Assembly (NCBI GenBank): GCA_963666205.1
Contig: OY762654.1
Span: 1,312,001-1,376,000 of the forward strand
From: Synergistales bacterium
Lineage (GTDB): Bacteria; Synergistota; Synergistia; Synergistales; JAFGMB01
Direction of reading: 5' to 3'
DNA length: 64,000 nt
Part shown: piece after piece, positions 1 through 64,000 of the stretch
Position numbering within the stretch: the first letter of the stretch is position 1
Layout of the letters: every line of letters begins with the position of its first letter
Position numbers and translations under genes: made by a program
The notes under the pieces: model-generated
Databases searched by the model: none
The model's input: the letters and a program-made list of their open reading frames with translations, nothing else
What the model was told of the DNA's origin: nothing

Positions 1-37
1 ACCGATCTGCCCCTTCTCACGAATTCAACCTGCATTT

Positions 38-73
38 AAAACCAGACCGGACCGGAGTCCGGTCTGGTTTTTT
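38..73. terminator. Rho-independent terminator (possibly bidirectional) after the racemase gene
   Basis: Perfect inverted repeat AAAACCAGACCGGAC-cgga-GTCCGGTCTGGTTTT next to the stop at 75. Confidence 0.8.
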
Positions 74-74
74 C

Positions 75-1202
75 CTACTTTCCTATGGTAACTCTGCTGC
101 TGACGTATCTATCAAGGACATCATCGAGAATTTCAATACCAAGTCCAGGTCCTTCGGGAGCCTTTACCCTTCCATCAACGATATTGGAACAGTAGTTGGT
201 GATATCTGCGTCAAGGCGAAGGGGAGAAAAGTATGCATGGCCATATTCATAAAGATTTGATACTGTAAGGGCAATATTAAGGGATGCTGCCTGGGTGATA
301 CCTTCCTCTATCATGGAATTGAAGAGGATATCGATTCCCCTGCTCCTTGCAAGTTCTATTATCTGAAGGGAATTCCTGACCCCGCCGTTCTTGCATACCT
401 TTATGCTGAAGACATCCGCAGCTCCAAGCCTTATTACTTCCTGGGCATGCCTGTAGGAAAGAATGCTTTCGTCAACAGACACGGGAACTCCGCATTTCTG
501 ACGGATAGCCGCTATACCTTCGATATTTTCGGCATCGATGGGCTGTTCAAAAAGAACAGGATCAGCTTCCTTTGCAATTCCGATAAACTTCATGGCACCA
601 GCCATATCGTAGCCCTGATTGGCATCCACAATTATCGGATAATCCTTACCAAGAGCATCCCTGACAGCCAGCACTCTGTTACCGTCATGGACCGGGTCAC
701 CACCCACCTTGACCATGATGGAATGGTACTTGCTTTCCCGCACTTTCTCCGCTGCAGCAACGGTTTCTTCAATAGTACCTCCGCCTATGGAACCCATAAT
801 GGGGATATCTTCATAAAGAGCACCGCCAAGGACACGATAAAGAGGCATACCAGCAGCCTTGCCAAGCAGATCATGGCATGCCATATCGATAGCACCCTTT
901 GCCATGTGGTTATCCCGAACCATGGACTCCATTATTTCATTTATCATAAGCACATTGGTTGGATCCTCGCCTATAATGGCTGGCACAAGATCTTCCTTAA
1001 GGACAGCAGCTACGGTTTCAGGAGTCTCACCGGTAAATTTGCCCATGGGATCTGTTTCACCATATCCGCAAAGACCTTCATCGGTATTGATCTTAACGAT
1101 TACCGGTTTTGTATCCCTGAGAAAACCATAACGTCTGGACAGCTTGTAAGGATGTGGCAGAGGAATACATGTTTCGATTATTTCTATGGATGTTATTCGC
1201 AT
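75..1202 (-). CDS. Enolase-superfamily enzyme, MLE subgroup (racemase/epimerase-like)
   Basis: Metal ligands in DANQ, EQP, DES; KVCKNGG; capping domain GYGE...AKGAIDMACHDLLGK; KxK motif reads MVK. Confidence 0.88.
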   Translation of the reverse strand: MRITSIEIIETCIPLPHPYKLSRRYGFLRDTKPVIVKINTDEGLCGYGETDPMGKFTGETPETVAAVLKEDLVPAIIGEDPTNVLMINEIMESMVRDNHMAKGAIDMACHDLLGKAAGMPLYRVLGGALYEDIPIMGSIGGGTIEETVAAAEKVRESKYHSIMVKVGGDPVHDGNRVLAVRDALGKDYPIIVDANQGYDMAGAMKFIGIAKEADPVLFEQPIDAENIEGIAAIRQKCGVPVSVDESILSYRHAQEVIRLGAADVFSIKVCKNGGVRNSLQIIELARSRGIDILFNSMIEEGITQAASLNIALTVSNLYEYGHAYFSPLRLDADITNYCSNIVDGRVKAPEGPGLGIEILDDVLDRYVSSRVTIGK

Positions 1203-1244
1203 ATCAGTTATTCCATCACCTTTCTTATCTGTTTAAAATCCCTG

Positions 1245-2552
1245 TTAGTGTATAAAACCGGCAATTCCGGGAAGGAACATGGAAAGGGGTTCCCAGAATG
1301 TTGTAAGAAGAATTGCCGGAAGGGAACCAAAGAGGATCAGAAGCATGGCAGGTTTCATCATCTTGTCTATGGTGACATTTCCTGTTCTTGCTCCGATATA
1401 GAGGATACCCGCCATGGGAGGAGTCATCATACCCATACCCAGATTGGTGCCCAGAATGGCTGCAAAATGTATGGGATGGATCCCTAACTGCAGGACCACC
1501 GGATACAGCAGAGGTGTAACCATAAGTATTCCGCTGAGCTCATCCATTATCATTCCTATGAATATCAGGAAAAGATTTATGAGGAGGAGCAGTAATACTT
1601 TATTTGACGTAACCCCCAGGAGAACCTCGGCTATCTGCTGAGGAACCCTTTCCATGGTATAGATACGACTGAGAATGGCAGCAAAAAAGGTCATAAGCAT
1701 CATGGTACCCGTTGTGACTGCTGAAGACCTGAGAAGAAACAGCATCTTGCCTATTTTCATTTCCCTGTAGATGACTACGCTCATTACGATGGAATAGAAC
1801 ACGGCGGCAGCAGCAGCCTCAGTGGGAGTCATTATTCCGCCGTAAATTCCGCCAAGGATCATGACCGGCAGAAGAATTGCCCCAAAAGCTGATCTGGTTT
1901 TAGTTCCCACAAGTTTCATCTGTTCATCAAAGGGTTTTTTGGGGAGGACCTCAACAGAGGGCATCTTTCTGACCATGAATACATTGATGATACAGAATAG
2001 CGTGGCAAGGAGCAGACCCGGTCCAATAGTGGCCAGGAAACAGGCTGCTACGGACTGGCCAGTGACAAAGGCATACATTATCATGGCCAGACTTGGAGGT
2101 ATCATAGTGCTGAGAACAGCAGCCGAGCTTATAAGAGCTGCCGAGTATCCCCTGGGATATCCATGCTCCTCCATCTGGGGGATCATTATAGTTCCAATAG
2201 CGATTACTGAAGAAGCCGCAGCCCCGGATATGGCACCAAAAACGCAGGAGACGACAACTGCTACGACTCCCAGTCCGCCTGTCATTCTGCCCACCATAAC
2301 ATTGACGAGATCTATCAGCCTCCGGGCGATACTTCCTCCAGTTACGATGTAACCCGTTGCGATAAAAAAGGGAAGGCTAAGCAGGGTAACAGAGTTCATC
2401 TTTGCAAAACCCACCGGCAGAAGGAAGGAGGGATCTATCCCTTTAGTTATTGTAAGGAAAATAGTGGATACCAGGAAACCGAAGGGAATAGGAACTCCAC
2501 TGAAAATAAGGACTGTAAATATGACAAGGGAGGCAAGGATTATTAAATCCAT
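1245..2552 (-). CDS. dctM: TRAP transporter large permease
   Basis: 435 aa polytopic; FGAISG, MIPPS, TPTEAAA, TPPMA motifs. Confidence 0.93.
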   Translation of the reverse strand: MDLIILASLVIFTVLIFSGVPIPFGFLVSTIFLTITKGIDPSFLLPVGFAKMNSVTLLSLPFFIATGYIVTGGSIARRLIDLVNVMVGRMTGGLGVVAVVVSCVFGAISGAAASSVIAIGTIMIPQMEEHGYPRGYSAALISSAAVLSTMIPPSLAMIMYAFVTGQSVAACFLATIGPGLLLATLFCIINVFMVRKMPSVEVLPKKPFDEQMKLVGTKTRSAFGAILLPVMILGGIYGGIMTPTEAAAAAVFYSIVMSVVIYREMKIGKMLFLLRSSAVTTGTMMLMTFFAAILSRIYTMERVPQQIAEVLLGVTSNKVLLLLLINLFLIFIGMIMDELSGILMVTPLLYPVVLQLGIHPIHFAAILGTNLGMGMMTPPMAGILYIGARTGNVTIDKMMKPAMLLILFGSLPAILLTTFWEPLSMFLPGIAGFIH

Positions 2553-3103
2553 GATTCAGCTTCCTTTCTTGCGGACAGCATTTCTTCGGGAATCGGTGAT
2601 TTCTTGAGAACAAGTCGCAGCCACTGGATAAATTCAACCAGGAAATAGAGACACATAAGGCAGAGACCTATCAGAATGCTTACCTGGAAAAAAACGACGG
2701 GATATGTATTTCCAAGCAGGGTCGATCTGGACTGTTCGCCACGGACAACTCCCCAGACCAGGTAATCATATGCCCATGGGAGAATATAGGCAGAAGCCGC
2801 AAAGGATATGAAACTGGTAGCAGCCCTGCACCTTGCATAGTTCAGGGAATTTCCAAAAACCAGGTGTGTCAGTTCGGCCTTTATATGGCTTCGTTCGTAT
2901 GCGCCATAGGAAGCTCCGATAAAATACATCCAGAAAGCAACATATGCGGCCAGTTCCTCAATCCCTACGAAGGACGTTTTGAAAAAATACCTCAGAATAA
3001 CCTCGGTAAAAACAGCTGTAGTGGATATGCAGACTGCCAGGATCATGATAATCCGCTGTATTTTCAGAAGAGCTACCCAGACAAAGTCAACAAATTTTTT
3101 CAA
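2543..3103 (-). CDS. dctQ: TRAP transporter small permease
   Basis: About 4 TM, EELAAY..W..FIGA..SHI; start moved to TTG 3103 behind GAGGTG RBS (ORF track says 3175). Confidence 0.85.
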   Translation of the reverse strand: MKKFVDFVWVALLKIQRIIMILAVCISTTAVFTEVILRYFFKTSFVGIEELAAYVAFWMYFIGASYGAYERSHIKAELTHLVFGNSLNYARCRAATSFISFAASAYILPWAYDYLVWGVVRGEQSRSTLLGNTYPVVFFQVSILIGLCLMCLYFLVEFIQWLRLVLKKSPIPEEMLSARKEAESWI

Positions 3104-3283
3104 TGTAACACCTCTTTCACCCGTACCGGTCAACAGTATGTTCTCTGGTCTCTCTGACCCGAATCCAGTCATCAAGTCTAATTATCAGAACATAAAAAAA
3201 TGGGGGTTAATGACGGGAATTGGACCTGAACAAGGGTGCCGACCCATAAAAGGAGGGCACCCCGGTTTATAGAAACATTATCT

Positions 3284-4306
3284 CTAGAGAAGCCCTGCGT
3301 GCTTTCTCATGACATCCATGATATCCTTACCGATCACCTTATCCATGGCAGGCCATACATTCTGCCGGACCTTTTTGGCGATCACAGCAAGCTGCTCGTC
3401 TGTAGGCATAATAACCTTGATGCCTGCCCCTGCAAGGGATTCACGGTATTTCTCATCTTCTGCCATGGCCGAGGTAAAGCTCTCGTCACCATATTTTGAA
3501 CATACTTCCTGAACGATCTTCTGCTGCTCGGGAGTGAGTTTCTCCCAGGCTTTCTTGTTCATATATGCAAAGGAATTCTGGAAATGGGTATTATACTGAA
3601 CCCATACCTTTGTAACATCCCTGAATGAGGACCACGTATTGAAGGGCTGTCCTCCGATCTGGCAGTCAACAAGCTTGGTCTGCTGGGCAATATACAGTTC
3701 ACCCCATGGCACAGGAGTGGGATTGAAACCAAGGGCAAGAACGAGGTTTTCCCAGGCCTGGTTGCCGGGGGGGAAACGCATTTTATAGCCCTGTTTGTCT
3801 GCATCGGGATCAAGGACATCGAACTCGGGAACAGAAGCGAATCCGCCTCCTCCAAAACCGGCCGCGACCACTGAAAGAGCCTTAAGGCCGATCCCGTCCA
3901 TAGCATCTGCCATAATATTGAAGAGGTAAGGGTCATCGCCAAGATAGGCTTCCTTTGCCTCTTTCCAGTTCATAACGGAGTAAGGAAGCACCCTGACCTG
4001 AAGTCTTGCGTCATATGAGGGAGAGACAGGGAGAATACCGATATCAACAGCCCCACGCATGATCTGTTCGGAAACTTCCATCCAGTCTCCCAGCTGATTT
4101 GCGGGATAAACGGTTATCTGGATAGTCCCATTGGTCTTTGTTTCGATCTCTTCTTTCATAGCAGAAGTCATCTTGTCAACCAGAGAATCGACAGGCTGAT
4201 AATGTGCCCATTTCCATTTAACGACCTTTTCACCTGCTATTGCACCTGCACATCCGAGAGACAGGATCAGACCTGCAACTACAAGCAGCAATACCATTTT
4301 CTTCAT
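3284..4306 (-). CDS. dctP: TRAP substrate-binding protein
   Basis: Signal peptide, YPANQLG, KMR conserved Arg, PWGELY; GGAGG RBS. Confidence 0.92.
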   Translation of the reverse strand: MKKMVLLLVVAGLILSLGCAGAIAGEKVVKWKWAHYQPVDSLVDKMTSAMKEEIETKTNGTIQITVYPANQLGDWMEVSEQIMRGAVDIGILPVSPSYDARLQVRVLPYSVMNWKEAKEAYLGDDPYLFNIMADAMDGIGLKALSVVAAGFGGGGFASVPEFDVLDPDADKQGYKMRFPPGNQAWENLVLALGFNPTPVPWGELYIAQQTKLVDCQIGGQPFNTWSSFRDVTKVWVQYNTHFQNSFAYMNKKAWEKLTPEQQKIVQEVCSKYGDESFTSAMAEDEKYRESLAGAGIKVIMPTDEQLAVIAKKVRQNVWPAMDKVIGKDIMDVMRKHAGLL

Positions 4307-4462
4307 CGAATATACCTCCTTCAGAAATATTATTGAACAACAAATCCCTGTATCTTGCCGACTCTACCCCTATCTTCCCTCCCCTGCTGCCAGATGACAT
4401 AAACAACTCATTATTCTCTGTATAATGGATCAACACCATGGCTAAGCTGAATTCTGCTGATC

Positions 4463-4547
4463 CGTACACATGTATATATGTATTACTGTATAGCTGTAGG
4501 ACATATAAACTAATACATAAAATATTATATTTAGAAAACTATGTCAA
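4463..4547 (-). promoter_or_regulatory. Putative sigma70 promoter with downstream TGTAT repeat operator for the first TRAP operon
   Basis: Minus strand TTGACA (4547-4542)-N17-TATTTT; plus strand TGTAT/TGTAG at 4471, 4479, 4487, 4495 (8-bp period). Confidence 0.55.
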
Positions 4548-4603
4548 GGGGACGGCATGATGGAATTTCGCTTTGTACAAGTTTATCCTCTCTATAATTT
4601 ATC

Positions 4604-4642
4604 GCAGAAAAAGGGATGGCCAACGTCCATCCCTTTTTCTGC
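4604..4642. terminator. Rho-independent terminator ending the TTT/aldolase operon
   Basis: 16-bp perfect stem GCAGAAAAAGGGATGG / CCATCCCTTTTTCTGC. Confidence 0.8.
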
Positions 4643-4683
4643 ATCATAAATTCCCCGCTTTATTCTTTTCTATTATGCTGATA

Positions 4684-5583
4684 CTACAGGAGCTCCATTT
4701 CCTTCAGTGCTCCGGAAACGACGCTTTTAACTTCCTCGCTGATCTCAATATAAGGACTCCTTGAATAACCGGCGTCGATACCCTTCTCCCTCAGGATGTA
4801 ATGCATGATAGGTACGGTAGGTCCGCTCTTTGTGACCTGTCTTATCTTGAGGATGATACGCTGGGTCTCCATTGCCCCTTCTTTATCACCAGAGATGAAC
4901 TGATCGTACATCTTCCTCATTATCTCGGGAAATATATTGCCCATTCCACATACTGTACCGGTGGCTCCGGCCTCAAAGGCACCCATAAAAATAGCTTCAG
5001 TTCCTACTATGACCTGAAAATCCGGATAATTCTTCACAGCTTCCTGGTAGAAGAAGAAATTTACGAGGTCAAAGGAACTGTCCTTTACACCCCTTAGCCC
5101 TTCCTCTGCAAGACGTTTCAGAAGCTTTGGCGATACAAAGTTCTGGGAAAGGTTCTGGTTATTATATACAAAGAAAGGAAAATCCTCTTCGTTGATCGCA
5201 TCCATTATGGACTTGAAATGAGCGTAAAGTGCTTCATCTGAAAGACGGGGAGAATAGTACGGGGAAACTGCTCCTGTACCGGAGGCACCAGCAGATCTTG
5301 CATGCTGTCCCAGTTCGATCACAGACCTGGTATCAGCACATCCCACGTGGGCGACAACAGGTATAGCCCCTGCCACTTCATCAAGAATTATTTCCAGGAC
5401 CCTCTTTCTTTCAGGGAGGGTCATCAGGGGACCGCACCCATATGTACCTACGGGATAAAGTCCGTGGACATGGGGAAGCACATATCTGATTATCTCCCTT
5501 ATCCCTTTCTCATATATCTCTCCTTCTCTGGTGAATGACGAAAGAAGAGGAGGAATTACACCCAGATACTCTTTTGCTTTCAT
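4684..5583 (-). CDS. DHDPS/N-acetylneuraminate lyase family class I aldolase
   Basis: GTYG, SPYY, YNN, Schiff-base Lys in GVKDSS; start at ATG 5583 behind GGAGGTG. Confidence 0.88.
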   Translation of the reverse strand: MKAKEYLGVIPPLLSSFTREGEIYEKGIREIIRYVLPHVHGLYPVGTYGCGPLMTLPERKRVLEIILDEVAGAIPVVAHVGCADTRSVIELGQHARSAGASGTGAVSPYYSPRLSDEALYAHFKSIMDAINEEDFPFFVYNNQNLSQNFVSPKLLKRLAEEGLRGVKDSSFDLVNFFFYQEAVKNYPDFQVIVGTEAIFMGAFEAGATGTVCGMGNIFPEIMRKMYDQFISGDKEGAMETQRIILKIRQVTKSGPTVPIMHYILREKGIDAGYSRSPYIEISEEVKSVVSGALKEMELL

Positions 5584-5657
5584 GATAAAAAACACCTCCG
5601 CACATATTTGTGTATTGAAAAACCTGATAGATCTGTTTGAGAATTACTGGAAGATCT

Positions 5658-6683
5658 TCATACAAGAAGACCTGCCTGTTGTGCAATAACCAGGGTTCCC
5701 CTGATGTTGAACATATCGATCTCTTCAGACTCGGTTATGGAAGAGATATCTTCAGTAAAACCCATTTTCTCCTTTAAAAGATAACTATAGATCCTGCACC
5801 TTTCTTCCTGACCCATAAGGATAATATTTGTTTTTATGGGAAAACCCATCAGTTCAAAAGCATTCATAGCCTCCAGATCTTCGGTGGCAATGGCACTTTG
5901 AAGAAAGAGCTGCCTTTGAAAAGGTTCCGTATCCAGGAGGGTATCAAGAAATCGGGGCATAAGAAGACTTCTCACCAGACCTGTTCTGCGAACCTGTTCG
6001 TAGGCACAGTCAACAACCTGCATATCCATGGGGAAACCCTCGGTACTTCCCTCTACCCTGACCGATTTACCTATACTGGTTTCCTTTACTATTGCTGCGT
6101 AAAGCTGCCCTGAAAGAGTTGTTACCGAACCCTGAATGGCCTTGTTTTTATCAATACTGATAAACTTTGTATGGGATGAAAGGACGGCCACCGTCAGGGG
6201 AAAAGATGCTATATCCATGGCAATGAGACCCGCCATCTGGGTTTCCTCTCCTCTCATGAAATCGAGCAGAGCTACATCGCTGAGTTTCGCATTTCCCTTT
6301 TTATACCTGTTCTTCACACCTGGAATAAAGTAAATGGGAAGGTCGATGGAGAAGATTTCCGGATCAGAAACCTTCTGAAGATTGCAGGCAAGGTCATCTA
6401 CTGTAACCGGAGCCCAGAGATGGGGAACTTCCAGAAGTCCCAGTTCAGACGTTATCATTCCTGCAGAAATAACAAAGGATATATCCCTTTGATCCAGTCC
6501 TGCCGCTTCAACTGCCTCGTAAAAAGCACATTCAAGGTTCGTTTTAAGATAATCATTGCTGCCATGAATACTTGTATCCCTCACCCCTGCCGATCTGAAG
6601 GTTTTTCCCAGCAGAACCCCCTTTTCATTAAGTATGTATACCCTTGAGTTAGTGGAACCGCAATCTATTGAAGCAAAATACAT
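5658..6683 (-). CDS. dgoK: 2-dehydro-3-deoxygalactonokinase family
   Basis: IDCGSTNSR, GMITSELGL.EVPH, DFMRGEETQ, SHTK motifs. Confidence 0.88.
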   Translation of the reverse strand: MYFASIDCGSTNSRVYILNEKGVLLGKTFRSAGVRDTSIHGSNDYLKTNLECAFYEAVEAAGLDQRDISFVISAGMITSELGLLEVPHLWAPVTVDDLACNLQKVSDPEIFSIDLPIYFIPGVKNRYKKGNAKLSDVALLDFMRGEETQMAGLIAMDIASFPLTVAVLSSHTKFISIDKNKAIQGSVTTLSGQLYAAIVKETSIGKSVRVEGSTEGFPMDMQVVDCAYEQVRRTGLVRSLLMPRFLDTLLDTEPFQRQLFLQSAIATEDLEAMNAFELMGFPIKTNIILMGQEERCRIYSYLLKEKMGFTEDISSITESEEIDMFNIRGTLVIAQQAGLLV

Positions 6684-6684
6684 C

Positions 6685-7572
6685 CTAGACCATTCCCAGT
6701 GCCTGAAGTTCTTTTCGAATGCTGTCTATCTCTTCCTTTTCTGCAGGGACAAAGGGAGACCTGGGATAGGCTTTAATGACCCCTCTTATCTCAAGCATTG
6801 CATATACAGCAAGCTGGGTGGATTTTGCGAGATACATGATCTCTCTTATCCGGTTAACCTTGAACTGGGTCTGTCTGCACTCTTCCTGTTTCCCTTCAAT
6901 ACCTTCCAGATACATCTTTCTGCAGATCTCCGGAAAGGCATTACCAAGGCCCGGGATAAAGGATCTGCATCCAAGGGCACATGCAGCAGTCCATAATGCT
7001 TCAGTTCCAAGGGCCACATCAAATGTTTCATCAGCAAGTTCCCTCATATAAGTAGCCAGTTTCAGCAGGTCAAAGGTAGCATCCTTGATGCCATGAATTC
7101 CCAGACCCTTTAGTTTCTTCAAGGTATCAATGTTGATCTCGTAACCCGAAAATTTAACATTGTGATAGATATAGAAAGGGATCTGTCTTTCAAGGGCTAT
7201 CAGGATCTTTGAATAATATTCCATAACATTTTCCTGGTTATGGTGGTAGTAATAGGGACCTACCGCAGCTACAGCATCACAACCCAGGGAAAGAGCATGG
7301 AGACCCAGTTCGATGCTGTCTCTTGTATTCGTGGTACCGATATGTACTATTACGGGAATATCTTTACCTACCGCTTCATGGGTTATCTCGGCAACCAGTT
7401 TTCTTTCCGAAAGGGACATCATGGGACCTGATCCATAGGAACCGCAGATGAAAAGACCATCTACCCTTGTTTTGAGAAAATCCAGCAGTCGAACCAGATT
7501 TTCAGTATCCACTTCACCATCTGCGGCAAATGGTGTGATCATGGGAGGGACGATGCCCTTCATTTTGAACAT
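6685..7572 (-). CDS. DHDPS/N-acetylneuraminate lyase family class I aldolase (second paralog)
   Basis: GIVPPMITPF, GSYG, PYYY, GIKDAT. Confidence 0.9.
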   Translation of the reverse strand: MFKMKGIVPPMITPFAADGEVDTENLVRLLDFLKTRVDGLFICGSYGSGPMMSLSERKLVAEITHEAVGKDIPVIVHIGTTNTRDSIELGLHALSLGCDAVAAVGPYYYHHNQENVMEYYSKILIALERQIPFYIYHNVKFSGYEINIDTLKKLKGLGIHGIKDATFDLLKLATYMRELADETFDVALGTEALWTAACALGCRSFIPGLGNAFPEICRKMYLEGIEGKQEECRQTQFKVNRIREIMYLAKSTQLAVYAMLEIRGVIKAYPRSPFVPAEKEEIDSIRKELQALGMV

Positions 7573-7611
7573 TATCTGAATTCCTCCTTTATGTTCCTGT
7601 AAAAGATTTTA

Positions 7612-9105
7612 TTACTGCCCGTTCTGATCATTGTTCTGGAAGAAGACTTTGAAAATTCCTCCGATCCTGCTCCCGAAGAAAGTAAATATTATAAGTGCTA
7701 TCAGGCCCATGCTTATGGGGTCGGTCAGAAAGGGAGTAAAACTTCCTGCAGTTTTAATAAGTCCGACCCTCAGGTTATCTTCTATCATGGGACCAAGGAT
7801 TATCCCCAGGATCATTGGCGGCAGGGGGATCTTTATCTTTTCAAAAGAATATCCGACAACCCCGAAGGCGATCATTATATATATATCAAAAAGACTGTTC
7901 CTTATGGCAAAGGATCCGACTATAGAAAAGACAAGAACTATTACCATGATGATATTTCTGGGTAATCTCAGGATCGTGCCATATATCCTGATACCAATGA
8001 GACCCACAGGAATAAGAAAGAGCTGCGAAAACAGGGCTATCATAAAAATACCCTTTACAAGATCTGCATTCTGCTGGAATATCAGTGGTCCGGGACGGAG
8101 TCCGTACATCATCATGGCTCCCAGGACAATGGCCGTTATTGAATCACCGGGTACACCAAAAACAAGGGCAGGGATCCATGTCCCTCCTAAAGCTGCATTA
8201 TTGGCACTGGTAGGAGCTATTACGCCTTCAAAACAGCCCTTTCCAAATTCCTCGGGATGGGAAGAGGTCTTTTTTTCCAGGCCGTAAGCAACCCATGCTG
8301 CTATATCAGCTCCCGCTCCCGGAAGAGCTCCAACACAGGTCCCGATAAGGGCGGCCCTGATAAGGGTCCATTTTCGCTTGAATATAATGCCGAACGTTTC
8401 AGATGCAGAAACTTTAAGTTTATCCTCAATGCTTGTAGCAAGAAGTCTTTCCCTGCTGCGGACGTTTTTCAGAACTTCAGAGATACCGAAAAGGCCTACC
8501 ATGGCCGGAATAAAGCCGATACCTCCCATAAGCTCTGTACAACCGAAGGCAAATCTCGGATATCCGGTAGTAATGTCAATACCTACAGTTGATACGAGGA
8601 GCCCAAGAAGAGCTGAAACGAGACCTCTGGTCATGTTCCCGCTGCTCAGGACTGAACTCATGCTAAGGCCGAATACACCAAGCCAGAAATATTGGAAACT
8701 GCTGAATTTAAGCGCAAATCTCGCCAGTGGAGGAGCTATAAGGATCAATACCAGGACCCCGATAAGACCCCCAATAACAGAACAGAAAAGATCAATAGTG
8801 AGGGCGAGGGAACCCTTGCCCTGTTTCGTAAGTTCATAACCATCAAGCACTGCAGCCCCCGAGGCCGGAGTCCCTGGGATCCTCAGGAATGTCGCCGGAA
8901 TATCTCCCGTAAATATGGATGTAAAAGAAACACCCAGTATCATCGCCAGACCTGCAAGGGGATCGAGGTAATAGCTTATTGGAACTATGAGAGCCACTGC
9001 CATCGTGGCAGTCAGGCCCGGGGTCCCTCCTACCAGTATTCCGAATCCCATGGATAGTATCCAGGGTACAAGTATTTTAAGCTGAAAAATAGTCAGGATC
9101 GTCAT
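7612..9105 (-). CDS. tctA: Tripartite tricarboxylate transporter permease
   Basis: PGLTATMAVAL, RIPGTPAS, SANNA, GVPGD, GLRPGP. Confidence 0.93.
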   Translation of the reverse strand: MTILTIFQLKILVPWILSMGFGILVGGTPGLTATMAVALIVPISYYLDPLAGLAMILGVSFTSIFTGDIPATFLRIPGTPASGAAVLDGYELTKQGKGSLALTIDLFCSVIGGLIGVLVLILIAPPLARFALKFSSFQYFWLGVFGLSMSSVLSSGNMTRGLVSALLGLLVSTVGIDITTGYPRFAFGCTELMGGIGFIPAMVGLFGISEVLKNVRSRERLLATSIEDKLKVSASETFGIIFKRKWTLIRAALIGTCVGALPGAGADIAAWVAYGLEKKTSSHPEEFGKGCFEGVIAPTSANNAALGGTWIPALVFGVPGDSITAIVLGAMMMYGLRPGPLIFQQNADLVKGIFMIALFSQLFLIPVGLIGIRIYGTILRLPRNIIMVIVLVFSIVGSFAIRNSLFDIYIMIAFGVVGYSFEKIKIPLPPMILGIILGPMIEDNLRVGLIKTAGSFTPFLTDPISMGLIALIIFTFFGSRIGGIFKVFFQNNDQNGQ

Positions 9106-9117
9106 AAACAGGTTCTC

Positions 9118-9597
9118 CTATAATGAAATATCCAGGAAGCCTTGAGGCAGCTGGATCCGAAATAGCTTTACAAACAGGACCATTATCAGAAAGACAACTA
9201 TCGCAGATACAACTGTTCCCTTTATCCAGCCTGTTTTCATTCTGATCATCAGAAGGGACGAAAAGAGGAAAGTCGTTATGATATACCCCATTTTTTCCAG
9301 AAGAATCACGTACAGGAAAAGACTCCCTATGATGATCAGTACATTCTGGTTTCCCCAGTCCTTCAGATAATCAGACAAGGATGATCTTTCAGACACTTTT
9401 CGTGCACGCAGAGCAAGCAGTATTTCGTAAAACCCTGTCACTATAAGCCCATAACTGAGAAGAGTCGGGAAAAAACCCGGACCAGCGAGTTTTTTTCCAG
9501 ACATTATAAAGGGAGGAAATGTTCTGGATTGATAGATCACAGATATAGCTATTATTACCAGTAAAATTCCAAAAAGCAGACTTGTTTTCTTCTTCAT
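9118..9597 (-). CDS. tctB: Tripartite tricarboxylate transporter small subunit
   Basis: GPGFFP, C-terminal LPQG, 4-5 TM; start at ATG 9597 (upstream extension is a hairpin). Confidence 0.85.
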   Translation of the reverse strand: MKKKTSLLFGILLVIIAISVIYQSRTFPPFIMSGKKLAGPGFFPTLLSYGLIVTGFYEILLALRARKVSERSSLSDYLKDWGNQNVLIIIGSLFLYVILLEKMGYIITTFLFSSLLMIRMKTGWIKGTVVSAIVVFLIMVLFVKLFRIQLPQGFLDISL

Positions 9598-9651
9598 GTC
9601 AGACTCCCGGTATCCCGCCCCCCATAAAGAGGGGGGCGGGATCATCTCATA

Positions 9652-10620
9652 CTATTTTGCGTAACCGCCAAGTTCCAGGACTTTCTTCCAGGTCATATCC
9701 TGCTCTTTACAGAAGTTGTAAAATTCTTCGGAATTTCTGATCTTGATGCCAAAACCGTTCTTGTTCATGAAATCCTTATAGGCATCGGAAGTTACGATCT
9801 TGTTACAGGTCTCATAAAGGCTGTCAACGATCTCCTTTGGTGTACCCTTTGGAACCGCTATCCCTCTGAAAGTACCGGATGACCAGTCAATGCCTTCTTC
9901 CTTGAGAGTGGGAACATCGGGGAACCGGGTATCCCTTGTATCGGCCATTATGGCAAGGGCTTTGAATTCTCCCGATTCGACCTGGGCTGCCGCTTCAGGC
10001 AGACTGCAGGTAATGACATCAACATGTCCTCCAAGAAGCTCTACAACAGAAGGAGCCGCCCCTTTTGTCGGTATCCAGGTAGCTGCATCCACAGGGATAC
10101 CCACCTTATCGAACATTCCGATCCTGGAAAGATCCCAGATGGTTCCCGCACCGGAACCGGAAAATTTATATTTACCCGGATTAGCCTTGACGTCATCAAG
10201 AAGGTCTTTCACATCTTTCCAGGGAGCGTCTGAACGCACGATAACAGCTGAAGGATCCTGATTTATCTGGATAACATAATCGAAATCCTCGTAAGTAAGT
10301 TTGGTTAGCCCCATCCAGTGCATTGTTGTGATCTCCAGGGTCAGAAGGGTAATGTTATAGCCATCGGCTTTTGCATAGGCTCCCGCACCATGACCTACAG
10401 CTCCGCCTCCGCCAGTCTTATTTACAACCACAAAGGGTTCTCCATAAGCCTTCTCGAGCTCTGCTGCCATAAAACGGGCAACCCGGTCAGTTCCGCCGCC
10501 CGCCCCCCATGGACAAATAACTGTTACGCCTTTTTCCGGATATGCCGCAAAACCGGTAGAAGCAACCATCAGGAATACAGCGATCAAACCAAGAACCAGT
10601 ACCTTTCTCACAAAGATCAA
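9652..10620 (-). CDS. tctC: Tripartite tricarboxylate transporter substrate-binding protein (Bug family)
   Basis: YPEK...PWGAGGGTD..AR, NKTGGGGAVG, PDVPTLKE; start may be GTG 10611. Confidence 0.93.
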   Translation of the reverse strand: MIFVRKVLVLGLIAVFLMVASTGFAAYPEKGVTVICPWGAGGGTDRVARFMAAELEKAYGEPFVVVNKTGGGGAVGHGAGAYAKADGYNITLLTLEITTMHWMGLTKLTYEDFDYVIQINQDPSAVIVRSDAPWKDVKDLLDDVKANPGKYKFSGSGAGTIWDLSRIGMFDKVGIPVDAATWIPTKGAAPSVVELLGGHVDVITCSLPEAAAQVESGEFKALAIMADTRDTRFPDVPTLKEEGIDWSSGTFRGIAVPKGTPKEIVDSLYETCNKIVTSDAYKDFMNKNGFGIKIRNSEEFYNFCKEQDMTWKKVLELGGYAK

Positions 10621-10749
10621 CTCCTTTCCATTCTGTTATTACTTCATTAAAACACCTGACCTCATATCGCTTTTCTTATGCCCCTGAGTTCCACCTCCTG
10701 TTGTTTTGGGAATTATGATCTTTAAACAATGCATATTTCTGTACGTCTT

Positions 10750-11697
10750 TCATTTATTGAGCCTTTTCCCCCGTGACTGGACAAAAGCTTCTATTTCATT
10801 ACGGGAAGGCTGCCCCCTCGTAGAACCTACGGAACCGCAGACTGCAGAAGCTACTGCATTGGCAAAAAAGGCCATATCCTCTGTTCCCATGCCTTCCAGG
10901 ACTGCAACGATAAAAGCGGAGGTAAAGGCATCTCCAGCTCCTGTTGTATCCACCACCATGGTTTCAAAGGCATTGGAATAAACAATTTCTTTTTCTGTTC
11001 CAATAACACAACCCCTACTCCCAAGTTTCAATCCCACATATTCCGGCCCTTCATTCAGGAGAGTTCTTACAATCTCTTCCGGATCACCCTGAAAACCAAG
11101 CAAGGATGCTTCTTCTTCGGTAAGGGATAGAATATTTGTAAAATTTCTTATGGTGTAAAGGGCCGTACTTCTGAACAGATCCCTGCTCCAAAGAGCCTGC
11201 CGATAGTTCAAGTCATAGGATATTCTGATCTTTTCAGAAGAGCAGCGGGAGAGCAGTTCATATGAGGCCTCCATGCAGCTTCGGCTTATTGCCTGAGATA
11301 TCCCGCTAAGATGGAAGATCCTTATTCCTTCAAAGTTAGTCTTTTTCGTATCTGCAACTGAAAAAAAGGAGGCAGCAGATCCCTTCCTTTTATAAAAGAA
11401 CTGGTGTCCTCCCCTGGAATCGTAGGTAGCAAAATAAATACCTGTATCATTCACTTCATCCATGATCACGTTTGAGAGATCTACTCCACCCTGTTTCCAG
11501 GTATCGACGATGGCATTCCCGAACAAATCATTCCCTATCCTGGTAAGGTAGCTGGAAGGATGTCCCAGCTTGTTTACACCAAGGGCAACGTTTGAAGTGT
11601 CCCCTCCGATTGCCATTTCAAAAGAACCGCTCTTACCTTCTTTCAATCGGGTGAAAAAACCTACCATGGGTTCACCGAAACACATTACCTCTGCCAT
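10750..11697 (-). CDS. PfkB-family sugar kinase, KDG kinase-like
   Basis: GGDTSNVA, SGISQAIS, YDLNYRQALW, DTTGAGDAF. Confidence 0.88.
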   Translation of the reverse strand: MAEVMCFGEPMVGFFTRLKEGKSGSFEMAIGGDTSNVALGVNKLGHPSSYLTRIGNDLFGNAIVDTWKQGGVDLSNVIMDEVNDTGIYFATYDSRGGHQFFYKRKGSAASFFSVADTKKTNFEGIRIFHLSGISQAISRSCMEASYELLSRCSSEKIRISYDLNYRQALWSRDLFRSTALYTIRNFTNILSLTEEEASLLGFQGDPEEIVRTLLNEGPEYVGLKLGSRGCVIGTEKEIVYSNAFETMVVDTTGAGDAFTSAFIVAVLEGMGTEDMAFFANAVASAVCGSVGSTRGQPSRNEIEAFVQSRGKRLNK

Positions 11698-11790
11698 AGA
11701 AACACCTTCTCTGAATATATGATCACCGATGATGGTTTTACGATCATCTCTCTCTCATGCAGAAGACCCTGTTTTATTTCAGCAGATATA

Positions 11791-12546
11791 CTAATCCTGA
11801 TTACTCCATCCGAATGTTCTGGAAATGAGTTCTGCGGTTTTTTTCGCCAACATGCCGTATTCATCGACTTTTTCGTCCTGGAAGCGATAAGCCGGAATTG
11901 AAATACTGATCGCACCCGTAGGGAAATTATTGGAGTCCATGATCGCAGCTCCAACACACCTGATACCCACTTCATTCTGCTGATTCTCTTCTGAATAACC
12001 TTTATCCCTGAATTCCTTCAGGATCTCCCGAAGTCTTTCTCTGTCGATCAGCGTATCAGGGGTTCTTTTCAGTAGATCTGTCTTTTCCAGGTATTCATCC
12101 AGATCCTCCCTGGGAAGAACAGAAAGGATAGCTCTACCCACACCGGTACTGTAGAGGGGTAGTTCCGTCCCTGTTCTGGAAAGCATGCCTACGGGATGGG
12201 AACTCTCTATCTTGAAAATGTAATATGCTTTTCTGTTTTCGTAGATCACAAGATGGATGGTTTCACTGATTTTCTCGGAGAGTTCCTGAAGGAATGGGCG
12301 GGCTATATCTATGAGCCCACTGGATCTGTTATACGAATAAGCCCAGCGGAGAAAGGCCGGACCTAGAGAATACTTCTGATGGCGGTCCTGCAGAACAAGA
12401 TAGTTTTCCTGGAGAGCTCCAAGAATTCTATGAGTAGTAGCCTTGGGAAGAACGGTTTCTTCCGATATCTCTGTTATTCCCATGGGAATCCCTTTATCAG
12501 AAAGGACATTGAGGATTACGACAGCCCGATTAAGAACTTTCATCAT
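11791..12546 (-). CDS. IclR-family transcriptional regulator
   Basis: HTH LPKATTHRIL, ETIHL, STGVGRAIL, GIRCVGA; start uncertain (12555/12546/12543). Confidence 0.92.
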   Translation of the reverse strand: MMKVLNRAVVILNVLSDKGIPMGITEISEETVLPKATTHRILGALQENYLVLQDRHQKYSLGPAFLRWAYSYNRSSGLIDIARPFLQELSEKISETIHLVIYENRKAYYIFKIESSHPVGMLSRTGTELPLYSTGVGRAILSVLPREDLDEYLEKTDLLKRTPDTLIDRERLREILKEFRDKGYSEENQQNEVGIRCVGAAIMDSNNFPTGAISISIPAYRFQDEKVDEYGMLAKKTAELISRTFGWSNQD

Positions 12547-12559
12547 TTCCCCCATTGTT

Positions 12560-12631
12560 ATTCCGTTTTATGGAACAAGATTCCTTGAAATGAAACAGAA
12601 TTACCTTACATCCTCCAGGCATAATTGTCAA
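12560..12631 (-). promoter_or_regulatory. Putative promoter and tandem IclR-type operator
   Basis: TTGACA (12631-12626)-N17-TAAGGT; imperfect 20-bp direct repeat TTCCGTTTTATGGAACAAGA / TTCCTTGAAATGAAACAGAA (12561-12600). Confidence 0.55.
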
Positions 12632-12964
12632 ACAATATCCAATTGAGAGTAATTGATATTTAATCTCGGATTGTACTCGGATAACATGGATGATCACAAC
12701 TAATATCAGAGTGACTGGAAAGGGAATAATCCCTCCATGCTTAACTCTTTCGGGAAAATACCAGATAAACCGGAGATGATACATGGAACAGGTCAATGAA
12801 ACGGATCAAGTCCTCCTTCTCCTTCAATATTCCCGAATATCTGAATGGACTGACATATTTTAATAACGGGCATAACCATCCTTTAGAAAGAAGGGAGCCG
12901 ATCCCTGAGAACCGCCTCCCCTGAACGTTGATCATATTTCTGTAAAACTGAATTATTATATTTC

Positions 12965-14689
12965 TTAATCTTCCAGGGATATATATGCCCCTTCCATGGC
13001 AGAAACGGCATGGCGGGCATAGAGCCCCAGAGCACCTTTATAATCTCTTTCAACAGGTTTATGAATCTTCCGTCTTTCTTCGAGAATAGACACTATTTCT
13101 GCAGGTTCCATTCTCTCGCCACGGACTCCCACAAGATCAAGTTTTCTCTCATGTATATTGATCTCTATGAGATCTCCCTCTTCGACAAGCCCGATGGGCC
13201 CTCCCGAAGCAGCTTCAGGAGAAACATGTCCTATGGCCGGCCCTCTTGTAGCCCCTGAAAAGCGACCGTCGGTTATCAGGGCAATGGACGATGCGATCTC
13301 CGGATCCGAAGCAATGGCCTCCGCTGTGTAGAACATCTCTGGCATCCCTGCTCCCCTGGGACCCTCGTTGCGGATTATCATTATATCTCCCGGTCTTATC
13401 CGCTTATTGATAACCGCATCATAGGCATCCTCTTCACATTCAAAGGGACGGGCCCTTCCAACCATGTTATGCATTTCTTTCGGCGCAGCAGAATGCTTGA
13501 TCACTGCACCTCCAGGCGCGATGTTACCCTTGAGTATTGCTATAGCCCCTTCTTTACTGAAGGGATATGCAGCATCCCGGATAATATCATTTCCGGTAAT
13601 TCCCTTTTCCTGTGCGATCAATTGGCGTTTTTCAAAATATCCTTCCCTCTCAAGATCATTCATATTCTCTCCAAGAGTTTTTCCGGTCACGGTCATAACG
13701 TCAAGGTTCAATAGATGCCTGATCTGTGCCATAACCGCTGGAACTCCTCCAGCATACCAGAAATATTGTGAAGGGTAGGTTCCGCTTGGTTTGATATTGG
13801 TGATCCATGGGGTGGTCCTGTTGAGTTCATCAAAAATATCAGGATCCAGGTCAATTCCAGCTTCATGGGCTGCTGCCATGATATGGATGAGAGCATTTGT
13901 CGAACCTGCTATTGCGGCATGAACCATTATGGCATTTTCAAAGGCTTTTCTGGTCATTATTCTGCGGGGAGTTATTCCCTTCTCCACAAGATGGACTATT
14001 CGGGACCCGGAGAGGGAGGCAGCTTCCCCCAGTTCAGGCCGGTCTACAGGGATCAGGGCTGTACCGGGCAGGCTCATACCTAAAGCCTCGGCCATTACCT
14101 GCATAGTAGAGGCAGTACCCATAAACTGACATGCACCGCAGCTGGGACAGGCATGAGTTTTGTAATAACGGTACTGCTCATCACTGATCTCTTTCCTTTT
14201 ATGCATGGCCATGTACGTGCCTATCTGCTCAAGGGTCAGGTTGTCGGGACCGGCAAGCATGGATCCTCCTGCTACAAAGATGGAAGGATAGTCTATACGA
14301 AGCATGGACATCAGATGAGCGGGGATAGCCTTGTCACACGAAGCAAGGAACAGGATCCCGTCAACAGGTGTGGATTTTGCCTGTATTTCTATCATGTTAG
14401 CTATAAATTCACGGGAAGGCAGGGAATAGTTCATGCCATCATGTCCCTGGGCTATACCATCGCACATATCAGTAACGGTATACATAGCCCCTCTTGCGTT
14501 ATTTTCTGCCAGGGATCTTCTGACCAGATCTACCAGTTTATAAAGATGAGCACTTCCAGGATGGCTTTCTCCCATGGTACTTTCAATCATTATCTGAGGC
14601 AGAGCCAACTCATCTTCAGTCCAGCCGGCACCCATTCTCAGAGAATCAGCTTCAGAAGCAACACTTCTCATTTTCTGACTTCTTAACAT
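12965..14689 (-). CDS. ilvD: IlvD/Edd-family dehydratase (probably a sugar-acid dehydratase by context)
   Basis: CDG, SCDK, GACQFMGTAST, GSTN, EGPRG.GMPEM, TDGRFSG, GHVSPEA. Confidence 0.9.
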   Translation of the reverse strand: MLRSQKMRSVASEADSLRMGAGWTEDELALPQIMIESTMGESHPGSAHLYKLVDLVRRSLAENNARGAMYTVTDMCDGIAQGHDGMNYSLPSREFIANMIEIQAKSTPVDGILFLASCDKAIPAHLMSMLRIDYPSIFVAGGSMLAGPDNLTLEQIGTYMAMHKRKEISDEQYRYYKTHACPSCGACQFMGTASTMQVMAEALGMSLPGTALIPVDRPELGEAASLSGSRIVHLVEKGITPRRIMTRKAFENAIMVHAAIAGSTNALIHIMAAAHEAGIDLDPDIFDELNRTTPWITNIKPSGTYPSQYFWYAGGVPAVMAQIRHLLNLDVMTVTGKTLGENMNDLEREGYFEKRQLIAQEKGITGNDIIRDAAYPFSKEGAIAILKGNIAPGGAVIKHSAAPKEMHNMVGRARPFECEEDAYDAVINKRIRPGDIMIIRNEGPRGAGMPEMFYTAEAIASDPEIASSIALITDGRFSGATRGPAIGHVSPEAASGGPIGLVEEGDLIEINIHERKLDLVGVRGERMEPAEIVSILEERRKIHKPVERDYKGALGLYARHAVSAMEGAYISLED

Positions 14690-14720
14690 TGTTACACCTC
14701 CTGGTGGGGGTCCTGAATGG

Positions 14721-15995
14721 TTACATCATAAGATTTGGTATGAACATTACCAGTTGTGGAAAAAGGATAAGGGCTATAAGAACCAGAAGCAGTGTCAGGA
14801 GGAAGGGCCATATGGCTTTTACCAGCTCTTCCAGGGTAATATTGGCTACCCCGCAAGCCACGTAAAGAACCGTACCTACAGGAGGTGTGATAAGTCCTAT
14901 TCCAAGATTGACGGACATGACAACTCCAAAATAGACAGGATCTATACCGACCGATTCCATTACCGGGAGAAGAATTGGTGCCAGAATAAGCATGGCAGGG
15001 GTGAGATCCATTACGAACCCGACAAGGAATAGAAGAACATTTGCCATCAGAAGAACAAGAATAGGTGAGGTGGTTATCGATGTAAGTATATCCGCAAGCT
15101 GGAACGGAACGCGAGCTCTTGTAAGTATCCAGGCGGTACCCATAGCCATCCCGCAGAGGAAAAGGACTACACCTGTGGTTTTGGCGGTATTGAGAAGTAT
15201 TCGGGGGAGATCTCTCAGTGTTATCTGCCTGTAAACGAAAAGTCCCAGTATCAACGTAACAAAGGCAGCCACAGCACCGGCTTCAGTGGCTGTAAAAACA
15301 CCCGTCAGAATTCCACCTACCACTATCACTGGAATGGAAAGGGCCAGCCATGCTCCCTTCAGGGTCGTCCAGAGACGGTGAAGCTTGAACTTCTGTTCCG
15401 TTTTCCCATATCCCTTCTTTTTACATGTAATATAGGTGGTTATCATAAGTGCAAATCCAACCAGTATACCGGGAATGATACCCCCCATGAAAAGCCTGGC
15501 AATGGATGTGTTCGTAATTATTCCGTAAAGGATAAAGGGAATGCTGGGTGGGATGATTATCCCGATCACTGAAGAAGAGGCTGTGACCGCAGCTGAATAA
15601 TCTGAGGGATATCCCTGTTTTACCATGGGAGGAATTATGAGTCCTCCTATTGCTGCTGTATCAGCAATAGCCGAACCGGAGATACCTCCGAAGAACATGC
15701 TGCTCAGGATATTGACATGCCCCAGACCTCCGGTTATATGCCCTACCCAGGCATCTGCAAAATCCACCAGTTTTTTCGCGATCCCCCCATGATTCATCAC
15801 CTCTCCTACGAACATAAAGAAAGGTATCGCAAGAAGGGGAAAGCTGTTCATTCCCGAAATTATCTTGGATGGAAGTACCATGTAGGGAATTCCCATGACA
15901 TAAAGCATTATAAGGTTCGAAAGACCGAGGCTGAAAGCAACGGGTATACCCAGGAGGATGAAACCGAAAAGAGAAATTAGAAATATCCATAGCAT
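14721..15995 (-). CDS. dctM: TRAP transporter large permease
   Basis: LLAIPFF, GGISGSAIAD, IIPPSIP, FTATEAG, TPPVG. Confidence 0.95.
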   Translation of the reverse strand: MLWIFLISLFGFILLGIPVAFSLGLSNLIMLYVMGIPYMVLPSKIISGMNSFPLLAIPFFMFVGEVMNHGGIAKKLVDFADAWVGHITGGLGHVNILSSMFFGGISGSAIADTAAIGGLIIPPMVKQGYPSDYSAAVTASSSVIGIIIPPSIPFILYGIITNTSIARLFMGGIIPGILVGFALMITTYITCKKKGYGKTEQKFKLHRLWTTLKGAWLALSIPVIVVGGILTGVFTATEAGAVAAFVTLILGLFVYRQITLRDLPRILLNTAKTTGVVLFLCGMAMGTAWILTRARVPFQLADILTSITTSPILVLLMANVLLFLVGFVMDLTPAMLILAPILLPVMESVGIDPVYFGVVMSVNLGIGLITPPVGTVLYVACGVANITLEELVKAIWPFLLTLLLVLIALILFPQLVMFIPNLMM

Positions 15996-16498
15996 CAGCT
16001 GACATCTCCTTCTGTAAAGGTTTCTCTGAATTGCCTTATATTATCGGCCATTTTCGCAAGATTCATAAAAGCCATAAGGGTTCCGCAGAAAGGCACTATC
16101 ATATATACATATTTCATTGGTATATAAAGGGCCGGGGAAACATTGGTGGCGGATATCGCAACTATCCATCCATACCACACAAGAGCCAGGAGAACCACCA
16201 TTATAAGGACTTCATCAAGAATCTTTATAATACCTCTTATCCTTATTGAGCGGATCCTTTCAAGGACAAAGCTCAGTCCAACATGTTCATCGTGGTAGAA
16301 ACTCAGGGTCGCTCCCAGAAAACAGACCCATATGAAAACGAATCGGGAGAGCTCATCCGCCCATCCCATGGAGTTATTGAGGACATATCTTGTAAATACA
16401 TTGAAGGTAACTACAACGAAAAGGATAAGGGTCAGGACTATCATGGTGATCTTATAAAGCCATCCCGCAAAATGGAAGACAGGGTTTCTTTTCTTCAT
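15995..16498 (-). CDS. dctQ: TRAP transporter small permease
   Basis: RYVLN..MGWADELSRFVFIW..FLGA; coupled to dctM. Confidence 0.92.
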   Translation of the reverse strand: MKKRNPVFHFAGWLYKITMIVLTLILFVVVTFNVFTRYVLNNSMGWADELSRFVFIWVCFLGATLSFYHDEHVGLSFVLERIRSIRIRGIIKILDEVLIMVVLLALVWYGWIVAISATNVSPALYIPMKYVYMIVPFCGTLMAFMNLAKMADNIRQFRETFTEGDVS

Positions 16499-16523
16499 AC
16501 TCTTAACACCCTCTCAACTTCTT

Positions 16524-16561
16524 TTAAAAAGATAAGGCAGAGGGAAAACCTCTGCCTTATC
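16524..16561 (-). terminator. Intra-operon stem-loop/attenuator after dctP
   Basis: GATAAGGCAGAGG / CCTCTGCCTTATC followed by a T-tract on the minus strand. Confidence 0.65.
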
Positions 16562-16583
16562 CTGGAGTAATGCAATCGAAAGA

Positions 16584-17594
16584 TTACTTGCTGGCCTGAA
16601 AATCCTTTACAGCCTTCTGAACTGACTTGATGAGCTCTGGTCCGATCTCGTCGGAGAACTGATCGTAAACCGGCTGTACAGCTGCCTGGAATGCAGCCTT
16701 CTGATCGGGAGTAAGAATGGTGACATTCATTACTTTTTTAAGCTCTTCAAGATACTTGGCGTTCATTTCCCTATTGAGTTTACGGTTGTGATCCTTAGCT
16801 TCCAGGGCTGCCTCTTTAACTACTTTCTGAAGATCTTCAGGAAGCTTGTCCCAGAACTTCTTTGATATGAGAAGGACGAAGGGGGAATATACATGTCCGG
16901 TATCGGTTGTATAATCCTGGACTTCGGGGAAGTTCTGAAGGTAGATGGTTCCCCAGGGATTTTCCTGACCGTCTACAACCTTCTGCTGCATGGCTGAGAA
17001 AAGCTCTCCGAAAGCCATGGGAGTGGGGTTGGCACCAAGGGCCTTCCAGGCTGCAAGGTGGATGGGATTCTCCATGGTTCGGATCTTGAGCCCCTTACAG
17101 TCGGCTGGTGAGGAAACAGCCGTTTTACTGTTGGTAAGCTGGCGATAGCCGTTTTCCCAGTAAGCAAGACCGATAAGACCTATCTTGGGAAGCTGGTTGA
17201 GGAGATCCTGACCTACGGGACCATCAAGAACGTAGTCCGCTGCTTCATAGGTTGGGAAAAGGAAGGGAAGGTCAAAAACCTTGAATCCGTTAACAAAAGG
17301 AGCAATGGGTGCAGTGGAAGGACAGGTCATCTCCTGGGTTCCCATCTGAAGGGCTTCCATCATTTCCCTGTCGTCACCAAGCTGACTGGAATGATAGAGG
17401 TCCACAGTTATCCTGCCGTCGCTGTTTTTCTCAGCAAGCTCTTTAAAAAACTTCATAGACTGGTACTGGGCTGACTTGTCATTAAGACCGATACCTGCAG
17501 AGATCTTGTAAACATCTGCTGCCATCCCCATCACGCTGAAACAGAAAACCATAGCTACTGCTGCTGCCAATGCAACTAACATACGTCTTTTCAT
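16584..17594 (-). CDS. dctP: TRAP substrate-binding protein (DctP/YiaO type)
   Basis: Signal peptide, SQLGDDREM, WENGYRQ, GLKIRTM, VDGQENP. Confidence 0.95.
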   Translation of the reverse strand: MKRRMLVALAAAVAMVFCFSVMGMAADVYKISAGIGLNDKSAQYQSMKFFKELAEKNSDGRITVDLYHSSQLGDDREMMEALQMGTQEMTCPSTAPIAPFVNGFKVFDLPFLFPTYEAADYVLDGPVGQDLLNQLPKIGLIGLAYWENGYRQLTNSKTAVSSPADCKGLKIRTMENPIHLAAWKALGANPTPMAFGELFSAMQQKVVDGQENPWGTIYLQNFPEVQDYTTDTGHVYSPFVLLISKKFWDKLPEDLQKVVKEAALEAKDHNRKLNREMNAKYLEELKKVMNVTILTPDQKAAFQAAVQPVYDQFSDEIGPELIKSVQKAVKDFQASK

Positions 17595-17628
17595 TTACCT
17601 TTTTCCTCCTTAGTAATAAATATATTGA

Positions 17629-18303
17629 TCAATGCCTGTCTTCCAGGCGGGTAGCACCCGATGGATACAACTTTCTGTTCTGGTCAAAATGAATGTTCAG
17701 AAGATAATTTGCCTTCTCGTAGTTTCCTTCCTTGAGAGAGTCAAGAAGGAGCACATGTTTCTTACCCTCTGCCAGCATATCCATGCTGGAAAAATAATGG
17801 ATAAAGAACCAGTAGAGGTTCCCTAGAGCCTCCCAGGATCTTACCAGAGAGGAACTTCCGGAGAGGGCTACTAGATTTTTGTGAAAGTTAAGGTCAGAGA
17901 AGATCTGATCGCGGTGATTTCCCTCTTCGGCAAAGGACAATATCTGTCGTGTATGCTCAGAGAGAGTATCGAAAACATCCTTTCCCTCTAATAGTCCCTT
18001 GCTGATAGCCCAATCTATGGCAGTCCTTTCAAGAAAAGTCCTGACCTCGTAATAGTCTTCCCTGTCTCTATCTGAAAAACTTCGGAGATGAGTTCCCTTG
18101 TAGGGTTCACTGATAAAGAACCCCATGAAAGAAAGGTCTCTGAAGGCTTCTCGAATTACACCCTGGCTCAGTCCCATCTCTCTGGCTACCTGAGTTTCAA
18201 CAATTTTTTCTCCCGGAATCAATTTCTTTTCGAGAACGCAGTCCAGAAGGTAATCGATAACGTCGTCCTTGGTACTGCGCCTTTTGCCATAAAGATTCAC
18301 CAT
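17629..18303 (-). CDS. GntR-family regulator (FCD domain)
   Basis: PGEKIVE..VA..MGLS...IREA, YEVR..LE, DLNFH. Confidence 0.9.
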   Translation of the reverse strand: MVNLYGKRRSTKDDVIDYLLDCVLEKKLIPGEKIVETQVAREMGLSQGVIREAFRDLSFMGFFISEPYKGTHLRSFSDRDREDYYEVRTFLERTAIDWAISKGLLEGKDVFDTLSEHTRQILSFAEEGNHRDQIFSDLNFHKNLVALSGSSSLVRSWEALGNLYWFFIHYFSSMDMLAEGKKHVLLLDSLKEGNYEKANYLLNIHFDQNRKLYPSGATRLEDRH

Positions 18304-18323
18304 ATCTCAGCCTCCTGATCACC

Positions 18324-18363
18324 ATCTATAATCTATGATAGATAATAGATTATATGGTGTCAA
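18324..18363 (-). promoter_or_regulatory. Promoter overlapped by a four-half-site palindromic operator
   Basis: TTGACA (18363-18358)-N17-TATCAT; ATCTATa ATCTATg ATAGATa ATAGAT at 18324-18350. Confidence 0.7.
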
Positions 18364-18415
18364 GTTACCATGAAAACAAGAGGACTGAAAAATCAGAAAC
18401 TCCCAAATACATTTT

Positions 18416-19717
18416 TTAACTGACTTTTACCGGCTCATCAGGATATCTCAATATGGGGAGAAGATCTCCGCCACATTTCAGAACTGCAACAGAGGCATCC
18501 TTACCCGCTATGGAAAAAGCTTTTTCCAGGGCATCCTGAGGACCGGCTGCCCAGGTAAATCCGAGTTTTTCAGTGGTTTCCCTGTCTATTCCCGGACTCA
18601 CAAGAATGCCCTTTCCACGTTCCTTTATTATCCGACCTCCATGTACGCTGTGAGCGGCAAGAGTGAGATCGACAAGTTCTCCTTTTTCAACTTTTTCCTT
18701 TATTACCTCGAAGGGCTGATAACCCAGCTCAGAAAGATCGCCATGTCCATAACATACCCCTTCCGGACAAGGTGTTACGAGTATGGAAACCCCTCCTTCC
18801 TTCATGGCCAGATCCGCAGCATAAAGCCCCTTGGCTGCCTGCCAGAGTTCCAGATCTGCTGGATAGGACTCGGCAATAACAATATCAGCAGGTCCATCCA
18901 TGTAAACACCGAAAACCCTCAGGGCATCCTCGCATCCTTTTTTATGTGCTTCAACCGGATCTCCACATGTGCAGGAATAAATATCTTCATTTCTGTCCAG
19001 AACCACATTAACTATAAATTTAAGGCCTGCTGCAACAGCAACATCATTCATTTCTCTACGCACCGGATTATCTACTTTACCCATTATTTCTTTTCCTGTG
19101 AAAAAAGCACTCAGCCAGTGAGTTTGACCTGTAGTGATCCCCCCGGATACACCTGGCTGAATTATTTTGGCTCCTCCGGAAAATCCAGCCACTCTATGAG
19201 GGGTTATATGCCCCACTCCGATAACCAGATCAGAATCAAAAAGAGCCCTGTTGATCCAGATCTCAGTTCCGTTAATAGTTGAAGGAAGCTCTACCAGGCT
19301 CGCTTCATCCGTCCAGAGATGATCGATGAATTCGTATTTATCCACAATGTCCCGACCATATTTTTTTATCTTTTCACTCCGGGTCATTGACCGGTGTGTT
19401 CCCAGGGCGATCATCAGCCTGATATTCCCATGAGAAATTCCGCCCGATATCAACTCATCAATGATCTCAGGAAGAATAATATCTGTTGGAGTATTGCGTG
19501 TATTATCGTCAACGATAATGAGAACTCTGCTGTCAGGTACAACAATATCTGACAGTTTTGCAGTACCCACTGGACTCCTGAGAGATTCTCTCACAAGCTC
19601 CCTCCCCGAAAGGACTCCGGAAGGTGCTTCTGCAGGTTCGAATACTCCCAGAAGATTTTCTTCGGGCACATTGACAGATGGTATATCCTGATAATGAAAT
19701 GTTATATTCACGGTCAT
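18416..19717 (-). CDS. larA: LarA-family nickel-pincer-dependent alpha-hydroxy-acid racemase/epimerase
   Basis: DDNTR, ALGTHR, PH..AGFSGGAK, QTH, WQAAKG; substrate need not be lactate. Confidence 0.9.
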   Translation of the reverse strand: MTVNITFHYQDIPSVNVPEENLLGVFEPAEAPSGVLSGRELVRESLRSPVGTAKLSDIVVPDSRVLIIVDDNTRNTPTDIILPEIIDELISGGISHGNIRLMIALGTHRSMTRSEKIKKYGRDIVDKYEFIDHLWTDEASLVELPSTINGTEIWINRALFDSDLVIGVGHITPHRVAGFSGGAKIIQPGVSGGITTGQTHWLSAFFTGKEIMGKVDNPVRREMNDVAVAAGLKFIVNVVLDRNEDIYSCTCGDPVEAHKKGCEDALRVFGVYMDGPADIVIAESYPADLELWQAAKGLYAADLAMKEGGVSILVTPCPEGVCYGHGDLSELGYQPFEVIKEKVEKGELVDLTLAAHSVHGGRIIKERGKGILVSPGIDRETTEKLGFTWAAGPQDALEKAFSIAGKDASVAVLKCGGDLLPILRYPDEPVKVS

Positions 19718-19726
19718 GGCATCATA

Positions 19727-20812
19727 TTAAAATATGGAATCCAGCCCAAAAGCATGGGCATAGGAATCCAGCATTTCACAGGTCGGGATGTCAAGCTCCA
19801 CACCCTCTCTCATTGAAAGTGCACGCTGCATATATTCCTTCTGTCCGGGAGTATATACCCTGTCATTGCCCTCAGAAGGAGTACTGTTCTGAAGGGATGT
19901 CAGAATATCACCAACATATTTCCTTATGGGAGCTTCATCGCCAAAAAGATCCAGCCGGAAGGCAGAAAAGAAGTGGCATACCGTTGCTTCCTGTGTCTGA
20001 AACACATCATAAGTCCAGGCACCCATGGAAAGAGGTGCACAGAAAAGCTCAACAAATAACCCCAGACCATATCCTTTATGCCCTCCAAGATCTTCGGTCT
20101 CACCACCAAGGAAAACATTCCCTCCCCGTTCACCGGAATCTGAAGCAAGGACTTCCACCGCTTTGTGCGGATCGTTAATTGTTTTACCTTCTTCATCAAC
20201 AAACCAGCCGGAAGGCATTGTCTTGTTCCGTCTGTCATAGACTCTGAGTTTACCCCTGGTAACGGTTGTAGTCCCCATATCCAGCAGAAAAGGATCTTTC
20301 CCTTCTTCAGAAGGGATGGCCACTGCTATAGGATTGCTCCCCAGTTTCCTGTCCACACTAAGAACAGGCACAGCACAACGGATTGTGTTGGTAAATGACA
20401 TACCGATATAGCCATGCTTGGCAGCCATTTCGGCCCATAGACCAGCCATACCGTAATGATTGCTGTTTCTTACGGCAACATAACAGGCTCCGGTTGCAGC
20501 TGTTTTCTCAATACACTTTTTCATGGCAAACTCCGAAATATATGGACCAATGCCCTGATGACCATCAATTACGATGGATAGAGGAGTTTCAAAAACTATT
20601 TCAGGGTCATTCCGAGGTTTGGCATAGCCTTTCTTCAACTGGTCCTCATAGACTTTAAGACGAGAGACACCGTGGGAAGAAACACCTCTTGCATCAGCTT
20701 CAACCAGTGTTGTAGATGTTATTTCAGCACGATCCTCCGGGTATCCCATGGAAACAAGGATCTCTCTCGTAAGATTATGCAGATCTTCGTAACTTGTCTT
20801 ACCATAGGGCAT
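19727..20812 (-). CDS. Ldh_2-family (AllD/YiaK/ComC-type) NAD(P)-dependent 2-hydroxyacid oxidoreductase
   Basis: ADARGVSSHG, RNSNHYG, GSNPIA, LDMGTT, GGHKGYGL; start ATG 20812 behind AAGGAGG. Confidence 0.9.
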   Translation of the reverse strand: MPYGKTSYEDLHNLTREILVSMGYPEDRAEITSTTLVEADARGVSSHGVSRLKVYEDQLKKGYAKPRNDPEIVFETPLSIVIDGHQGIGPYISEFAMKKCIEKTAATGACYVAVRNSNHYGMAGLWAEMAAKHGYIGMSFTNTIRCAVPVLSVDRKLGSNPIAVAIPSEEGKDPFLLDMGTTTVTRGKLRVYDRRNKTMPSGWFVDEEGKTINDPHKAVEVLASDSGERGGNVFLGGETEDLGGHKGYGLGLFVELFCAPLSMGAWTYDVFQTQEATVCHFFSAFRLDLFGDEAPIRKYVGDILTSLQNSTPSEGNDRVYTPGQKEYMQRALSMREGVELDIPTCEMLDSYAHAFGLDSIF

Positions 20813-20963
20813 ATTAAAGGCCTCCTTTTTGACCTTTCCTATCGTGGATATCAATGATAGGGAAAGACTACTTCATTCTGATCCCCGGGCATTAAAGATG
20901 CAGATACACCTCCATGTTTTTTCAAAGAAACATGGACCGGAGATCAATACACCCAGCTCAGTG

Positions 20964-22115
20964 TTACCACTCTGCTACACAGCCATCCTTTTGACGCCAG
21001 ACTGGATTTTTCCAGTTCAGACTCTCATCCACTTTCCTCCGGACAGCCTCTTCATCAACATCTACACCCAGACCCGGCTTTTCAAGGATATGTGCATATC
21101 CGTCTTTGTATCTGAAAACAGCAGGATCTTTCAGGTAGTCAAGGATATCTACATCGGTGTTGTAGTGAATGTTCAGACTCTGTTCCTGAATAGCTGCGTT
21201 TATGGTACAGAAATCAACCTGAAGACATGCGGCCAATGCTATTGGTCCCAGCGGACAATGAGGCGCTACCGCCACATCGTAAGCTTCTGCCATGGCTGCT
21301 ATCTTGCGGAGTTCCCATATCCCTCCTGCATGGCTTACATCAGGTTGAAGAATATCAACAGATCCGTCCTGCAGCATCTGTTTGAAGTCCCAACGGGTAT
21401 AGTTTCGCTCCCCTGTGGCTATGGGTATTGTGGAGTGCCGTCGAAGCTCCATAAAGGCTTCCCTGTTTTCTACAAGTACAGGTTCTTCCACAAACATCAA
21501 TCGGAAAGGTTCAAGTTCTTTCATCAGTATCCTCGCCATGCTTTTGTGAACCCTTCCATGGAGATCCACGGCGATGTCCAGTTTCCCGTCTGTTGCATCC
21601 TGGATGGCCTGAACCCTTTCCAGAACCTGATCGATCTTTTCATATCGATCTATCCAGTCCATTTCCTCAGTGCCATTCATCTTCACAGCTGTCATTCCGG
21701 CATCAGATCTTTCTTTTGCCGCTGCTGCAACATCCGAGGGCCTGTCTCCACCTATCCAGCCGTAGACTCTCATCCTGTTGCGCACTGAACCGCCCATAAG
21801 CTTATAGACCGGTACACCAAGAAGCTTGCCGTGAATATCCCAGAGAGCCTGCTCTATTCCTGAGATGGCGCTCATAAGTATGGGTCCCCCGCGATAGAAC
21901 CCACCTCTGTAAAGGACCTGCCACAGATCCTCTATCTGTTGAGGATCTTTCCCGATCAGGTATTCTTCGAGCTCAAGAACCGCGGCTCTGACGGTATTAG
22001 CCCGGCCTTCAATGACCGGTTCGCCCCAGCCGCATACTCCCTCGTCTGTTGAAATTTTAAGGAATAACCATCTTGGGGGAACTTTAAAAAGTTCTATTGA
22101 AGTTATCTTCGCCAT
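20964..22115 (-). CDS. dgoD: Galactonate dehydratase family
   Basis: VPPRWLFLKI.TDEG..GWGEPVIEG, FYRGGP, DLHGR, EEP, ATGER, PHCPLGP, C-terminal DG.VAEW. Confidence 0.93.
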   Translation of the reverse strand: MAKITSIELFKVPPRWLFLKISTDEGVCGWGEPVIEGRANTVRAAVLELEEYLIGKDPQQIEDLWQVLYRGGFYRGGPILMSAISGIEQALWDIHGKLLGVPVYKLMGGSVRNRMRVYGWIGGDRPSDVAAAAKERSDAGMTAVKMNGTEEMDWIDRYEKIDQVLERVQAIQDATDGKLDIAVDLHGRVHKSMARILMKELEPFRLMFVEEPVLVENREAFMELRRHSTIPIATGERNYTRWDFKQMLQDGSVDILQPDVSHAGGIWELRKIAAMAEAYDVAVAPHCPLGPIALAACLQVDFCTINAAIQEQSLNIHYNTDVDILDYLKDPAVFRYKDGYAHILEKPGLGVDVDEEAVRRKVDESLNWKNPVWRQKDGCVAEW

Positions 22116-22120
22116 AAGAT

Positions 22121-23149
22121 CTACCTCTGCACCCTTCCGCTGGCATCTCCGCCCATGAGGTTCAGTACATCCTCTTTGGAAACCCTGTTGAAATCTCCAT
22201 AGATGGTATGTTTAATTGCGGATGCAGCAATGGCAAACTCTATCGCTGCCTGATCACCATCAAGATGATTGAGACCATATATCAGACCTGCACCAAAGGA
22301 ATCTCCTCCCCCGATACGGTCCACGATATTTGTGATGCTGTATTTTCGGCTTTCATAGAAAGCATCTCTGGTAGCAAGAACTCCGGACCAGTTGTTATGG
22401 TCTGCACTCACGCTCTCCCTGAGACTTACGGCCAGATACGAGACCTGGGGGAACATGGCCATTACCTTCGATGCCAGAGCCCTGTACTTACTGCTGTCCA
22501 GAGACCCGGATGTAACGTCCACATCGAGCTCTATGCCAAGACACTTCTGACAGTCCTCTTCGTTCGCTATCATCACATCCACATATTTTGCTACTTCGGA
22601 CATTACTTCTACCGGAGGTTTCCCCCACTTCCACAATTTTTTCCTGTAGTTGAGGTCACATGATACAGTGATACCTTTTTCCCGGCACTTCCTCAGAGCC
22701 TCAAGGGTCACTTCTGCTGTACCTGAAGCTATTGCCGGAGTTATCCCTGTTACGTGAAACCATTTCGTATCTTCCAGAATGGAGTCCCAGTCAAAATCTC
22801 CCGGTTTGACCTCTGCAATTGAAGAGTGGGCCCTGTCGTAGATAACCTTTGAGGGGCGCATGACCGAGCCGGTCTGGGTATAGTAGGTACCTACCCTGTC
22901 TCCGCAGCGAATAATATTTTCAGTATTCACATTAAATCTCTTAAGCTCTCCCACTATGGCATCGGCGATAAGATTTTCCGGAAGGGCAGTCACATAGGAA
23001 GCCTTTTCTCCATAATTGGCAAGGGATATAGCCACATTTGCCTCTGCTCCTCCAGGAGTTGCAATAAACTGCGGAGTCTGAAGAATGACCTCCCGTCCCG
23101 GCGGTGTAAGCCTCAGCATTATCTCTCCGAAAGTAACTATTTTTGACAT
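22121..23149 (-). CDS. kdgK: 2-keto-3-deoxygluconate kinase (PfkB family)
   Basis: FGEIMLRL, GGAEANVA, YDRAHS, TGITPA, DLNYRKKLW, DRIGGGDSF, GRVQR. Confidence 0.9.
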   Translation of the reverse strand: MSKIVTFGEIMLRLTPPGREVILQTPQFIATPGGAEANVAISLANYGEKASYVTALPENLIADAIVGELKRFNVNTENIIRCGDRVGTYYTQTGSVMRPSKVIYDRAHSSIAEVKPGDFDWDSILEDTKWFHVTGITPAIASGTAEVTLEALRKCREKGITVSCDLNYRKKLWKWGKPPVEVMSEVAKYVDVMIANEEDCQKCLGIELDVDVTSGSLDSSKYRALASKVMAMFPQVSYLAVSLRESVSADHNNWSGVLATRDAFYESRKYSITNIVDRIGGGDSFGAGLIYGLNHLDGDQAAIEFAIAASAIKHTIYGDFNRVSKEDVLNLMGGDASGRVQR

Positions 23150-23176
23150 TTAACAGATCACCTCTCTGAATCTTTC

Positions 23177-23836
23177 TTATTTATCTGAACGAACAGATTT
23201 TATTGTTTCGATCGTCGTTCGAGCCTTCTTCACAACTGTTTCATAGGCAGCATCCCTGCCCTCTTCCTTTGTAAGTGCGCTTCCCAGCCCCACAGCATAG
23301 GCTCCGGCACTGAACCAGTCACCCAGGTTACTGAGGGATACCCCTCCCACCGGAATTATTTCCACATAGGGAACAGGTCCGTGAACTGCCTTGATAAAGC
23401 CTGGCCCGAGAATACTGCCGGGGAAGGCCTTTACAACATCACATCCAAGCTCAAGAGCCCTTACTGCTTCAGTAACGGTCTGTATTCCTGGCGTACAGGC
23501 AATCCCATACCTGTTGCACATACGTATGACTTCTTCGGAGAGGCAGTGGCAGACAATAAATTCGGCACCAGCCAGTATACTCATCCTGGCGGAAGGAGCA
23601 TCTCCCACAGTACCCGCCCCCAGGATAAAATCCTTACCGGAATTTTCTCTTCGGATCTCTTTAATTACATCCAGGGAACCGGGAAAAGTGAGGGAAACTT
23701 CAAGAACATTTATTCCACCATCTATCATGCCCCTACCCATCTCTATTGCCGCAGAGACGTCAGGAGTACGGATTATGCCTACTACACCTACATCAGCTAC
23801 AGTTTCCATTACTTCAAGTTTTCTTATCTTTCTCAT
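23177..23836 (-). CDS. eda: KDPG/KHG aldolase
   Basis: VGIIR, LEVSL, GAGTV, PG..TVTE, KAFPG, PVGGV. Confidence 0.9.
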   Translation of the reverse strand: MRKIRKLEVMETVADVGVVGIIRTPDVSAAIEMGRGMIDGGINVLEVSLTFPGSLDVIKEIRRENSGKDFILGAGTVGDAPSARMSILAGAEFIVCHCLSEEVIRMCNRYGIACTPGIQTVTEAVRALELGCDVVKAFPGSILGPGFIKAVHGPVPYVEIIPVGGVSLSNLGDWFSAGAYAVGLGSALTKEEGRDAAYETVVKKARTTIETIKSVRSDK

Positions 23837-23886
23837 TTATCAGACACCTCCATATAATTAAGGCTTTGACTGTCCTCTATAAAAGG

Positions 23887-24657
23887 TTATTGAGAATAAC
23901 CGAATTCGGCGGATAATCCCGGGATAACCGCAGCGAGAAGAAGACCTAATTCAGCTGCCCTGGTGTCGTCACAGCGATATACGGGACATGTAATGCTCAC
24001 AGATCCAAGGGGATAGCCCTCGCTGTTAAGAACAGGGGCTGCTATACAGCGTATATCGATCTCATTTTCCTGGATCTCCTGGCAGTAACCCTGCTCCGCA
24101 AAATCCTTCCGCTGTTTATAAAAGATCTGCGGATCCGTTATGGTATGGGGAGTACGTTTTTCCAGTTTTTCCCGGCTGATAAAGGATTCGAACTCCGCAT
24201 CCGGTAGAGAAAAAAGGATGGCCTTGCCGGCACCTGTGGAATGAAGCAGGAGGATATCTCCTCTTCTGGACCGCATCTGAAGGGGATGTTTACTCTCGGT
24301 TTTGGAAAGATAGTAGGCATGGCCATTCTCATAACTTACTAGATGGATGGTTTCGCCTGCAACATGCCATATCCTCTCCAGGTAGGGCATGGCCACACTC
24401 AAGAGCTCTGAATTGCCTTTGCAGGCCCTGGCCCACTGAAGCATTTTGGGCCCGATCCGATACTGGGAATGGCTGTCCTTTATGACTGCCAGGTTTTTAT
24501 TAAGAGTCGAAAGGATCCTGTGCACAGAAGGTTTGGATATGCCAGTCGCATCTACTATCTCCTTCAGGCTGCACGACCTCCCCTCCCGGCAAATGTAATC
24601 CAGGATGGCAAAAGTCCTTTCGAGAAGTTGAAGGTTTGTATCTTTTGTTCCGCTCAT
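23887..24657 (-). CDS. IclR-family transcriptional regulator
   Basis: ISKPSVHRIL, GETIHL, HSTGAGKAIL, IRCIAAPV. Confidence 0.92.
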   Translation of the reverse strand: MSGTKDTNLQLLERTFAILDYICREGRSCSLKEIVDATGISKPSVHRILSTLNKNLAVIKDSHSQYRIGPKMLQWARACKGNSELLSVAMPYLERIWHVAGETIHLVSYENGHAYYLSKTESKHPLQMRSRRGDILLLHSTGAGKAILFSLPDAEFESFISREKLEKRTPHTITDPQIFYKQRKDFAEQGYCQEIQENEIDIRCIAAPVLNSEGYPLGSVSITCPVYRCDDTRAAELGLLLAAVIPGLSAEFGYSQ

Positions 24658-24666
24658 CGTACCCTC

Positions 24667-24722
24667 ATTCCGTTAAATGATATAACACACTGAAATAATA
24701 GCCTTTTTTGCATCTTTGTCAA
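24667..24722 (-). promoter_or_regulatory. Putative promoter and IclR-type site of the eda-kdgK-dgoD operon
   Basis: TTGACA (24722-24717)-N16-TATTAT; ATTCCGTTAAATG resembles 12560-12572. Confidence 0.5.
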
Positions 24723-24960
24723 ACTGGACAAAAATATCAATACTTCAAGGGCTAATGATAAGAACAGAAGAGGGGGGTAGAAATAATATTTTTTTGGATG
24801 GAAAGAACAGAAAAAGAAAAGGAACGCTCTCTGTACATTTTACACTCTTCAGAATGACATGTCATATGGATGTCACGGTAACTGAGGAACACATCAAAAA
24901 CCACCCATAAGAGATACTGATGACCTTGATTCGCAAATCCAAGCTTAAGATAATCCATGT

Positions 24961-24993
24961 AAAAGAGGCCGGGAATCGTTTTCCCAGCCTCTT
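24961..24993 (-). terminator. Terminator after the cupin gene
   Basis: AAGAGGCCGGGAA / TTCCCAGCCTCTT stem with a T-tract on the minus strand. Confidence 0.65.
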
Positions 24994-25017
24994 CCTTTAT
25001 TTATACATTAAACCCTT

Positions 25018-25398
25018 TTATTCTTCCGATCCCGGGTAAGAGTAGTCATCTCCTTTTGTGGGTACTATGCATATGAAGACCAGATCCTCATCACCACTGT
25101 TGCTAAAATTGTGATCCACATTCGGAGGTACATAGGCATAGTCTCCCTTCACCAGTTCGACCTTTACACCGTCAATATCCCCGGTGGATTTCCCATTAAG
25201 AAAGATCACGTAGTGGGGCCAGTCATGGCTGTGGAAGGGACTTGCGACACCGGGCTTCACCGTGAATACCCTCATTACATGATCATCCCAGAACTTACCC
25301 GGGCCGAAGACCACTCTTTTGGTGATCTGATCTCCCTCTCCAGCATTAAGCATGGGCAGCTCTTCTATTTTCCCACAGTAGGGTTTGGAAATTGTCAT
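25018..25398 (-). CDS. Cupin-domain protein
   Basis: HSHDWPH and VPPNVDH cupin metal motifs. Confidence 0.88.
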   Translation of the reverse strand: MTISKPYCGKIEELPMLNAGEGDQITKRVVFGPGKFWDDHVMRVFTVKPGVASPFHSHDWPHYVIFLNGKSTGDIDGVKVELVKGDYAYVPPNVDHNFSNSGDEDLVFICIVPTKGDDYSYPGSEE

Positions 25399-25539
25399 TT
25401 ACAGGATAACCTCCCTTGTCAGATATATTTCATTACCATTATACAAAAAGGCTGTGAGAACATGAAAATAATACCCTTCATGCAGACGTTTTATTACCGG
25501 GGCTACAATTCCATAGAATTTGAAAACTGCGGTAATAAC

Positions 25540-26337
25540 TCAATATTTGTCCCTTGATCTCCAGGCCGTCTCCAGATTCTGCTCCATCCCCCAGGAGAAC
25601 ATGAGTTTGTCCGTATTGACGATAAGAGACTGGCATCCTCTTCCGAACCAGTGATCAGAGAGCTCTGCCACCTTTTTAAGGTCAGGATTGAATATATTAG
25701 GCATCAGAGCAACGCCCCTGGATGCGGCTAGATCTATCATCTCTCCGAATTTTTCCATTACCAGGGGATGTTCCACCTGGCCTCCTACACCAAGAGATAC
25801 GGAGAGGTCAAAGGGACCCATCATTATCACATCAATATGAGGAACACCTATTATTTCCTCAAAATTTTCAACGCCCTCCTGGCCTTCAACAAGGATAACG
25901 CTGACCAGATCTTCGTTGGAATGTTCAGCATGTTTTTCCCAGTCCCGGGCAACATGGCCCGCTGCCCTGACAAAGGGACAGGCTCCCCGGTTCCCCAGGG
26001 GCGGATATTTCGAGGCACTCACCGCCTCCTCTGCATCTTGTCTGCAGAGGACACCAGGATACACAAAACCCGCGGCGCCTGTATCGAGGGCTTTCATGAC
26101 AAGGGAGGGATCCTTTCGGGATACCCTGATAAAGGGGATAAGATCAACGGCATCGGCTGCCCTTACAAGGTTTTCTGACGTTTCAATGCCAAAATACGAA
26201 TGTTCAGTATCAATAACGGCAAAATCAAAACCAGCCAGCCCCACCATTTCCACCACTTCGGGACTACCTATCTGGATCCAGGTACCGATAAGTCTTTTAC
26301 CCTTTCTGATCTCCTCTTTAAAAAGTCTTTTCTGCAT
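25540..26337 (-). CDS. HpcH/HpaI class II aldolase family
   Basis: GFDFAVIDTEH, ALDTGA, KYPPLGNRG, GPFDLS; start ATG 26337 behind GAGGAG. Confidence 0.9.
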   Translation of the reverse strand: MQKRLFKEEIRKGKRLIGTWIQIGSPEVVEMVGLAGFDFAVIDTEHSYFGIETSENLVRAADAVDLIPFIRVSRKDPSLVMKALDTGAAGFVYPGVLCRQDAEEAVSASKYPPLGNRGACPFVRAAGHVARDWEKHAEHSNEDLVSVILVEGQEGVENFEEIIGVPHIDVIMMGPFDLSVSLGVGGQVEHPLVMEKFGEMIDLAASRGVALMPNIFNPDLKKVAELSDHWFGRGCQSLIVNTDKLMFSWGMEQNLETAWRSRDKY

Positions 26338-26464
26338 GAACTCTCCTCCTCTACAAAATAATGACTCCGGGTTAAAACATTTCCGGCCCAAGGCGTGCAT
26401 ATAAATTTATAGAACAAACCAGAATGTGATCGGACAAAACCGGGAAAATATTGTCGGGATCCCC

Positions 26465-27139
26465 TCAGATCATAAGTGCTCTTCCATTATCCCGCAGCCA
26501 TTTCTGATGGATCCTGTAGTCCGGGATTACGGCTCCCACCCTGTTCCAGAATTTTTTTGAATGATTGAGCTCTTTCAGGTGCGTAAGCTCATGGACCACT
26601 ACGTAGTCAATTACCTCAAGGGGAGCCATTACCAGCCTCCAGGCGAAATTGATACTGCCCCTGCTGCTGCAGGAACCCCATCTTTTTGAAGCATTGGATA
26701 TCTTCACCGAAAGGGGTTTCAGCCCTGTCATGTTTGAATAATGGTGACATCTTTCCCCGATTTTTTCCATTGCCCTCTCGCGGTACCAGTGGATAAGTAC
26801 ATCCCTGGCCGGGGTTTTTCCACAGCATATCACAAGGTTATCCGTGATTTGCACATCTATCCCCATCTTATCCCCAAATAAAAGTGGATAACTTCTGCCA
26901 AGATACAAGAAAGCCTCTCCCTGAATAAATTTCTTTACAGGAACAGGCTTTCTATTTTTCACTTCTTGGATCTTTTTCCTGATCCAGCCTGTTTTTTTAC
27001 GGACAACATCCCTGATACAGCACTCTGAAACATGAAGGGGAGCCCTTATCACAAGCCTGGCTTCATCAGTTACTGCAAGGGATATGCTTTTCCGTTCTGA
27101 ACGAATAATGCTTTCGATTTCTATATTGCAGGGATTCAT
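26465..27139 (-). CDS. YgjP/DUF45 (M48-like) zinc metallohydrolase
   Basis: RWGSCS, IDYVVVHELTHL...NHS..FW. Confidence 0.9.
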   Translation of the reverse strand: MNPCNIEIESIIRSERKSISLAVTDEARLVIRAPLHVSECCIRDVVRKKTGWIRKKIQEVKNRKPVPVKKFIQGEAFLYLGRSYPLLFGDKMGIDVQITDNLVICCGKTPARDVLIHWYRERAMEKIGERCHHYSNMTGLKPLSVKISNASKRWGSCSSRGSINFAWRLVMAPLEVIDYVVVHELTHLKELNHSKKFWNRVGAVIPDYRIHQKWLRDNGRALMI

Positions 27140-27278
27140 CTAAATACCTCCAGCCTGGATGAAAGTTCACTTTCTTGAAGGCAGGAAAACGATTACCCTC
27201 AAGAGGTATCCGTCTCAGGATCATTATGTCCCTTTCCGGCTCCAGAAAAAAGACCTTCAATGCAATTTCAGAACTTCC

Positions 27279-28214
27279 TCATGAAACGAGGTTAAATATG
27301 TAGCCCAGGTAACAGGTCAGAAGAAAGGTTCCCTCCCTCCGGCTCAGATAACTCCTTGAAAATGAAAGTGAAATTGCCGTAATGGATATTATTATCATGA
27401 TAATGATATCAGACCTTACCATCCCCGCCATGAAGTCCAGCTTTCCGAATATGGAACATATCCCCGGAACAACAAGCACATTGAAAATATTTGATCCGAT
27501 GATATTACCCAGGCAGAGATCTCCTCTTTTTCTAAGAGCCGCGATCAGACTGGTCACGAGCTCAGGAAGGCTTGTTCCCACAGCAACAAGGGTCAGACCC
27601 ATAAGGTGTTCCGAAACTCCCAGAAGAGCGGCTATTCTGATAGCTGAATTGACAAGAAGTTCAGCGCCAAGGGGAAGCAGGCATATTCCTGTCACTATTC
27701 CAGCGATGGAAGGGATAAGACTTTTCAGATCCATACCAGTCTGTGATCTTCTTCCTTCTGAATTCAGAGTACTGTTTGACCTTAAGAGGTAGAAGGTATA
27801 AAGAAAGAAGAGACCCAGAAGGAGGAGGCCTTCCCAGGTATCTATATGCCCTGTAAACATTACAAGACCTGCAAAAGTACTTGCCGTACCAAGAAAGAGA
27901 AAATCCTTCCAGTTCTTTCTGAAATCTGTGGCAAAGGGACTGATCATAGCCGATAAGGCAAGGATAAGACCTATGTTTGTGATATTCGATCCCAGTACAT
28001 TGCCTATTACCAGACCGGAAGAACCTTTCAGCATAGCAATAAGGGACGAAACCAGTTCAGGGGCAGAAGTCCCGAAAGCTACAATGGTAAGCCCGATGAA
28101 AAGGTCCGAAAGGCCTGTTTTCTGCCCCAGGGCGGAAGCATATTTGACAAGTATCTCTCCTCCTGCATAAAGAAGAATGATCCCTGCACATCCCATGATA
28201 AAGAACATTAACAT
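27279..28214 (-). CDS. CaCA-family (YrbG-like) cation antiporter, possibly a Mn2+ exporter
   Basis: Alpha repeats GTSAPE / GTSLPE, GNVLGSN / GNIIGSN. Confidence 0.92.
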   Translation of the reverse strand: MLMFFIMGCAGIILLYAGGEILVKYASALGQKTGLSDLFIGLTIVAFGTSAPELVSSLIAMLKGSSGLVIGNVLGSNITNIGLILALSAMISPFATDFRKNWKDFLFLGTASTFAGLVMFTGHIDTWEGLLLLGLFFLYTFYLLRSNSTLNSEGRRSQTGMDLKSLIPSIAGIVTGICLLPLGAELLVNSAIRIAALLGVSEHLMGLTLVAVGTSLPELVTSLIAALRKRGDLCLGNIIGSNIFNVLVVPGICSIFGKLDFMAGMVRSDIIIMIIISITAISLSFSRSYLSRREGTFLLTCYLGYIFNLVS

Positions 28215-28243
28215 TACGGGTACCTCCTGTGGTTTATCCCAAT

Positions 28244-28284
28244 AAAAAAGACCTTCAGCATGGCCACCGCCATACCGAAGGTCT
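28244..28284 (-). terminator. Intrinsic terminator of the riboswitch expression platform
   Basis: AGACCTTCGGTATGGC-ggtg-GCCATGCTGAAGGTCT-TTTTT; its 5' arm overlaps the aptamer P1 3' strand. Confidence 0.85.
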
Positions 28285-28367
28285 CGCTAATCAGCTTTTA
28301 AGCTAACGGCAGGACCAGGTGCTGCGCACCAGGTTGTTGACCCTGCCCTGTGAAGCTACTCCCCTTC
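28277..28367 (-). ncRNA. yybP-ykoY (manganese) riboswitch aptamer
   Basis: GAAGGGGAGTAGC...GGCAGG GTCAACAAC...CCTGCC...TAGCGAGACCTTC: hallmark GGGGAGUAG, GUCAAYA and GCGAGACC segments with compatible stems. Confidence 0.88.
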
Positions 28368-28389
28368 AGGAATATTATTTTCTCTGGAA

Positions 28390-28417
28390 ATTCTAACCTG
28401 CATAAATAAAAAGTCAA
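28390..28417 (-). promoter_or_regulatory. Putative sigma70 promoter for the riboswitch leader
   Basis: TTGACT-N16-TAGAAT about 22 nt upstream of the aptamer. Confidence 0.6.
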
Positions 28418-28436
28418 TACCTGCCCATGGATCAGA

Positions 28437-29225
28437 TCATATATCCAGAAGAAATTCTTTCACTATTGAAAGGAAATGCTCCGGATCCTGAAACATAAGC
28501 CCGTGACCTGCTCCCTCCATAATCGTTAGTTTCGCTCCGGGTATCCTGGAGACCATAAATTCCGAGTTCTCATGAGGGGTAAGGATATCCCTGTCTCCAG
28601 AGATCAGAAGAGTTGCAGATGGAAGACATTCAAGCCGGTCCCTGCTCCCCTTCCATCGGGATATGGCATCTTCCTGGCCTGCCAGGGTTTCTCCAGGGAT
28701 CTCCCCCATGGGACGCCAGAAAATATCCCTGATCCTTTCATAGTGCTTCTCGATCCATTCTCGCGGGAAAAGGGCCTCTATCCAGCGTGTGCCCCTCTCC
28801 TCCGGACTTCCGGACCGATCCTGAAGTCTTGCGATAACTTCAGGATCGGGTGGGAACATATCCCCGTCACAGAATGTCGAATAAAGAACCAGTCCTGCCA
28901 CCGACTCGGGGTGGTTCAAAGCCAGTTCCTGGGCTACCAGAGATCCCATGGACCAGCCCAGAATATGGGCCTTCCCTATTCCAAGGGCCTGGATAAGACC
29001 ATAGGTATCATCAGCAAACTGAGAAATGGAAAAAGGGACAAGACCCATTTCAGTCTCCCCTGTTCCGCGATTATCAAAGGTTATGACCCTGAAATCTTCT
29101 GCCAGTTTATCAATTGTCCCTGGCTCCCACAGGTTCCGGGTTGAACCGTAACCCATTATCATGATGAGGGGCACGCCCTCCCCGATCCCGGAATAACCCA
29201 TTGTCATATCTTCAACCTTTATCAA
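28437..29225 (-). CDS. Alpha/beta-fold hydrolase
   Basis: FDNRGTG, GWSMG nucleophile elbow, GDRD, AGHG. Confidence 0.9.
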   Translation of the reverse strand: MIKVEDMTMGYSGIGEGVPLIMIMGYGSTRNLWEPGTIDKLAEDFRVITFDNRGTGETEMGLVPFSISQFADDTYGLIQALGIGKAHILGWSMGSLVAQELALNHPESVAGLVLYSTFCDGDMFPPDPEVIARLQDRSGSPEERGTRWIEALFPREWIEKHYERIRDIFWRPMGEIPGETLAGQEDAISRWKGSRDRLECLPSATLLISGDRDILTPHENSEFMVSRIPGAKLTIMEGAGHGLMFQDPEHFLSIVKEFLLDI

Positions 29226-29282
29226 CAGCTACACTCTCCTGTCATTAATTCAGGAAAAAGGAATTCATTCTTTCTCAGGATC

Positions 29283-31253
29283 TCAAGGCATCATAACCTG
29301 TCTGCAATCCTGGATTGTGAAGACCTGATGAGCTTCCTCGTAGTTTTCATACTTGTAGTCTCCCGGGCCGCCACTCGGTCTGTCAGGATACCATGTTTCA
29401 TAAATACCCGATAACACAAGAACCTTTGCCGGCATTAGATATCGGGTCCAGAATCGCTGCATTCCAGCATAATAATCATGATCCTCAAATTTATTTTCCA
29501 TGTTCTCTTCAAGATAGACCGGGAGGGTTACGGTTTGCCCGGGTCTGATCGACGGGACATGGAAAAAGGCCTCATGGAAAAGGTCCTCATCCCAGTTACC
29601 ATCCTTTACTGTTACCCGTATCTTCCCGGTAACCTGGTTCGTCGGGACAGATTCGGGGTTGGTTATCTTCAGTTCCATATAGGCCGGCCTGTAATAGTAA
29701 TCAGGGTCCGGTTTAAAGAAGGCATTCATGTCGCCTCCTCCGTTCGCCTCCCTTCTCATTTCATCCACAAAAGCATTGACTCCCTTTTCTGCTGCTTCCG
29801 TGGCGAGCATGGGATCTACCCCTGCGCCAATGGCCTGTTCGGCAGCCACAGCCACAAGATATTCCACCCCCATATCGGTAAGTTCATCGAAATTGGGAAT
29901 GCCCGGCGGCACCCCTATGGCAGCCATACCTATGTTCAGACCCATTTCAAAAGCACCCCTGAACCGTTCTCCTGCCACAGAACAGGCTGCATCTATTGCA
30001 GCGTTCTTTATATTTTCATAGGTCCTGGAGGCCCAGTTCACTGCATCCACGGCCCAACTTACAACGTCCGAGAAGAAATCACCCACGGATTCGAGAAAGC
30101 TTTTATCCTCCTGTCTTGGTCTCAGATTGAACTTATCGCCCTTTCGGATCAACGGTTCTCCTCCAAAGGGATTCGGTATATCTCTTATCGCTATCACATG
30201 ATACATTGCATCCGTTGCCTGGTTCTGTATCGGGAGATACCTTTCAACCCTGATCTGTGGATGAAGGGCCTCCGGTTTCTCAAAGGCATCGGGTTCCACC
30301 TTTATGCTGCCGTCATATATGGGATCTCCATAGAGGATCCTTACCGGTTCGCAAGGAATACCTGCAGGCTGCCCGTCTGGACCCAGGGTTACCAAGCGAA
30401 CGAAATAGTTCATGTTAAGAGAAGAAAAACCCTTATCCTGTTTCAGGTTTATCTTTGGATCTATCTTGATCTTTGGAGCTGTCTTGATCTTTAACCCTGT
30501 AACTGCAGGCTGTTCCTTGGAAACAACCTGGGGAATGCTCTTTTTAATGCTTATCTGTTTCACAGGCTGAAGGTTGGACGGTTTCTGATCTGACAGTGTT
30601 TTTATCTTCAAAACTTTCGATGGAGGCCTCGGGGCAAAACTGGAGAAATCGACCAGGAAAACTTTTGGATATTTACCATTCTGCACATTCTGCAGAACAG
30701 CGGGGCCGCTGGCAACAAGGCCGGGAGGGTTTTCCCATAATGCATTATCCGGAGGAAAACGCATGGTCGAAACCTGCCATACAGCAGAAGTTACTCCGGT
30801 TTCGGTACTGTTCCAGCAGAACTTTACATTAAGGTTCTCTTTAAAATTCCAATCCACCTGCGAAGCCTTCAGGAAGTTGTGGAACTCCCCGCTGTCCTTC
30901 TGAACAGCCAGATCTGTTTTACTCACCTGACTTAATGAAAAGGGGACCCTGCGAATAAGATCAACGTTAGATACAAGCTTCAGACCCTTGACAGCCAGCT
31001 TTTTTTCAGGCACAGGCAATTGTTGAGGAACTGTTTCTTTTTCTGAAAAGAAAAGCTGATGGTAAACAGAAACCTGGGCACAGGCAGGCTTTATGCTGAA
31101 AACCGGTAATAAAAAAAGCAGGAAAAGCGAAAACAGTAGAAGATATCTGTAGATGATCGGGTTTGGATCATCGTCAACAAATACATTACTCTTTTTTCCA
31201 GGGGTACCATTCATTGTTCCCATCTCCCTCTTCTGTCTTTTCTCTGATACCAA
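29283..31253 (-). CDS. Hypothetical exported/membrane-anchored protein
   Basis: 656-codon ORF, N-terminal hydrophobic segment ending PACA-Q; no family recognised; start uncertain. Confidence 0.75.
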   Translation of the reverse strand: MVSEKRQKREMGTMNGTPGKKSNVFVDDDPNPIIYRYLLLFSLFLLFLLPVFSIKPACAQVSVYHQLFFSEKETVPQQLPVPEKKLAVKGLKLVSNVDLIRRVPFSLSQVSKTDLAVQKDSGEFHNFLKASQVDWNFKENLNVKFCWNSTETGVTSAVWQVSTMRFPPDNALWENPPGLVASGPAVLQNVQNGKYPKVFLVDFSSFAPRPPSKVLKIKTLSDQKPSNLQPVKQISIKKSIPQVVSKEQPAVTGLKIKTAPKIKIDPKINLKQDKGFSSLNMNYFVRLVTLGPDGQPAGIPCEPVRILYGDPIYDGSIKVEPDAFEKPEALHPQIRVERYLPIQNQATDAMYHVIAIRDIPNPFGGEPLIRKGDKFNLRPRQEDKSFLESVGDFFSDVVSWAVDAVNWASRTYENIKNAAIDAACSVAGERFRGAFEMGLNIGMAAIGVPPGIPNFDELTDMGVEYLVAVAAEQAIGAGVDPMLATEAAEKGVNAFVDEMRREANGGGDMNAFFKPDPDYYYRPAYMELKITNPESVPTNQVTGKIRVTVKDGNWDEDLFHEAFFHVPSIRPGQTVTLPVYLEENMENKFEDHDYYAGMQRFWTRYLMPAKVLVLSGIYETWYPDRPSGGPGDYKYENYEEAHQVFTIQDCRQVMMP

Positions 31254-31405
31254 CTGCTATTTCATTATATTGAAATAATACACGGAAAGATATATTGAAC
31301 AGACATGGATAGACAAAAGGTCCATCTCTTCTACCTCTTCAGGAGAGGGTGCTGACATTGTCGGAAATTATTTTTCCCTTCCCGAATGGCTTCCGGTCTC
31401 AAGGT

Positions 31406-32092
31406 TCAGAAACCCCTCTTCTGTCCCTTCCATGGGGGGGGATCTCCCCTGCGGAACTCATCCACCCCTGGCCCCCCAAGGACCCTGAGTCTCCATATGC
31501 CATATAAGTAGCTTATGACCAGGAGCATCAGAGTGGAAGGCCATCCGGAAATTAAAGAAAAAAGAGATACAAAAACAATATTTTCAGACCCGGCAACGGA
31601 AAACTGCAACAGGGCACGGATCCCGAAGAATAAGGCCCATACAATGGTAACCTCTGTATAGGCAGGACGAACTGCCGGATGCCAGTACCAGGCAAGGGGA
31701 TAATGACGGGCAAAATAACTGGTCCATGCCACCATGGGTTTTCGAGCCACCAGGCTCAGAATACAGATGATGGAAATGATACCGTTTGACCCAATGGAGG
31801 GCAGAAGAACCGATCCTGCTTTTCCGCTCCTGATAACAGCGAGAATGGCCATTCCGAGGAGGACGAGCCCTCCAAGTGAATAGAGCTTCCTCCTTCGTCT
31901 TAAAATGTCAGTGAGCGTAAAGGCCATTCCCGTTAGAAAGGATATAACAGCAGCAGACCTGAGTCCCCAGATGTGGTTCAGAAAAAGGAACAAAAAAATG
32001 GGCAGGATAGCCTCGAAAAAAGAAATGTGACCCTTCGCTATCTGGTTGAACTCATCACTGATCTCCTGAAATTTTTCCCTGATAATTCCCAT
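31406..32092 (-). CDS. DUF3159-like membrane protein
   Basis: Several TMs; WYW...VRPAYTEVT.VW, GWP. Confidence 0.7.
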   Translation of the reverse strand: MGIIREKFQEISDEFNQIAKGHISFFEAILPIFLFLFLNHIWGLRSAAVISFLTGMAFTLTDILRRRRKLYSLGGLVLLGMAILAVIRSGKAGSVLLPSIGSNGIISIICILSLVARKPMVAWTSYFARHYPLAWYWHPAVRPAYTEVTIVWALFFGIRALLQFSVAGSENIVFVSLFSLISGWPSTLMLLVISYLYGIWRLRVLGGPGVDEFRRGDPPPWKGQKRGF

Positions 32093-32160
32093 TTTGAAGG
32101 CCTCACATTTTCAACTGAAGGGTAAACCTCTCAAGTAAAACAGGCTTACATGAAAAAATG

Positions 32161-32191
32161 AAAACCGGGGCGACAGGAACAGCCCCGGTTT
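32161..32191 (-). terminator. Terminator after tpx
   Basis: AAACCGGGGC / GCCCCGGTTT stem. Confidence 0.7.
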
Positions 32192-32201
32192 GATATTGAG
32201 A

Positions 32202-32723
32202 TCAGACCTTATCTGTTATTTTCTCAAGAGCCTGCATGGCCTTTTCGTAATCAGGTTCCTGGGTAACTTCAGACACGATCTGGATATAACGGATAACATC
32301 CTCTTTATCGACAATGAACACTGCCCTGGCAAGTAGCCTGAGCTCCTTGATCAGAACTCCCCAGTTCAGCCCGAATGATGCATCCCTGTGGTCAGAAAGG
32401 GCAACTGCCCTTTCTATTCCCTTGGTTGAGCAGAAACGACTGAGAGCGAAGGGCAGATCCATGGAAATATTCAGAACATCCACATCACCAGGCATATTGG
32501 CAGCATCTTCGTTGAACCAGTGGATCTGAAGATCGCATACAGGGGTATCAAGGGAAGGCGTAACTGAAATAACCTTAATGTGATCAGCAAAATCCTTCAG
32601 AGTTTTAGGATTCAGCCCCTGATCCATGACAGCAAAATCCGGAGCCTTGTCGCCCACTGAAAGGGATGGTCCCACAAGAGTGAGGGGATTCCCCTTCATA
32701 GTAACTATTCCTGTTCTTTCCAT
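32202..32723 (-). CDS. tpx: Thiol peroxidase
   Basis: PSLDTPVC, ISMDLPFA..RFC, LLARAVF, EPDY. Confidence 0.95.
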   Translation of the reverse strand: MERTGIVTMKGNPLTLVGPSLSVGDKAPDFAVMDQGLNPKTLKDFADHIKVISVTPSLDTPVCDLQIHWFNEDAANMPGDVDVLNISMDLPFALSRFCSTKGIERAVALSDHRDASFGLNWGVLIKELRLLARAVFIVDKEDVIRYIQIVSEVTQEPDYEKAMQALEKITDKV

Positions 32724-32872
32724 ATTATCGTCACCTCACGATACATTATAGATGTATATTTATTGTATCACAGAAATGACGGGTTCACTCTTCAACATAG
32801 GGCCTCCGCAAAACAGGAGTGCTACAGTACGGCCCCCCGGGAAGATCTGTTACCCCTTTATCGACATCCCGA

Positions 32873-33517
32873 TTACATGGCTTTCAGGCTCTGCAGAGTT
32901 GCACCAAGGGTTTCATGTTTTACCAGGGTTGTTTTGAACTTCAGAAGAGAAAAAACAGCCTGGATACAGAAACTGATCCCGAAGGCTGCTATAACCGTTC
33001 CGAATCCCACCGGTCCGCCGAGGAGCCAGCCGATAAAAACAGCAGATCCCTCAATTATTCCCCTGGAGATACCCACAGCCAGACCGGTTTTCCGCTCTAT
33101 GGCCACCATGAGACTATCCCGGGGGCCAGCCCCGAAGCCCGAACCTATGTAAAAATAGGAAGCAAAGGATATTATAAAAAGCCCGAGGAACATCATAATA
33201 ATTCCTGATATAAAACCGCTCATCCGGGGTATGACATTAGATTCCAGGATCCAGTCCATGAAGATCCCTATGAGAAACATATTAAGGATGGTTCCCAGAC
33301 CAAGCTTCTCCCCGGAAAGGAAAACAAGGATACAAATCACAAATCCCGTAAGGATGCTGACCTTGCCGATGGACAAACCTATGGTCAGGGAAACACCCTG
33401 GTGAAATACCTCCCATGGTGCAAAACCAAGATGGGCTTTCATGGTAATGACTATACCAAGAGCATATAAAAACAAGCCGAATATAAGCTTGCTCATCCGC
33501 TTACAAAAGCTTTTCAT
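32873..33517 (-). CDS. YczE/YitT-family membrane protein
   Basis: LG.APW.VFHQG, GAGPRDSLM, LGGPVG.GT. Confidence 0.85.
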   Translation of the reverse strand: MKSFCKRMSKLIFGLFLYALGIVITMKAHLGFAPWEVFHQGVSLTIGLSIGKVSILTGFVICILVFLSGEKLGLGTILNMFLIGIFMDWILESNVIPRMSGFISGIIMMFLGLFIISFASYFYIGSGFGAGPRDSLMVAIERKTGLAVGISRGIIEGSAVFIGWLLGGPVGFGTVIAAFGISFCIQAVFSLLKFKTTLVKHETLGATLQSLKAM

Positions 33518-33618
33518 TAAAAAACTCCTCCATTGAAGAGATCAGGAAAATAACTGCAGATAATAATGTATATCTACATATGATAACTTACATTCATACA
33601 TAAAAATAGCTGTTTATC

Positions 33619-35379
33619 TCACATGGCATGTATGGGCATGCACCTGAGGAGAGCAACAGATGGGGAAGGCAGAAACAGTTCATTTCCCCGGATCTCACAT
33701 CCGGGATCAGAAGCAAGAAGCAGATCAGGACATGGATCTTCCAGAGGATGGATAAGATTTACTTTATAACTGAAGTTGAAAACCAGCAGGATCCGCCCTC
33801 TCTGGAAGGAAAACCACTTTTTCTCCTCCGAAAAATGCACATGGACCCCGTCAAGGCTTCCATCATGCAGTTCGGGAAATTTCTTCCTTAGAGCTACAAG
33901 TTCCCTGTACCATTCAAGCACTTTGCCATGCTCCTCTTCGGAGAGCTCCTTCCATTTCAATCTTGAACGCAGGAAGGTATTCAGATCCTGGGGGTCTGGA
34001 ATATCCTCTTCTTTCCATCCAAAGGAAAGGAACTCTCTCCTTCTTCCCGAAGTAACGGCTTTACCCAGTTCCGGATCTCCATGGGAAGTGAAGTACTGAA
34101 AAGGGGTTTCTGCTGCCCATTCTTCCCCCTGAAATAACATTGGGATGAAGGGAGAACAGATATACAGTGCCGCTGCACACATCGACATCCCTTTCCCGAC
34201 AAGATGATCAAGCCTCTCTCCCCTGGCCCGGTTACCAACCTGATCATGATCCTGGATAAACCCCACAAGCCTGTCTCCCCTTATTTCCACAGAGGATCTA
34301 CCATGTCTCCTCTTTCTGAAAGAGGAGTATTTCCCATCCCATACATATCCCTTTTTGAGTGCCTTTGCGATATCCTCGAGTTTCCCGAAGTCCTGATAAT
34401 ATCCGGTTCTCTCTCCTGTAAGAAAAGCATGTACCGAATGATGAAGGTCGTCGCACCACTGGGCGTGAATACCGTAGCCTCCCCTTTCCCCTGGAGTTAT
34501 TATGCGGGGATCGTTAAGATCACTTTCGGCGATCACGTATTTCTTCCTTCCGTTATCACGGGAAAGCTGATCCACTTCTGAAGAAAGTTCCTCCAGAAAA
34601 TGAAGGGCAGACATATCAAAAATAGAGTGGACCGCGTCGATACGGAGAACATCAAAGTGGTAATCCCTGAGCCACATTATGGCATTATCAATAAAGAACC
34701 TGCGGACTTCATCGCTGCCCGGTCCGTCAAAATTGATGGCAGAACCCCAGGGTGTAGTGTATTTTTCAGTAAAATATGGTCCATAATGACCAAGATAATT
34801 CCCCTCTGGGCCGAGATGGTTATAGACCACATCAAGGATCATGGAAAACCCTCTCCTGTGGCATTCGTCAACCAGCATCTTCAGCCCATCCGGGCCTCCA
34901 TAGCACTCCATGGGAGCAAAAGGATATACCCCATCATATCCCCATCCCCTGTCCCCTGAAAAGGAATTTACCGGCATAAGCTCTATGTGTGTAATGCCAA
35001 GGACCTGAAGATGATCCAGATGTCCTGTTATTCCCTTGAAGGTTCCTTCCTCGCTGAAAGTACCCGTATGAAGTTCATATATAACTGCAGACCCCAGTTC
35101 ATGAGGCTGCCACGTTCTATCTCTCCACTGAAAAAGGGAATGCTCAACATACCTGGAGTAACCATGAACACCATAGGGCTGCCAGCCGGACCTGGGATCG
35201 GGAAGGGGATCTTTCCCGTCAATGGAGAACTTGTAATCCAGGCCATGTTGGATATGCTCTGAAAAGCAGACCCACCATCCTCCTGTCTGGCGGCTCATCT
35301 CCACCCTGAGATCCCTGGTCACAAGTTGAACAGATCCGGCCGCTGGAGCCCATACCCTGATCCCGTTCATATGATCCAC
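33619..35379 (-). CDS. treZ: Malto-oligosyltrehalose trehalohydrolase (GH13)
   Basis: VWAP, YELHTGTF, WGYDG, RIDAVH, IAES, QDHDQVGNR, LFQGEEW. Confidence 0.93.
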   Translation of the reverse strand: MDHMNGIRVWAPAAGSVQLVTRDLRVEMSRQTGGWWVCFSEHIQHGLDYKFSIDGKDPLPDPRSGWQPYGVHGYSRYVEHSLFQWRDRTWQPHELGSAVIYELHTGTFSEEGTFKGITGHLDHLQVLGITHIELMPVNSFSGDRGWGYDGVYPFAPMECYGGPDGLKMLVDECHRRGFSMILDVVYNHLGPEGNYLGHYGPYFTEKYTTPWGSAINFDGPGSDEVRRFFIDNAIMWLRDYHFDVLRIDAVHSIFDMSALHFLEELSSEVDQLSRDNGRKKYVIAESDLNDPRIITPGERGGYGIHAQWCDDLHHSVHAFLTGERTGYYQDFGKLEDIAKALKKGYVWDGKYSSFRKRRHGRSSVEIRGDRLVGFIQDHDQVGNRARGERLDHLVGKGMSMCAAALYICSPFIPMLFQGEEWAAETPFQYFTSHGDPELGKAVTSGRRREFLSFGWKEEDIPDPQDLNTFLRSRLKWKELSEEEHGKVLEWYRELVALRKKFPELHDGSLDGVHVHFSEEKKWFSFQRGRILLVFNFSYKVNLIHPLEDPCPDLLLASDPGCEIRGNELFLPSPSVALLRCMPIHAM

Positions 35380-35386
35380 ACCGTCC

Positions 35387-38035
35387 TCAGATCCTGTACA
35401 GGAGGGCCACAGGAAAAATCTTCAGCATATCCTCCACCCTTATCCTGTTTCCCGAAAATTCTTCTCCCGTAAAGAGGTTTTTCCATTTCCCCTCCGGAAC
35501 ATTGAGAAAGGTTTCACCCCAAGAACTGCCCAGTTTCAGGGGAAGCCTGGGAACCATCACCATACAGTTTTCCCCCCTCAGATAAGACACGAGATGTTTC
35601 CCTTTCTCTCCGGATGGATGAAGGGTACCATAGCTTGAACCAGGCTTGAACGATCCGGGATTTCCCCTCCTGAAATCGAGGGTTTTCATGATAAGCCACA
35701 TTTTACTCAAGCCTGCATCATCTGTGCTTAAAACAGGCGGAACATCAAGATCCATGGCTTCTTTCTGCAATTCAGTGAGTCTGTTGTAATCCACCCCTCT
35801 TCTGTTATCGGGATCCACAAGGGAGAAATTCCAGATCTCACAGCCCTGGAAAATGTCCGCAACCCCGGGAAGGGTCAGCTTGAGAAGGGTCAGAGAAAGA
35901 GAGTTGATCCTTCCCGGCACAATAAGCATCTCCAGAAGATTTTCAAGATCCCTGATAAATGGGGTGTTTGAAAGTATTCCCCTTGTAAAATTGCCCAGCT
36001 TATCCTCATATTCTTTATTGACCCTGTTCCATGAAGTATATTCCTTGGCCTCTCTGGCAGCTTTCTCCAGATAGGACAACAGTCTCTGCTGCGAGACAGG
36101 CCAGATACCCACCAGGGTCTGGTAAAGGAAATATTCCATGTTCCTGTCAGGTTCAGCCTCATTCCAGAAAGGACTGTTCATGGATCTCCATGCCGTAACT
36201 CTCTTCTTCCATTCCCTGGGTACCTCTGAGAGAAGGGCTATCCTGCATCTGACATCCTCACTCCGCTTGGTGTCATGAGTAGAAGTTGCAAGAAGGCTCA
36301 ATGGACAGGAAAGGGCCTTCCAGGCCATCTGGGAATGAAACTCTTTCAGGGATGTTCCAAAATCAGAAGGACTGCCTCCCACTTCGTTCAGACATATGAG
36401 AGGGTTATAACAGTAGAAAAGGGTATCTTCTACTCCCTTTGCCATTACCGGCCCCGTAAGCTGCTGAAATCTGGCCACAAATTCAGTCTCCATAGCCCCA
36501 CTTTTTTTCAGAAGCAGAATGTCCTGGATAAACCTGAGCAGATCCGGGTCAATATCTGGAAAATGAATTACTGCATTTCCGGCAGCTCTTCGAATGACCT
36601 TTATGTCATCTCTCCCCGGCCGTCCCCTTTCGGGAGAAACATAGGTCCTGTAGACATCCATTGATGTAATAAGGGCTTTAAGGGTAAAGGTTATTTCTGA
36701 CCTTGTATAATCACGATATGTCCTGTAGTAACTGCAGATATCGAGGAACATCTGGGTCAGGCGGTTGATGTCACTCCCGAAAAGCTCATTCAGGACAAGC
36801 ATCTTCTTCTCTATGATAATCGTCTCAGGAGTTTTCTCATTTCCCACAAATCTGTCGTAGAACCTGATCAGGCTTCTCTGGGCAGAAGGATCAACGAAAA
36901 GACCTCCCGCCAGGTTAAGAAAGTCGTATCCCGTAGTACCATGGACAGGCCAGCTTTTTCTCAGTTTTTCCCCGGGTAACAGTATCTTCTCAGCTAATAT
37001 CCAGGACCCGGGAGCTTCCTCTGTTATCCTGGAAAAATAACCTTCCGGATCCCTCATTCCATCAGGGTGATCCACCCTGATACCTTCAACTGCTCCATCT
37101 TTCAGCCATCCAAGGACAAGAGCGTGGGTTTCCCTGAATACCCTTTCTTCCTCCACCCTCAGGCCGACAAGGCTGTTGATATCGAAGAACCTTCTGTAGG
37201 CCAGATCTTCCCTGGCCTTGCGCCAGAAAGACAGCCTGTAGTTCTGTGCTCCCAGGATCTCGTCAAGACCATCGGTATCTGAATTTACAGCTTCTATAAC
37301 CCTGTCCGCAATATCCTTCAGATCCGCTTCCTCCTTGAAAAGGCGGGAAATACCTTCTTTGATGACCCTGATGTTCCGGTGACGGAGGCTGGTGGATTCA
37401 TGATCGGTCATACATGGAAGGGGAAGGTTCTCTATGGAATGGGCAAGGAAAAGAATTTCGGAATGACCCGCTTCTTTCCCTATCCTTTCAAGAAGTCCCG
37501 ATATTGATCTTGGAGACATCGGGAAAACCCTGTCCCGGTAACATATGTGGAAGTCTGATCCCTCTCTTGTCAATGAGATCAGCCCTTTTTCAAGGACTCT
37601 TCCATAATGGTCCTCCAGGACTGGAAGAAGTATTTTATTTTTCATTGAACTTTCCGGAGGTTCCCAGTCAACATCAAAAAAAGCCGCATATGGGCTGGAG
37701 GGTCCGTTCTCCAGAACGTCCCACCACCATCTGTTCTCCGGTCCGGAAATTGCCATATGGTTAGGAACAACATCAACAAGGTTTTTAAGCCCGTTCTCCC
37801 GCAGGGCACGTATGAATTCCCTGTGCCCCTTTTCTCCGCCCAGTTCCTCATTGATCCGGAGAGGATCTGTCACATCATAGCCATGAGTACTGCCCGGAGA
37901 AGCCTGCAGATAGGGAGAAGTGTAGAGATGGCTTATTCCAAGACGGACAAAATAGGGCATGAGAAGGGTTAAATCTATGAAACCGAATGAAGGAGTCATC
38001 TGGATCCTGTAGGTGCAAACCGGCAGATCTCTCAT
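35387..38035 (-). CDS. treY: Malto-oligosyltrehalose synthase
   Basis: TYRIQ, GSTHGYDV, VPNHM, YRRFFDI, RVDHPDG, THDTKRSED, SLVDPDNRR. Confidence 0.95.
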   Translation of the reverse strand: MRDLPVCTYRIQMTPSFGFIDLTLLMPYFVRLGISHLYTSPYLQASPGSTHGYDVTDPLRINEELGGEKGHREFIRALRENGLKNLVDVVPNHMAISGPENRWWWDVLENGPSSPYAAFFDVDWEPPESSMKNKILLPVLEDHYGRVLEKGLISLTREGSDFHICYRDRVFPMSPRSISGLLERIGKEAGHSEILFLAHSIENLPLPCMTDHESTSLRHRNIRVIKEGISRLFKEEADLKDIADRVIEAVNSDTDGLDEILGAQNYRLSFWRKAREDLAYRRFFDINSLVGLRVEEERVFRETHALVLGWLKDGAVEGIRVDHPDGMRDPEGYFSRITEEAPGSWILAEKILLPGEKLRKSWPVHGTTGYDFLNLAGGLFVDPSAQRSLIRFYDRFVGNEKTPETIIIEKKMLVLNELFGSDINRLTQMFLDICSYYRTYRDYTRSEITFTLKALITSMDVYRTYVSPERGRPGRDDIKVIRRAAGNAVIHFPDIDPDLLRFIQDILLLKKSGAMETEFVARFQQLTGPVMAKGVEDTLFYCYNPLICLNEVGGSPSDFGTSLKEFHSQMAWKALSCPLSLLATSTHDTKRSEDVRCRIALLSEVPREWKKRVTAWRSMNSPFWNEAEPDRNMEYFLYQTLVGIWPVSQQRLLSYLEKAAREAKEYTSWNRVNKEYEDKLGNFTRGILSNTPFIRDLENLLEMLIVPGRINSLSLTLLKLTLPGVADIFQGCEIWNFSLVDPDNRRGVDYNRLTELQKEAMDLDVPPVLSTDDAGLSKMWLIMKTLDFRRGNPGSFKPGSSYGTLHPSGEKGKHLVSYLRGENCMVMVPRLPLKLGSSWGETFLNVPEGKWKNLFTGEEFSGNRIRVEDMLKIFPVALLYRI

Positions 38036-40149
38036 TTCTCATCATCTCTTATGTGTTGCAGCACCACGAGAGACTTTCCTCCCATCATCAGATTTTGGCC
38101 CGCCTCCATTTCTGCGGGGGGATCGATGAAAGAATCTACTGCTGTATCAAGAACTTTACTCCATGACAGCCCCCATTTTTCCTCGGGAAGGGTTAAATTC
38201 ACGGATTCGTTACTGGCATTTACCAGGATCAGGAAAGAATCATCCCGTACAGGCATTCCCCTGGAATCCCGGCTTGGTATGGCTTCACCGTTAAGAAAGA
38301 TAGTCATACTCCTGGTATGTCCAGTATTCCAGTCATCCTCTGTCATTCTCTTGCCGTCAGAGTTGAACCAGCCAATATCTCCAAGCTCATTGCCTTTCTT
38401 GGACCTGCCCTGGAACCATTTTTTCCTCTGGAAAACAAGATGCTCTCTCCTGAAGAAGATCAGATTTTTCGTGAAGGAGATGAGGGCATCATCCACCCTT
38501 TCCCAGTCAAACCACGAAATTTCGTTATCCTGGCAGTAGCAATTATTGTTCCCCTTCTGTGTACGCCCCAGTTCATCTCCGCCAAGGAGCATGGGAATGC
38601 CCTGCGAGAGCATCAGGGTGGCAAGGAAATTCCGTTTCTGCCTTTTCCTCAGGGAAAGAACCTGTCCATCCTCCGTTGGACCTTCCAAACCACAGTTCCA
38701 GGACCTGTTATGGTCCTCACCGTCCCTGTTCTCCTCCCCATTGGCCTCATTGTGTTTTTTATTGTAGGAAACCAGGTCTTCCAGTGTGAAACCATCGTGG
38801 GCAGTTATGAAGTTCACGCTTGCGAAGGGCTTTCTGCAGGAGTTTTCGTATAGATCGGGACTTCCTGTGAATCTGGAGGCAAATTCCCCTATCATCTGTT
38901 CTTCTCCCCTCCAGAAATCCCTCATACAATCCCGGTATTTCCCGTTCCATTCGGACCACAAGGGTGGAAAATTACCCACCTGATAGCCGCCCTCTCCGAT
39001 ATCCCATGGTTCAGCAATAAGTTTCACCTGGCTTATTACTGGATCCTGCTGAATGATATCGAAGAAAGAGGAAAGTTTATCTACATCATAAAGTTCCCTG
39101 GCCAATGTGGAAGCGAGATCGAAACGGAAACCGTCCACATGCATCTCATTGATCCAGTACCGGAGAGAATCCATTATGAGCTGCAGCACATGAGGGTGCC
39201 TGGCGTTGAGGGAATTTCCCGTTCCGGTATAATCCATGTAATAACGCTGATCCTCTTCTGTAAGCCTGTAGTAGGCAACATTGTCAATTCCCTTCATGGA
39301 CAGCATTGGACCCAGGTGATTACCCTCTGCAGTGTGGTTATATACTACATCCAGGATCACTTCGATACCCTCCCGATGCAGGACTCTTACCATCTCCTTG
39401 AATTCCCGGACCTCTCCTCCCCCGGGATCAAGGTTCGAATATTCATCATGAGGAGCCAGGTAACCGATGGAGTTATACCCCCAGTAGTTCCTCAGTCCCT
39501 TTTCCATAAGATAATTGTCATGGATGAATTGATGTATGGGCATAAGTTCGATGGAGGTGATCCCCAGGTCGTGAAAATGCCTTATCGAAACTGGATGCGC
39601 CAGAGCAGAATAAGTTCCCCTTATATTTTCGGGAATTTCCGGATTCCTGATTGAAAATCCCCGCACATGCAGTTCATAAATTATCGTTTCATTAAGAGGC
39701 ACTTTGGGGAAATGGTCATCTCCCCAGTCAAAATATGGATCTATCACTACGCTCCTGGGCATGAAGGGAAGGCTGTCCATATCATTCCTGCTTCCTTCAG
39801 TGTCCCTGAAAAAATAAGGGAATACTGCCTCATTCCACTGTACCCGACCCTCTATGGCCTTCGAATAAGGGTCGAGAAGGAACTTGGATGGATTGCAGAG
39901 ATGTCCATTTGTGGGGTCCCAGGGACCATGGACCCGGAAGCCATATCTCTGACCAGGACCTACGGAAGGTAGATAACCATGCCAGCAAAGAGCAGTATAT
40001 TCAGGAAGGTCTACGCAGGTCTGATGTCCTTCATCATTGATGAGACACAATTCCACTTTATCGGCAATCTCGGAGAAAAGAGAAAAATTGGTACCTGTTC
40101 CATCAAAAGTCGCACCCAGGGGAAAAGGTTTTCCTGGCCATATTTCCAT
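38032..40149 (-). CDS. glgX: Glycogen debranching enzyme (GlgX/TreX)
   Basis: PLGAT, NYWGY, VYNHTAEG, DGFRFDLAS, AEPWD, HDGFTL, NN.YCQDNEISW. Confidence 0.95.
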   Translation of the reverse strand: MEIWPGKPFPLGATFDGTGTNFSLFSEIADKVELCLINDEGHQTCVDLPEYTALCWHGYLPSVGPGQRYGFRVHGPWDPTNGHLCNPSKFLLDPYSKAIEGRVQWNEAVFPYFFRDTEGSRNDMDSLPFMPRSVVIDPYFDWGDDHFPKVPLNETIIYELHVRGFSIRNPEIPENIRGTYSALAHPVSIRHFHDLGITSIELMPIHQFIHDNYLMEKGLRNYWGYNSIGYLAPHDEYSNLDPGGGEVREFKEMVRVLHREGIEVILDVVYNHTAEGNHLGPMLSMKGIDNVAYYRLTEEDQRYYMDYTGTGNSLNARHPHVLQLIMDSLRYWINEMHVDGFRFDLASTLARELYDVDKLSSFFDIIQQDPVISQVKLIAEPWDIGEGGYQVGNFPPLWSEWNGKYRDCMRDFWRGEEQMIGEFASRFTGSPDLYENSCRKPFASVNFITAHDGFTLEDLVSYNKKHNEANGEENRDGEDHNRSWNCGLEGPTEDGQVLSLRKRQKRNFLATLMLSQGIPMLLGGDELGRTQKGNNNCYCQDNEISWFDWERVDDALISFTKNLIFFRREHLVFQRKKWFQGRSKKGNELGDIGWFNSDGKRMTEDDWNTGHTRSMTIFLNGEAIPSRDSRGMPVRDDSFLILVNASNESVNLTLPEEKWGLSWSKVLDTAVDSFIDPPAEMEAGQNLMMGGKSLVVLQHIRDDEK

Positions 40150-40272
40150 TCCTTACACCTCCAGACAAGAACAGGGTATCAATGCTGTATTGGGATTCCA
40201 GGCATATCCGCCTTCATCCAAACTATCCCGAGACCTGACTTCCATGGAAAAACAGAATCCAGGCACTTTACA

Positions 40273-42204
40273 TCAGGAACTATTTCTCCTGAAGAAGGTT
40301 ATGGAAAGAGGAGGAAGAGTCAGGGAAAGGGAATGACTTTTTCCGTGAAAGGGAACGGGTGAGGCTTCTCTACCTCCCATATTTCCCTGGCCACTCCCTC
40401 CGTAAACAGTCGAATCGCTGTTGAGTATCTCCTCCCACCATCCGCCGGAAGGTACACCAACCCTGTAATTATGCCTGGGAACCGGGGTAAAGTTACATAG
40501 GACCAGGATCGTCGGATCTGAGAGTCTTCCTTTGCGCAGAAAAGCCAGAACACTGTTCTCTACATCATCACAGCTGACCCATTCAAATCCTGAGGGATCA
40601 AAGTCCTTGCTGTAGAGAGCCGGGGTATTCCTGTAAAGACCGTTGATTTCCTTAACCCATCGTTTTATACCCTGGTGAGAAGGGTATTCCAGAAGATCCC
40701 AGTCCAGGCTCTGTTCGTGATCCCACTCTCTTCTCTGCCCCAGCTCGCCCCCCATGAAAAGGAGTTTCTTTCCGGGATAGGCCGTCATATATCCCAGGAA
40801 AAGGCGGAGGTTGGCAAATTTCTGCCAGTCGTCTCCCGGCATTTTCTCAAGGAGGGATCTCTTCCCATAAACGACCTCGTCGTGAGAAAAGGGGAGAAGG
40901 AAATTCTCGGAATAGGAATATATCATTCCGAAGGTAAGACGGTTATGATGGAATTTACGATGGACAGGATCTTTTGAGGCATAGTCAAGAACATCGTGCA
41001 TCCATCCCATATTCCACTTCATTCCGAAACCAAGCCCCCCTACGTGAACGGGCCGGGTGACCATGGGCCAGGATGTAGACTCTTCTGCAATAATCTGTAC
41101 ATCCGGGAATTCCCTGTAGATGGTCTCATTCAGTTTTTTCAGTAACGAAATGGCCTCGAGGTTTTCTCTACCCCCGAAGCGGTTCGGTATCCATTCCCCC
41201 TCATTCCTGGCATAATCCCGGTAAAGCATGGAAGCAACTCCATCGACCCTCAATCCATCAACATGAAACTTTTCCAGCCAGAAAACAGCACTGCTCAGAA
41301 GAAAAGCCCTTACCTCGTTACGGCCGTAGTTGAATATGCAGCTCCTCCATTCGGGATGAAAACCCTCTTTCGGGTCCTGATGTTCGTAGAGATGGGTCCC
41401 GTCGAAAAAAACCAGGCCATACTCATCGTTCGGGAAATGCGAGGGCACCCAGTCCAGGATCACCCCGATCCCCTCCTGATGAAGATGATCGACCAGAAAC
41501 ATCATATCCTGGGGAGTTCCGTATCGGCTTGACGGAGAAAAGTAACCCAGAGTCTGGTAACCCCATGAACCGTAAAAGGGATGCTCCATAACGGGAAGGA
41601 ACTCCACGTGAGTAAAATTCATCTCCTTAACGTACTCCGCCAGAAGGGGAGCCATCTCCCTGTAGGACAGGGGCCTTCCGCCCTCTTCCAGTACCCGTCT
41701 CCATGAACCTATATGCACCTCATAAATTGAAAGGGGCGAATCCATTGAGTTGGAAGCTCCTCTGCGGGACATCCATTCCCTGTCATGCCACTCATAGACA
41801 AGATCATGGATCACTGAAGCGGTCTTCGGAGCTGTTTCCCAGGCAAAGGCGAAAGGATCACCCTTGTCTACCCTGTACCGCTCCTGCCGTGAAACGATGT
41901 GGTACTTATACCTTTCTCCATCCGGAAGCCCCGGGATAAGGCCCTCCCATATGCCCGAGAGATCCTGCCTTGCCCTTAACGGGTAAATATCGGGTATCCA
42001 CGCGTTGAAATCCCCAACCACGGAGACTCTTTCCGCATTTGGTGCCCACACTGCAAAATAGACCCCTCCGGGATCACTCTCTTTCAGTATATGGGCCCCA
42101 AGCTTTTCAAAAAGGTGAGTATGGTTGCCCTCCCTGAAGAGGTAAATGTCCTCATCAGAAAAGAGGGTAAAATCGTAAAGGACCTGTTCCTTTTCTTTAT
42201 TCAT
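40273..42204 (-). CDS. glgB: 1,4-alpha-glucan branching enzyme
   Basis: FAVWAPNA, SWGYQ, DWVPSHFP, RVDGVASM, AEEST, SHDEVV. Confidence 0.95.
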   Translation of the reverse strand: MNKEKEQVLYDFTLFSDEDIYLFREGNHTHLFEKLGAHILKESDPGGVYFAVWAPNAERVSVVGDFNAWIPDIYPLRARQDLSGIWEGLIPGLPDGERYKYHIVSRQERYRVDKGDPFAFAWETAPKTASVIHDLVYEWHDREWMSRRGASNSMDSPLSIYEVHIGSWRRVLEEGGRPLSYREMAPLLAEYVKEMNFTHVEFLPVMEHPFYGSWGYQTLGYFSPSSRYGTPQDMMFLVDHLHQEGIGVILDWVPSHFPNDEYGLVFFDGTHLYEHQDPKEGFHPEWRSCIFNYGRNEVRAFLLSSAVFWLEKFHVDGLRVDGVASMLYRDYARNEGEWIPNRFGGRENLEAISLLKKLNETIYREFPDVQIIAEESTSWPMVTRPVHVGGLGFGMKWNMGWMHDVLDYASKDPVHRKFHHNRLTFGMIYSYSENFLLPFSHDEVVYGKRSLLEKMPGDDWQKFANLRLFLGYMTAYPGKKLLFMGGELGQRREWDHEQSLDWDLLEYPSHQGIKRWVKEINGLYRNTPALYSKDFDPSGFEWVSCDDVENSVLAFLRKGRLSDPTILVLCNFTPVPRHNYRVGVPSGGWWEEILNSDSTVYGGSGQGNMGGREASPVPFHGKSHSLSLTLPPLSITFFRRNSS

Positions 42205-42234
42205 AAGAATTCCTCCTGTGCCTCTTTTCTCTCA

Positions 42235-45200
42235 TCAGACACCTCTCTCCAGGATATTGCGTATCCCTTTAAGGGGTGTGAGAATCCATTCTGGACGGTT
42301 ATCCATTTCGTATCTGATCTCATAAAGAGCCTTCTCGAGCAGAAAGGCTTCCAGAAGTTTCTCTATTCTGCTCCTGTCAGAAGGTATGAATTCAGCGTTG
42401 CCTGCTCTTTCAAGATAGGCATGGAGAAAGACTGAGCTCAATGCCCTGTAGAGAGGGTCAAGGAGAGGCTCCAGGATGGGAGCAAGTTCAGGACGGAGAA
42501 CGATCCTTTTTCTACAGGACGTGGAAACCGCATAATCGAAGGAGCGGATCATACCCGCCACATCCCTGAAGGGAGACCGTTTCAGTCTCCTTTCGCTAAA
42601 GGGTCTTGCGGGCTCTCCTTCAAAATCGATGATCATGAAATCCTTACCTGTGAAAAGAACCTGTCCAAGATGGAAGTCTCCATGTATCCTGATCTTGCAG
42701 GAATCGATAACTCCTTCGGTCAATCTTCGGATACGGCGCAGTATTTCGGCCTCTGCCTTCACGGTTTCGGCGGCTTCTTCCCTGACATATTCCGGCAGCC
42801 CATCTAGATTTCTTCGCAGTGCAAGAAGAGTTCTCCTGACCTGCTCTCTGATACTCTGGTAAACCGAACGCTGATAGAGGGCGGAGAAGCGCTCGGGAAC
42901 AAAGTCCGGATCGGACCGGCCAGAGGCCAGGGCGATATGGAGTTCTGCTGTTCTCCTACCGAGGAGCTGGATCATTTCAAGAAAGAACTCACCAATGGTC
43001 TCTGTCAGAAGGGGCTGCTGATCATGGAGATCAGTATCCAGAAGCTGGGGTGCCCAATGTGCAAGATCTCTGAACTCTTCAGGCCTGGCAAGGATGCTTT
43101 CAAAACAGGTATCAAGGGTACCGAGAGTATAACCCCAGGCATCCCCCTGATTGGGGACATAATCCTGAAGAAGACCCACCGTCAGGGGGAGTCCCTCTCC
43201 AGTTCTGTATTCAAGGATTCCCCTGAATGCGGGTACATTCAGGAAAGCGGCCTTTTTCGAAAGAAAACCTGCCAGTTCCTTTTCCGGATTGAGGCCTTCT
43301 TCAAGTTTACGAAAAAGTTTCAGAACAAGCTTTTTCCCATAGCGGATCGAAGTGTTGCTCTGCTCAAGTTTCATGAGTTGAGAACGCACGGATGGACCGG
43401 AGACCATCCCTTTAAGCCCTGTTCCCCTTCCTGAAAAAGCTCTTCCCTCTTCACCTTTCAGCATCCTGCTATGGATCAGAAGATGAAGCAGTTTTTCCCT
43501 GAAATTCTCATCATGAACCCCATCGTACAGAACACCCTCGCCGGACATCAGAACCACTTTCGAAATGACGGCATCGGGGTGATCTTCCCTGAGTCGGAAT
43601 GCCCCGTCACCTGTCGCGAGAGAAAGGGGGAGCAGGTAGGTTTCTGAAGAACCCTCCGTGAACTGGACCCTGGTAAATGTAAGGAAGGAAATATGTGAAT
43701 CCAGTTTGAGAGTAAAATGATCAGTCAGGGATACCCTGCTGATGGATCGTGATTTGGAACCGAACCACCGGCACTTCTGCAGAAAGGCGGGCAGAATGTT
43801 TTCTTCCAGGGTCTTCCTTGGTATCCCGGAAAGAAGATCCTCCCATTTCGGACACTTCATTTCGGGGACCTCTCTTGTTCCCGAAACCTCGATGGAATCT
43901 TTTTCAGGTGCAAGAAGAAACCAGAAATAATCGTGAGGTCCAATGGTCAGAAGGTAGGGACGCTCCTTTATTTTGGGAAAACTGTTTCCGCTGACGATCT
44001 CTTCAGGCATCAGACCCGCATATTGAAATAGATCAAGTTCCACAACCTGGGAAAAACCGGACAGGTTGGCCACAACGAGTACGATCTCATCTTCCCAGTG
44101 ACGGATGAATGCAAGTATCTTCGGGTTTTCCGGAGCAAGGATCTCGGTCTGCCCCCTGCCAAAGGCTTTGAAACGCTTTCTTGTGGCAAGAATTCTTTTT
44201 GTCCACCAGAGGAGTGAGGACTGGCTGCTTTCCTGGTTCTCCACGTTGACCACCTCAAAATGATATTGGGGATCGATTATTGGAGGAAGGAACAGTTTCT
44301 GGGGATTGGCCCTTGAAAAACCAGCGTTCCTGTCGGCCGACCACTGCATGGGAGTCCTGACCCCATTCCTGTCACCAAGGAAGTAATTGTCTCCCATGCC
44401 TATCTCATCGCCATAATAGATAACGGGAGTCCCGGGAAGGGAAAGAAGAATAACATTGATAAGCTCTATTTTCCGCCTGTTATTTCCCATCAATGGCGCA
44501 AGCCTTCGCCGGATGCCAAGGTTTATCCGGGCCTGCCTCTCCCTTGCAAACACTCTGTACATATAGTCTCTTTCTTCGTCAGTGACCATCTCCAGGGTCA
44601 ACTCATCATGGTTTCGGAGGAACATGGCCCACTGACATATATCAGGGATATGGGGGGTCTGATCCAGAATGTCCACCAGGGGAAACCTGTCCTCCATCTG
44701 AATGGACATGAATATCCGCGGCATTATGGGAAAATGGAAGGCCATATGGCACTCTTCTCCCTGGCCGAAATATGCCACAGCATCTTCAGGCCACTGGTTG
44801 GCTTCCGCAAGAAGCATTGTGCCCGGGAAATGAGTGTCCACATGGGATCTCAGGCTTTTAAGGAAGTCGTGGGTCTCCGAAAGATTTTCGCAGTTCGTCC
44901 CTTCCCGTTCGAAAAGGTAGGGAACAGCATCAAGCCTGAGACCATCCACACCCATATCCAGCCAGAAGTCAAGAACCTTCACCATTGCCTTCCTTACCTG
45001 GGGATTTTCGAAGTTCAGATCAGGCTGGTGGGAATAGAAACGGTGCCAGAAATAACTGCCTGCGACAGGATCCCAGCTCCAGTTGGAAGTCTCAAAATCC
45101 TGAAAGATGATGCGCGCATCTTTGTATCTCTCGGCAGTACCGCTCCAGACATAGTAATTGCGCCATGCCGAACCCGGTCTCGCTCTCCGGGCCTTCTGGA

Positions 45201-45558
45201 ACCAGGGATGCTGGTCCGATGTATGGTTGAGGATCAGCTCCGTTATAACCCTCATTCCTCTGGAATGGACCTCTTTGAGTAAACGCCTGAAATCCTTGAG
45301 ATTCCCGTAATCCGGGTTGACACCCATGTATCCCGAGATGTCATAACCGTCATCCTTCAGAGGGGAGGGATAAAATGGAAGAAGCCAGATAGCTGTCACT
45401 CCCAGGTTTTTAAGGTAGTCGAGTTTTTCCAGCAACCCCCTCAGATCACCGATCCCGTCGCCATTATAGTCAAAGAAAGACTTCACGTGGAGCTGATAAA
45501 CGATCGCATCCTTGAACCAGAGAATATCCTTATCTCCCTCTTCTGACAGAATAGACAT
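42235..45558 (-). CDS. treS: Trehalose synthase fused to maltokinase (TreS-Pep2/Mak)
   Basis: RLDAVPYL, AEANQW, LRNHDELTLE; C-terminal EQSNTS, IHGDFHLGQVL, DFEGEP; start ATG 45558 behind GGAGG. Confidence 0.95.
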   Translation of the reverse strand: MSILSEEGDKDILWFKDAIVYQLHVKSFFDYNGDGIGDLRGLLEKLDYLKNLGVTAIWLLPFYPSPLKDDGYDISGYMGVNPDYGNLKDFRRLLKEVHSRGMRVITELILNHTSDQHPWFQKARRARPGSAWRNYYVWSGTAERYKDARIIFQDFETSNWSWDPVAGSYFWHRFYSHQPDLNFENPQVRKAMVKVLDFWLDMGVDGLRLDAVPYLFEREGTNCENLSETHDFLKSLRSHVDTHFPGTMLLAEANQWPEDAVAYFGQGEECHMAFHFPIMPRIFMSIQMEDRFPLVDILDQTPHIPDICQWAMFLRNHDELTLEMVTDEERDYMYRVFARERQARINLGIRRRLAPLMGNNRRKIELINVILLSLPGTPVIYYGDEIGMGDNYFLGDRNGVRTPMQWSADRNAGFSRANPQKLFLPPIIDPQYHFEVVNVENQESSQSSLLWWTKRILATRKRFKAFGRGQTEILAPENPKILAFIRHWEDEIVLVVANLSGFSQVVELDLFQYAGLMPEEIVSGNSFPKIKERPYLLTIGPHDYFWFLLAPEKDSIEVSGTREVPEMKCPKWEDLLSGIPRKTLEENILPAFLQKCRWFGSKSRSISRVSLTDHFTLKLDSHISFLTFTRVQFTEGSSETYLLPLSLATGDGAFRLREDHPDAVISKVVLMSGEGVLYDGVHDENFREKLLHLLIHSRMLKGEEGRAFSGRGTGLKGMVSGPSVRSQLMKLEQSNTSIRYGKKLVLKLFRKLEEGLNPEKELAGFLSKKAAFLNVPAFRGILEYRTGEGLPLTVGLLQDYVPNQGDAWGYTLGTLDTCFESILARPEEFRDLAHWAPQLLDTDLHDQQPLLTETIGEFFLEMIQLLGRRTAELHIALASGRSDPDFVPERFSALYQRSVYQSIREQVRRTLLALRRNLDGLPEYVREEAAETVKAEAEILRRIRRLTEGVIDSCKIRIHGDFHLGQVLFTGKDFMIIDFEGEPARPFSERRLKRSPFRDVAGMIRSFDYAVSTSCRKRIVLRPELAPILEPLLDPLYRALSSVFLHAYLERAGNAEFIPSDRSRIEKLLEAFLLEKALYEIRYEMDNRPEWILTPLKGIRNILERGV

Positions 45559-45572
45559 GCTTTCTCCTCCTC

Positions 45573-47552
45573 TCACATGAAGTAGTCGAAATCTGATTCC
45601 CTTCTAAGTGTCCGATTTACAATAAAGATTCCTGCCGGCAGAATGCCGGGATCCAGATTCACCCCATTGAACTCTCCCTGCCAGAGATGCCTTTCATCGC
45701 CGATGAGTTCATGAAGCATATAGGAATCCTCCGGACTTATGCCAAGATCCCCTAGAGGGACCTTTACCGTACCCGACTGCCTGTGAAAGGGATCCAGGTT
45801 GACAGCCACCATGACAACATTTGAGAGATCTTTCGTCCTTTTTTCGAAAAAAAGGATCTGATCGTTATCCACTTCATAGAATTTAAGGTTGAAGGTTTCC
45901 CAGAGTGCAGGATTTTCATTTCTTATGCGGTTCACCCTTGCTATAAGATCCCTGAGACTCAAGGGACTGTTCAGATCCCACCTTTTTATCTCGTATTTTT
46001 CGGAATCCGCATACTCCTCCCTGTCTTCCAGAGCCTCGGAAACGCAGAGGTCAAAAGCGGGTCCATAGATACCGTAATTGGATGAAAGGGTGGCCGCAAG
46101 GACAAGCCGTGAGACAAAAGCTGCCCTGCCTCCGAACTGGAGGAACTGGGGGAGGATATCAGGCGTGTTGGGCCAGAAATTGGGCCGGAAATACTCCCTG
46201 AGCTCTCCTCTGGTAAGATCTTCCAGGTAAGTCTGTAACTCTGATTTTGTATTCCGCCATGTGAAATAGGTGTAGGATTGACTGAAGCCCGCCTTCGCCA
46301 GCCGGGACATGACCCTGGGACGGGTAAAGGCCTCCGAGAGAAAGATCACATCGGGATGATCCTTTCTGACCGAATTAAATAGCCATTCCCAGAAAGCAAA
46401 GGGTTTCGTATGGGGATTGTCCACCCTGAAGATCCGAACTCCCATATCTATCCAGTGGAACAGGATACTTCCCAGTTCCTTCCACAGGGCCTGCCAATCC
46501 TGACATTCAAAATCGAAAGGAACAATATCCTCGTATTTTTTAGGAGGGTTTTCAGCATACTGGATGACCCCATCCGGACGCCAGCGAAACCATTCCGGAT
46601 GCTCTTTCACATAGGGGTGATCGGGAGAGCATTGAAAAGCCAGATCCAGGGCTATTTCCATGCCCCATTCCTTTGAGCAGCGGATCAGTGACAGAAAATC
46701 CTCTTCTTTCCCCAGTTGATGGTGTATCGATTTATGCCCGCCTTCTGCTGATCCGATGGCCCAGGGACTGCCCGGAGAATCCGTCCCTGCAGTTATGGAG
46801 TTGTTCCTCCCCTTGCGATTTGTTCTCCCGATGGGATGGATGGGCGAAAGGTAGAGGACATCGAAACCCATTCCTGAAATTTCAGGGATCTGCTTTTCCA
46901 GGTCACGAAAAGTCCCGTGCTCTTCTCCTTTTCCCCAGGATCGGGGGAAAACTTCGTACCAGGTGCTGAAGCCGGCCTTTCCCCTGTCCACCCAGAGGGG
47001 CAGTTCTTTTTCATAAAATGAAATACGGTCCTCCTCCACATAACGGCTCATGAGGTTTCCAAGTTCAGGACTCAAAGCGATTCGGGCCGCCCGAAACCCA
47101 TCCTCCTGGCCTTCAATGCTACGGCACCACCCGTCGAAGATCTCGAGAGCATCCTCATCTGCCCTTGACCTGGCTTCCCTGATCATTTCCATGCCTATAA
47201 GGAGTTCCTGTTCTATTTCCTGGCCTGCATCTATCCTTTTTTTCAGATCACCCTGCCATGTCAGAAAGTGGTCGACCCATCCGCAGACCGTGTAAAACCA
47301 TGTTCCCATTTCGTCAGCCCGAAAGCTGCCAGTCCATCGGTCATTTTCGAGAGGGTCCATAAAAATCCTGTTCCAGGAATCATCCTCTGCCTTTCTGTAC
47401 ATAAGACAGGCCACTACCTGGTCGTGACCGTCGGCGAAGATATGGGCCTCAACTTCGATCTTCTCTCCTGCGATCCTTTTCACAGGAAACCTTCCGCAGT
47501 CGACCTCGGGACTCACGGCCTCGATAGATACACGTTTTCTACCTTTGATCAT
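45573..47552 (-). CDS. glgE: Alpha-1,4-glucan:maltose-1-phosphate maltosyltransferase
   Basis: WYEVFPRS, PIHPIG...RKG.NN, QCSPDHP, AENPPKKY, RVDNPHTKP, NTPDIL, SEKYEI. Confidence 0.95.
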   Translation of the reverse strand: MIKGRKRVSIEAVSPEVDCGRFPVKRIAGEKIEVEAHIFADGHDQVVACLMYRKAEDDSWNRIFMDPLENDRWTGSFRADEMGTWFYTVCGWVDHFLTWQGDLKKRIDAGQEIEQELLIGMEMIREARSRADEDALEIFDGWCRSIEGQEDGFRAARIALSPELGNLMSRYVEEDRISFYEKELPLWVDRGKAGFSTWYEVFPRSWGKGEEHGTFRDLEKQIPEISGMGFDVLYLSPIHPIGRTNRKGRNNSITAGTDSPGSPWAIGSAEGGHKSIHHQLGKEEDFLSLIRCSKEWGMEIALDLAFQCSPDHPYVKEHPEWFRWRPDGVIQYAENPPKKYEDIVPFDFECQDWQALWKELGSILFHWIDMGVRIFRVDNPHTKPFAFWEWLFNSVRKDHPDVIFLSEAFTRPRVMSRLAKAGFSQSYTYFTWRNTKSELQTYLEDLTRGELREYFRPNFWPNTPDILPQFLQFGGRAAFVSRLVLAATLSSNYGIYGPAFDLCVSEALEDREEYADSEKYEIKRWDLNSPLSLRDLIARVNRIRNENPALWETFNLKFYEVDNDQILFFEKRTKDLSNVVMVAVNLDPFHRQSGTVKVPLGDLGISPEDSYMLHELIGDERHLWQGEFNGVNLDPGILPAGIFIVNRTLRRESDFDYFM

Positions 47553-48103
47553 GCTTAGATCACTCCCTCTAAATCGGGAAAATACCGGGGGGAAATTATG
47601 GGCTTTAATAGAATTGATCTTAATTACAGGAAAAGGGAAAAGGATGGTTTACGATGAGAAGAAAAAATAAAAAAACAGATTTATCTAGAGCTCACTGGCC
47701 CCCATGTTTAACCAATTACTCACAATTATACCCCAACGGCTTTACAACTTCCAAGTACAGCAATAAAATATCATTGATTCATAATGATAATACAAGTAGA
47801 CTTCGTAAAGATTTACCCTATGCAGGATATGAACAATAAATTCCAGTTACTCTGCCATTGTCTGAATATACTATGTTCATCAAGGTTCTGCTTGTCAGGG
47901 AAATCAATATCCATTAAGATTAACTCGCAGTTATGCAGGAATGTTTACACTTGACTTCATACTTCTCTGGCAGCTGTTTTTCCATTCTTCTCTTCACAAA
48001 TACACCAGACTACCCATACTCTTATTTTCATTCCAGGCAGGTTCCTGTTATCAACAAAAGCATCATTTCTGTTGTCCATATTTGAAAGGAGAGTGACAGC
48101 AAG

Positions 48104-49591
48104 ATGAAGAGATACCTCTGGTTAACAGTAGTTTTTTCTTTAACAATTCTTCTACTGGCCGCAGGAGCAGGTTTCGCTGCTACCTGGTATGTAGCTACAG
48201 ATGGGGACGATGACCCCGGAAACGGTTCTTCATCATTCCCCTTTGAAACCATTCAGTACGCCGTTGACAGCGCTTCCGATGGAGACACCATCCTGGTAGA
48301 AGCGGGTACTTATTTCGAAGACGTCACCGTCGATAAGGATAGGCTGACCCTCAGGTCCCTGACCACCTGGAGCGCCACCATTGATGGCGAAGACTACGGG
48401 ATCGAGCTTACGGGCAACGGTCTTACAGTCGAGGACTTCACTATCAAAAATTCTGTCTATGGAATAGTTGTAAATGGAGACCAGACTGAGGACGTCACCT
48501 TCTCCTCAAACTGGTTCTCCAATATTTCAAATGACGGAATTTCTTTTGCCGGGGAGGTAACCATCGATGGATGTTCCGTTACCATCGAAGATAATGACAT
48601 ATTCAGCTCGGGAATTGGTATCTATATGGCAGGTGATGTGGACATTTTACAGAATGTGGATATAAAGATCCTCGACAACTACATGGACGACTGTGACAAC
48701 AGCGGTATCTATGTTGATGAAATAGATCCTGATGGAAACGACATTTCATTCAAGATCGAAAACAATGATATAAGCCTTTCCGGTGGAATGAGCGGCAGCT
48801 ATGGAATATACATGAATAACGCCGAAAGGACCACCTGGATCAAGGACAATACCATTACAGGAGACTATGATTACGGAATTTACATATACCTTTCAGGCCA
48901 GTATGGGAAAGACCCCTTGCTGCTTTACGTAGATAACAACGAGGTCGGTGAATGTGAATATGGTATTTACATGTACGAACTATTCGAGAATTTTGGTGGT
49001 TCTATCTACACCCGGGACAACACCATCTATGAATGCAGTTACGGGATTTATTTAGACTACGTCGGCTACGACAGGGATGCCGATGGATTCAAAGTCTACG
49101 TTGAAGATAACTATATTACAGACTGCAACGATTATGGTTTGGTGCTCTACGAGTTCTTTTATAACACCACCGGAGAAATTTATGTCCAGGGTAATACTTT
49201 TATTGAAAACGACAATGGAATGCTTGTGGACGAAGGAAACTTCCTGGAAGAATCCACCTTTGTACTGAAAAACAATAATTTCCAGGATAATCTTTTCTAT
49301 GGAGTGGAAAATATTACTGGTGTACTGATCGATGCTCCGGATAACTGGTGGGGAGACCCAAGCGGTCCCTACGACCCGGTTTCTGCTATGGACAACCCCT
49401 CTTACGACAACCCCGACGGTCTGGGGGACGAAGTTACAGAATTTGTAGATTATACACCCTGGAGGGAAAGCCCATACATTCCAGGAGAGGGCAGTTCCGG
49501 CGGCGGCTGTAACACCGGAGCATCCATACCTGGCCTTCTACTGCTGATCCTTCCCCTCCTCGCTCTTGCCAGGTTCAAAAAGAATATCTAA
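48104..49591 (+). CDS. Secreted acidic right-handed beta-helix protein with Synergist-CTERM sorting tail
   Basis: Signal peptide; YVA..G.D...G....PF.TIQ.AV; repeated I.DN.I....GIY; NWWG...GP; tail SSGGGCNTG + hydrophobic helix + basic residues. Confidence 0.85.
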   Translation: MKRYLWLTVVFSLTILLLAAGAGFAATWYVATDGDDDPGNGSSSFPFETIQYAVDSASDGDTILVEAGTYFEDVTVDKDRLTLRSLTTWSATIDGEDYGIELTGNGLTVEDFTIKNSVYGIVVNGDQTEDVTFSSNWFSNISNDGISFAGEVTIDGCSVTIEDNDIFSSGIGIYMAGDVDILQNVDIKILDNYMDDCDNSGIYVDEIDPDGNDISFKIENNDISLSGGMSGSYGIYMNNAERTTWIKDNTITGDYDYGIYIYLSGQYGKDPLLLYVDNNEVGECEYGIYMYELFENFGGSIYTRDNTIYECSYGIYLDYVGYDRDADGFKVYVEDNYITDCNDYGLVLYEFFYNTTGEIYVQGNTFIENDNGMLVDEGNFLEESTFVLKNNNFQDNLFYGVENITGVLIDAPDNWWGDPSGPYDPVSAMDNPSYDNPDGLGDEVTEFVDYTPWRESPYIPGEGSSGGGCNTGASIPGLLLLILPLLALARFKKNI

Positions 49592-49614
49592 AAACGTGAA
49601 AAAACATAAATCAG

Positions 49615-49641
49615 GGCCCGGAGAGATCCGGGCCTTTTTTT
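49615..49641 (+). terminator. Rho-independent terminator
   Basis: GGCCCGGA-gaga-TCCGGGCC-TTTTTTT. Confidence 0.85.
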
Positions 49642-49682
49642 CTGAAACCATATACTGAAAATTTCTGCCTGGCATACTGGTT

Positions 49683-50732
49683 TTATCCGATGGTCTTTTC
49701 CAGGAAACAGAATAAATTGCCGCCCATGACTTTTACAGCATCTTCTTCGGTGTACCCTCGAGCCAGCAGTTCTGCAGTAAGATCCATACATTTACCATGT
49801 CCATTGATACAATCACGGAATTTTGCCGATTCCGGGTCTGCTGTGTCCCTTAAATCATCACAGAAATCGAATCCGAATCCCACATGGTCTATTCCGGCAA
49901 TATCCCGAATATGATCTACATGATGTGCAAGATCTTTTTCTGTCATTTCTTCTGAGACTGAGTCACCCACAAAGAGACTGCAGACATTCATTCCTACAAC
50001 TCCACCCCGGGATGCCAGCCTGCGGATCTGATCATCGGTGAGGTTCCGCATGACAGGAGCCAGTTTACGGCAGTTTGAATGGGAGGCCATAACCGGCCCT
50101 TCGTACAACCTGAGAAGGTCATCCACCCCCTCATCGTTGAGATGACTGATATCCAGATACATTCCCAGCCGGACTGCTTCCTTAATAACCTGAACCCCAA
50201 AGCTGGTAAGCCCGCCCTTGCGGCCCTCTTCCACCTGGTCAAAGAGACAGCCGTCAGCAGCGTAATTTCGACGGCTCCATGTCAGCCCCACTCCCCTGAC
50301 ACCCAATTCATAAAAGATCCTCAACATGGAAAGGTCGTTACCTACAGGATCAAGTCCTTCAAAGGACAGGACTATGGCAAGCTCACCCCTCTGTCGGGCC
50401 TGTCGGATCTCTTCGGTATTACGGCACAACGAAAAAAGCCCAGGACTTTCATCCATTTCGGAATAAAGGGTGCTGATCTGGTCCATGGTCCTTCTGAGTC
50501 CCATTTCAGGCAGAAACTCGTTCTCCACAAAGAGAGAAGAAATGATGAGGTCCACACCGCCAGCCCTCATTCCGGGAAGGTAGTCCTTTTCGATAACCCG
50601 GGTTTCTCCCTTCTGGCGTTTCGCCAGGACAAGGTTAAGGAGGTCAAAATGGGCATCCGCAACCAGATTGTTTTTATGAAGAGCTGCGGCCTGTTCCTTG
50701 AATGCAAGTTGAGTTTTCTGATCATACATCAT
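49683..50732 (-). CDS. Membrane dipeptidase (peptidase M19 family)
   Basis: DAHFD, SFEG, LTW, DISHLN, ASHSN, RNLTD, GFGFDF, MGGN; start ATG 50732 behind GGAGG. Confidence 0.92.
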   Translation of the reverse strand: MMYDQKTQLAFKEQAAALHKNNLVADAHFDLLNLVLAKRQKGETRVIEKDYLPGMRAGGVDLIISSLFVENEFLPEMGLRRTMDQISTLYSEMDESPGLFSLCRNTEEIRQARQRGELAIVLSFEGLDPVGNDLSMLRIFYELGVRGVGLTWSRRNYAADGCLFDQVEEGRKGGLTSFGVQVIKEAVRLGMYLDISHLNDEGVDDLLRLYEGPVMASHSNCRKLAPVMRNLTDDQIRRLASRGGVVGMNVCSLFVGDSVSEEMTEKDLAHHVDHIRDIAGIDHVGFGFDFCDDLRDTADPESAKFRDCINGHGKCMDLTAELLARGYTEEDAVKVMGGNLFCFLEKTIG

Positions 50733-50904
50733 AAGGTAAACCTCCACATATATTTTCAGCTTCTCCGACAGGGAGTATCACAAAATAACTCTTACACCAG
50801 AGATTATAGTCCTTTAAAAGCTCTTATTTTCCCGGTCCCTTGTCTGAATAAATATTCTGAATTAAAGTAAAATGATATTCAACAATAATTGAGGGGGGAC
50901 TGGA

Positions 50905-51645
50905 ATGTCAGTTTACACTATCAGGAGCAAGACGCGCTCGTGGGACGGGGAAAGCATAGGAATTCTTATTCTGGACGCTGCATATCCATGCGTTCCGGGA
51001 AACGTAGGAAATGCTACCACATATCCCTTCCCGGTCCGATACAAGGAGATCAAAGGTTCTTCTATTGAACGGCTTCTGAATGAGAGGGACCCTGAACTCC
51101 TCACTCCCTTCATCGAAGGTGCAAAGGAGCTTGAAGCAGAAGGTGTGCGGGCCATTACCGGAGCATGCGGGTTCATGGCCCTTTTCCAGAAAAAAGTCGC
51201 AGAGTCCGTAAAGGTTCCAGTCTTTTTATCAAGCCTGCTGCAGGTCCCCTTCATTTACAGGACCCTTAGCACTAATCAGAAAATAGGCATTATCACCGCA
51301 AATTCATCCTGCCTGACCGATGAACACTTTGAAAACGTCGGTATCACAAAAGATATGCCTCTCGTTATCTACGGCATGGAGGATCAGGAAGAATTCCGTA
51401 CATCTGTTCTCGAAGAAAAGGGAACCATGGATTCAGACCTGGTCAGGAAAGAAGTTGTCGGAGTTGCGGACCGTATGGTGACAGAACACCCTGAAGTTGC
51501 GGCCATCCTGCTGGAATGCAGCGACCTGCCTCCCTATGCACACGCCGTTCATGGAGCAACGGGCAGACCGGTTTTCGACTTTATAACCATGATAAAACAT
51601 GTCCATTCAGCCCTTGTACCCACACAATATGAGGGGTACATGTAA
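50905..51645 (+). CDS. Asp/Glu/hydantoin racemase superfamily protein
   Basis: GILILD...PGNVGN..TYPFPV; two Cys motifs ITGACGF and LLECSDLPPY. Confidence 0.85.
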   Translation: MSVYTIRSKTRSWDGESIGILILDAAYPCVPGNVGNATTYPFPVRYKEIKGSSIERLLNERDPELLTPFIEGAKELEAEGVRAITGACGFMALFQKKVAESVKVPVFLSSLLQVPFIYRTLSTNQKIGIITANSSCLTDEHFENVGITKDMPLVIYGMEDQEEFRTSVLEEKGTMDSDLVRKEVVGVADRMVTEHPEVAAILLECSDLPPYAHAVHGATGRPVFDFITMIKHVHSALVPTQYEGYM

Positions 51646-51858
51646 ATCCATCTTACTTTCACAGGAATTGAGAAGTCAGCAATACCCTTAGCTATGGAGA
51701 TGGTACCTTCAGGAACAGTCATGTAGAAAGGGAATATTGCGACCCACGCCGCAGAACAACACTCTGCTGTTTCTGCCATGGAATGGATCTATAATGGATT
51801 TTTTCAGAAAATATCAGGGACAGATATCTTTTCTGAAAAAGCTGCTCACATAAAAAAC

Positions 51859-51895
51859 AAGAGGAACGGGTTCTCATCAAAAACCCGTTCCTCTT
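51859..51895. terminator. Terminator between convergent genes (second hairpin at about 51800-51840)
   Basis: AAGAGGAACGGGTT / AACCCGTTCCTCTT. Confidence 0.75.
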
Positions 51896-51918
51896 TAAAA
51901 ACTCTGTCTGAAAGTTGT

Positions 51919-53142
51919 TTACCAGTTTTGGATTGCACCCATCCGATCGCGAAGATATGGAAGAAATTTGGGCTTGTAATGCAATTGCTTTGCCTCATCC
52001 TCCGATATCTCAACTCCCAACCCCGGTCTATCACTGATCTGGATAGAGTCTTTATTCATGGTTATCGGACTCTGAAATACTTTTGCAATTTCCGCATCCG
52101 GATCGACGTATTCCTGGATACCGAAACTGGAAATATGCATATCAATATGAGCCAATGCAGCATGAGCGATCGGGGAAATATCAGATGGTCCATGAAAGGC
52201 CGTCCTTATATCAAATACTTCAGCAAAAGCAGCAAGTTTAAGTAAAGGAGTAATACCTCCAAAGTGACTTATGTCAACCCGGATGTAATCTATCAGTCTC
52301 CTGCTTATCAGATCCCGGCAGTCGGAGATCGTATTAAAAAGCTCTCCTAATCCTATGGGAGTTGAACTCTGCATCTTGATATTTTCCAGCACCTTGTTGT
52401 TAAAAGAATCCACAGGATCTTCCAGAAAGAGAAGATTGTAAGGTTCAAGGGCTTTTGCCACTCTGCAAGCCTGATCTGAAGATAACCTCCCGTGAACATC
52501 GTGGATCAGGCCGATGTTGTCACCAAGTGCTGAACGAAGTTCAGCAGTAACTCTTATAAGGTCATTGGCATATACGTTTTCATCCCAGATCTGTTCTTCC
52601 TTTTTCAGCGTATTAACTTCTATCCTTTTCTGTTTCGGATCCTGATAGGGCTGTCTGAAATATTCTCCCTCACGAAAGGGGTCAGGAGTGTCAAAGCTGT
52701 ATCGTAAAATGGTACAACCCTGTTCAACTTTTTCACGGCACTTCCTGATCAATTCTTCCACATCTGAACCATGGACATGCAGATATATCCGGGCACGATC
52801 GCGGCATTTCCCTCCAAACAGGGAATAAAGGGGAAGATCTGCCCTTTTCCCTTTGATATCCCAAAGGGCCATATCCACTCCTGCAAGGGCAGACATGAAA
52901 ACCGGACCGCCCCTCCAGTAGCCTCCCTTGAAGATCATCTGCCATATATCCTGTATCCTGTCAGAATCGAAACCTTCAAGCCACTCTGCAAAATATTCAT
53001 CGATAAGAGATTTTACTGCAAGTTCTCTGCCATTAAGAGTTGCATCACCATATCCGACAATACCGCTCTTTGTCGTTATCTTTACTATGAGGTAATTTCT
53101 CCCCGGTGAAGTTAATATGGTTTCTATTTTTTTTATTTCCAT
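51919..53142 (-). CDS. ManD/RspA-type sugar-acid dehydratase (enolase superfamily)
   Basis: PGRNY..VKITT, GDATLNGRELAV, YWRGGPV, HDVH, EDP, GELFN, HGPSDISP, IQEY. Confidence 0.9.
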   Translation of the reverse strand: MEIKKIETILTSPGRNYLIVKITTKSGIVGYGDATLNGRELAVKSLIDEYFAEWLEGFDSDRIQDIWQMIFKGGYWRGGPVFMSALAGVDMALWDIKGKRADLPLYSLFGGKCRDRARIYLHVHGSDVEELIRKCREKVEQGCTILRYSFDTPDPFREGEYFRQPYQDPKQKRIEVNTLKKEEQIWDENVYANDLIRVTAELRSALGDNIGLIHDVHGRLSSDQACRVAKALEPYNLLFLEDPVDSFNNKVLENIKMQSSTPIGLGELFNTISDCRDLISRRLIDYIRVDISHFGGITPLLKLAAFAEVFDIRTAFHGPSDISPIAHAALAHIDMHISSFGIQEYVDPDAEIAKVFQSPITMNKDSIQISDRPGLGVEISEDEAKQLHYKPKFLPYLRDRMGAIQNW

Positions 53143-53180
53143 AACATCATCTCCTGAAAAACAATAATGCGATATTCATA

Positions 53181-54467
53181 CTATACCTGACCAAGAAGCC
53201 TGGGAAGAAAAAGACTGATGGACGGAACATATGCAACAAGCAACAGAACCACCAGAAGGACTAAAAGGAAGGGCCATATACAGTGAACAACTTTTCCGAA
53301 CTTCGTTTTACCCACAGCTGTAGCAACATAAATAGTTATTCCTACTGGCGGAGTAACCCCTCCGATGATAAAGGTTAAAACCATTACCAGTGCAAAATGG
53401 ATGGGATTCAATCCCATCATTGCTGCTATGGGCTGATAGACAGGAACCATAATTATGGCAGCAGCTGTAGTATCCATAAAACACCCGATAATGAGCATAC
53501 TCAGGATCATTATAAACAGTACTACATGAGGATCTGAAGAAAGGGAAGTTACAAAACCTGCTATCATGACAGGGATTCCCTCTATGGCAAGGATCCATGA
53601 AAAAAGAATTGCAGAGGATACTATAAGCATAGCCATACCGGTCACACTGGCAGAATCTATTATCAGTCCCGGAAAATCCTTAAGCCTGATCTCCTTATAA
53701 AGGAATACTCCCACAAGAATTCCGTAAACAGAAGCTATTGCACCTGCTTCCGTTGCAGTAAATACTCCTGAAAGGATGCCCCCTACAATGATCACCGGCA
53801 TTGTAAGAGCAGGTATTGCTTTGAGAAAGGAAACAACAAAGTTCTTTAAAGAAAATTTAACACTTTCGCCATTGTAGAGACGGGGGTTCCGTTTTGCAAG
53901 AATATAACAGATTATCATGAATCCCAAACCTACCATAAGTCCAGGCAGAAAACCTGATACGAAAAGAGCTCCTATCGAAATCCCGGTTATGGATCCATAG
54001 AGTATCATAAGGATACTCGGAGGGATAATAGACCCTATGGTAGCCCCGGCGGCATTGACCGCTGTGCTGTACGAACGATCATAACCAGCCTCCACCATTG
54101 AAGGGATGAGCATGCTTCCAAGGGCAGCAACATCGGCAGTGGTCGAACCCGATATCCCGGCCATAATTATGTTTGCAACAATGGTTGCATGAGCCAGCCC
54201 TCCGCTGACAAACCCGACAAAGGATGCGGCAAATTCCACGATCCTCTTTGTAACACCGCTCCTGTTCATTATTTCACCGGCAAAAACAAAAAAGGGAATA
54301 GCCATCAGAGAAAATGAATCCGCCCCGGCAAACATTCTCTGTGGAATTATTATCAGGGAGTTACCCGAAAATACAAGGTAAGAAAGAGAAGCTAATCCCA
54401 AACTGAATGCAACCGGTATACCGGTCAAAAGCAAAGCAAAAAATATTATTCCCAAAAACCAGATCAT
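53181..54467 (-). CDS. dctM: TRAP transporter large permease
   Basis: LMAIPFF, AGISGS..AD, IIPPSI, FTATEAG, TPPVG. Confidence 0.95.
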   Translation of the reverse strand: MIWFLGIIFFALLLTGIPVAFSLGLASLSYLVFSGNSLIIIPQRMFAGADSFSLMAIPFFVFAGEIMNRSGVTKRIVEFAASFVGFVSGGLAHATIVANIIMAGISGSTTADVAALGSMLIPSMVEAGYDRSYSTAVNAAGATIGSIIPPSILMILYGSITGISIGALFVSGFLPGLMVGLGFMIICYILAKRNPRLYNGESVKFSLKNFVVSFLKAIPALTMPVIIVGGILSGVFTATEAGAIASVYGILVGVFLYKEIRLKDFPGLIIDSASVTGMAMLIVSSAILFSWILAIEGIPVMIAGFVTSLSSDPHVVLFIMILSMLIIGCFMDTTAAAIIMVPVYQPIAAMMGLNPIHFALVMVLTFIIGGVTPPVGITIYVATAVGKTKFGKVVHCIWPFLLVLLVVLLLVAYVPSISLFLPRLLGQV

Positions 54468-54488
54468 TAATAGCCTCAGCTTTCCAAA

Positions 54489-54974
54489 TCAGGACTCGGA
54501 AGGACCCGATTTAATCAAACGTAATGTTTCTGCCAGCATCGGGATTCCCCCCATAGGAAGGGCAAGATAGGGGAAAAACATGGGCATTCTTAAAACCGAT
54601 GAATGTGTATCCCAACTCATAAAAGCCATTTGAAAACCGATATAAATAAAAACACATAAAAAACCTGCAACGAGAAGATAGATCAGATAGAACATGACCT
54701 TTCTCATCTTTACAGACACCCTGTTCTGGAGAAATTCCATACCTATATGGTTACCTCTCCTCATGGCAATGGCTCCTCCGAGAAAAATAACCCAGACAAA
54801 GGAATATCGGGCAAGCTCTCCAGCCCATGGTATGGGTGAATTCAATAAATATCGCATAAAGACATTGGTAACCGTAACCACAAACATGGTAAGAAAAACT
54901 AACAGAAGAAGACTCTTGAGGATAAACTCGTATACCCTTTCAAAACCTTTAATCTTTACCACTCCCCTTCTCAA
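54489..54974 (-). CDS. dctQ: TRAP transporter small permease
   Basis: RYLLNSPIPWAGELARYSFVW..FLG; start may be GTG 54962. Confidence 0.9.
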   Translation of the reverse strand: MRRGVVKIKGFERVYEFILKSLLLLVFLTMFVVTVTNVFMRYLLNSPIPWAGELARYSFVWVIFLGGAIAMRRGNHIGMEFLQNRVSVKMRKVMFYLIYLLVAGFLCVFIYIGFQMAFMSWDTHSSVLRMPMFFPYLALPMGGIPMLAETLRLIKSGPSES

Positions 54975-54981
54975 AGGTATT

Positions 54982-55008
54982 AAAAAGAGGGCGGGAAACC
55001 CGCCCTCT
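54982..55008 (-). terminator. Intra-operon stem-loop/attenuator after dctP
   Basis: AGAGGGCGGG-ttt-CCCGCCCTCT-TTTT on the minus strand. Confidence 0.65.
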
Positions 55009-55028
55009 CAAGAAACAGATCTGGTGAT

Positions 55029-56009
55029 CTATTCGGAGATCTGCTTGAATAATTCCCGAGCCTTCTCACTCTTCATGCAGGCAAAAAGAGTGTAATCAAT
55101 GCTGTTTCTGAAGCTGGTTACATCGGGAGTAACGACCTTCAATGTTTCAGCACATTTATCACGGTAGTACTGATCCTTGGTTGCTGTAGCATTTAACTGG
55201 AATTCCGCAACTTCGTCCGCTGCTTCAAGGATAGCCTTTTTATAATCATCGGACAATTTACCAAAGGCTTTTGCTGACATGGATATAGTTGTGGGACCCT
55301 CAAGATGGTTGGTTATATTCATTACCTTGGTAACTTCATGGAGCGATGCTGTATAAATAGTTTCAGGTGCATTTTCAACACCCTGAACAACTCCTGTTTC
55401 AAGAGCGGTGTAAACTTCACCGAATGGGACTGGCGTGGGTGCTGCTCCAAGCTGTTTGAAAGTATCTACATAAATTGGAGACTCGGGGACTCTCATCTTC
55501 AAACCTTTAAGATCTTCTACCGTATTCAATTCCTTGCCTACGGTGTACATCTGTCTGAAAGGCTGTACAAGGTATGTGAGCACTTTTATCGTTGTCTTTT
55601 CTTCAATAAGTTTTGAGACTTCTTTCCCCACATTACCCTGTAAAACATTGAAGGCATGATCATAACTGTTATAAATGTAGGGGAGAACCAAAAGACCTGA
55701 TTCCTCCACATATGCCGGATAGAACTCCACTGCAATAACTGCCATATCGAGAGTGCCTGTCTTGAGAGCTTCTGCATTTTCTCTCTCTGAACCAAGAGAT
55801 GCCGATGGGAAGATCTTGACCTCAACATTTCCATCCGTCTTGGCATTTACAAGTTCTGCAAATTTTTCACATGAAATATGGACTGAATGCTTTGCTGGAA
55901 GCTGATGACTTAACTTGAGAACAGTTTTGGAACCAGCTTCTGCAGAAGTAAATGAAAAGAACGACAGCGCCATAACAAAAACCATGATACAAGTAATACT
56001 TTTTTTCAT
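55029..56009 (-). CDS. dctP: TRAP substrate-binding protein
   Basis: Signal peptide, FPSASLGSE, GLKMRVP, FGEVYTAL..GVVQGVEN. Confidence 0.94.
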   Translation of the reverse strand: MKKSITCIMVFVMALSFFSFTSAEAGSKTVLKLSHQLPAKHSVHISCEKFAELVNAKTDGNVEVKIFPSASLGSERENAEALKTGTLDMAVIAVEFYPAYVEESGLLVLPYIYNSYDHAFNVLQGNVGKEVSKLIEEKTTIKVLTYLVQPFRQMYTVGKELNTVEDLKGLKMRVPESPIYVDTFKQLGAAPTPVPFGEVYTALETGVVQGVENAPETIYTASLHEVTKVMNITNHLEGPTTISMSAKAFGKLSDDYKKAILEAADEVAEFQLNATATKDQYYRDKCAETLKVVTPDVTSFRNSIDYTLFACMKSEKARELFKQISE

Positions 56010-56133
56010 TGCCTATACCTCCATAGAAAAGATTTTGATGTTGCATTGAAAAGATTTATCCATAATTCCAATCAGCTCTCTGTTTTACAATGATCGAAAA
56101 GAAACAGGTAGTGATGGACCCTGGATCTGAACA

Positions 56134-56781
56134 CTATTCTGCAAACAACCTCTTATTCTCCGAGAAATGATAGTCCATCTGTTCTAAAGCAAGCTCTTTG
56201 TTATTGGAAAGTAGAGCTTCGTAAAGAGTCCGATGTTTCTTTAACTGCTTTTCCATATCCAGATCAACCCTGTTGTGTACAAAGAAGAACCAGAAACTGT
56301 GACCCAATGATTCCCAGGATTTCTTGAGAAAATCACTTTTTGCCAGATTCATGAGAATAGAATGGAACTCCATATCTGCCTTTATCTGGGTAAAAGTGTC
56401 CCCTGTTTCACAATTCGCAGCCATTGTTTCAACGGCATCTCCTAATTGACCAAGCTCCACCCCTGAAAGATCCTGGTTATCAAAGATCCATTCCAAAGCA
56501 GTCTTTTCCAGCATTAACCTCACTTTGTAATAATCCATCATCTCTTCGTAGGATAAATTATTAATAAATGCACCTTTATAGGGTTGAATGGTGATATATC
56601 CCATATTCGCAAGATCTCGAAATGCTTCTCTTACTGCTCCCTTTCCTATATTAAGGTCCTGAGCGATCTGGACTTCAACAAGTCTGTCACCGGGTAAATA
56701 TTTCTTCTTCAAGATACCCTTCAGGAAATAATCAATTACATCGTCCCTCAGAACTCTTCTTTGCAAAGATTCACTTTCCAT
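56134..56781 (-). CDS. GntR-family regulator (FCD domain), paralog of 17629..18303
   Basis: DDVIDY, PGDRLVE, VREAFRDL..MG....PYKG, DMEFH, SWESLG. Confidence 0.9.
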   Translation of the reverse strand: MESESLQRRVLRDDVIDYFLKGILKKKYLPGDRLVEVQIAQDLNIGKGAVREAFRDLANMGYITIQPYKGAFINNLSYEEMMDYYKVRLMLEKTALEWIFDNQDLSGVELGQLGDAVETMAANCETGDTFTQIKADMEFHSILMNLAKSDFLKKSWESLGHSFWFFFVHNRVDLDMEKQLKKHRTLYEALLSNNKELALEQMDYHFSENKRLFAE

Positions 56782-56824
56782 AAGCAGCTCCCCAACCTTA
56801 GAATTAGAGATTTATTGCATACAG

Positions 56825-56886
56825 TCTACTATCTACTATCTACTTTCTGTTTGGCCTAATTTAGCATCCCGGATTTGACATGTCAA
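56825..56886 (-). promoter_or_regulatory. Promoter with a downstream triple heptamer repeat (candidate GntR operator)
   Basis: TTGACA (56886-56881)-N17-TAAATT; TCTACTA TCTACTA TCTACT at 56825-56844. Confidence 0.65.
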
Positions 56887-57471
56887 TAGATAATTATTAT
56901 CAATAAAACATTTACCCTCACATGAAAATGTAACTGCAGGACTCCAGGCTATAAAAATCTTCTGTTTATTCTTTCTATTTCTATAACAATAGCCCTTGAA
57001 CTGCAGCAGTTATTCGCAAAATATCATCTTCAAAAGGAAGGAAGACTCCCCTCCTCATCCCTTATCTATTTATGATTTATCTTTTTCATCATGGGAAAGT
57101 GTGTGGTTACTTTGCCATACGTGATTCAAAGTACCATGTCGGCGAATGAGGGGGCCTTTACATTCAGAACTGTCTCTTATAAATACTGGCGGGTATGCGC
57201 ATAAATCCACCGGAATGTGAAATGGATCAGTTCAAGTTCATAAGACAAGGATTTTAGAAAAAGGCATGAATATCCGCGACCCAGCATCGTACCTCCGCTG
57301 CACTGGATAAAAGGTTGGTCTCTATTTGTATCTGGTATTGAATTTGAATTATGGCTCAAGCTGGACTTGAAATATACCTTGTTGCCAGGAGTCAGGAAAA
57401 AGGGAACAACGGCAATTCCGGAATTTACCACTCGTTTTACCCATAGTGGTACACCGTACTATCAGCACTTC

Positions 57472-57864
57472 CTAAAGAACCCCTTTCAGCCAGACCGCTA
57501 TGGCAGCGGTACCCGCACCAAGGAAGGTTCCCCAGCACATGTCAACCACTGTCACCAGGACAGGCCAGCCTTTGAGAGTCGCAAAGTTGGTGAGATCGTA
57601 TGTTGCATAGCAGATAAAACCGAAAAACGCACCTCTCAGTACAGCCTGGGAAATACTGCCTTCCCTTCCCGTCACGAAAAACACCATTCCCGCAATGAAC
57701 AGCAGGTAAAACAGAACCGCTGCAAGCCAGTTGGGCCTTTCGGCCATAATATAGCCGATCTGTGACTTGTAGAACTTAGGCGCCACAAGACCAAGCCAGG
57801 CTCCGTCCATGGCAACGAAGGGAACCAGAGTAAAAAGGTAGGTCCTCAGAAAACCAGTGATCAT
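57472..57864 (-). CDS. DUF2177-family membrane protein
   Basis: D..WL...A..FY...IG, GA.FG...YATYDLTN.ATL..WP....VVD..WG. Confidence 0.88.
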   Translation of the reverse strand: MITGFLRTYLFTLVPFVAMDGAWLGLVAPKFYKSQIGYIMAERPNWLAAVLFYLLFIAGMVFFVTGREGSISQAVLRGAFFGFICYATYDLTNFATLKGWPVLVTVVDMCWGTFLGAGTAAIAVWLKGVL

Positions 57865-58236
57865 TTTTCAGACACACCCCCCTTATTTCATTGTTATACT
57901 CTATTCTTCTATTCGAAGTAAACCACTGAAGCGGTTATATTGTCCAGAGAAAATGAAATATTCCTCCATGGATAATAAACTGATATAAGGGATCGAGGGT
58001 ATCTTTTACGACATGGGGAAAATGACAGGAAGTGAAGCCCTATTCGATAAGAAGACTTCCCCTGTGAAATTACAATGGTAAAGGTATTGAAAAAATAAAG
58101 GGGAATATGGATAATGAGATTCGATATTGGTGGAGTTTAACGTACTCCTGCACCTTTAAGGCAAATTGCAGACATAAACTTGTTTTATTAATCTTCCTCA
58201 TTGCTATCCCATATGACAAAGTAGGAGAGTTTAAAG

Positions 58237-59199
58237 ATGTCTACATTACCTTACCAACTCCACAATAACATAGCGCTGCTTTGTGAGAGAAGAGAATACG
58301 AACAGGCTCTTGGTCTGGCAAAACAGGATCTGGAGAAAGCAGAAGAGATCCTGGGGAAAAACCACCCTTACCTTACTCCATACCTGGATAAGATCGCGGA
58401 AATATATGAATTACAAGGTCATCATTCCCATGCAAGGTCTATTTATTACAGAACTATTGAGATATGGGAAGAAACTTTTGTGCCTGAATATAACATCCTC
58501 TCAGATATCTTTCGCGGTAAAAGAAAGGAAAATGAACGAAAGTACGGCTTTCCCTATGAGAACTGCCTTCAACTCACCCCGGAACTCCACCTGGGGACAG
58601 GGGACAACCGCAGATGCTATGTGCACCCGGATAACCCCGGGCTCTGCATAAAGATAGATAAACCCTGGAATGAGGGACTTCATAACAGCACATTTAAACG
58701 AATTAAAAGGCTGTTTATGCCCTGGCTGGCAGATTTTTCATCCAACAGGGAAGAAGCAAGATTTTACCGGACCCAAAACAGGTTTCCTTGTGAAAAGTTC
58801 TATGATCATGCTCCACGCTGCCATGGAATAGCTCTCACAAACCTGGGACCTGGCCTGGTGTTTGAACGTATCAGAGACGATGACGGGAATTACTCAGCCC
58901 GCATGGACTCATATCTGGAAAAGTATCCTGGACAGATTAACCATGTTATCCGTCTCATAGAAACCCTTTACGAGGACATGCTCCAACTGGATAAACTGAT
59001 CTTTTGCTGGAACAAAGAAAACCTGATCGTCCAGCAGAAAGATGATAACAATGACAGGTTAATAGTCATAGACTGGAAAAGCGAAGGGAGACCGAACAAC
59101 GATCTCCCGGTAATCAACTTATCTTCGTATCTTGGAAGAAGAAAGATGTATAAGCAGTTCAAAGAACTGGTTTCAAGTCTAAAAAAACAGACCAATTAA
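58237..59199 (+). CDS. TPR repeat fused to a YrbL-like kinase-fold domain
   Basis: LGKNHPY....L..IA.IY..QG TPR; LGTG..R.CY.HP.....CIKI; PR.HG...TNLG.GLV. Confidence 0.8.
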   Translation: MSTLPYQLHNNIALLCERREYEQALGLAKQDLEKAEEILGKNHPYLTPYLDKIAEIYELQGHHSHARSIYYRTIEIWEETFVPEYNILSDIFRGKRKENERKYGFPYENCLQLTPELHLGTGDNRRCYVHPDNPGLCIKIDKPWNEGLHNSTFKRIKRLFMPWLADFSSNREEARFYRTQNRFPCEKFYDHAPRCHGIALTNLGPGLVFERIRDDDGNYSARMDSYLEKYPGQINHVIRLIETLYEDMLQLDKLIFCWNKENLIVQQKDDNNDRLIVIDWKSEGRPNNDLPVINLSSYLGRRKMYKQFKELVSSLKKQTN

Positions 59200-59248
59200 C
59201 TTGATCATTCATTTTGCATAAAGAAACATTGCTCCGGGAAGCAGATTT

Positions 59249-60115
59249 CTAAAACCCCTCAGGAATACCCGATTCGCAGGGAATACCCACCTGGCACATA
59301 CCGCAGCCGGAGGACCCTTCAAGACCCCACTTCTCTTTGACATATGGTGCAACCACCTGCCGTATGTACTCCCGGCATCGCCTTTTATCATGCCCCTTTT
59401 CGGAAATGGCTCCTGCCGGACACCTGGCGATACAGGCTCCGCACTTACCTTCTTTAAGGAAAGGGCAATTATCATAATATGACTCACAGGACCTTGCTGA
59501 TCCCGGCAAAGACATCCTGACCACCACAGAGCCGAACCGGACTGCCTTGCCCAGGGGAGTTATGAGCCCGTCACAAAGACCAAAGGTCCCGAGACCACAG
59601 GCATATGCCAGATGTCTCTCAGACCATTTTGAGGAGTACACATATTTATCGGAGTCCACACTGCACCACTCACCGGCCAGCACAGGGGCAATGGCTTCGA
59701 AACCCTTATCAGAAAGTGCTTTCACTACCTCACTGCGAACCAGGTCGTTAAACTCCTCACCCAACAATCTGGAACGTACCCAGCGTTCGCTGGGATATTC
59801 TCTCTCTTTTCGGTGATCCTCCTTCGTTCTGGCAGTTTGGGGAAGGATCCAGCTGATGACAGACAGATCTTCAGCCTTCACTTCTGATTTCGGGAAAGCC
59901 AGGGTAAATATTTCCAGGGGTGTCCAGTGGTTCTCTCCAACAGCCTCCCTGAAAGTTTCGAAGACAGGGTCATCTCCGCTGCAGAAACCGACCATAGGTT
60001 TGTCCCATGCAGGTTCCTTCCCGAAGGGACCTCCCAGTGCATTTCCCGGAGAAGACATCACAAAAGTTTCTATTATTTCTCTAACCATCTGTGCATTTTT
60101 TTCTACTGAATGCAT
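59249..60115 (-). CDS. QueG/epoxyqueuosine-reductase-like 4Fe-4S protein (function unproven)
   Basis: WSERH.AYACGLGTFG, CGACIARCP, CGMCQVGIPC; start ATG 60115 behind GAGGAGG. Confidence 0.8.
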   Translation of the reverse strand: MHSVEKNAQMVREIIETFVMSSPGNALGGPFGKEPAWDKPMVGFCSGDDPVFETFREAVGENHWTPLEIFTLAFPKSEVKAEDLSVISWILPQTARTKEDHRKEREYPSERWVRSRLLGEEFNDLVRSEVVKALSDKGFEAIAPVLAGEWCSVDSDKYVYSSKWSERHLAYACGLGTFGLCDGLITPLGKAVRFGSVVVRMSLPGSARSCESYYDNCPFLKEGKCGACIARCPAGAISEKGHDKRRCREYIRQVVAPYVKEKWGLEGSSGCGMCQVGIPCESGIPEGF

Positions 60116-60322
60116 AATTATCCTCCTCACGGTTCCCATGTATTATCTCATTCATTGATGTTGAATCCCTGATCTTCCATGAAAATAGAAACCATAGCTT
60201 CTCGTATAATGCACAAAGTTCACATTGTCAATTTCTGGAAATAATAAACTTAATGAACCACTTTTCAAATAAGATTTGAATTATTGCTTATAATGGGGGG
60301 GATTATAGAAAGGATGAGACCA

Positions 60323-61033
60323 ATGCCAAGGCTCGAAGATATAAAGATATTTTATGAACTCATGGACATGCTGGAAATAAAGCTTCGCAACCGTAAGGCT
60401 CGCGGAGAGAGGATCCTGTCCCAATGTGAGGGGAATATGGGATGGCCTGAAAGGGGAATATGTTTCTTCTTCGAACCTGGAGAACAAAGAAGCGACTCAG
60501 GTTCAGGGTACCGTGTTGTCAGAGTAGATACCCATGCTCTTTCCAGCGGATCAAAAATAGCTCTCTGGACACGATTGAGCCAGCATAAGGGAAACAGCAG
60601 AACCGGAGGAGGAGATCACAGGGAATCTGACTTCCGAAAGATAATAGGTTATTCCCTTATCAATAAACATGGCTCTCTTCGTTCATCCACCTGGGGAAAG
60701 GGCAGTTCTGTCATAAAAAAGATCCAACGGCAGGAACTCGCTATTGAACAGGAGGTCAGCAACATCATTGGCCAGATGCCCTTTTTATGGCTGGAAGTAA
60801 ATGATGAACCATCAGAGGATAGCCAGAGGGCCTACCTTGAAAAGAACATTATCGCCCTTTTAAGCAACTGGAATAAAGAGGAAAGGGTTGATGAACCTTC
60901 TGAAGAATGGCTTGGAAGGTACTGCCCTATTGAAGAAGTCAAGGATTCCGGCCTGTGGAACTCCGACCATGTAGATATTGATTATGACCCGGCCTTTCTG
61001 AAAGTATTTCAGATGTATATCGATAAGATCTGA
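60323..61033 (+). CDS. Hypothetical protein with degenerate GIY-YIG-like motifs
   Basis: RGICFF..., RVVRVDTH, LWTRLSQH, YLEKNII, GLWN; start uncertain (60284/60314/60323). Confidence 0.7.
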   Translation: MPRLEDIKIFYELMDMLEIKLRNRKARGERILSQCEGNMGWPERGICFFFEPGEQRSDSGSGYRVVRVDTHALSSGSKIALWTRLSQHKGNSRTGGGDHRESDFRKIIGYSLINKHGSLRSSTWGKGSSVIKKIQRQELAIEQEVSNIIGQMPFLWLEVNDEPSEDSQRAYLEKNIIALLSNWNKEERVDEPSEEWLGRYCPIEEVKDSGLWNSDHVDIDYDPAFLKVFQMYIDKI

Positions 61034-61119
61034 ATTGAGAATCAAAAGATCGTCTGATAAGGGGAGACATTGCATACATACGGTTAAAATCAAGGTCTGA
61101 CCCCGTTATTGATCGTGTC

Positions 61120-61166
61120 AATAAACAGGCGGAGGTTTACAGAGTCATACCTCCGTCTGTTTATTT
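61120..61166. terminator. Bidirectional terminator between convergent genes
   Basis: ATAAACAGGCGGAGGT / ACCTCCGTCTGTTTAT. Confidence 0.75.
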
Positions 61167-61244
61167 ATGTTATGCCTCTTCCTGGTTTTGGAGCTCCCTT
61201 TATCTACAGTTAAAACAGAAGAGCCCGGTGCATATCAGGGAAAA

Positions 61245-63011
61245 TCAGGATAACAACTGTTCCATATCCCTGAGAGCAAAGGGGAGTTGTTCAATAAAAG
61301 CATTCCTTTCCCCTTCTATGGAACTGAAACCGGTGACCGAAAGGATGAGATGATCGGACCGCTGAAGGTAACGGACAGCCAGGCCGTCTTCCTGAGCTGG
61401 ACCGTAGCCTGCAGACTCTATACCCTCTCCCGAGGTCGTACTGGTGGATATAGCAATATCCTGCAGAACTATCCATGCAGGGCTCCTGTAAATAGAGGGC
61501 AGGTTATCCAGAGGCCTGTTCCCCGCTTTCCCTTCCGCAATAGCAAGGAGGAGCCCCAGAATTCCATCAATTCCTTCTCCATTCATACACTGGGAGATCC
61601 TGTTTTTATGCAAATTAAGCGCGCCTCGAAGCACTTCCGCGCATTCACTGCGAGAATTTCCCTGTTCCTCAATTAGCTGCAGAAACTGTTTTGTACCCTC
61701 ATTAAAGGGACGCATCCCTTCTGTCCGCCCCTGCTGAAATTGGCGGAGCATCACCGATTCAAAAGCAGAACGAACACTTCCCCATGCTCTCTTCTGGGCC
61801 AGAAACAGGGCTGTCTGCAAGAATCCGTCAGGACTGACACCTAGTTCTTTTATCCTATCCTTGCCAAAATCGTTGAAACGAAGAAGGCTGAAACAGGTTT
61901 TCGAAAAGAGCTGCGATGCCTCTCTTTTCGCATATGTAACGGTCTCCTTAAGCTCACTCCCTGCTACGGGAGTGACCTCCTCGGCAACTGGGGCCTCTCC
62001 GGAAACAAGGCCATCCTGTCTGGTTCCATTACATATATGGCGTACAAAACGCCCCATGGGTGTTCCATCCCGCCTGGAATGTTCAAAGTTTATACCTATC
62101 CGGCCATTTCCAGGAACGATGAGCTGCAGGGACTTGTCGAACCAGCGGTTCCCCGGATCACCATAGAGGATATCCCTGGAAAGGTCTTCGTCATTCATTG
62201 GTCCACACCGGTCAAGACATAGAACAAACAGGCTTTTTTCAACAGTTTCAATTGCCCTTGCCACGGATGGGGAATTTCGAATAAGGCTTTTTCTGAGGGA
62301 AGCCCATTTTGTTCTTGGCAGACAAGTCAGTGCAGCCAGTGGAAATGGCTCTGGTTCGCTGCTGATATTAAGGATCGATGCAAAGGATCTTTCAAGCCCC
62401 TCACCCGGGAAAATTTCTCCATTATCATCCAGGACCCTCTGCCGGAAGATATGTCCATTACAGATAACAGTGATCCAGTCAGTTCTGTTTCGGATGTTCC
62501 TGTCAATATCTTTTCCTGGAATCCTGGTCATACCGATAATATCTTCATACTGTTCCATGGATAAAGGCAGACCCTTCCAGCAGTCGGGTCCCATTTCACC
62601 CTTCTGGATATCTTTGTAGAACTTCAGAATAGTCTGTACAGCCCTTGCAGCAAGCTCTGTGTTTCCTATTCCCAGTTCTTCTCCCCTGGGATCCAGGAGA
62701 TAAAAGGGGTTACTCTGAACAGGCAGAGATGCCCTATGGGAAAGATACCACTTCTCCCAGTAGGGCATCCATTTGAGAACCTCCGGATCGGAGGGATAAA
62801 GATCATCAAGTTCAGCACGAAGGATCTGTCCCTCCCTTCCAGGTTTCAGAAAGCTTTTTGCCGCTTTCAGGCTCTCTCCAAATTCATTATCCGACAGCAA
62901 AGGTTTTGACCACTTAAGCAGTTGCTCACAGGTTCTCTCCAGGGGTGGAAAGGACCATAAAGGTATCTTTTCTGTCAAAGCTGCTGCGATTCTATCTCTG
63001 GAATTGAACAA
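61245..63011 (-). CDS. Choline/carnitine O-acyltransferase family protein
   Basis: YL..R..LPV.SNP, PLSM.QY, TRIPG..D, NRWFDK, catalytic EHSRRDG, FGK..IK...SPD, GRTE, STS, GYGP...DG; start TTG 63011 behind AAAGGGGA. Confidence 0.9.
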   Translation of the reverse strand: MFNSRDRIAAALTEKIPLWSFPPLERTCEQLLKWSKPLLSDNEFGESLKAAKSFLKPGREGQILRAELDDLYPSDPEVLKWMPYWEKWYLSHRASLPVQSNPFYLLDPRGEELGIGNTELAARAVQTILKFYKDIQKGEMGPDCWKGLPLSMEQYEDIIGMTRIPGKDIDRNIRNRTDWITVICNGHIFRQRVLDDNGEIFPGEGLERSFASILNISSEPEPFPLAALTCLPRTKWASLRKSLIRNSPSVARAIETVEKSLFVLCLDRCGPMNDEDLSRDILYGDPGNRWFDKSLQLIVPGNGRIGINFEHSRRDGTPMGRFVRHICNGTRQDGLVSGEAPVAEEVTPVAGSELKETVTYAKREASQLFSKTCFSLLRFNDFGKDRIKELGVSPDGFLQTALFLAQKRAWGSVRSAFESVMLRQFQQGRTEGMRPFNEGTKQFLQLIEEQGNSRSECAEVLRGALNLHKNRISQCMNGEGIDGILGLLLAIAEGKAGNRPLDNLPSIYRSPAWIVLQDIAISTSTTSGEGIESAGYGPAQEDGLAVRYLQRSDHLILSVTGFSSIEGERNAFIEQLPFALRDMEQLLS

Positions 63012-63024
63012 GTTAGATTCCCCT

Positions 63025-64000
63025 TTAGAGAAGGGCTTTTTCGATCCTTGCCGTTGCCTCTGGATCCCTGACCCAGGATCTCCATAGTTCGGAGTGGGTC
63101 TGCAGGAACCATTTCGCGGTTTCAGCCGGACCTGTGCCATTCTTCTTCATGTAAGCCAGAGCTTCATTGGTCAGTTCAAGAGAAGTCTTATAACGCTCCA
63201 GCATATCCCGGATCTTCGGTGAACCTTCCAGGAAATCTCGATTAGCGACCTTGAGGACTCTGCATTTAGGGAATGCACAGCCTCCCGTTTCGTTCCAGAC
63301 TTTTTCATCATAAGGAGGTTCTTCCAGTTTAGTCATGTCATACATTCCAAGAATAGGTGTGGGTTCCCAGTAATATGCCAGCACTGGTTTACCTTTTTCA
63401 TAGGCTTCAGCGATGGAAATAGCGAGTGCTGCGGCTGAACCTGTAAAGAAATTCACGAATGTATCATCAAGGCCGTAGGTTTTCAGACGTTTAGCATTTG
63501 TCACGCTAACGATCCACCCCGATGGCCCATTGTTGAAACGTCCCTTTGTCTTCTTTTCCGGATCCCTGAAAAGTTCCCAATAGCGGGAAAGGTCCGTAAC
63601 GGATCTGAGATCTGGCGCCAGAGGTTTGATGCCCCGGGTTTCATCCCCTTCGATAACGTATGTTGGAACATACCAGCCCTGTGGTGCATCCGGAAAATTC
63701 TTGCCAAGGCTTACGATCTCTCCGCGTTTTTCTGCCTTTTCCCAATAAGAAGCAGAATTATCTATCCACGCTTCCATAGCGATCTGCAGATCCCCTCTTT
63801 CTAGTCCCATAAAACCGGGGATCTCTTCTACAAATGTATATCCAACTTCCCGGTTCCATCCATTTTCTATGAGAAAACCGGCCACGCGGTTATGGAACTG
63901 GACACTTTCCCAGCTGAAATCGCCAAAGATTATCTTCCCCTGGTCGCCATAACCGGGCAGAGATCCCCCGAAAAGTAATAAGACTGCCAGAATAAACCCG
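63025..64000 (-). CDS. Glycine betaine/choline/carnitine-type ABC substrate-binding protein (ProX/OpuAC family), 5' end outside the window
   Basis: Frame open to the window edge (..GDFSWESVQFHNRVAGF..); MEAW, QGWYVP.YV..G, P.GW, YYWEPT, LEEP. Confidence 0.88.
   Translation of the reverse strand, partial: GFILAVLLLFGGSLPGYGDQGKIIFGDFSWESVQFHNRVAGFLIENGWNREVGYTFVEEIPGFMGLERGDLQIAMEAWIDNSASYWEKAEKRGEIVSLGKNFPDAPQGWYVPTYVIEGDETRGIKPLAPDLRSVTDLSRYWELFRDPEKKTKGRFNNGPSGWIVSVTNAKRLKTYGLDDTFVNFFTGSAAALAISIAEAYEKGKPVLAYYWEPTPILGMYDMTKLEEPPYDEKVWNETGGCAFPKCRVLKVANRDFLEGSPKIRDMLERYKTSLELTNEALAYMKKNGTGPAETAKWFLQTHSELWRSWVRDPEATARIEKALL

Follow-up and report, generated by a model that had tools for sequence, protein, structure and literature searches.

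Choline and carnitine acyltransferases of the Pfam family PF00755 catalyse a reversible reaction, whose equilibrium for choline lies slightly toward ester formation. In these enzymes the last Ser of an S-T-S motif stabilises the transition state and two Lys bind the 3'-phosphate of CoA; relative to carnitine acetyltransferase (CrAT), animal ChAT carries Asn instead of Arg518 and Val instead of Thr465. Hydrolytic routes to the same amines exist in Pseudomonas aeruginosa, where ChoE is an acetylcholinesterase and HocS an acylcarnitine hydrolase. On the uptake side, Pseudomonas Cbc is said, in a 2010 study by Chen et al., to rely on a single ABC translocator to which several orphan binding proteins deliver, and we know of no Cbc binding protein that is paired with an acyltransferase. 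For bacterial PF00755 members, our literature search found no biochemistry or other study, no NCBIfam model names these proteins, and the solved structures matched here (by sequence and Foldseek searches) are all eukaryotic.

Here we describe such a bacterial enzyme, encoded directly behind a periplasmic binding protein at one end of the window (the whole stretch of DNA analysed, 64,000 nt of a Synergistales genome). The host of the gene pair is a marine anaerobic bacterium. The features of the locus are as follows:

63025–64000 (part within the window), minus strand: OpuAC/ProX-type periplasmic substrate-binding protein (Pfam PF04069, 164.1 bits)
63012–63024, minus strand: intergenic spacer of 13 nt with the acyltransferase ribosome-binding site (read from the sequence)
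61245–63011, minus strand: PF00755 acyltransferase of 588 aa with a TTG start and without a signal peptide (Pfam match)
61120–61165, minus strand: terminator-like hairpin 3' of the acyltransferase gene (folding energy against shuffles)

The binding-protein gene exceeds the window, with its first 12 codons outside; the full gene (L003:3026-4036, window-equivalent 63025-64035), taken from the genome, encodes 336 aa with a signal peptide and no lipobox Cys. As originally predicted, the acyltransferase starts 13 bp past the stop of this OpuAC-type gene (TAA at 63027–63025; TTG at 63011–63009, preceded by an AAGGGGA ribosome-binding site). The TTG start is supported by three relatives (P0003, P0004, and P0008), each exactly 588 aa, that align over 100% of the query; the form that begins at the ATG at 63140 (631 aa in the list of open reading frames) overlaps the binding-protein gene. 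Likewise, an in-frame TAG in two relatives was considered as a recoding site and set aside, as it sits upstream of the true start. Neither a consensus scan nor the sequence itself showed a minus-strand terminator, hairpin, or promoter-like site between the two genes, and contigs from RNA libraries span the junction in all four runs (two studies), though DNA carry-over is possible. With the 13-nt spacer, the lack of a terminator between the genes, and the RNA contigs across the junction, a tight two-gene unit is supported. The terminator predicted to follow was also recovered, as an interrupted 16-bp stem about 80 nt past the acyltransferase stop that folds at -23.3 kcal/mol (z = -2.9; matched by 2 of 200 shuffles), though the consensus terminator scan did not include it among its matches. 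Its flanks carry an A-tract and a U-tract, and it may act bidirectionally. Counts from the sigma-70 and terminator consensus scan did not exceed shuffle expectation and we name no promoter; similarly, an Rfam scan of the gene pair and the 425-nt upstream region gave chance-level matches only, and we claim no riboswitch.

The enzyme is full-length and, as the original prediction held, carries both the catalytic His and the STS motif. It matches PF00755 (Carn_acyltransf) at 417.8 bits (cut-off 22.3) over profile positions 4–572 of 574, and its AF2 model (pLDDT 95.1, pTM 0.94) gives Foldseek TM scores of 0.88–0.91 to CrAT, CPT2, ChAT, and CrOT. His311, within EHSRRDG (residues 310–316), aligns with the catalytic His343 of mouse CrAT and is kept in 79 of 80 aligned family members, S522-T523-S524 align with CrAT S552-T553-S554, and K384 and K388 align with the CoA lysines K419 and K423. 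The acceptor side differs. Specifically, CrAT Arg518, which belongs to a DRH motif and pairs with the carnitine carboxylate, is replaced by Gly483 together with a one-residue deletion; among CrAT Tyr452, Ser454, and Thr465, which hydrogen-bond that carboxylate, the first is lost (Phe417) and the other two are kept (Ser419 and Thr430); and Met564, the acyl-tunnel gate of CrAT, is Ala534. At 29 of 30 Synergistales loci the Arg518-equivalent position is occupied by Gly or Glu; the clostridial and bet-linked enzymes carry Thr, Ser, Ala, or Gly there, whereas Arg is kept in eukaryotic sequences, in a paralog from the same genome, and in the ABC-linked f5 copies. This comparative evidence suggests that bacterial PF00755 proteins split into an Arg-keeping, carnitine-like class and an Arg-less, choline-like class, and the two kinds of copies would fit a split of tasks in which one type handles carnitine and the other choline. 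The Synergistales clade also has an extra Arg, Arg314 of this enzyme, three residues past the catalytic His, which could bind an anionic group such as a carboxylated acceptor. In a tree that took in no ChAT sequence, the enzyme falls in a Synergistales-only clade within a 70-row, all-bacterial branch, apart from the seven eukaryotic proteins sampled.

The closest solved relative of the binding protein is RnDmpX (PDB 7yle; E 1.1e-34, Foldseek rank 1), from the DMSP importer DmpXWV, in which Thr64 hydrogen-bonds the DMSP carboxylate (PMC10030565). The AF2 model (pLDDT 92.3) has DmpX, TmoX, ProX, and ChoX as its top Foldseek matches, with OpuAC also matched, and the protein groups with the ProX/DmpX branch and not with the ChoX branch; it scores far under the cut-offs of both the NCBIfam ProX model (48.5 against 215) and the NCBIfam choline-SBP model (47.2 against 379). 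Its aromatic cage (W42, W90, W174, Y221, and W223) is invariant in all 121 binding-protein sequences compared, and the carboxylate-contact position, Thr64 in RnDmpX, is occupied by Glu71. This residue varies among the same sequences (Ser in 60, Thr in 31, and Glu in 28), and it does so with gene arrangement: Glu is found in 21 of 21 Synergistales binding proteins coupled upstream of the enzyme, and Ser in three of three downstream paralogs. Three of the five enzyme-coupled clostridial binding proteins also carry Glu, and an AU test rejects a single clade joining these copies with the Synergistales Glu group (p = 2.6e-7); the clostridial Glu71 lies on a separate branch and arose independently. 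A scan for further convergent specificity positions returned residue 71 only, a partly circular result given that the groups were defined by residue 71. The replacement of Ser/Thr by Glu71 would be best explained as suiting the pocket to a pure cation.

The pairing is conserved. The closest relatives come from 30 Synergistales genomes, each compared here at its best locus; the genomes are related and thus non-independent samples. At 21 of these loci a binding protein lies directly upstream on the same strand (gaps of 17–264 nt), and the remaining nine have none within 1.5 kb upstream. Conservation across genomes indicates that the arrangement is beyond chance. The relatives' loci came from an alignment query, a single-protein query having given none. 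The original prediction described bacterial members as sporadic, a description that does not suit Synergistales, where 49 of the 261 genomes, from 20 of the 71 genera, carry the family. Related genomes also encode an Arg-keeping enzyme placed behind a full ABC operon; the binding protein was examined at one of these loci (L030) and carries Ser71.

The association also recurs beyond this order. Five clostridial loci (L038, L040, L046, L063, and L067) have a binding protein immediately upstream of the enzyme. Five Photobacterium loci have the order betB-betA-choline SBP-permease-ATPase-enzyme, with the acyltransferase last, and a sixth reads betI-SBP-permease-ATPase-enzyme; elsewhere the enzyme adjoins or diverges from bet genes in Psychromonas, Vibrio, Agarivorans, and one more Photobacterium locus, facing betI in Psychromonas and Vibrio. 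BetA, BetB, BetI, and the choline SBP at these bet-linked loci all exceed their NCBIfam equivalog or subfamily cut-offs. On the other side of the ledger, 35 of 67 loci from other species have no quaternary-amine gene within the flanks examined. Two neighbouring features were considered and rejected. Two Vibrio genomes have a cluster of BMC and acetate-kinase genes upstream of the enzyme; it is not a cut cluster, neither genome having a CutC-level match, and given its 376-nt distance from the enzyme it was left out of the evidence. A small regulator downstream of clostridial enzymes was tried as a choline sensor and gave only a sub-threshold MarR_2 match. Taken with the pairing in 21 of 30 Synergistales genomes, recurrence beside amine-transport and choline-oxidation genes in other phyla makes a functional link between quaternary-amine uptake and the acyltransferase well founded.

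The upstream genes proposed for checking were not found: no ABC permease or ATPase lies within 14 kb upstream, and no cut, cai, or grd genes adjoin the pair, nor do bet genes. The predicted operon for importing a quaternary-amine ester thus stands in part, its link to amine uptake being borne out by the pairing and the bet context and its translocator being absent from the locus. The genome encodes five OpuAC paralogs, this orphan binding protein among them, and the sole close OpuA-type permease/ATPase pair (G000:C1:518403-520158) is 855 kb from the gene pair. Elsewhere in the genome, the Arg-keeping acyltransferase paralog directly follows a true butyrate kinase gene and there are three Pta/Ptb-family genes, so that a route from acyl-CoA to ATP is available. 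In searches of the genome, neither a CutC-level match nor MttB, choline kinase, or BCCT turned up, which leaves the acyl part of an ester as the obvious gain.

We hypothesize, at roughly even odds (a probability of about 0.5), that this module scavenges a choline-type quaternary amine of net positive charge in the form of its O-acyl esters and moves the acyl group to CoA. The secreted binding protein would hold the trimethylammonium head in its Trp/Tyr cage and most likely dock on the distant OpuA-type permease/ATPase, as for Cbc. In the cytoplasm, His311 of the PF00755 enzyme would then move the acyl group from ester to CoA, yielding acyl-CoA and a free amine. We infer that the amine would be choline or a near relative of it, that it would enter the cell as the ester, and that the reaction would run toward acyl-CoA. 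Import through an ABC system costs ATP, which weakens the idea of energy conservation: this cost would use up the single ATP that a short acyl-CoA can yield, and short esters would bring no net energy. The likely benefit would instead be cheap activated acyl groups, with free choline in addition in bet-carrying bacteria, rather than a net gain of ATP.

The main rival to ester import starts from the same reversible chemistry. Here, the binding protein would bring in unesterified choline or a similar cationic amino-alcohol, which the enzyme, as a ChAT counterpart, would acylate from acyl-CoA to give acetylcholine or some other acylcholine; the product could serve export, signalling, or CoA-pool buffering. 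In support of this reading, the equilibrium slightly favours the ester, all catalytic and CoA-binding residues are present, and the choline-type binding protein of the Photobacterium operon exceeds the TIGR03414 cut-off. Glu71 also suits a hydroxyl-bearing cation and fits free choline no worse than an ester, its acidic side chain being able to accept the hydroxyl hydrogen bond. Yet a fermenting anaerobe would pay one ATP-equivalent thioester per choline, neither a use for the product nor an exporter was seen in the window or the genome, acylation within bet operons would divert choline from betaine synthesis in the same transcription unit, and the paralog beside butyrate kinase points to consumption of acyl-CoA. 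On this balance we regard choline acylation as rather unlikely, and ester scavenging as the preferred reading.

A canonical carnitine system, with uptake of carnitine or acylcarnitine through the pair and a CrAT-like carnitine acyltransferase as the enzyme, draws on the best solved matches being carnitine acetyltransferases, on the retained Ser454 and Thr465 equivalents, and on the chance that the Arg past the catalytic His might replace Arg518. We nevertheless judge it improbable, and the acylcarnitine-like substrate entertained in the original prediction does not suit this copy: carnitine esters are unlikely given the change of Arg518 to Gly483 together with a Glu where Thr/Ser contact carboxylate ligands in the binding protein. 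The change of Tyr452 to Phe points the same way, as do a separate Arg-keeping paralog in the same genome and the Arg-keeping enzymes of related genomes that follow complete ABC operons, with Ser71 where the binding protein was examined. More improbable still is a looser arrangement, in which the acceptor is a non-quaternary alcohol, or the binding protein serves sensing rather than import and the two genes adjoin purely through shared regulation. Fungal polyketide synthases do contain carnitine-acyltransferase-like domains that act on polyols, no transporter genes adjoin the pair, and the 35 loci lacking quaternary-amine neighbours would be expected. Against this, adjacency of binding protein and enzyme recurs independently in several phyla, Glu71 occurs in every Synergistales pair and has separately arisen in three clostridial pairs, and the enzyme is also tied to betIBA.

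Beyond this locus, we tentatively suggest, with slightly less assurance than for the module itself, that the Arg-less PF00755 clade may represent a widespread, unstudied bacterial CoA-dependent system for transacylating choline esters or, in reverse, for acylcholine synthesis. Members of this clade are tied to betIBA and choline ABC transporters in marine gammaproteobacteria; in Synergistota, and separately in Clostridia, they are tied to a Glu71-marked subfamily of binding proteins of their own. The comparative evidence thereby gives bacterial PF00755 proteins a concrete role tied to choline-type quaternary amines, and the repeated occurrence of the pairing across many unrelated bacteria points to a so far unstudied pathway by which choline esters are handled. 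If true, acetylcholine or acylcholine would be taken up and its acyl group captured as acyl-CoA rather than hydrolysed; in the reverse direction, the enzyme would be the one so far lacking for making acetylcholine or acylcholine in bacteria. Confirmation would extend bacterial choline and osmoprotectant metabolism by one new step, offer a candidate for the turnover or synthesis of acetylcholine in bacteria, and let residue 71 serve as a simple rule by which the ligand charge of OpuAC-type binding proteins could be predicted from sequence.

How, then, does the module relate to described systems? With mouse and human CrAT (PDB 1ndb, 1nm8, and 1t7q) the enzyme shares its Pfam family, its two-domain fold (TM 0.90), and a full-length alignment (E 2.7e-57) that conserves His343, S552-T553-S554, and Lys419/Lys423; unlike CrAT, it is bacterial, cytoplasmic, and encoded behind a periplasmic binding protein. 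ChAT (PDB 2fy2 and 1q6x) has the same fold (TM 0.88–0.90) and also lacks the carnitine-carboxylate Arg, but is less similar in sequence (E 3e-42); unlike ChAT, the window enzyme retains the Thr that corresponds to Thr465, a position that is Ile or Leu in the bet-linked gammaproteobacterial and clostridial enzymes, in parallel with the Thr-to-Val change of ChAT. The binding protein conserves the four cage Trp and Tyr200 of RnDmpX (pocket residues from PMC10030565), has Glu71 for Thr64 and a gap at Glu113, and, unlike RnDmpX, is not encoded beside its permease and ATPase. It belongs to the ProX/DmpX branch instead of that of Sinorhizobium ChoX (PDB 2reg). The five OpuAC paralogs with one close OpuA-type permease/ATPase pair resemble Cbc, and the translocator would be shared in a similar way; the betIBA-proXWV operon of Vibrionaceae offers a second parallel, as a related acyltransferase ends such an operon in the five Photobacterium loci. 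Lastly, ChoE and HocS, like the proposed module, would contribute to amine acquisition by releasing a quaternary amine from an ester—though these hydrolases lose the energy of the ester bond, whereas the window enzyme would hand the acyl group to CoA.

The last 2.9 kb of the window are occupied by two minus-strand genes, followed by a hairpin:

Stop TAA at 63027-63025, minus strand: OpuAC-type substrate-binding protein, cut by the window end (PF04069, 164.1 bits).
61245-63011, minus strand: PF00755 acyltransferase, 588 aa, TTG start (Pfam, 417.8 bits).
61120-61165: strong hairpin ~80 nt past the acyltransferase stop (-23.3 kcal/mol, z -2.9).

Read from the genome, where the window spans G000:C1:1312001-1376000, the binding protein is 336 aa long; its signal peptide is basic and hydrophobic and lacks a lipobox Cys. 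A 13-nt spacer that includes AGGGGA separates its TAA from the TTG at 63011. ORF calling gives a longer, 631-aa acyltransferase whose ATG overlaps the binding-protein gene; we favor the TTG start because relatives of exactly 588 aa cover 100% of the query. When aligned with mouse CrAT (a eukaryotic PF00755 enzyme, used here for residue numbering), EHSRRDG (310-316) falls on catalytic His343, STS (522-524) falls on S552-T553-S554, and both CoA-phosphate lysines are retained. The AF2 model (pLDDT 95.1) superposes on CrAT, CPT2, ChAT and CrOT with TM 0.88-0.91. Genes, Pfam matches and alignment thus confirm the original prediction of an acyltransferase with these motifs 13 nt behind a binding protein; the terminator it placed after the enzyme has a counterpart in the hairpin, though a simple terminator scan does not list it. 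RNA-library contigs bridge the junction of the pair in 4/4 runs from two studies (marine-sediment metatranscriptomes), one contig being identical to the window (0 differences). These contigs establish presence in RNA libraries; they may include DNA carry-over, and a single transcript is unproven.

The acceptor site of the enzyme departs from that of CrAT, as mapped by pairwise alignment and checked against the family alignment (residue roles are those of the CrAT and ChAT structure literature):

CrAT His343: here His311.
CrAT Ser454: here Ser419.
CrAT Thr465: here Thr430.
CrAT Tyr452: here Phe417.
CrAT Arg518: here Gly483, with a deletion.
CrAT Met564 (acyl-tunnel gate): here Ala534.

Across loci, the states of Thr465 and Arg518 divide PF00755 enzymes into two classes. 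Both residues are kept in 7/7 sampled eukaryotic proteins, in the source genome's own paralog, in ABC-linked enzymes of one Synergistales family (f5) and in several other lineages. The Arg518 position is Gly or Glu in 29 of the 30 loci of the window's clade; in the bet-linked enzymes of gammaproteobacteria and in the clostridial ones it is occupied by Thr, Ser, Ala or Gly, and Thr465 is replaced by Ile or Leu. The small Ala534 at the tunnel gate may permit acyl groups longer than acetyl.

The binding protein points in the same direction. Among solved structures, the closest to it is that of RnDmpX bound to DMSP (7yle), whose reported pocket includes Trp35, Thr64, Trp84, Glu113, Trp152, Ala153, Tyr200 and Trp202, with Thr64 bonding the DMSP carboxylate (PMC10030565). 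The aromatic residues of this pocket (four Trp, one Tyr) are conserved in the window protein, whereas Thr64 is replaced by Glu71. Among the query and its 120 best database homologs the aromatic cage is invariant and residue 71, the ligand-tail position, varies (Glu 28, Ser 60, Thr 31, Val/Leu 2). Glu71 is present in 21/21 upstream-coupled Synergistales copies and Ser in 3/3 downstream paralogs of those loci; the source genome's four other paralogs carry Ser, Thr, Ser and His, and a Ser-bearing subclade inside the Glu clade comprises copies not directly upstream of the enzyme. Three of five coupled clostridial copies also have Glu71 and, in a tree from a quick search, fall on a branch remote from the Glu clade of Synergistota; constraining the two to group together lowers the log-likelihood by 103 units (AU p = 2.6e-7, for a group picked after the tree was seen). 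Taken together, the acceptor-site and Glu71 patterns argue for a net-cationic, choline-type ligand and against zwitterions of the kind of betaine, carnitine or DMSP.

PF00755 matches occur in 20/41 close relatives of the source genome and, at E <= 1e-40, in 49/261 genomes of the order (20/71 genera); the closest named relative, a MAG labelled Acetomicrobium hydrogeniformans, has an acyltransferase 75% identical to that of the window, which places the source organism, within Synergistota, in that genus or near it. The pairing is conserved: among the best 30 loci, surveyed with flanks of only 1.5 kb in 30 genomes that are related and not independent samples, a binding-protein gene lies directly upstream on the same strand in 21 (gaps 17-264 nt) and none falls within the flank in nine. 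With 6-kb flanks, it is adjacent in 8/12 genomes. In f5, the Arg-keeping gene directly follows permease and ATPase genes in four genomes (L030 = G034:C2; also L009-L012), and L030, the only one of these loci with long flanks, has a Ser71-type binding-protein gene just upstream, i.e., a complete importer operon. This operon is likely the (acyl)carnitine counterpart of the window module.

Beyond Synergistota, scanning species-representative genomes for the pattern yielded 67 acyltransferase loci. Their flanks contain an OpuAC binding protein in 18 cases, bet genes in 14, and a 405-aa membrane protein in 13 (e.g., L070:1821-3038, minus strand). At least one of the three is present in 32/67; the other 35, several on short contigs, have none in their flanks. 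Five Photobacterium loci (L043, L050, L053, L054, L090) have the single-strand gene order betB-betA-binding protein-permease-ATPase-acyltransferase; in a sixth (L051) the order is betI-binding protein-permease-ATPase-acyltransferase. The bet cluster of the Psychromonas, Vibrio and Agarivorans loci is encoded on the strand opposite the acyltransferase gene and immediately upstream of that gene, and in all three Psychromonas loci betI is the adjoining gene. A bet cluster adjoins an Arg-less gene in L034, L042, L047, L044, L045, L058, L070 and L041 (other gammaproteobacteria and one further Photobacterium). BetA, BetB, BetI and the Photobacterium choline binding protein all exceed NCBIfam equivalog or subfamily cut-offs. 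The 405-aa protein, the tightest acyltransferase neighbor in many marine gammaproteobacteria, matches BCCT only below threshold (22.2 bits vs. cut-off 27) and belongs to no NCBIfam family; it may transport the acyltransferase substrate. In two Vibrio (L055, L057), a gap of 376 nt separates the acyltransferase from a preceding cluster of microcompartment type, which comprises a BMC shell protein, a PduS-like protein, aldehyde and alcohol dehydrogenases and, as its last gene, an acetate/propionate kinase. A CutC-level match is absent from both genomes.

The ABC permease and ATPase sought upstream of the window's binding-protein gene are not there. A 425-nt gap leads to a divergent PLP enzyme just past the window end (L003:4461-5525, plus strand; best NCBIfam match D-cysteate sulfo-lyase CuyA, 344.8 bits, under the 450 cut-off), next to a 2932-aa ORF (L003:5803-14601, minus strand). 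On the other side, a 249-aa ORF without Pfam or NCBIfam match (60284-61033, plus strand) converges with the acyltransferase, and a 320-aa protein (58237-59199, plus strand) has TPR repeats at its N terminus in addition to a YrbL/PhoP-regulatory-network kinase-like domain (PF10707, 92.8 bits). The source genome has five OpuAC paralogs (G000:C1, ~490, 520, 889, 1375 and 1961 kb), the others being 44-53% identical to the window copy. Only the ~520 kb copy precedes an ABC ATPase and permease (518403-520158), the next-best pair being far more distant (41% and 29% identity). As the sole close pair follows that copy, the window protein is an orphan, one of four among the five, whose ligand-tail residue is Ser, Thr, His or Glu. 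In Pseudomonas, several orphan binding proteins reportedly share one translocator.

In the most likely mechanism, the binding protein would pick up a compound of the choline type for import through a borrowed OpuA-type translocator, and the cytoplasmic enzyme would exchange an acyl group between the hydroxyl of that compound and CoA. Import of an ester with acyl transfer to CoA is our preferred reading (probability roughly 0.5), given bet-operon logic (extra choline would be supplied) and a source genome without evident use for choline as such: a CutC-level match, MttB, choline kinase and BCCT are all absent. It does carry two GRDB-type reductase genes elsewhere. A second PF00755 gene (2494081-2495946; L008), 32% identical to the window enzyme and with the carnitine-type Arg, adds to this, as its partner is a butyrate kinase. 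Specifically, it starts 45 nt after a true butyrate kinase gene (TIGR02707, 436 bits vs. cut-off 289; the two genes together span G000:C1:2492972-2495946), an order shared by two same-family relatives (L006, L007); the remaining two buk genes are found at ~1766-1771 kb, together with two ptb genes. The spot it occupies after buk is usually that of phosphotransbutyrylase. With three Pta/Ptb and three butyrate-kinase genes, the cell could turn acyl-CoA into ATP.

ABC import itself consumes ATP, which weakens the original prediction that ester energy is thereby conserved; a more plausible gain is an acyl group that is already activated, together with free amine where useful. The main rival, acylation of imported choline, is accommodated equally well by Glu71, and in view of the bet-operon and butyrate-kinase arguments for ester import we consider it rather unlikely. 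A canonical carnitine role is improbable for the window pair, and a non-quaternary or non-metabolic role is the least probable reading.

Bacterial PF00755 genes are already annotated by name in databases, though no NCBIfam model covers either copy of the source genome, all solved structures matched by the enzyme are eukaryotic, and our literature search turned up no functional work on a bacterial PF00755 protein; the accessible part of a recent preprint using PF00755 mentions bacteria only for fungal secondary metabolism and microbial interactions. The window enzyme belongs to a narrow clade: only one 50%-identity cluster exceeds 50% identity to it, whereas 869 clusters match at E <= 1e-30 and 4063 at E <= 1e-3, counts that include eukaryotes. 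In a 79-row tree, obtained by a quick search and containing few eukaryotes and no ChAT, the bacterial proteins make up a large branch of their own except for two MAG sequences (L069, Chloroflexales; L076, Pseudomonadota) that group with eukaryotes and could reflect contamination or transfer from them. The enzyme fold is a known one, and what is new is its conserved genomic wiring and the matching binding-protein subfamily. In gammaproteobacteria, the Arg-less enzyme is an extra, apparently unstudied gene in the well-known choline-to-betaine operon, and the changes that animal ChAT has at the Thr465 and Arg518 positions are mirrored in these bet-linked enzymes and in the clostridial ones.
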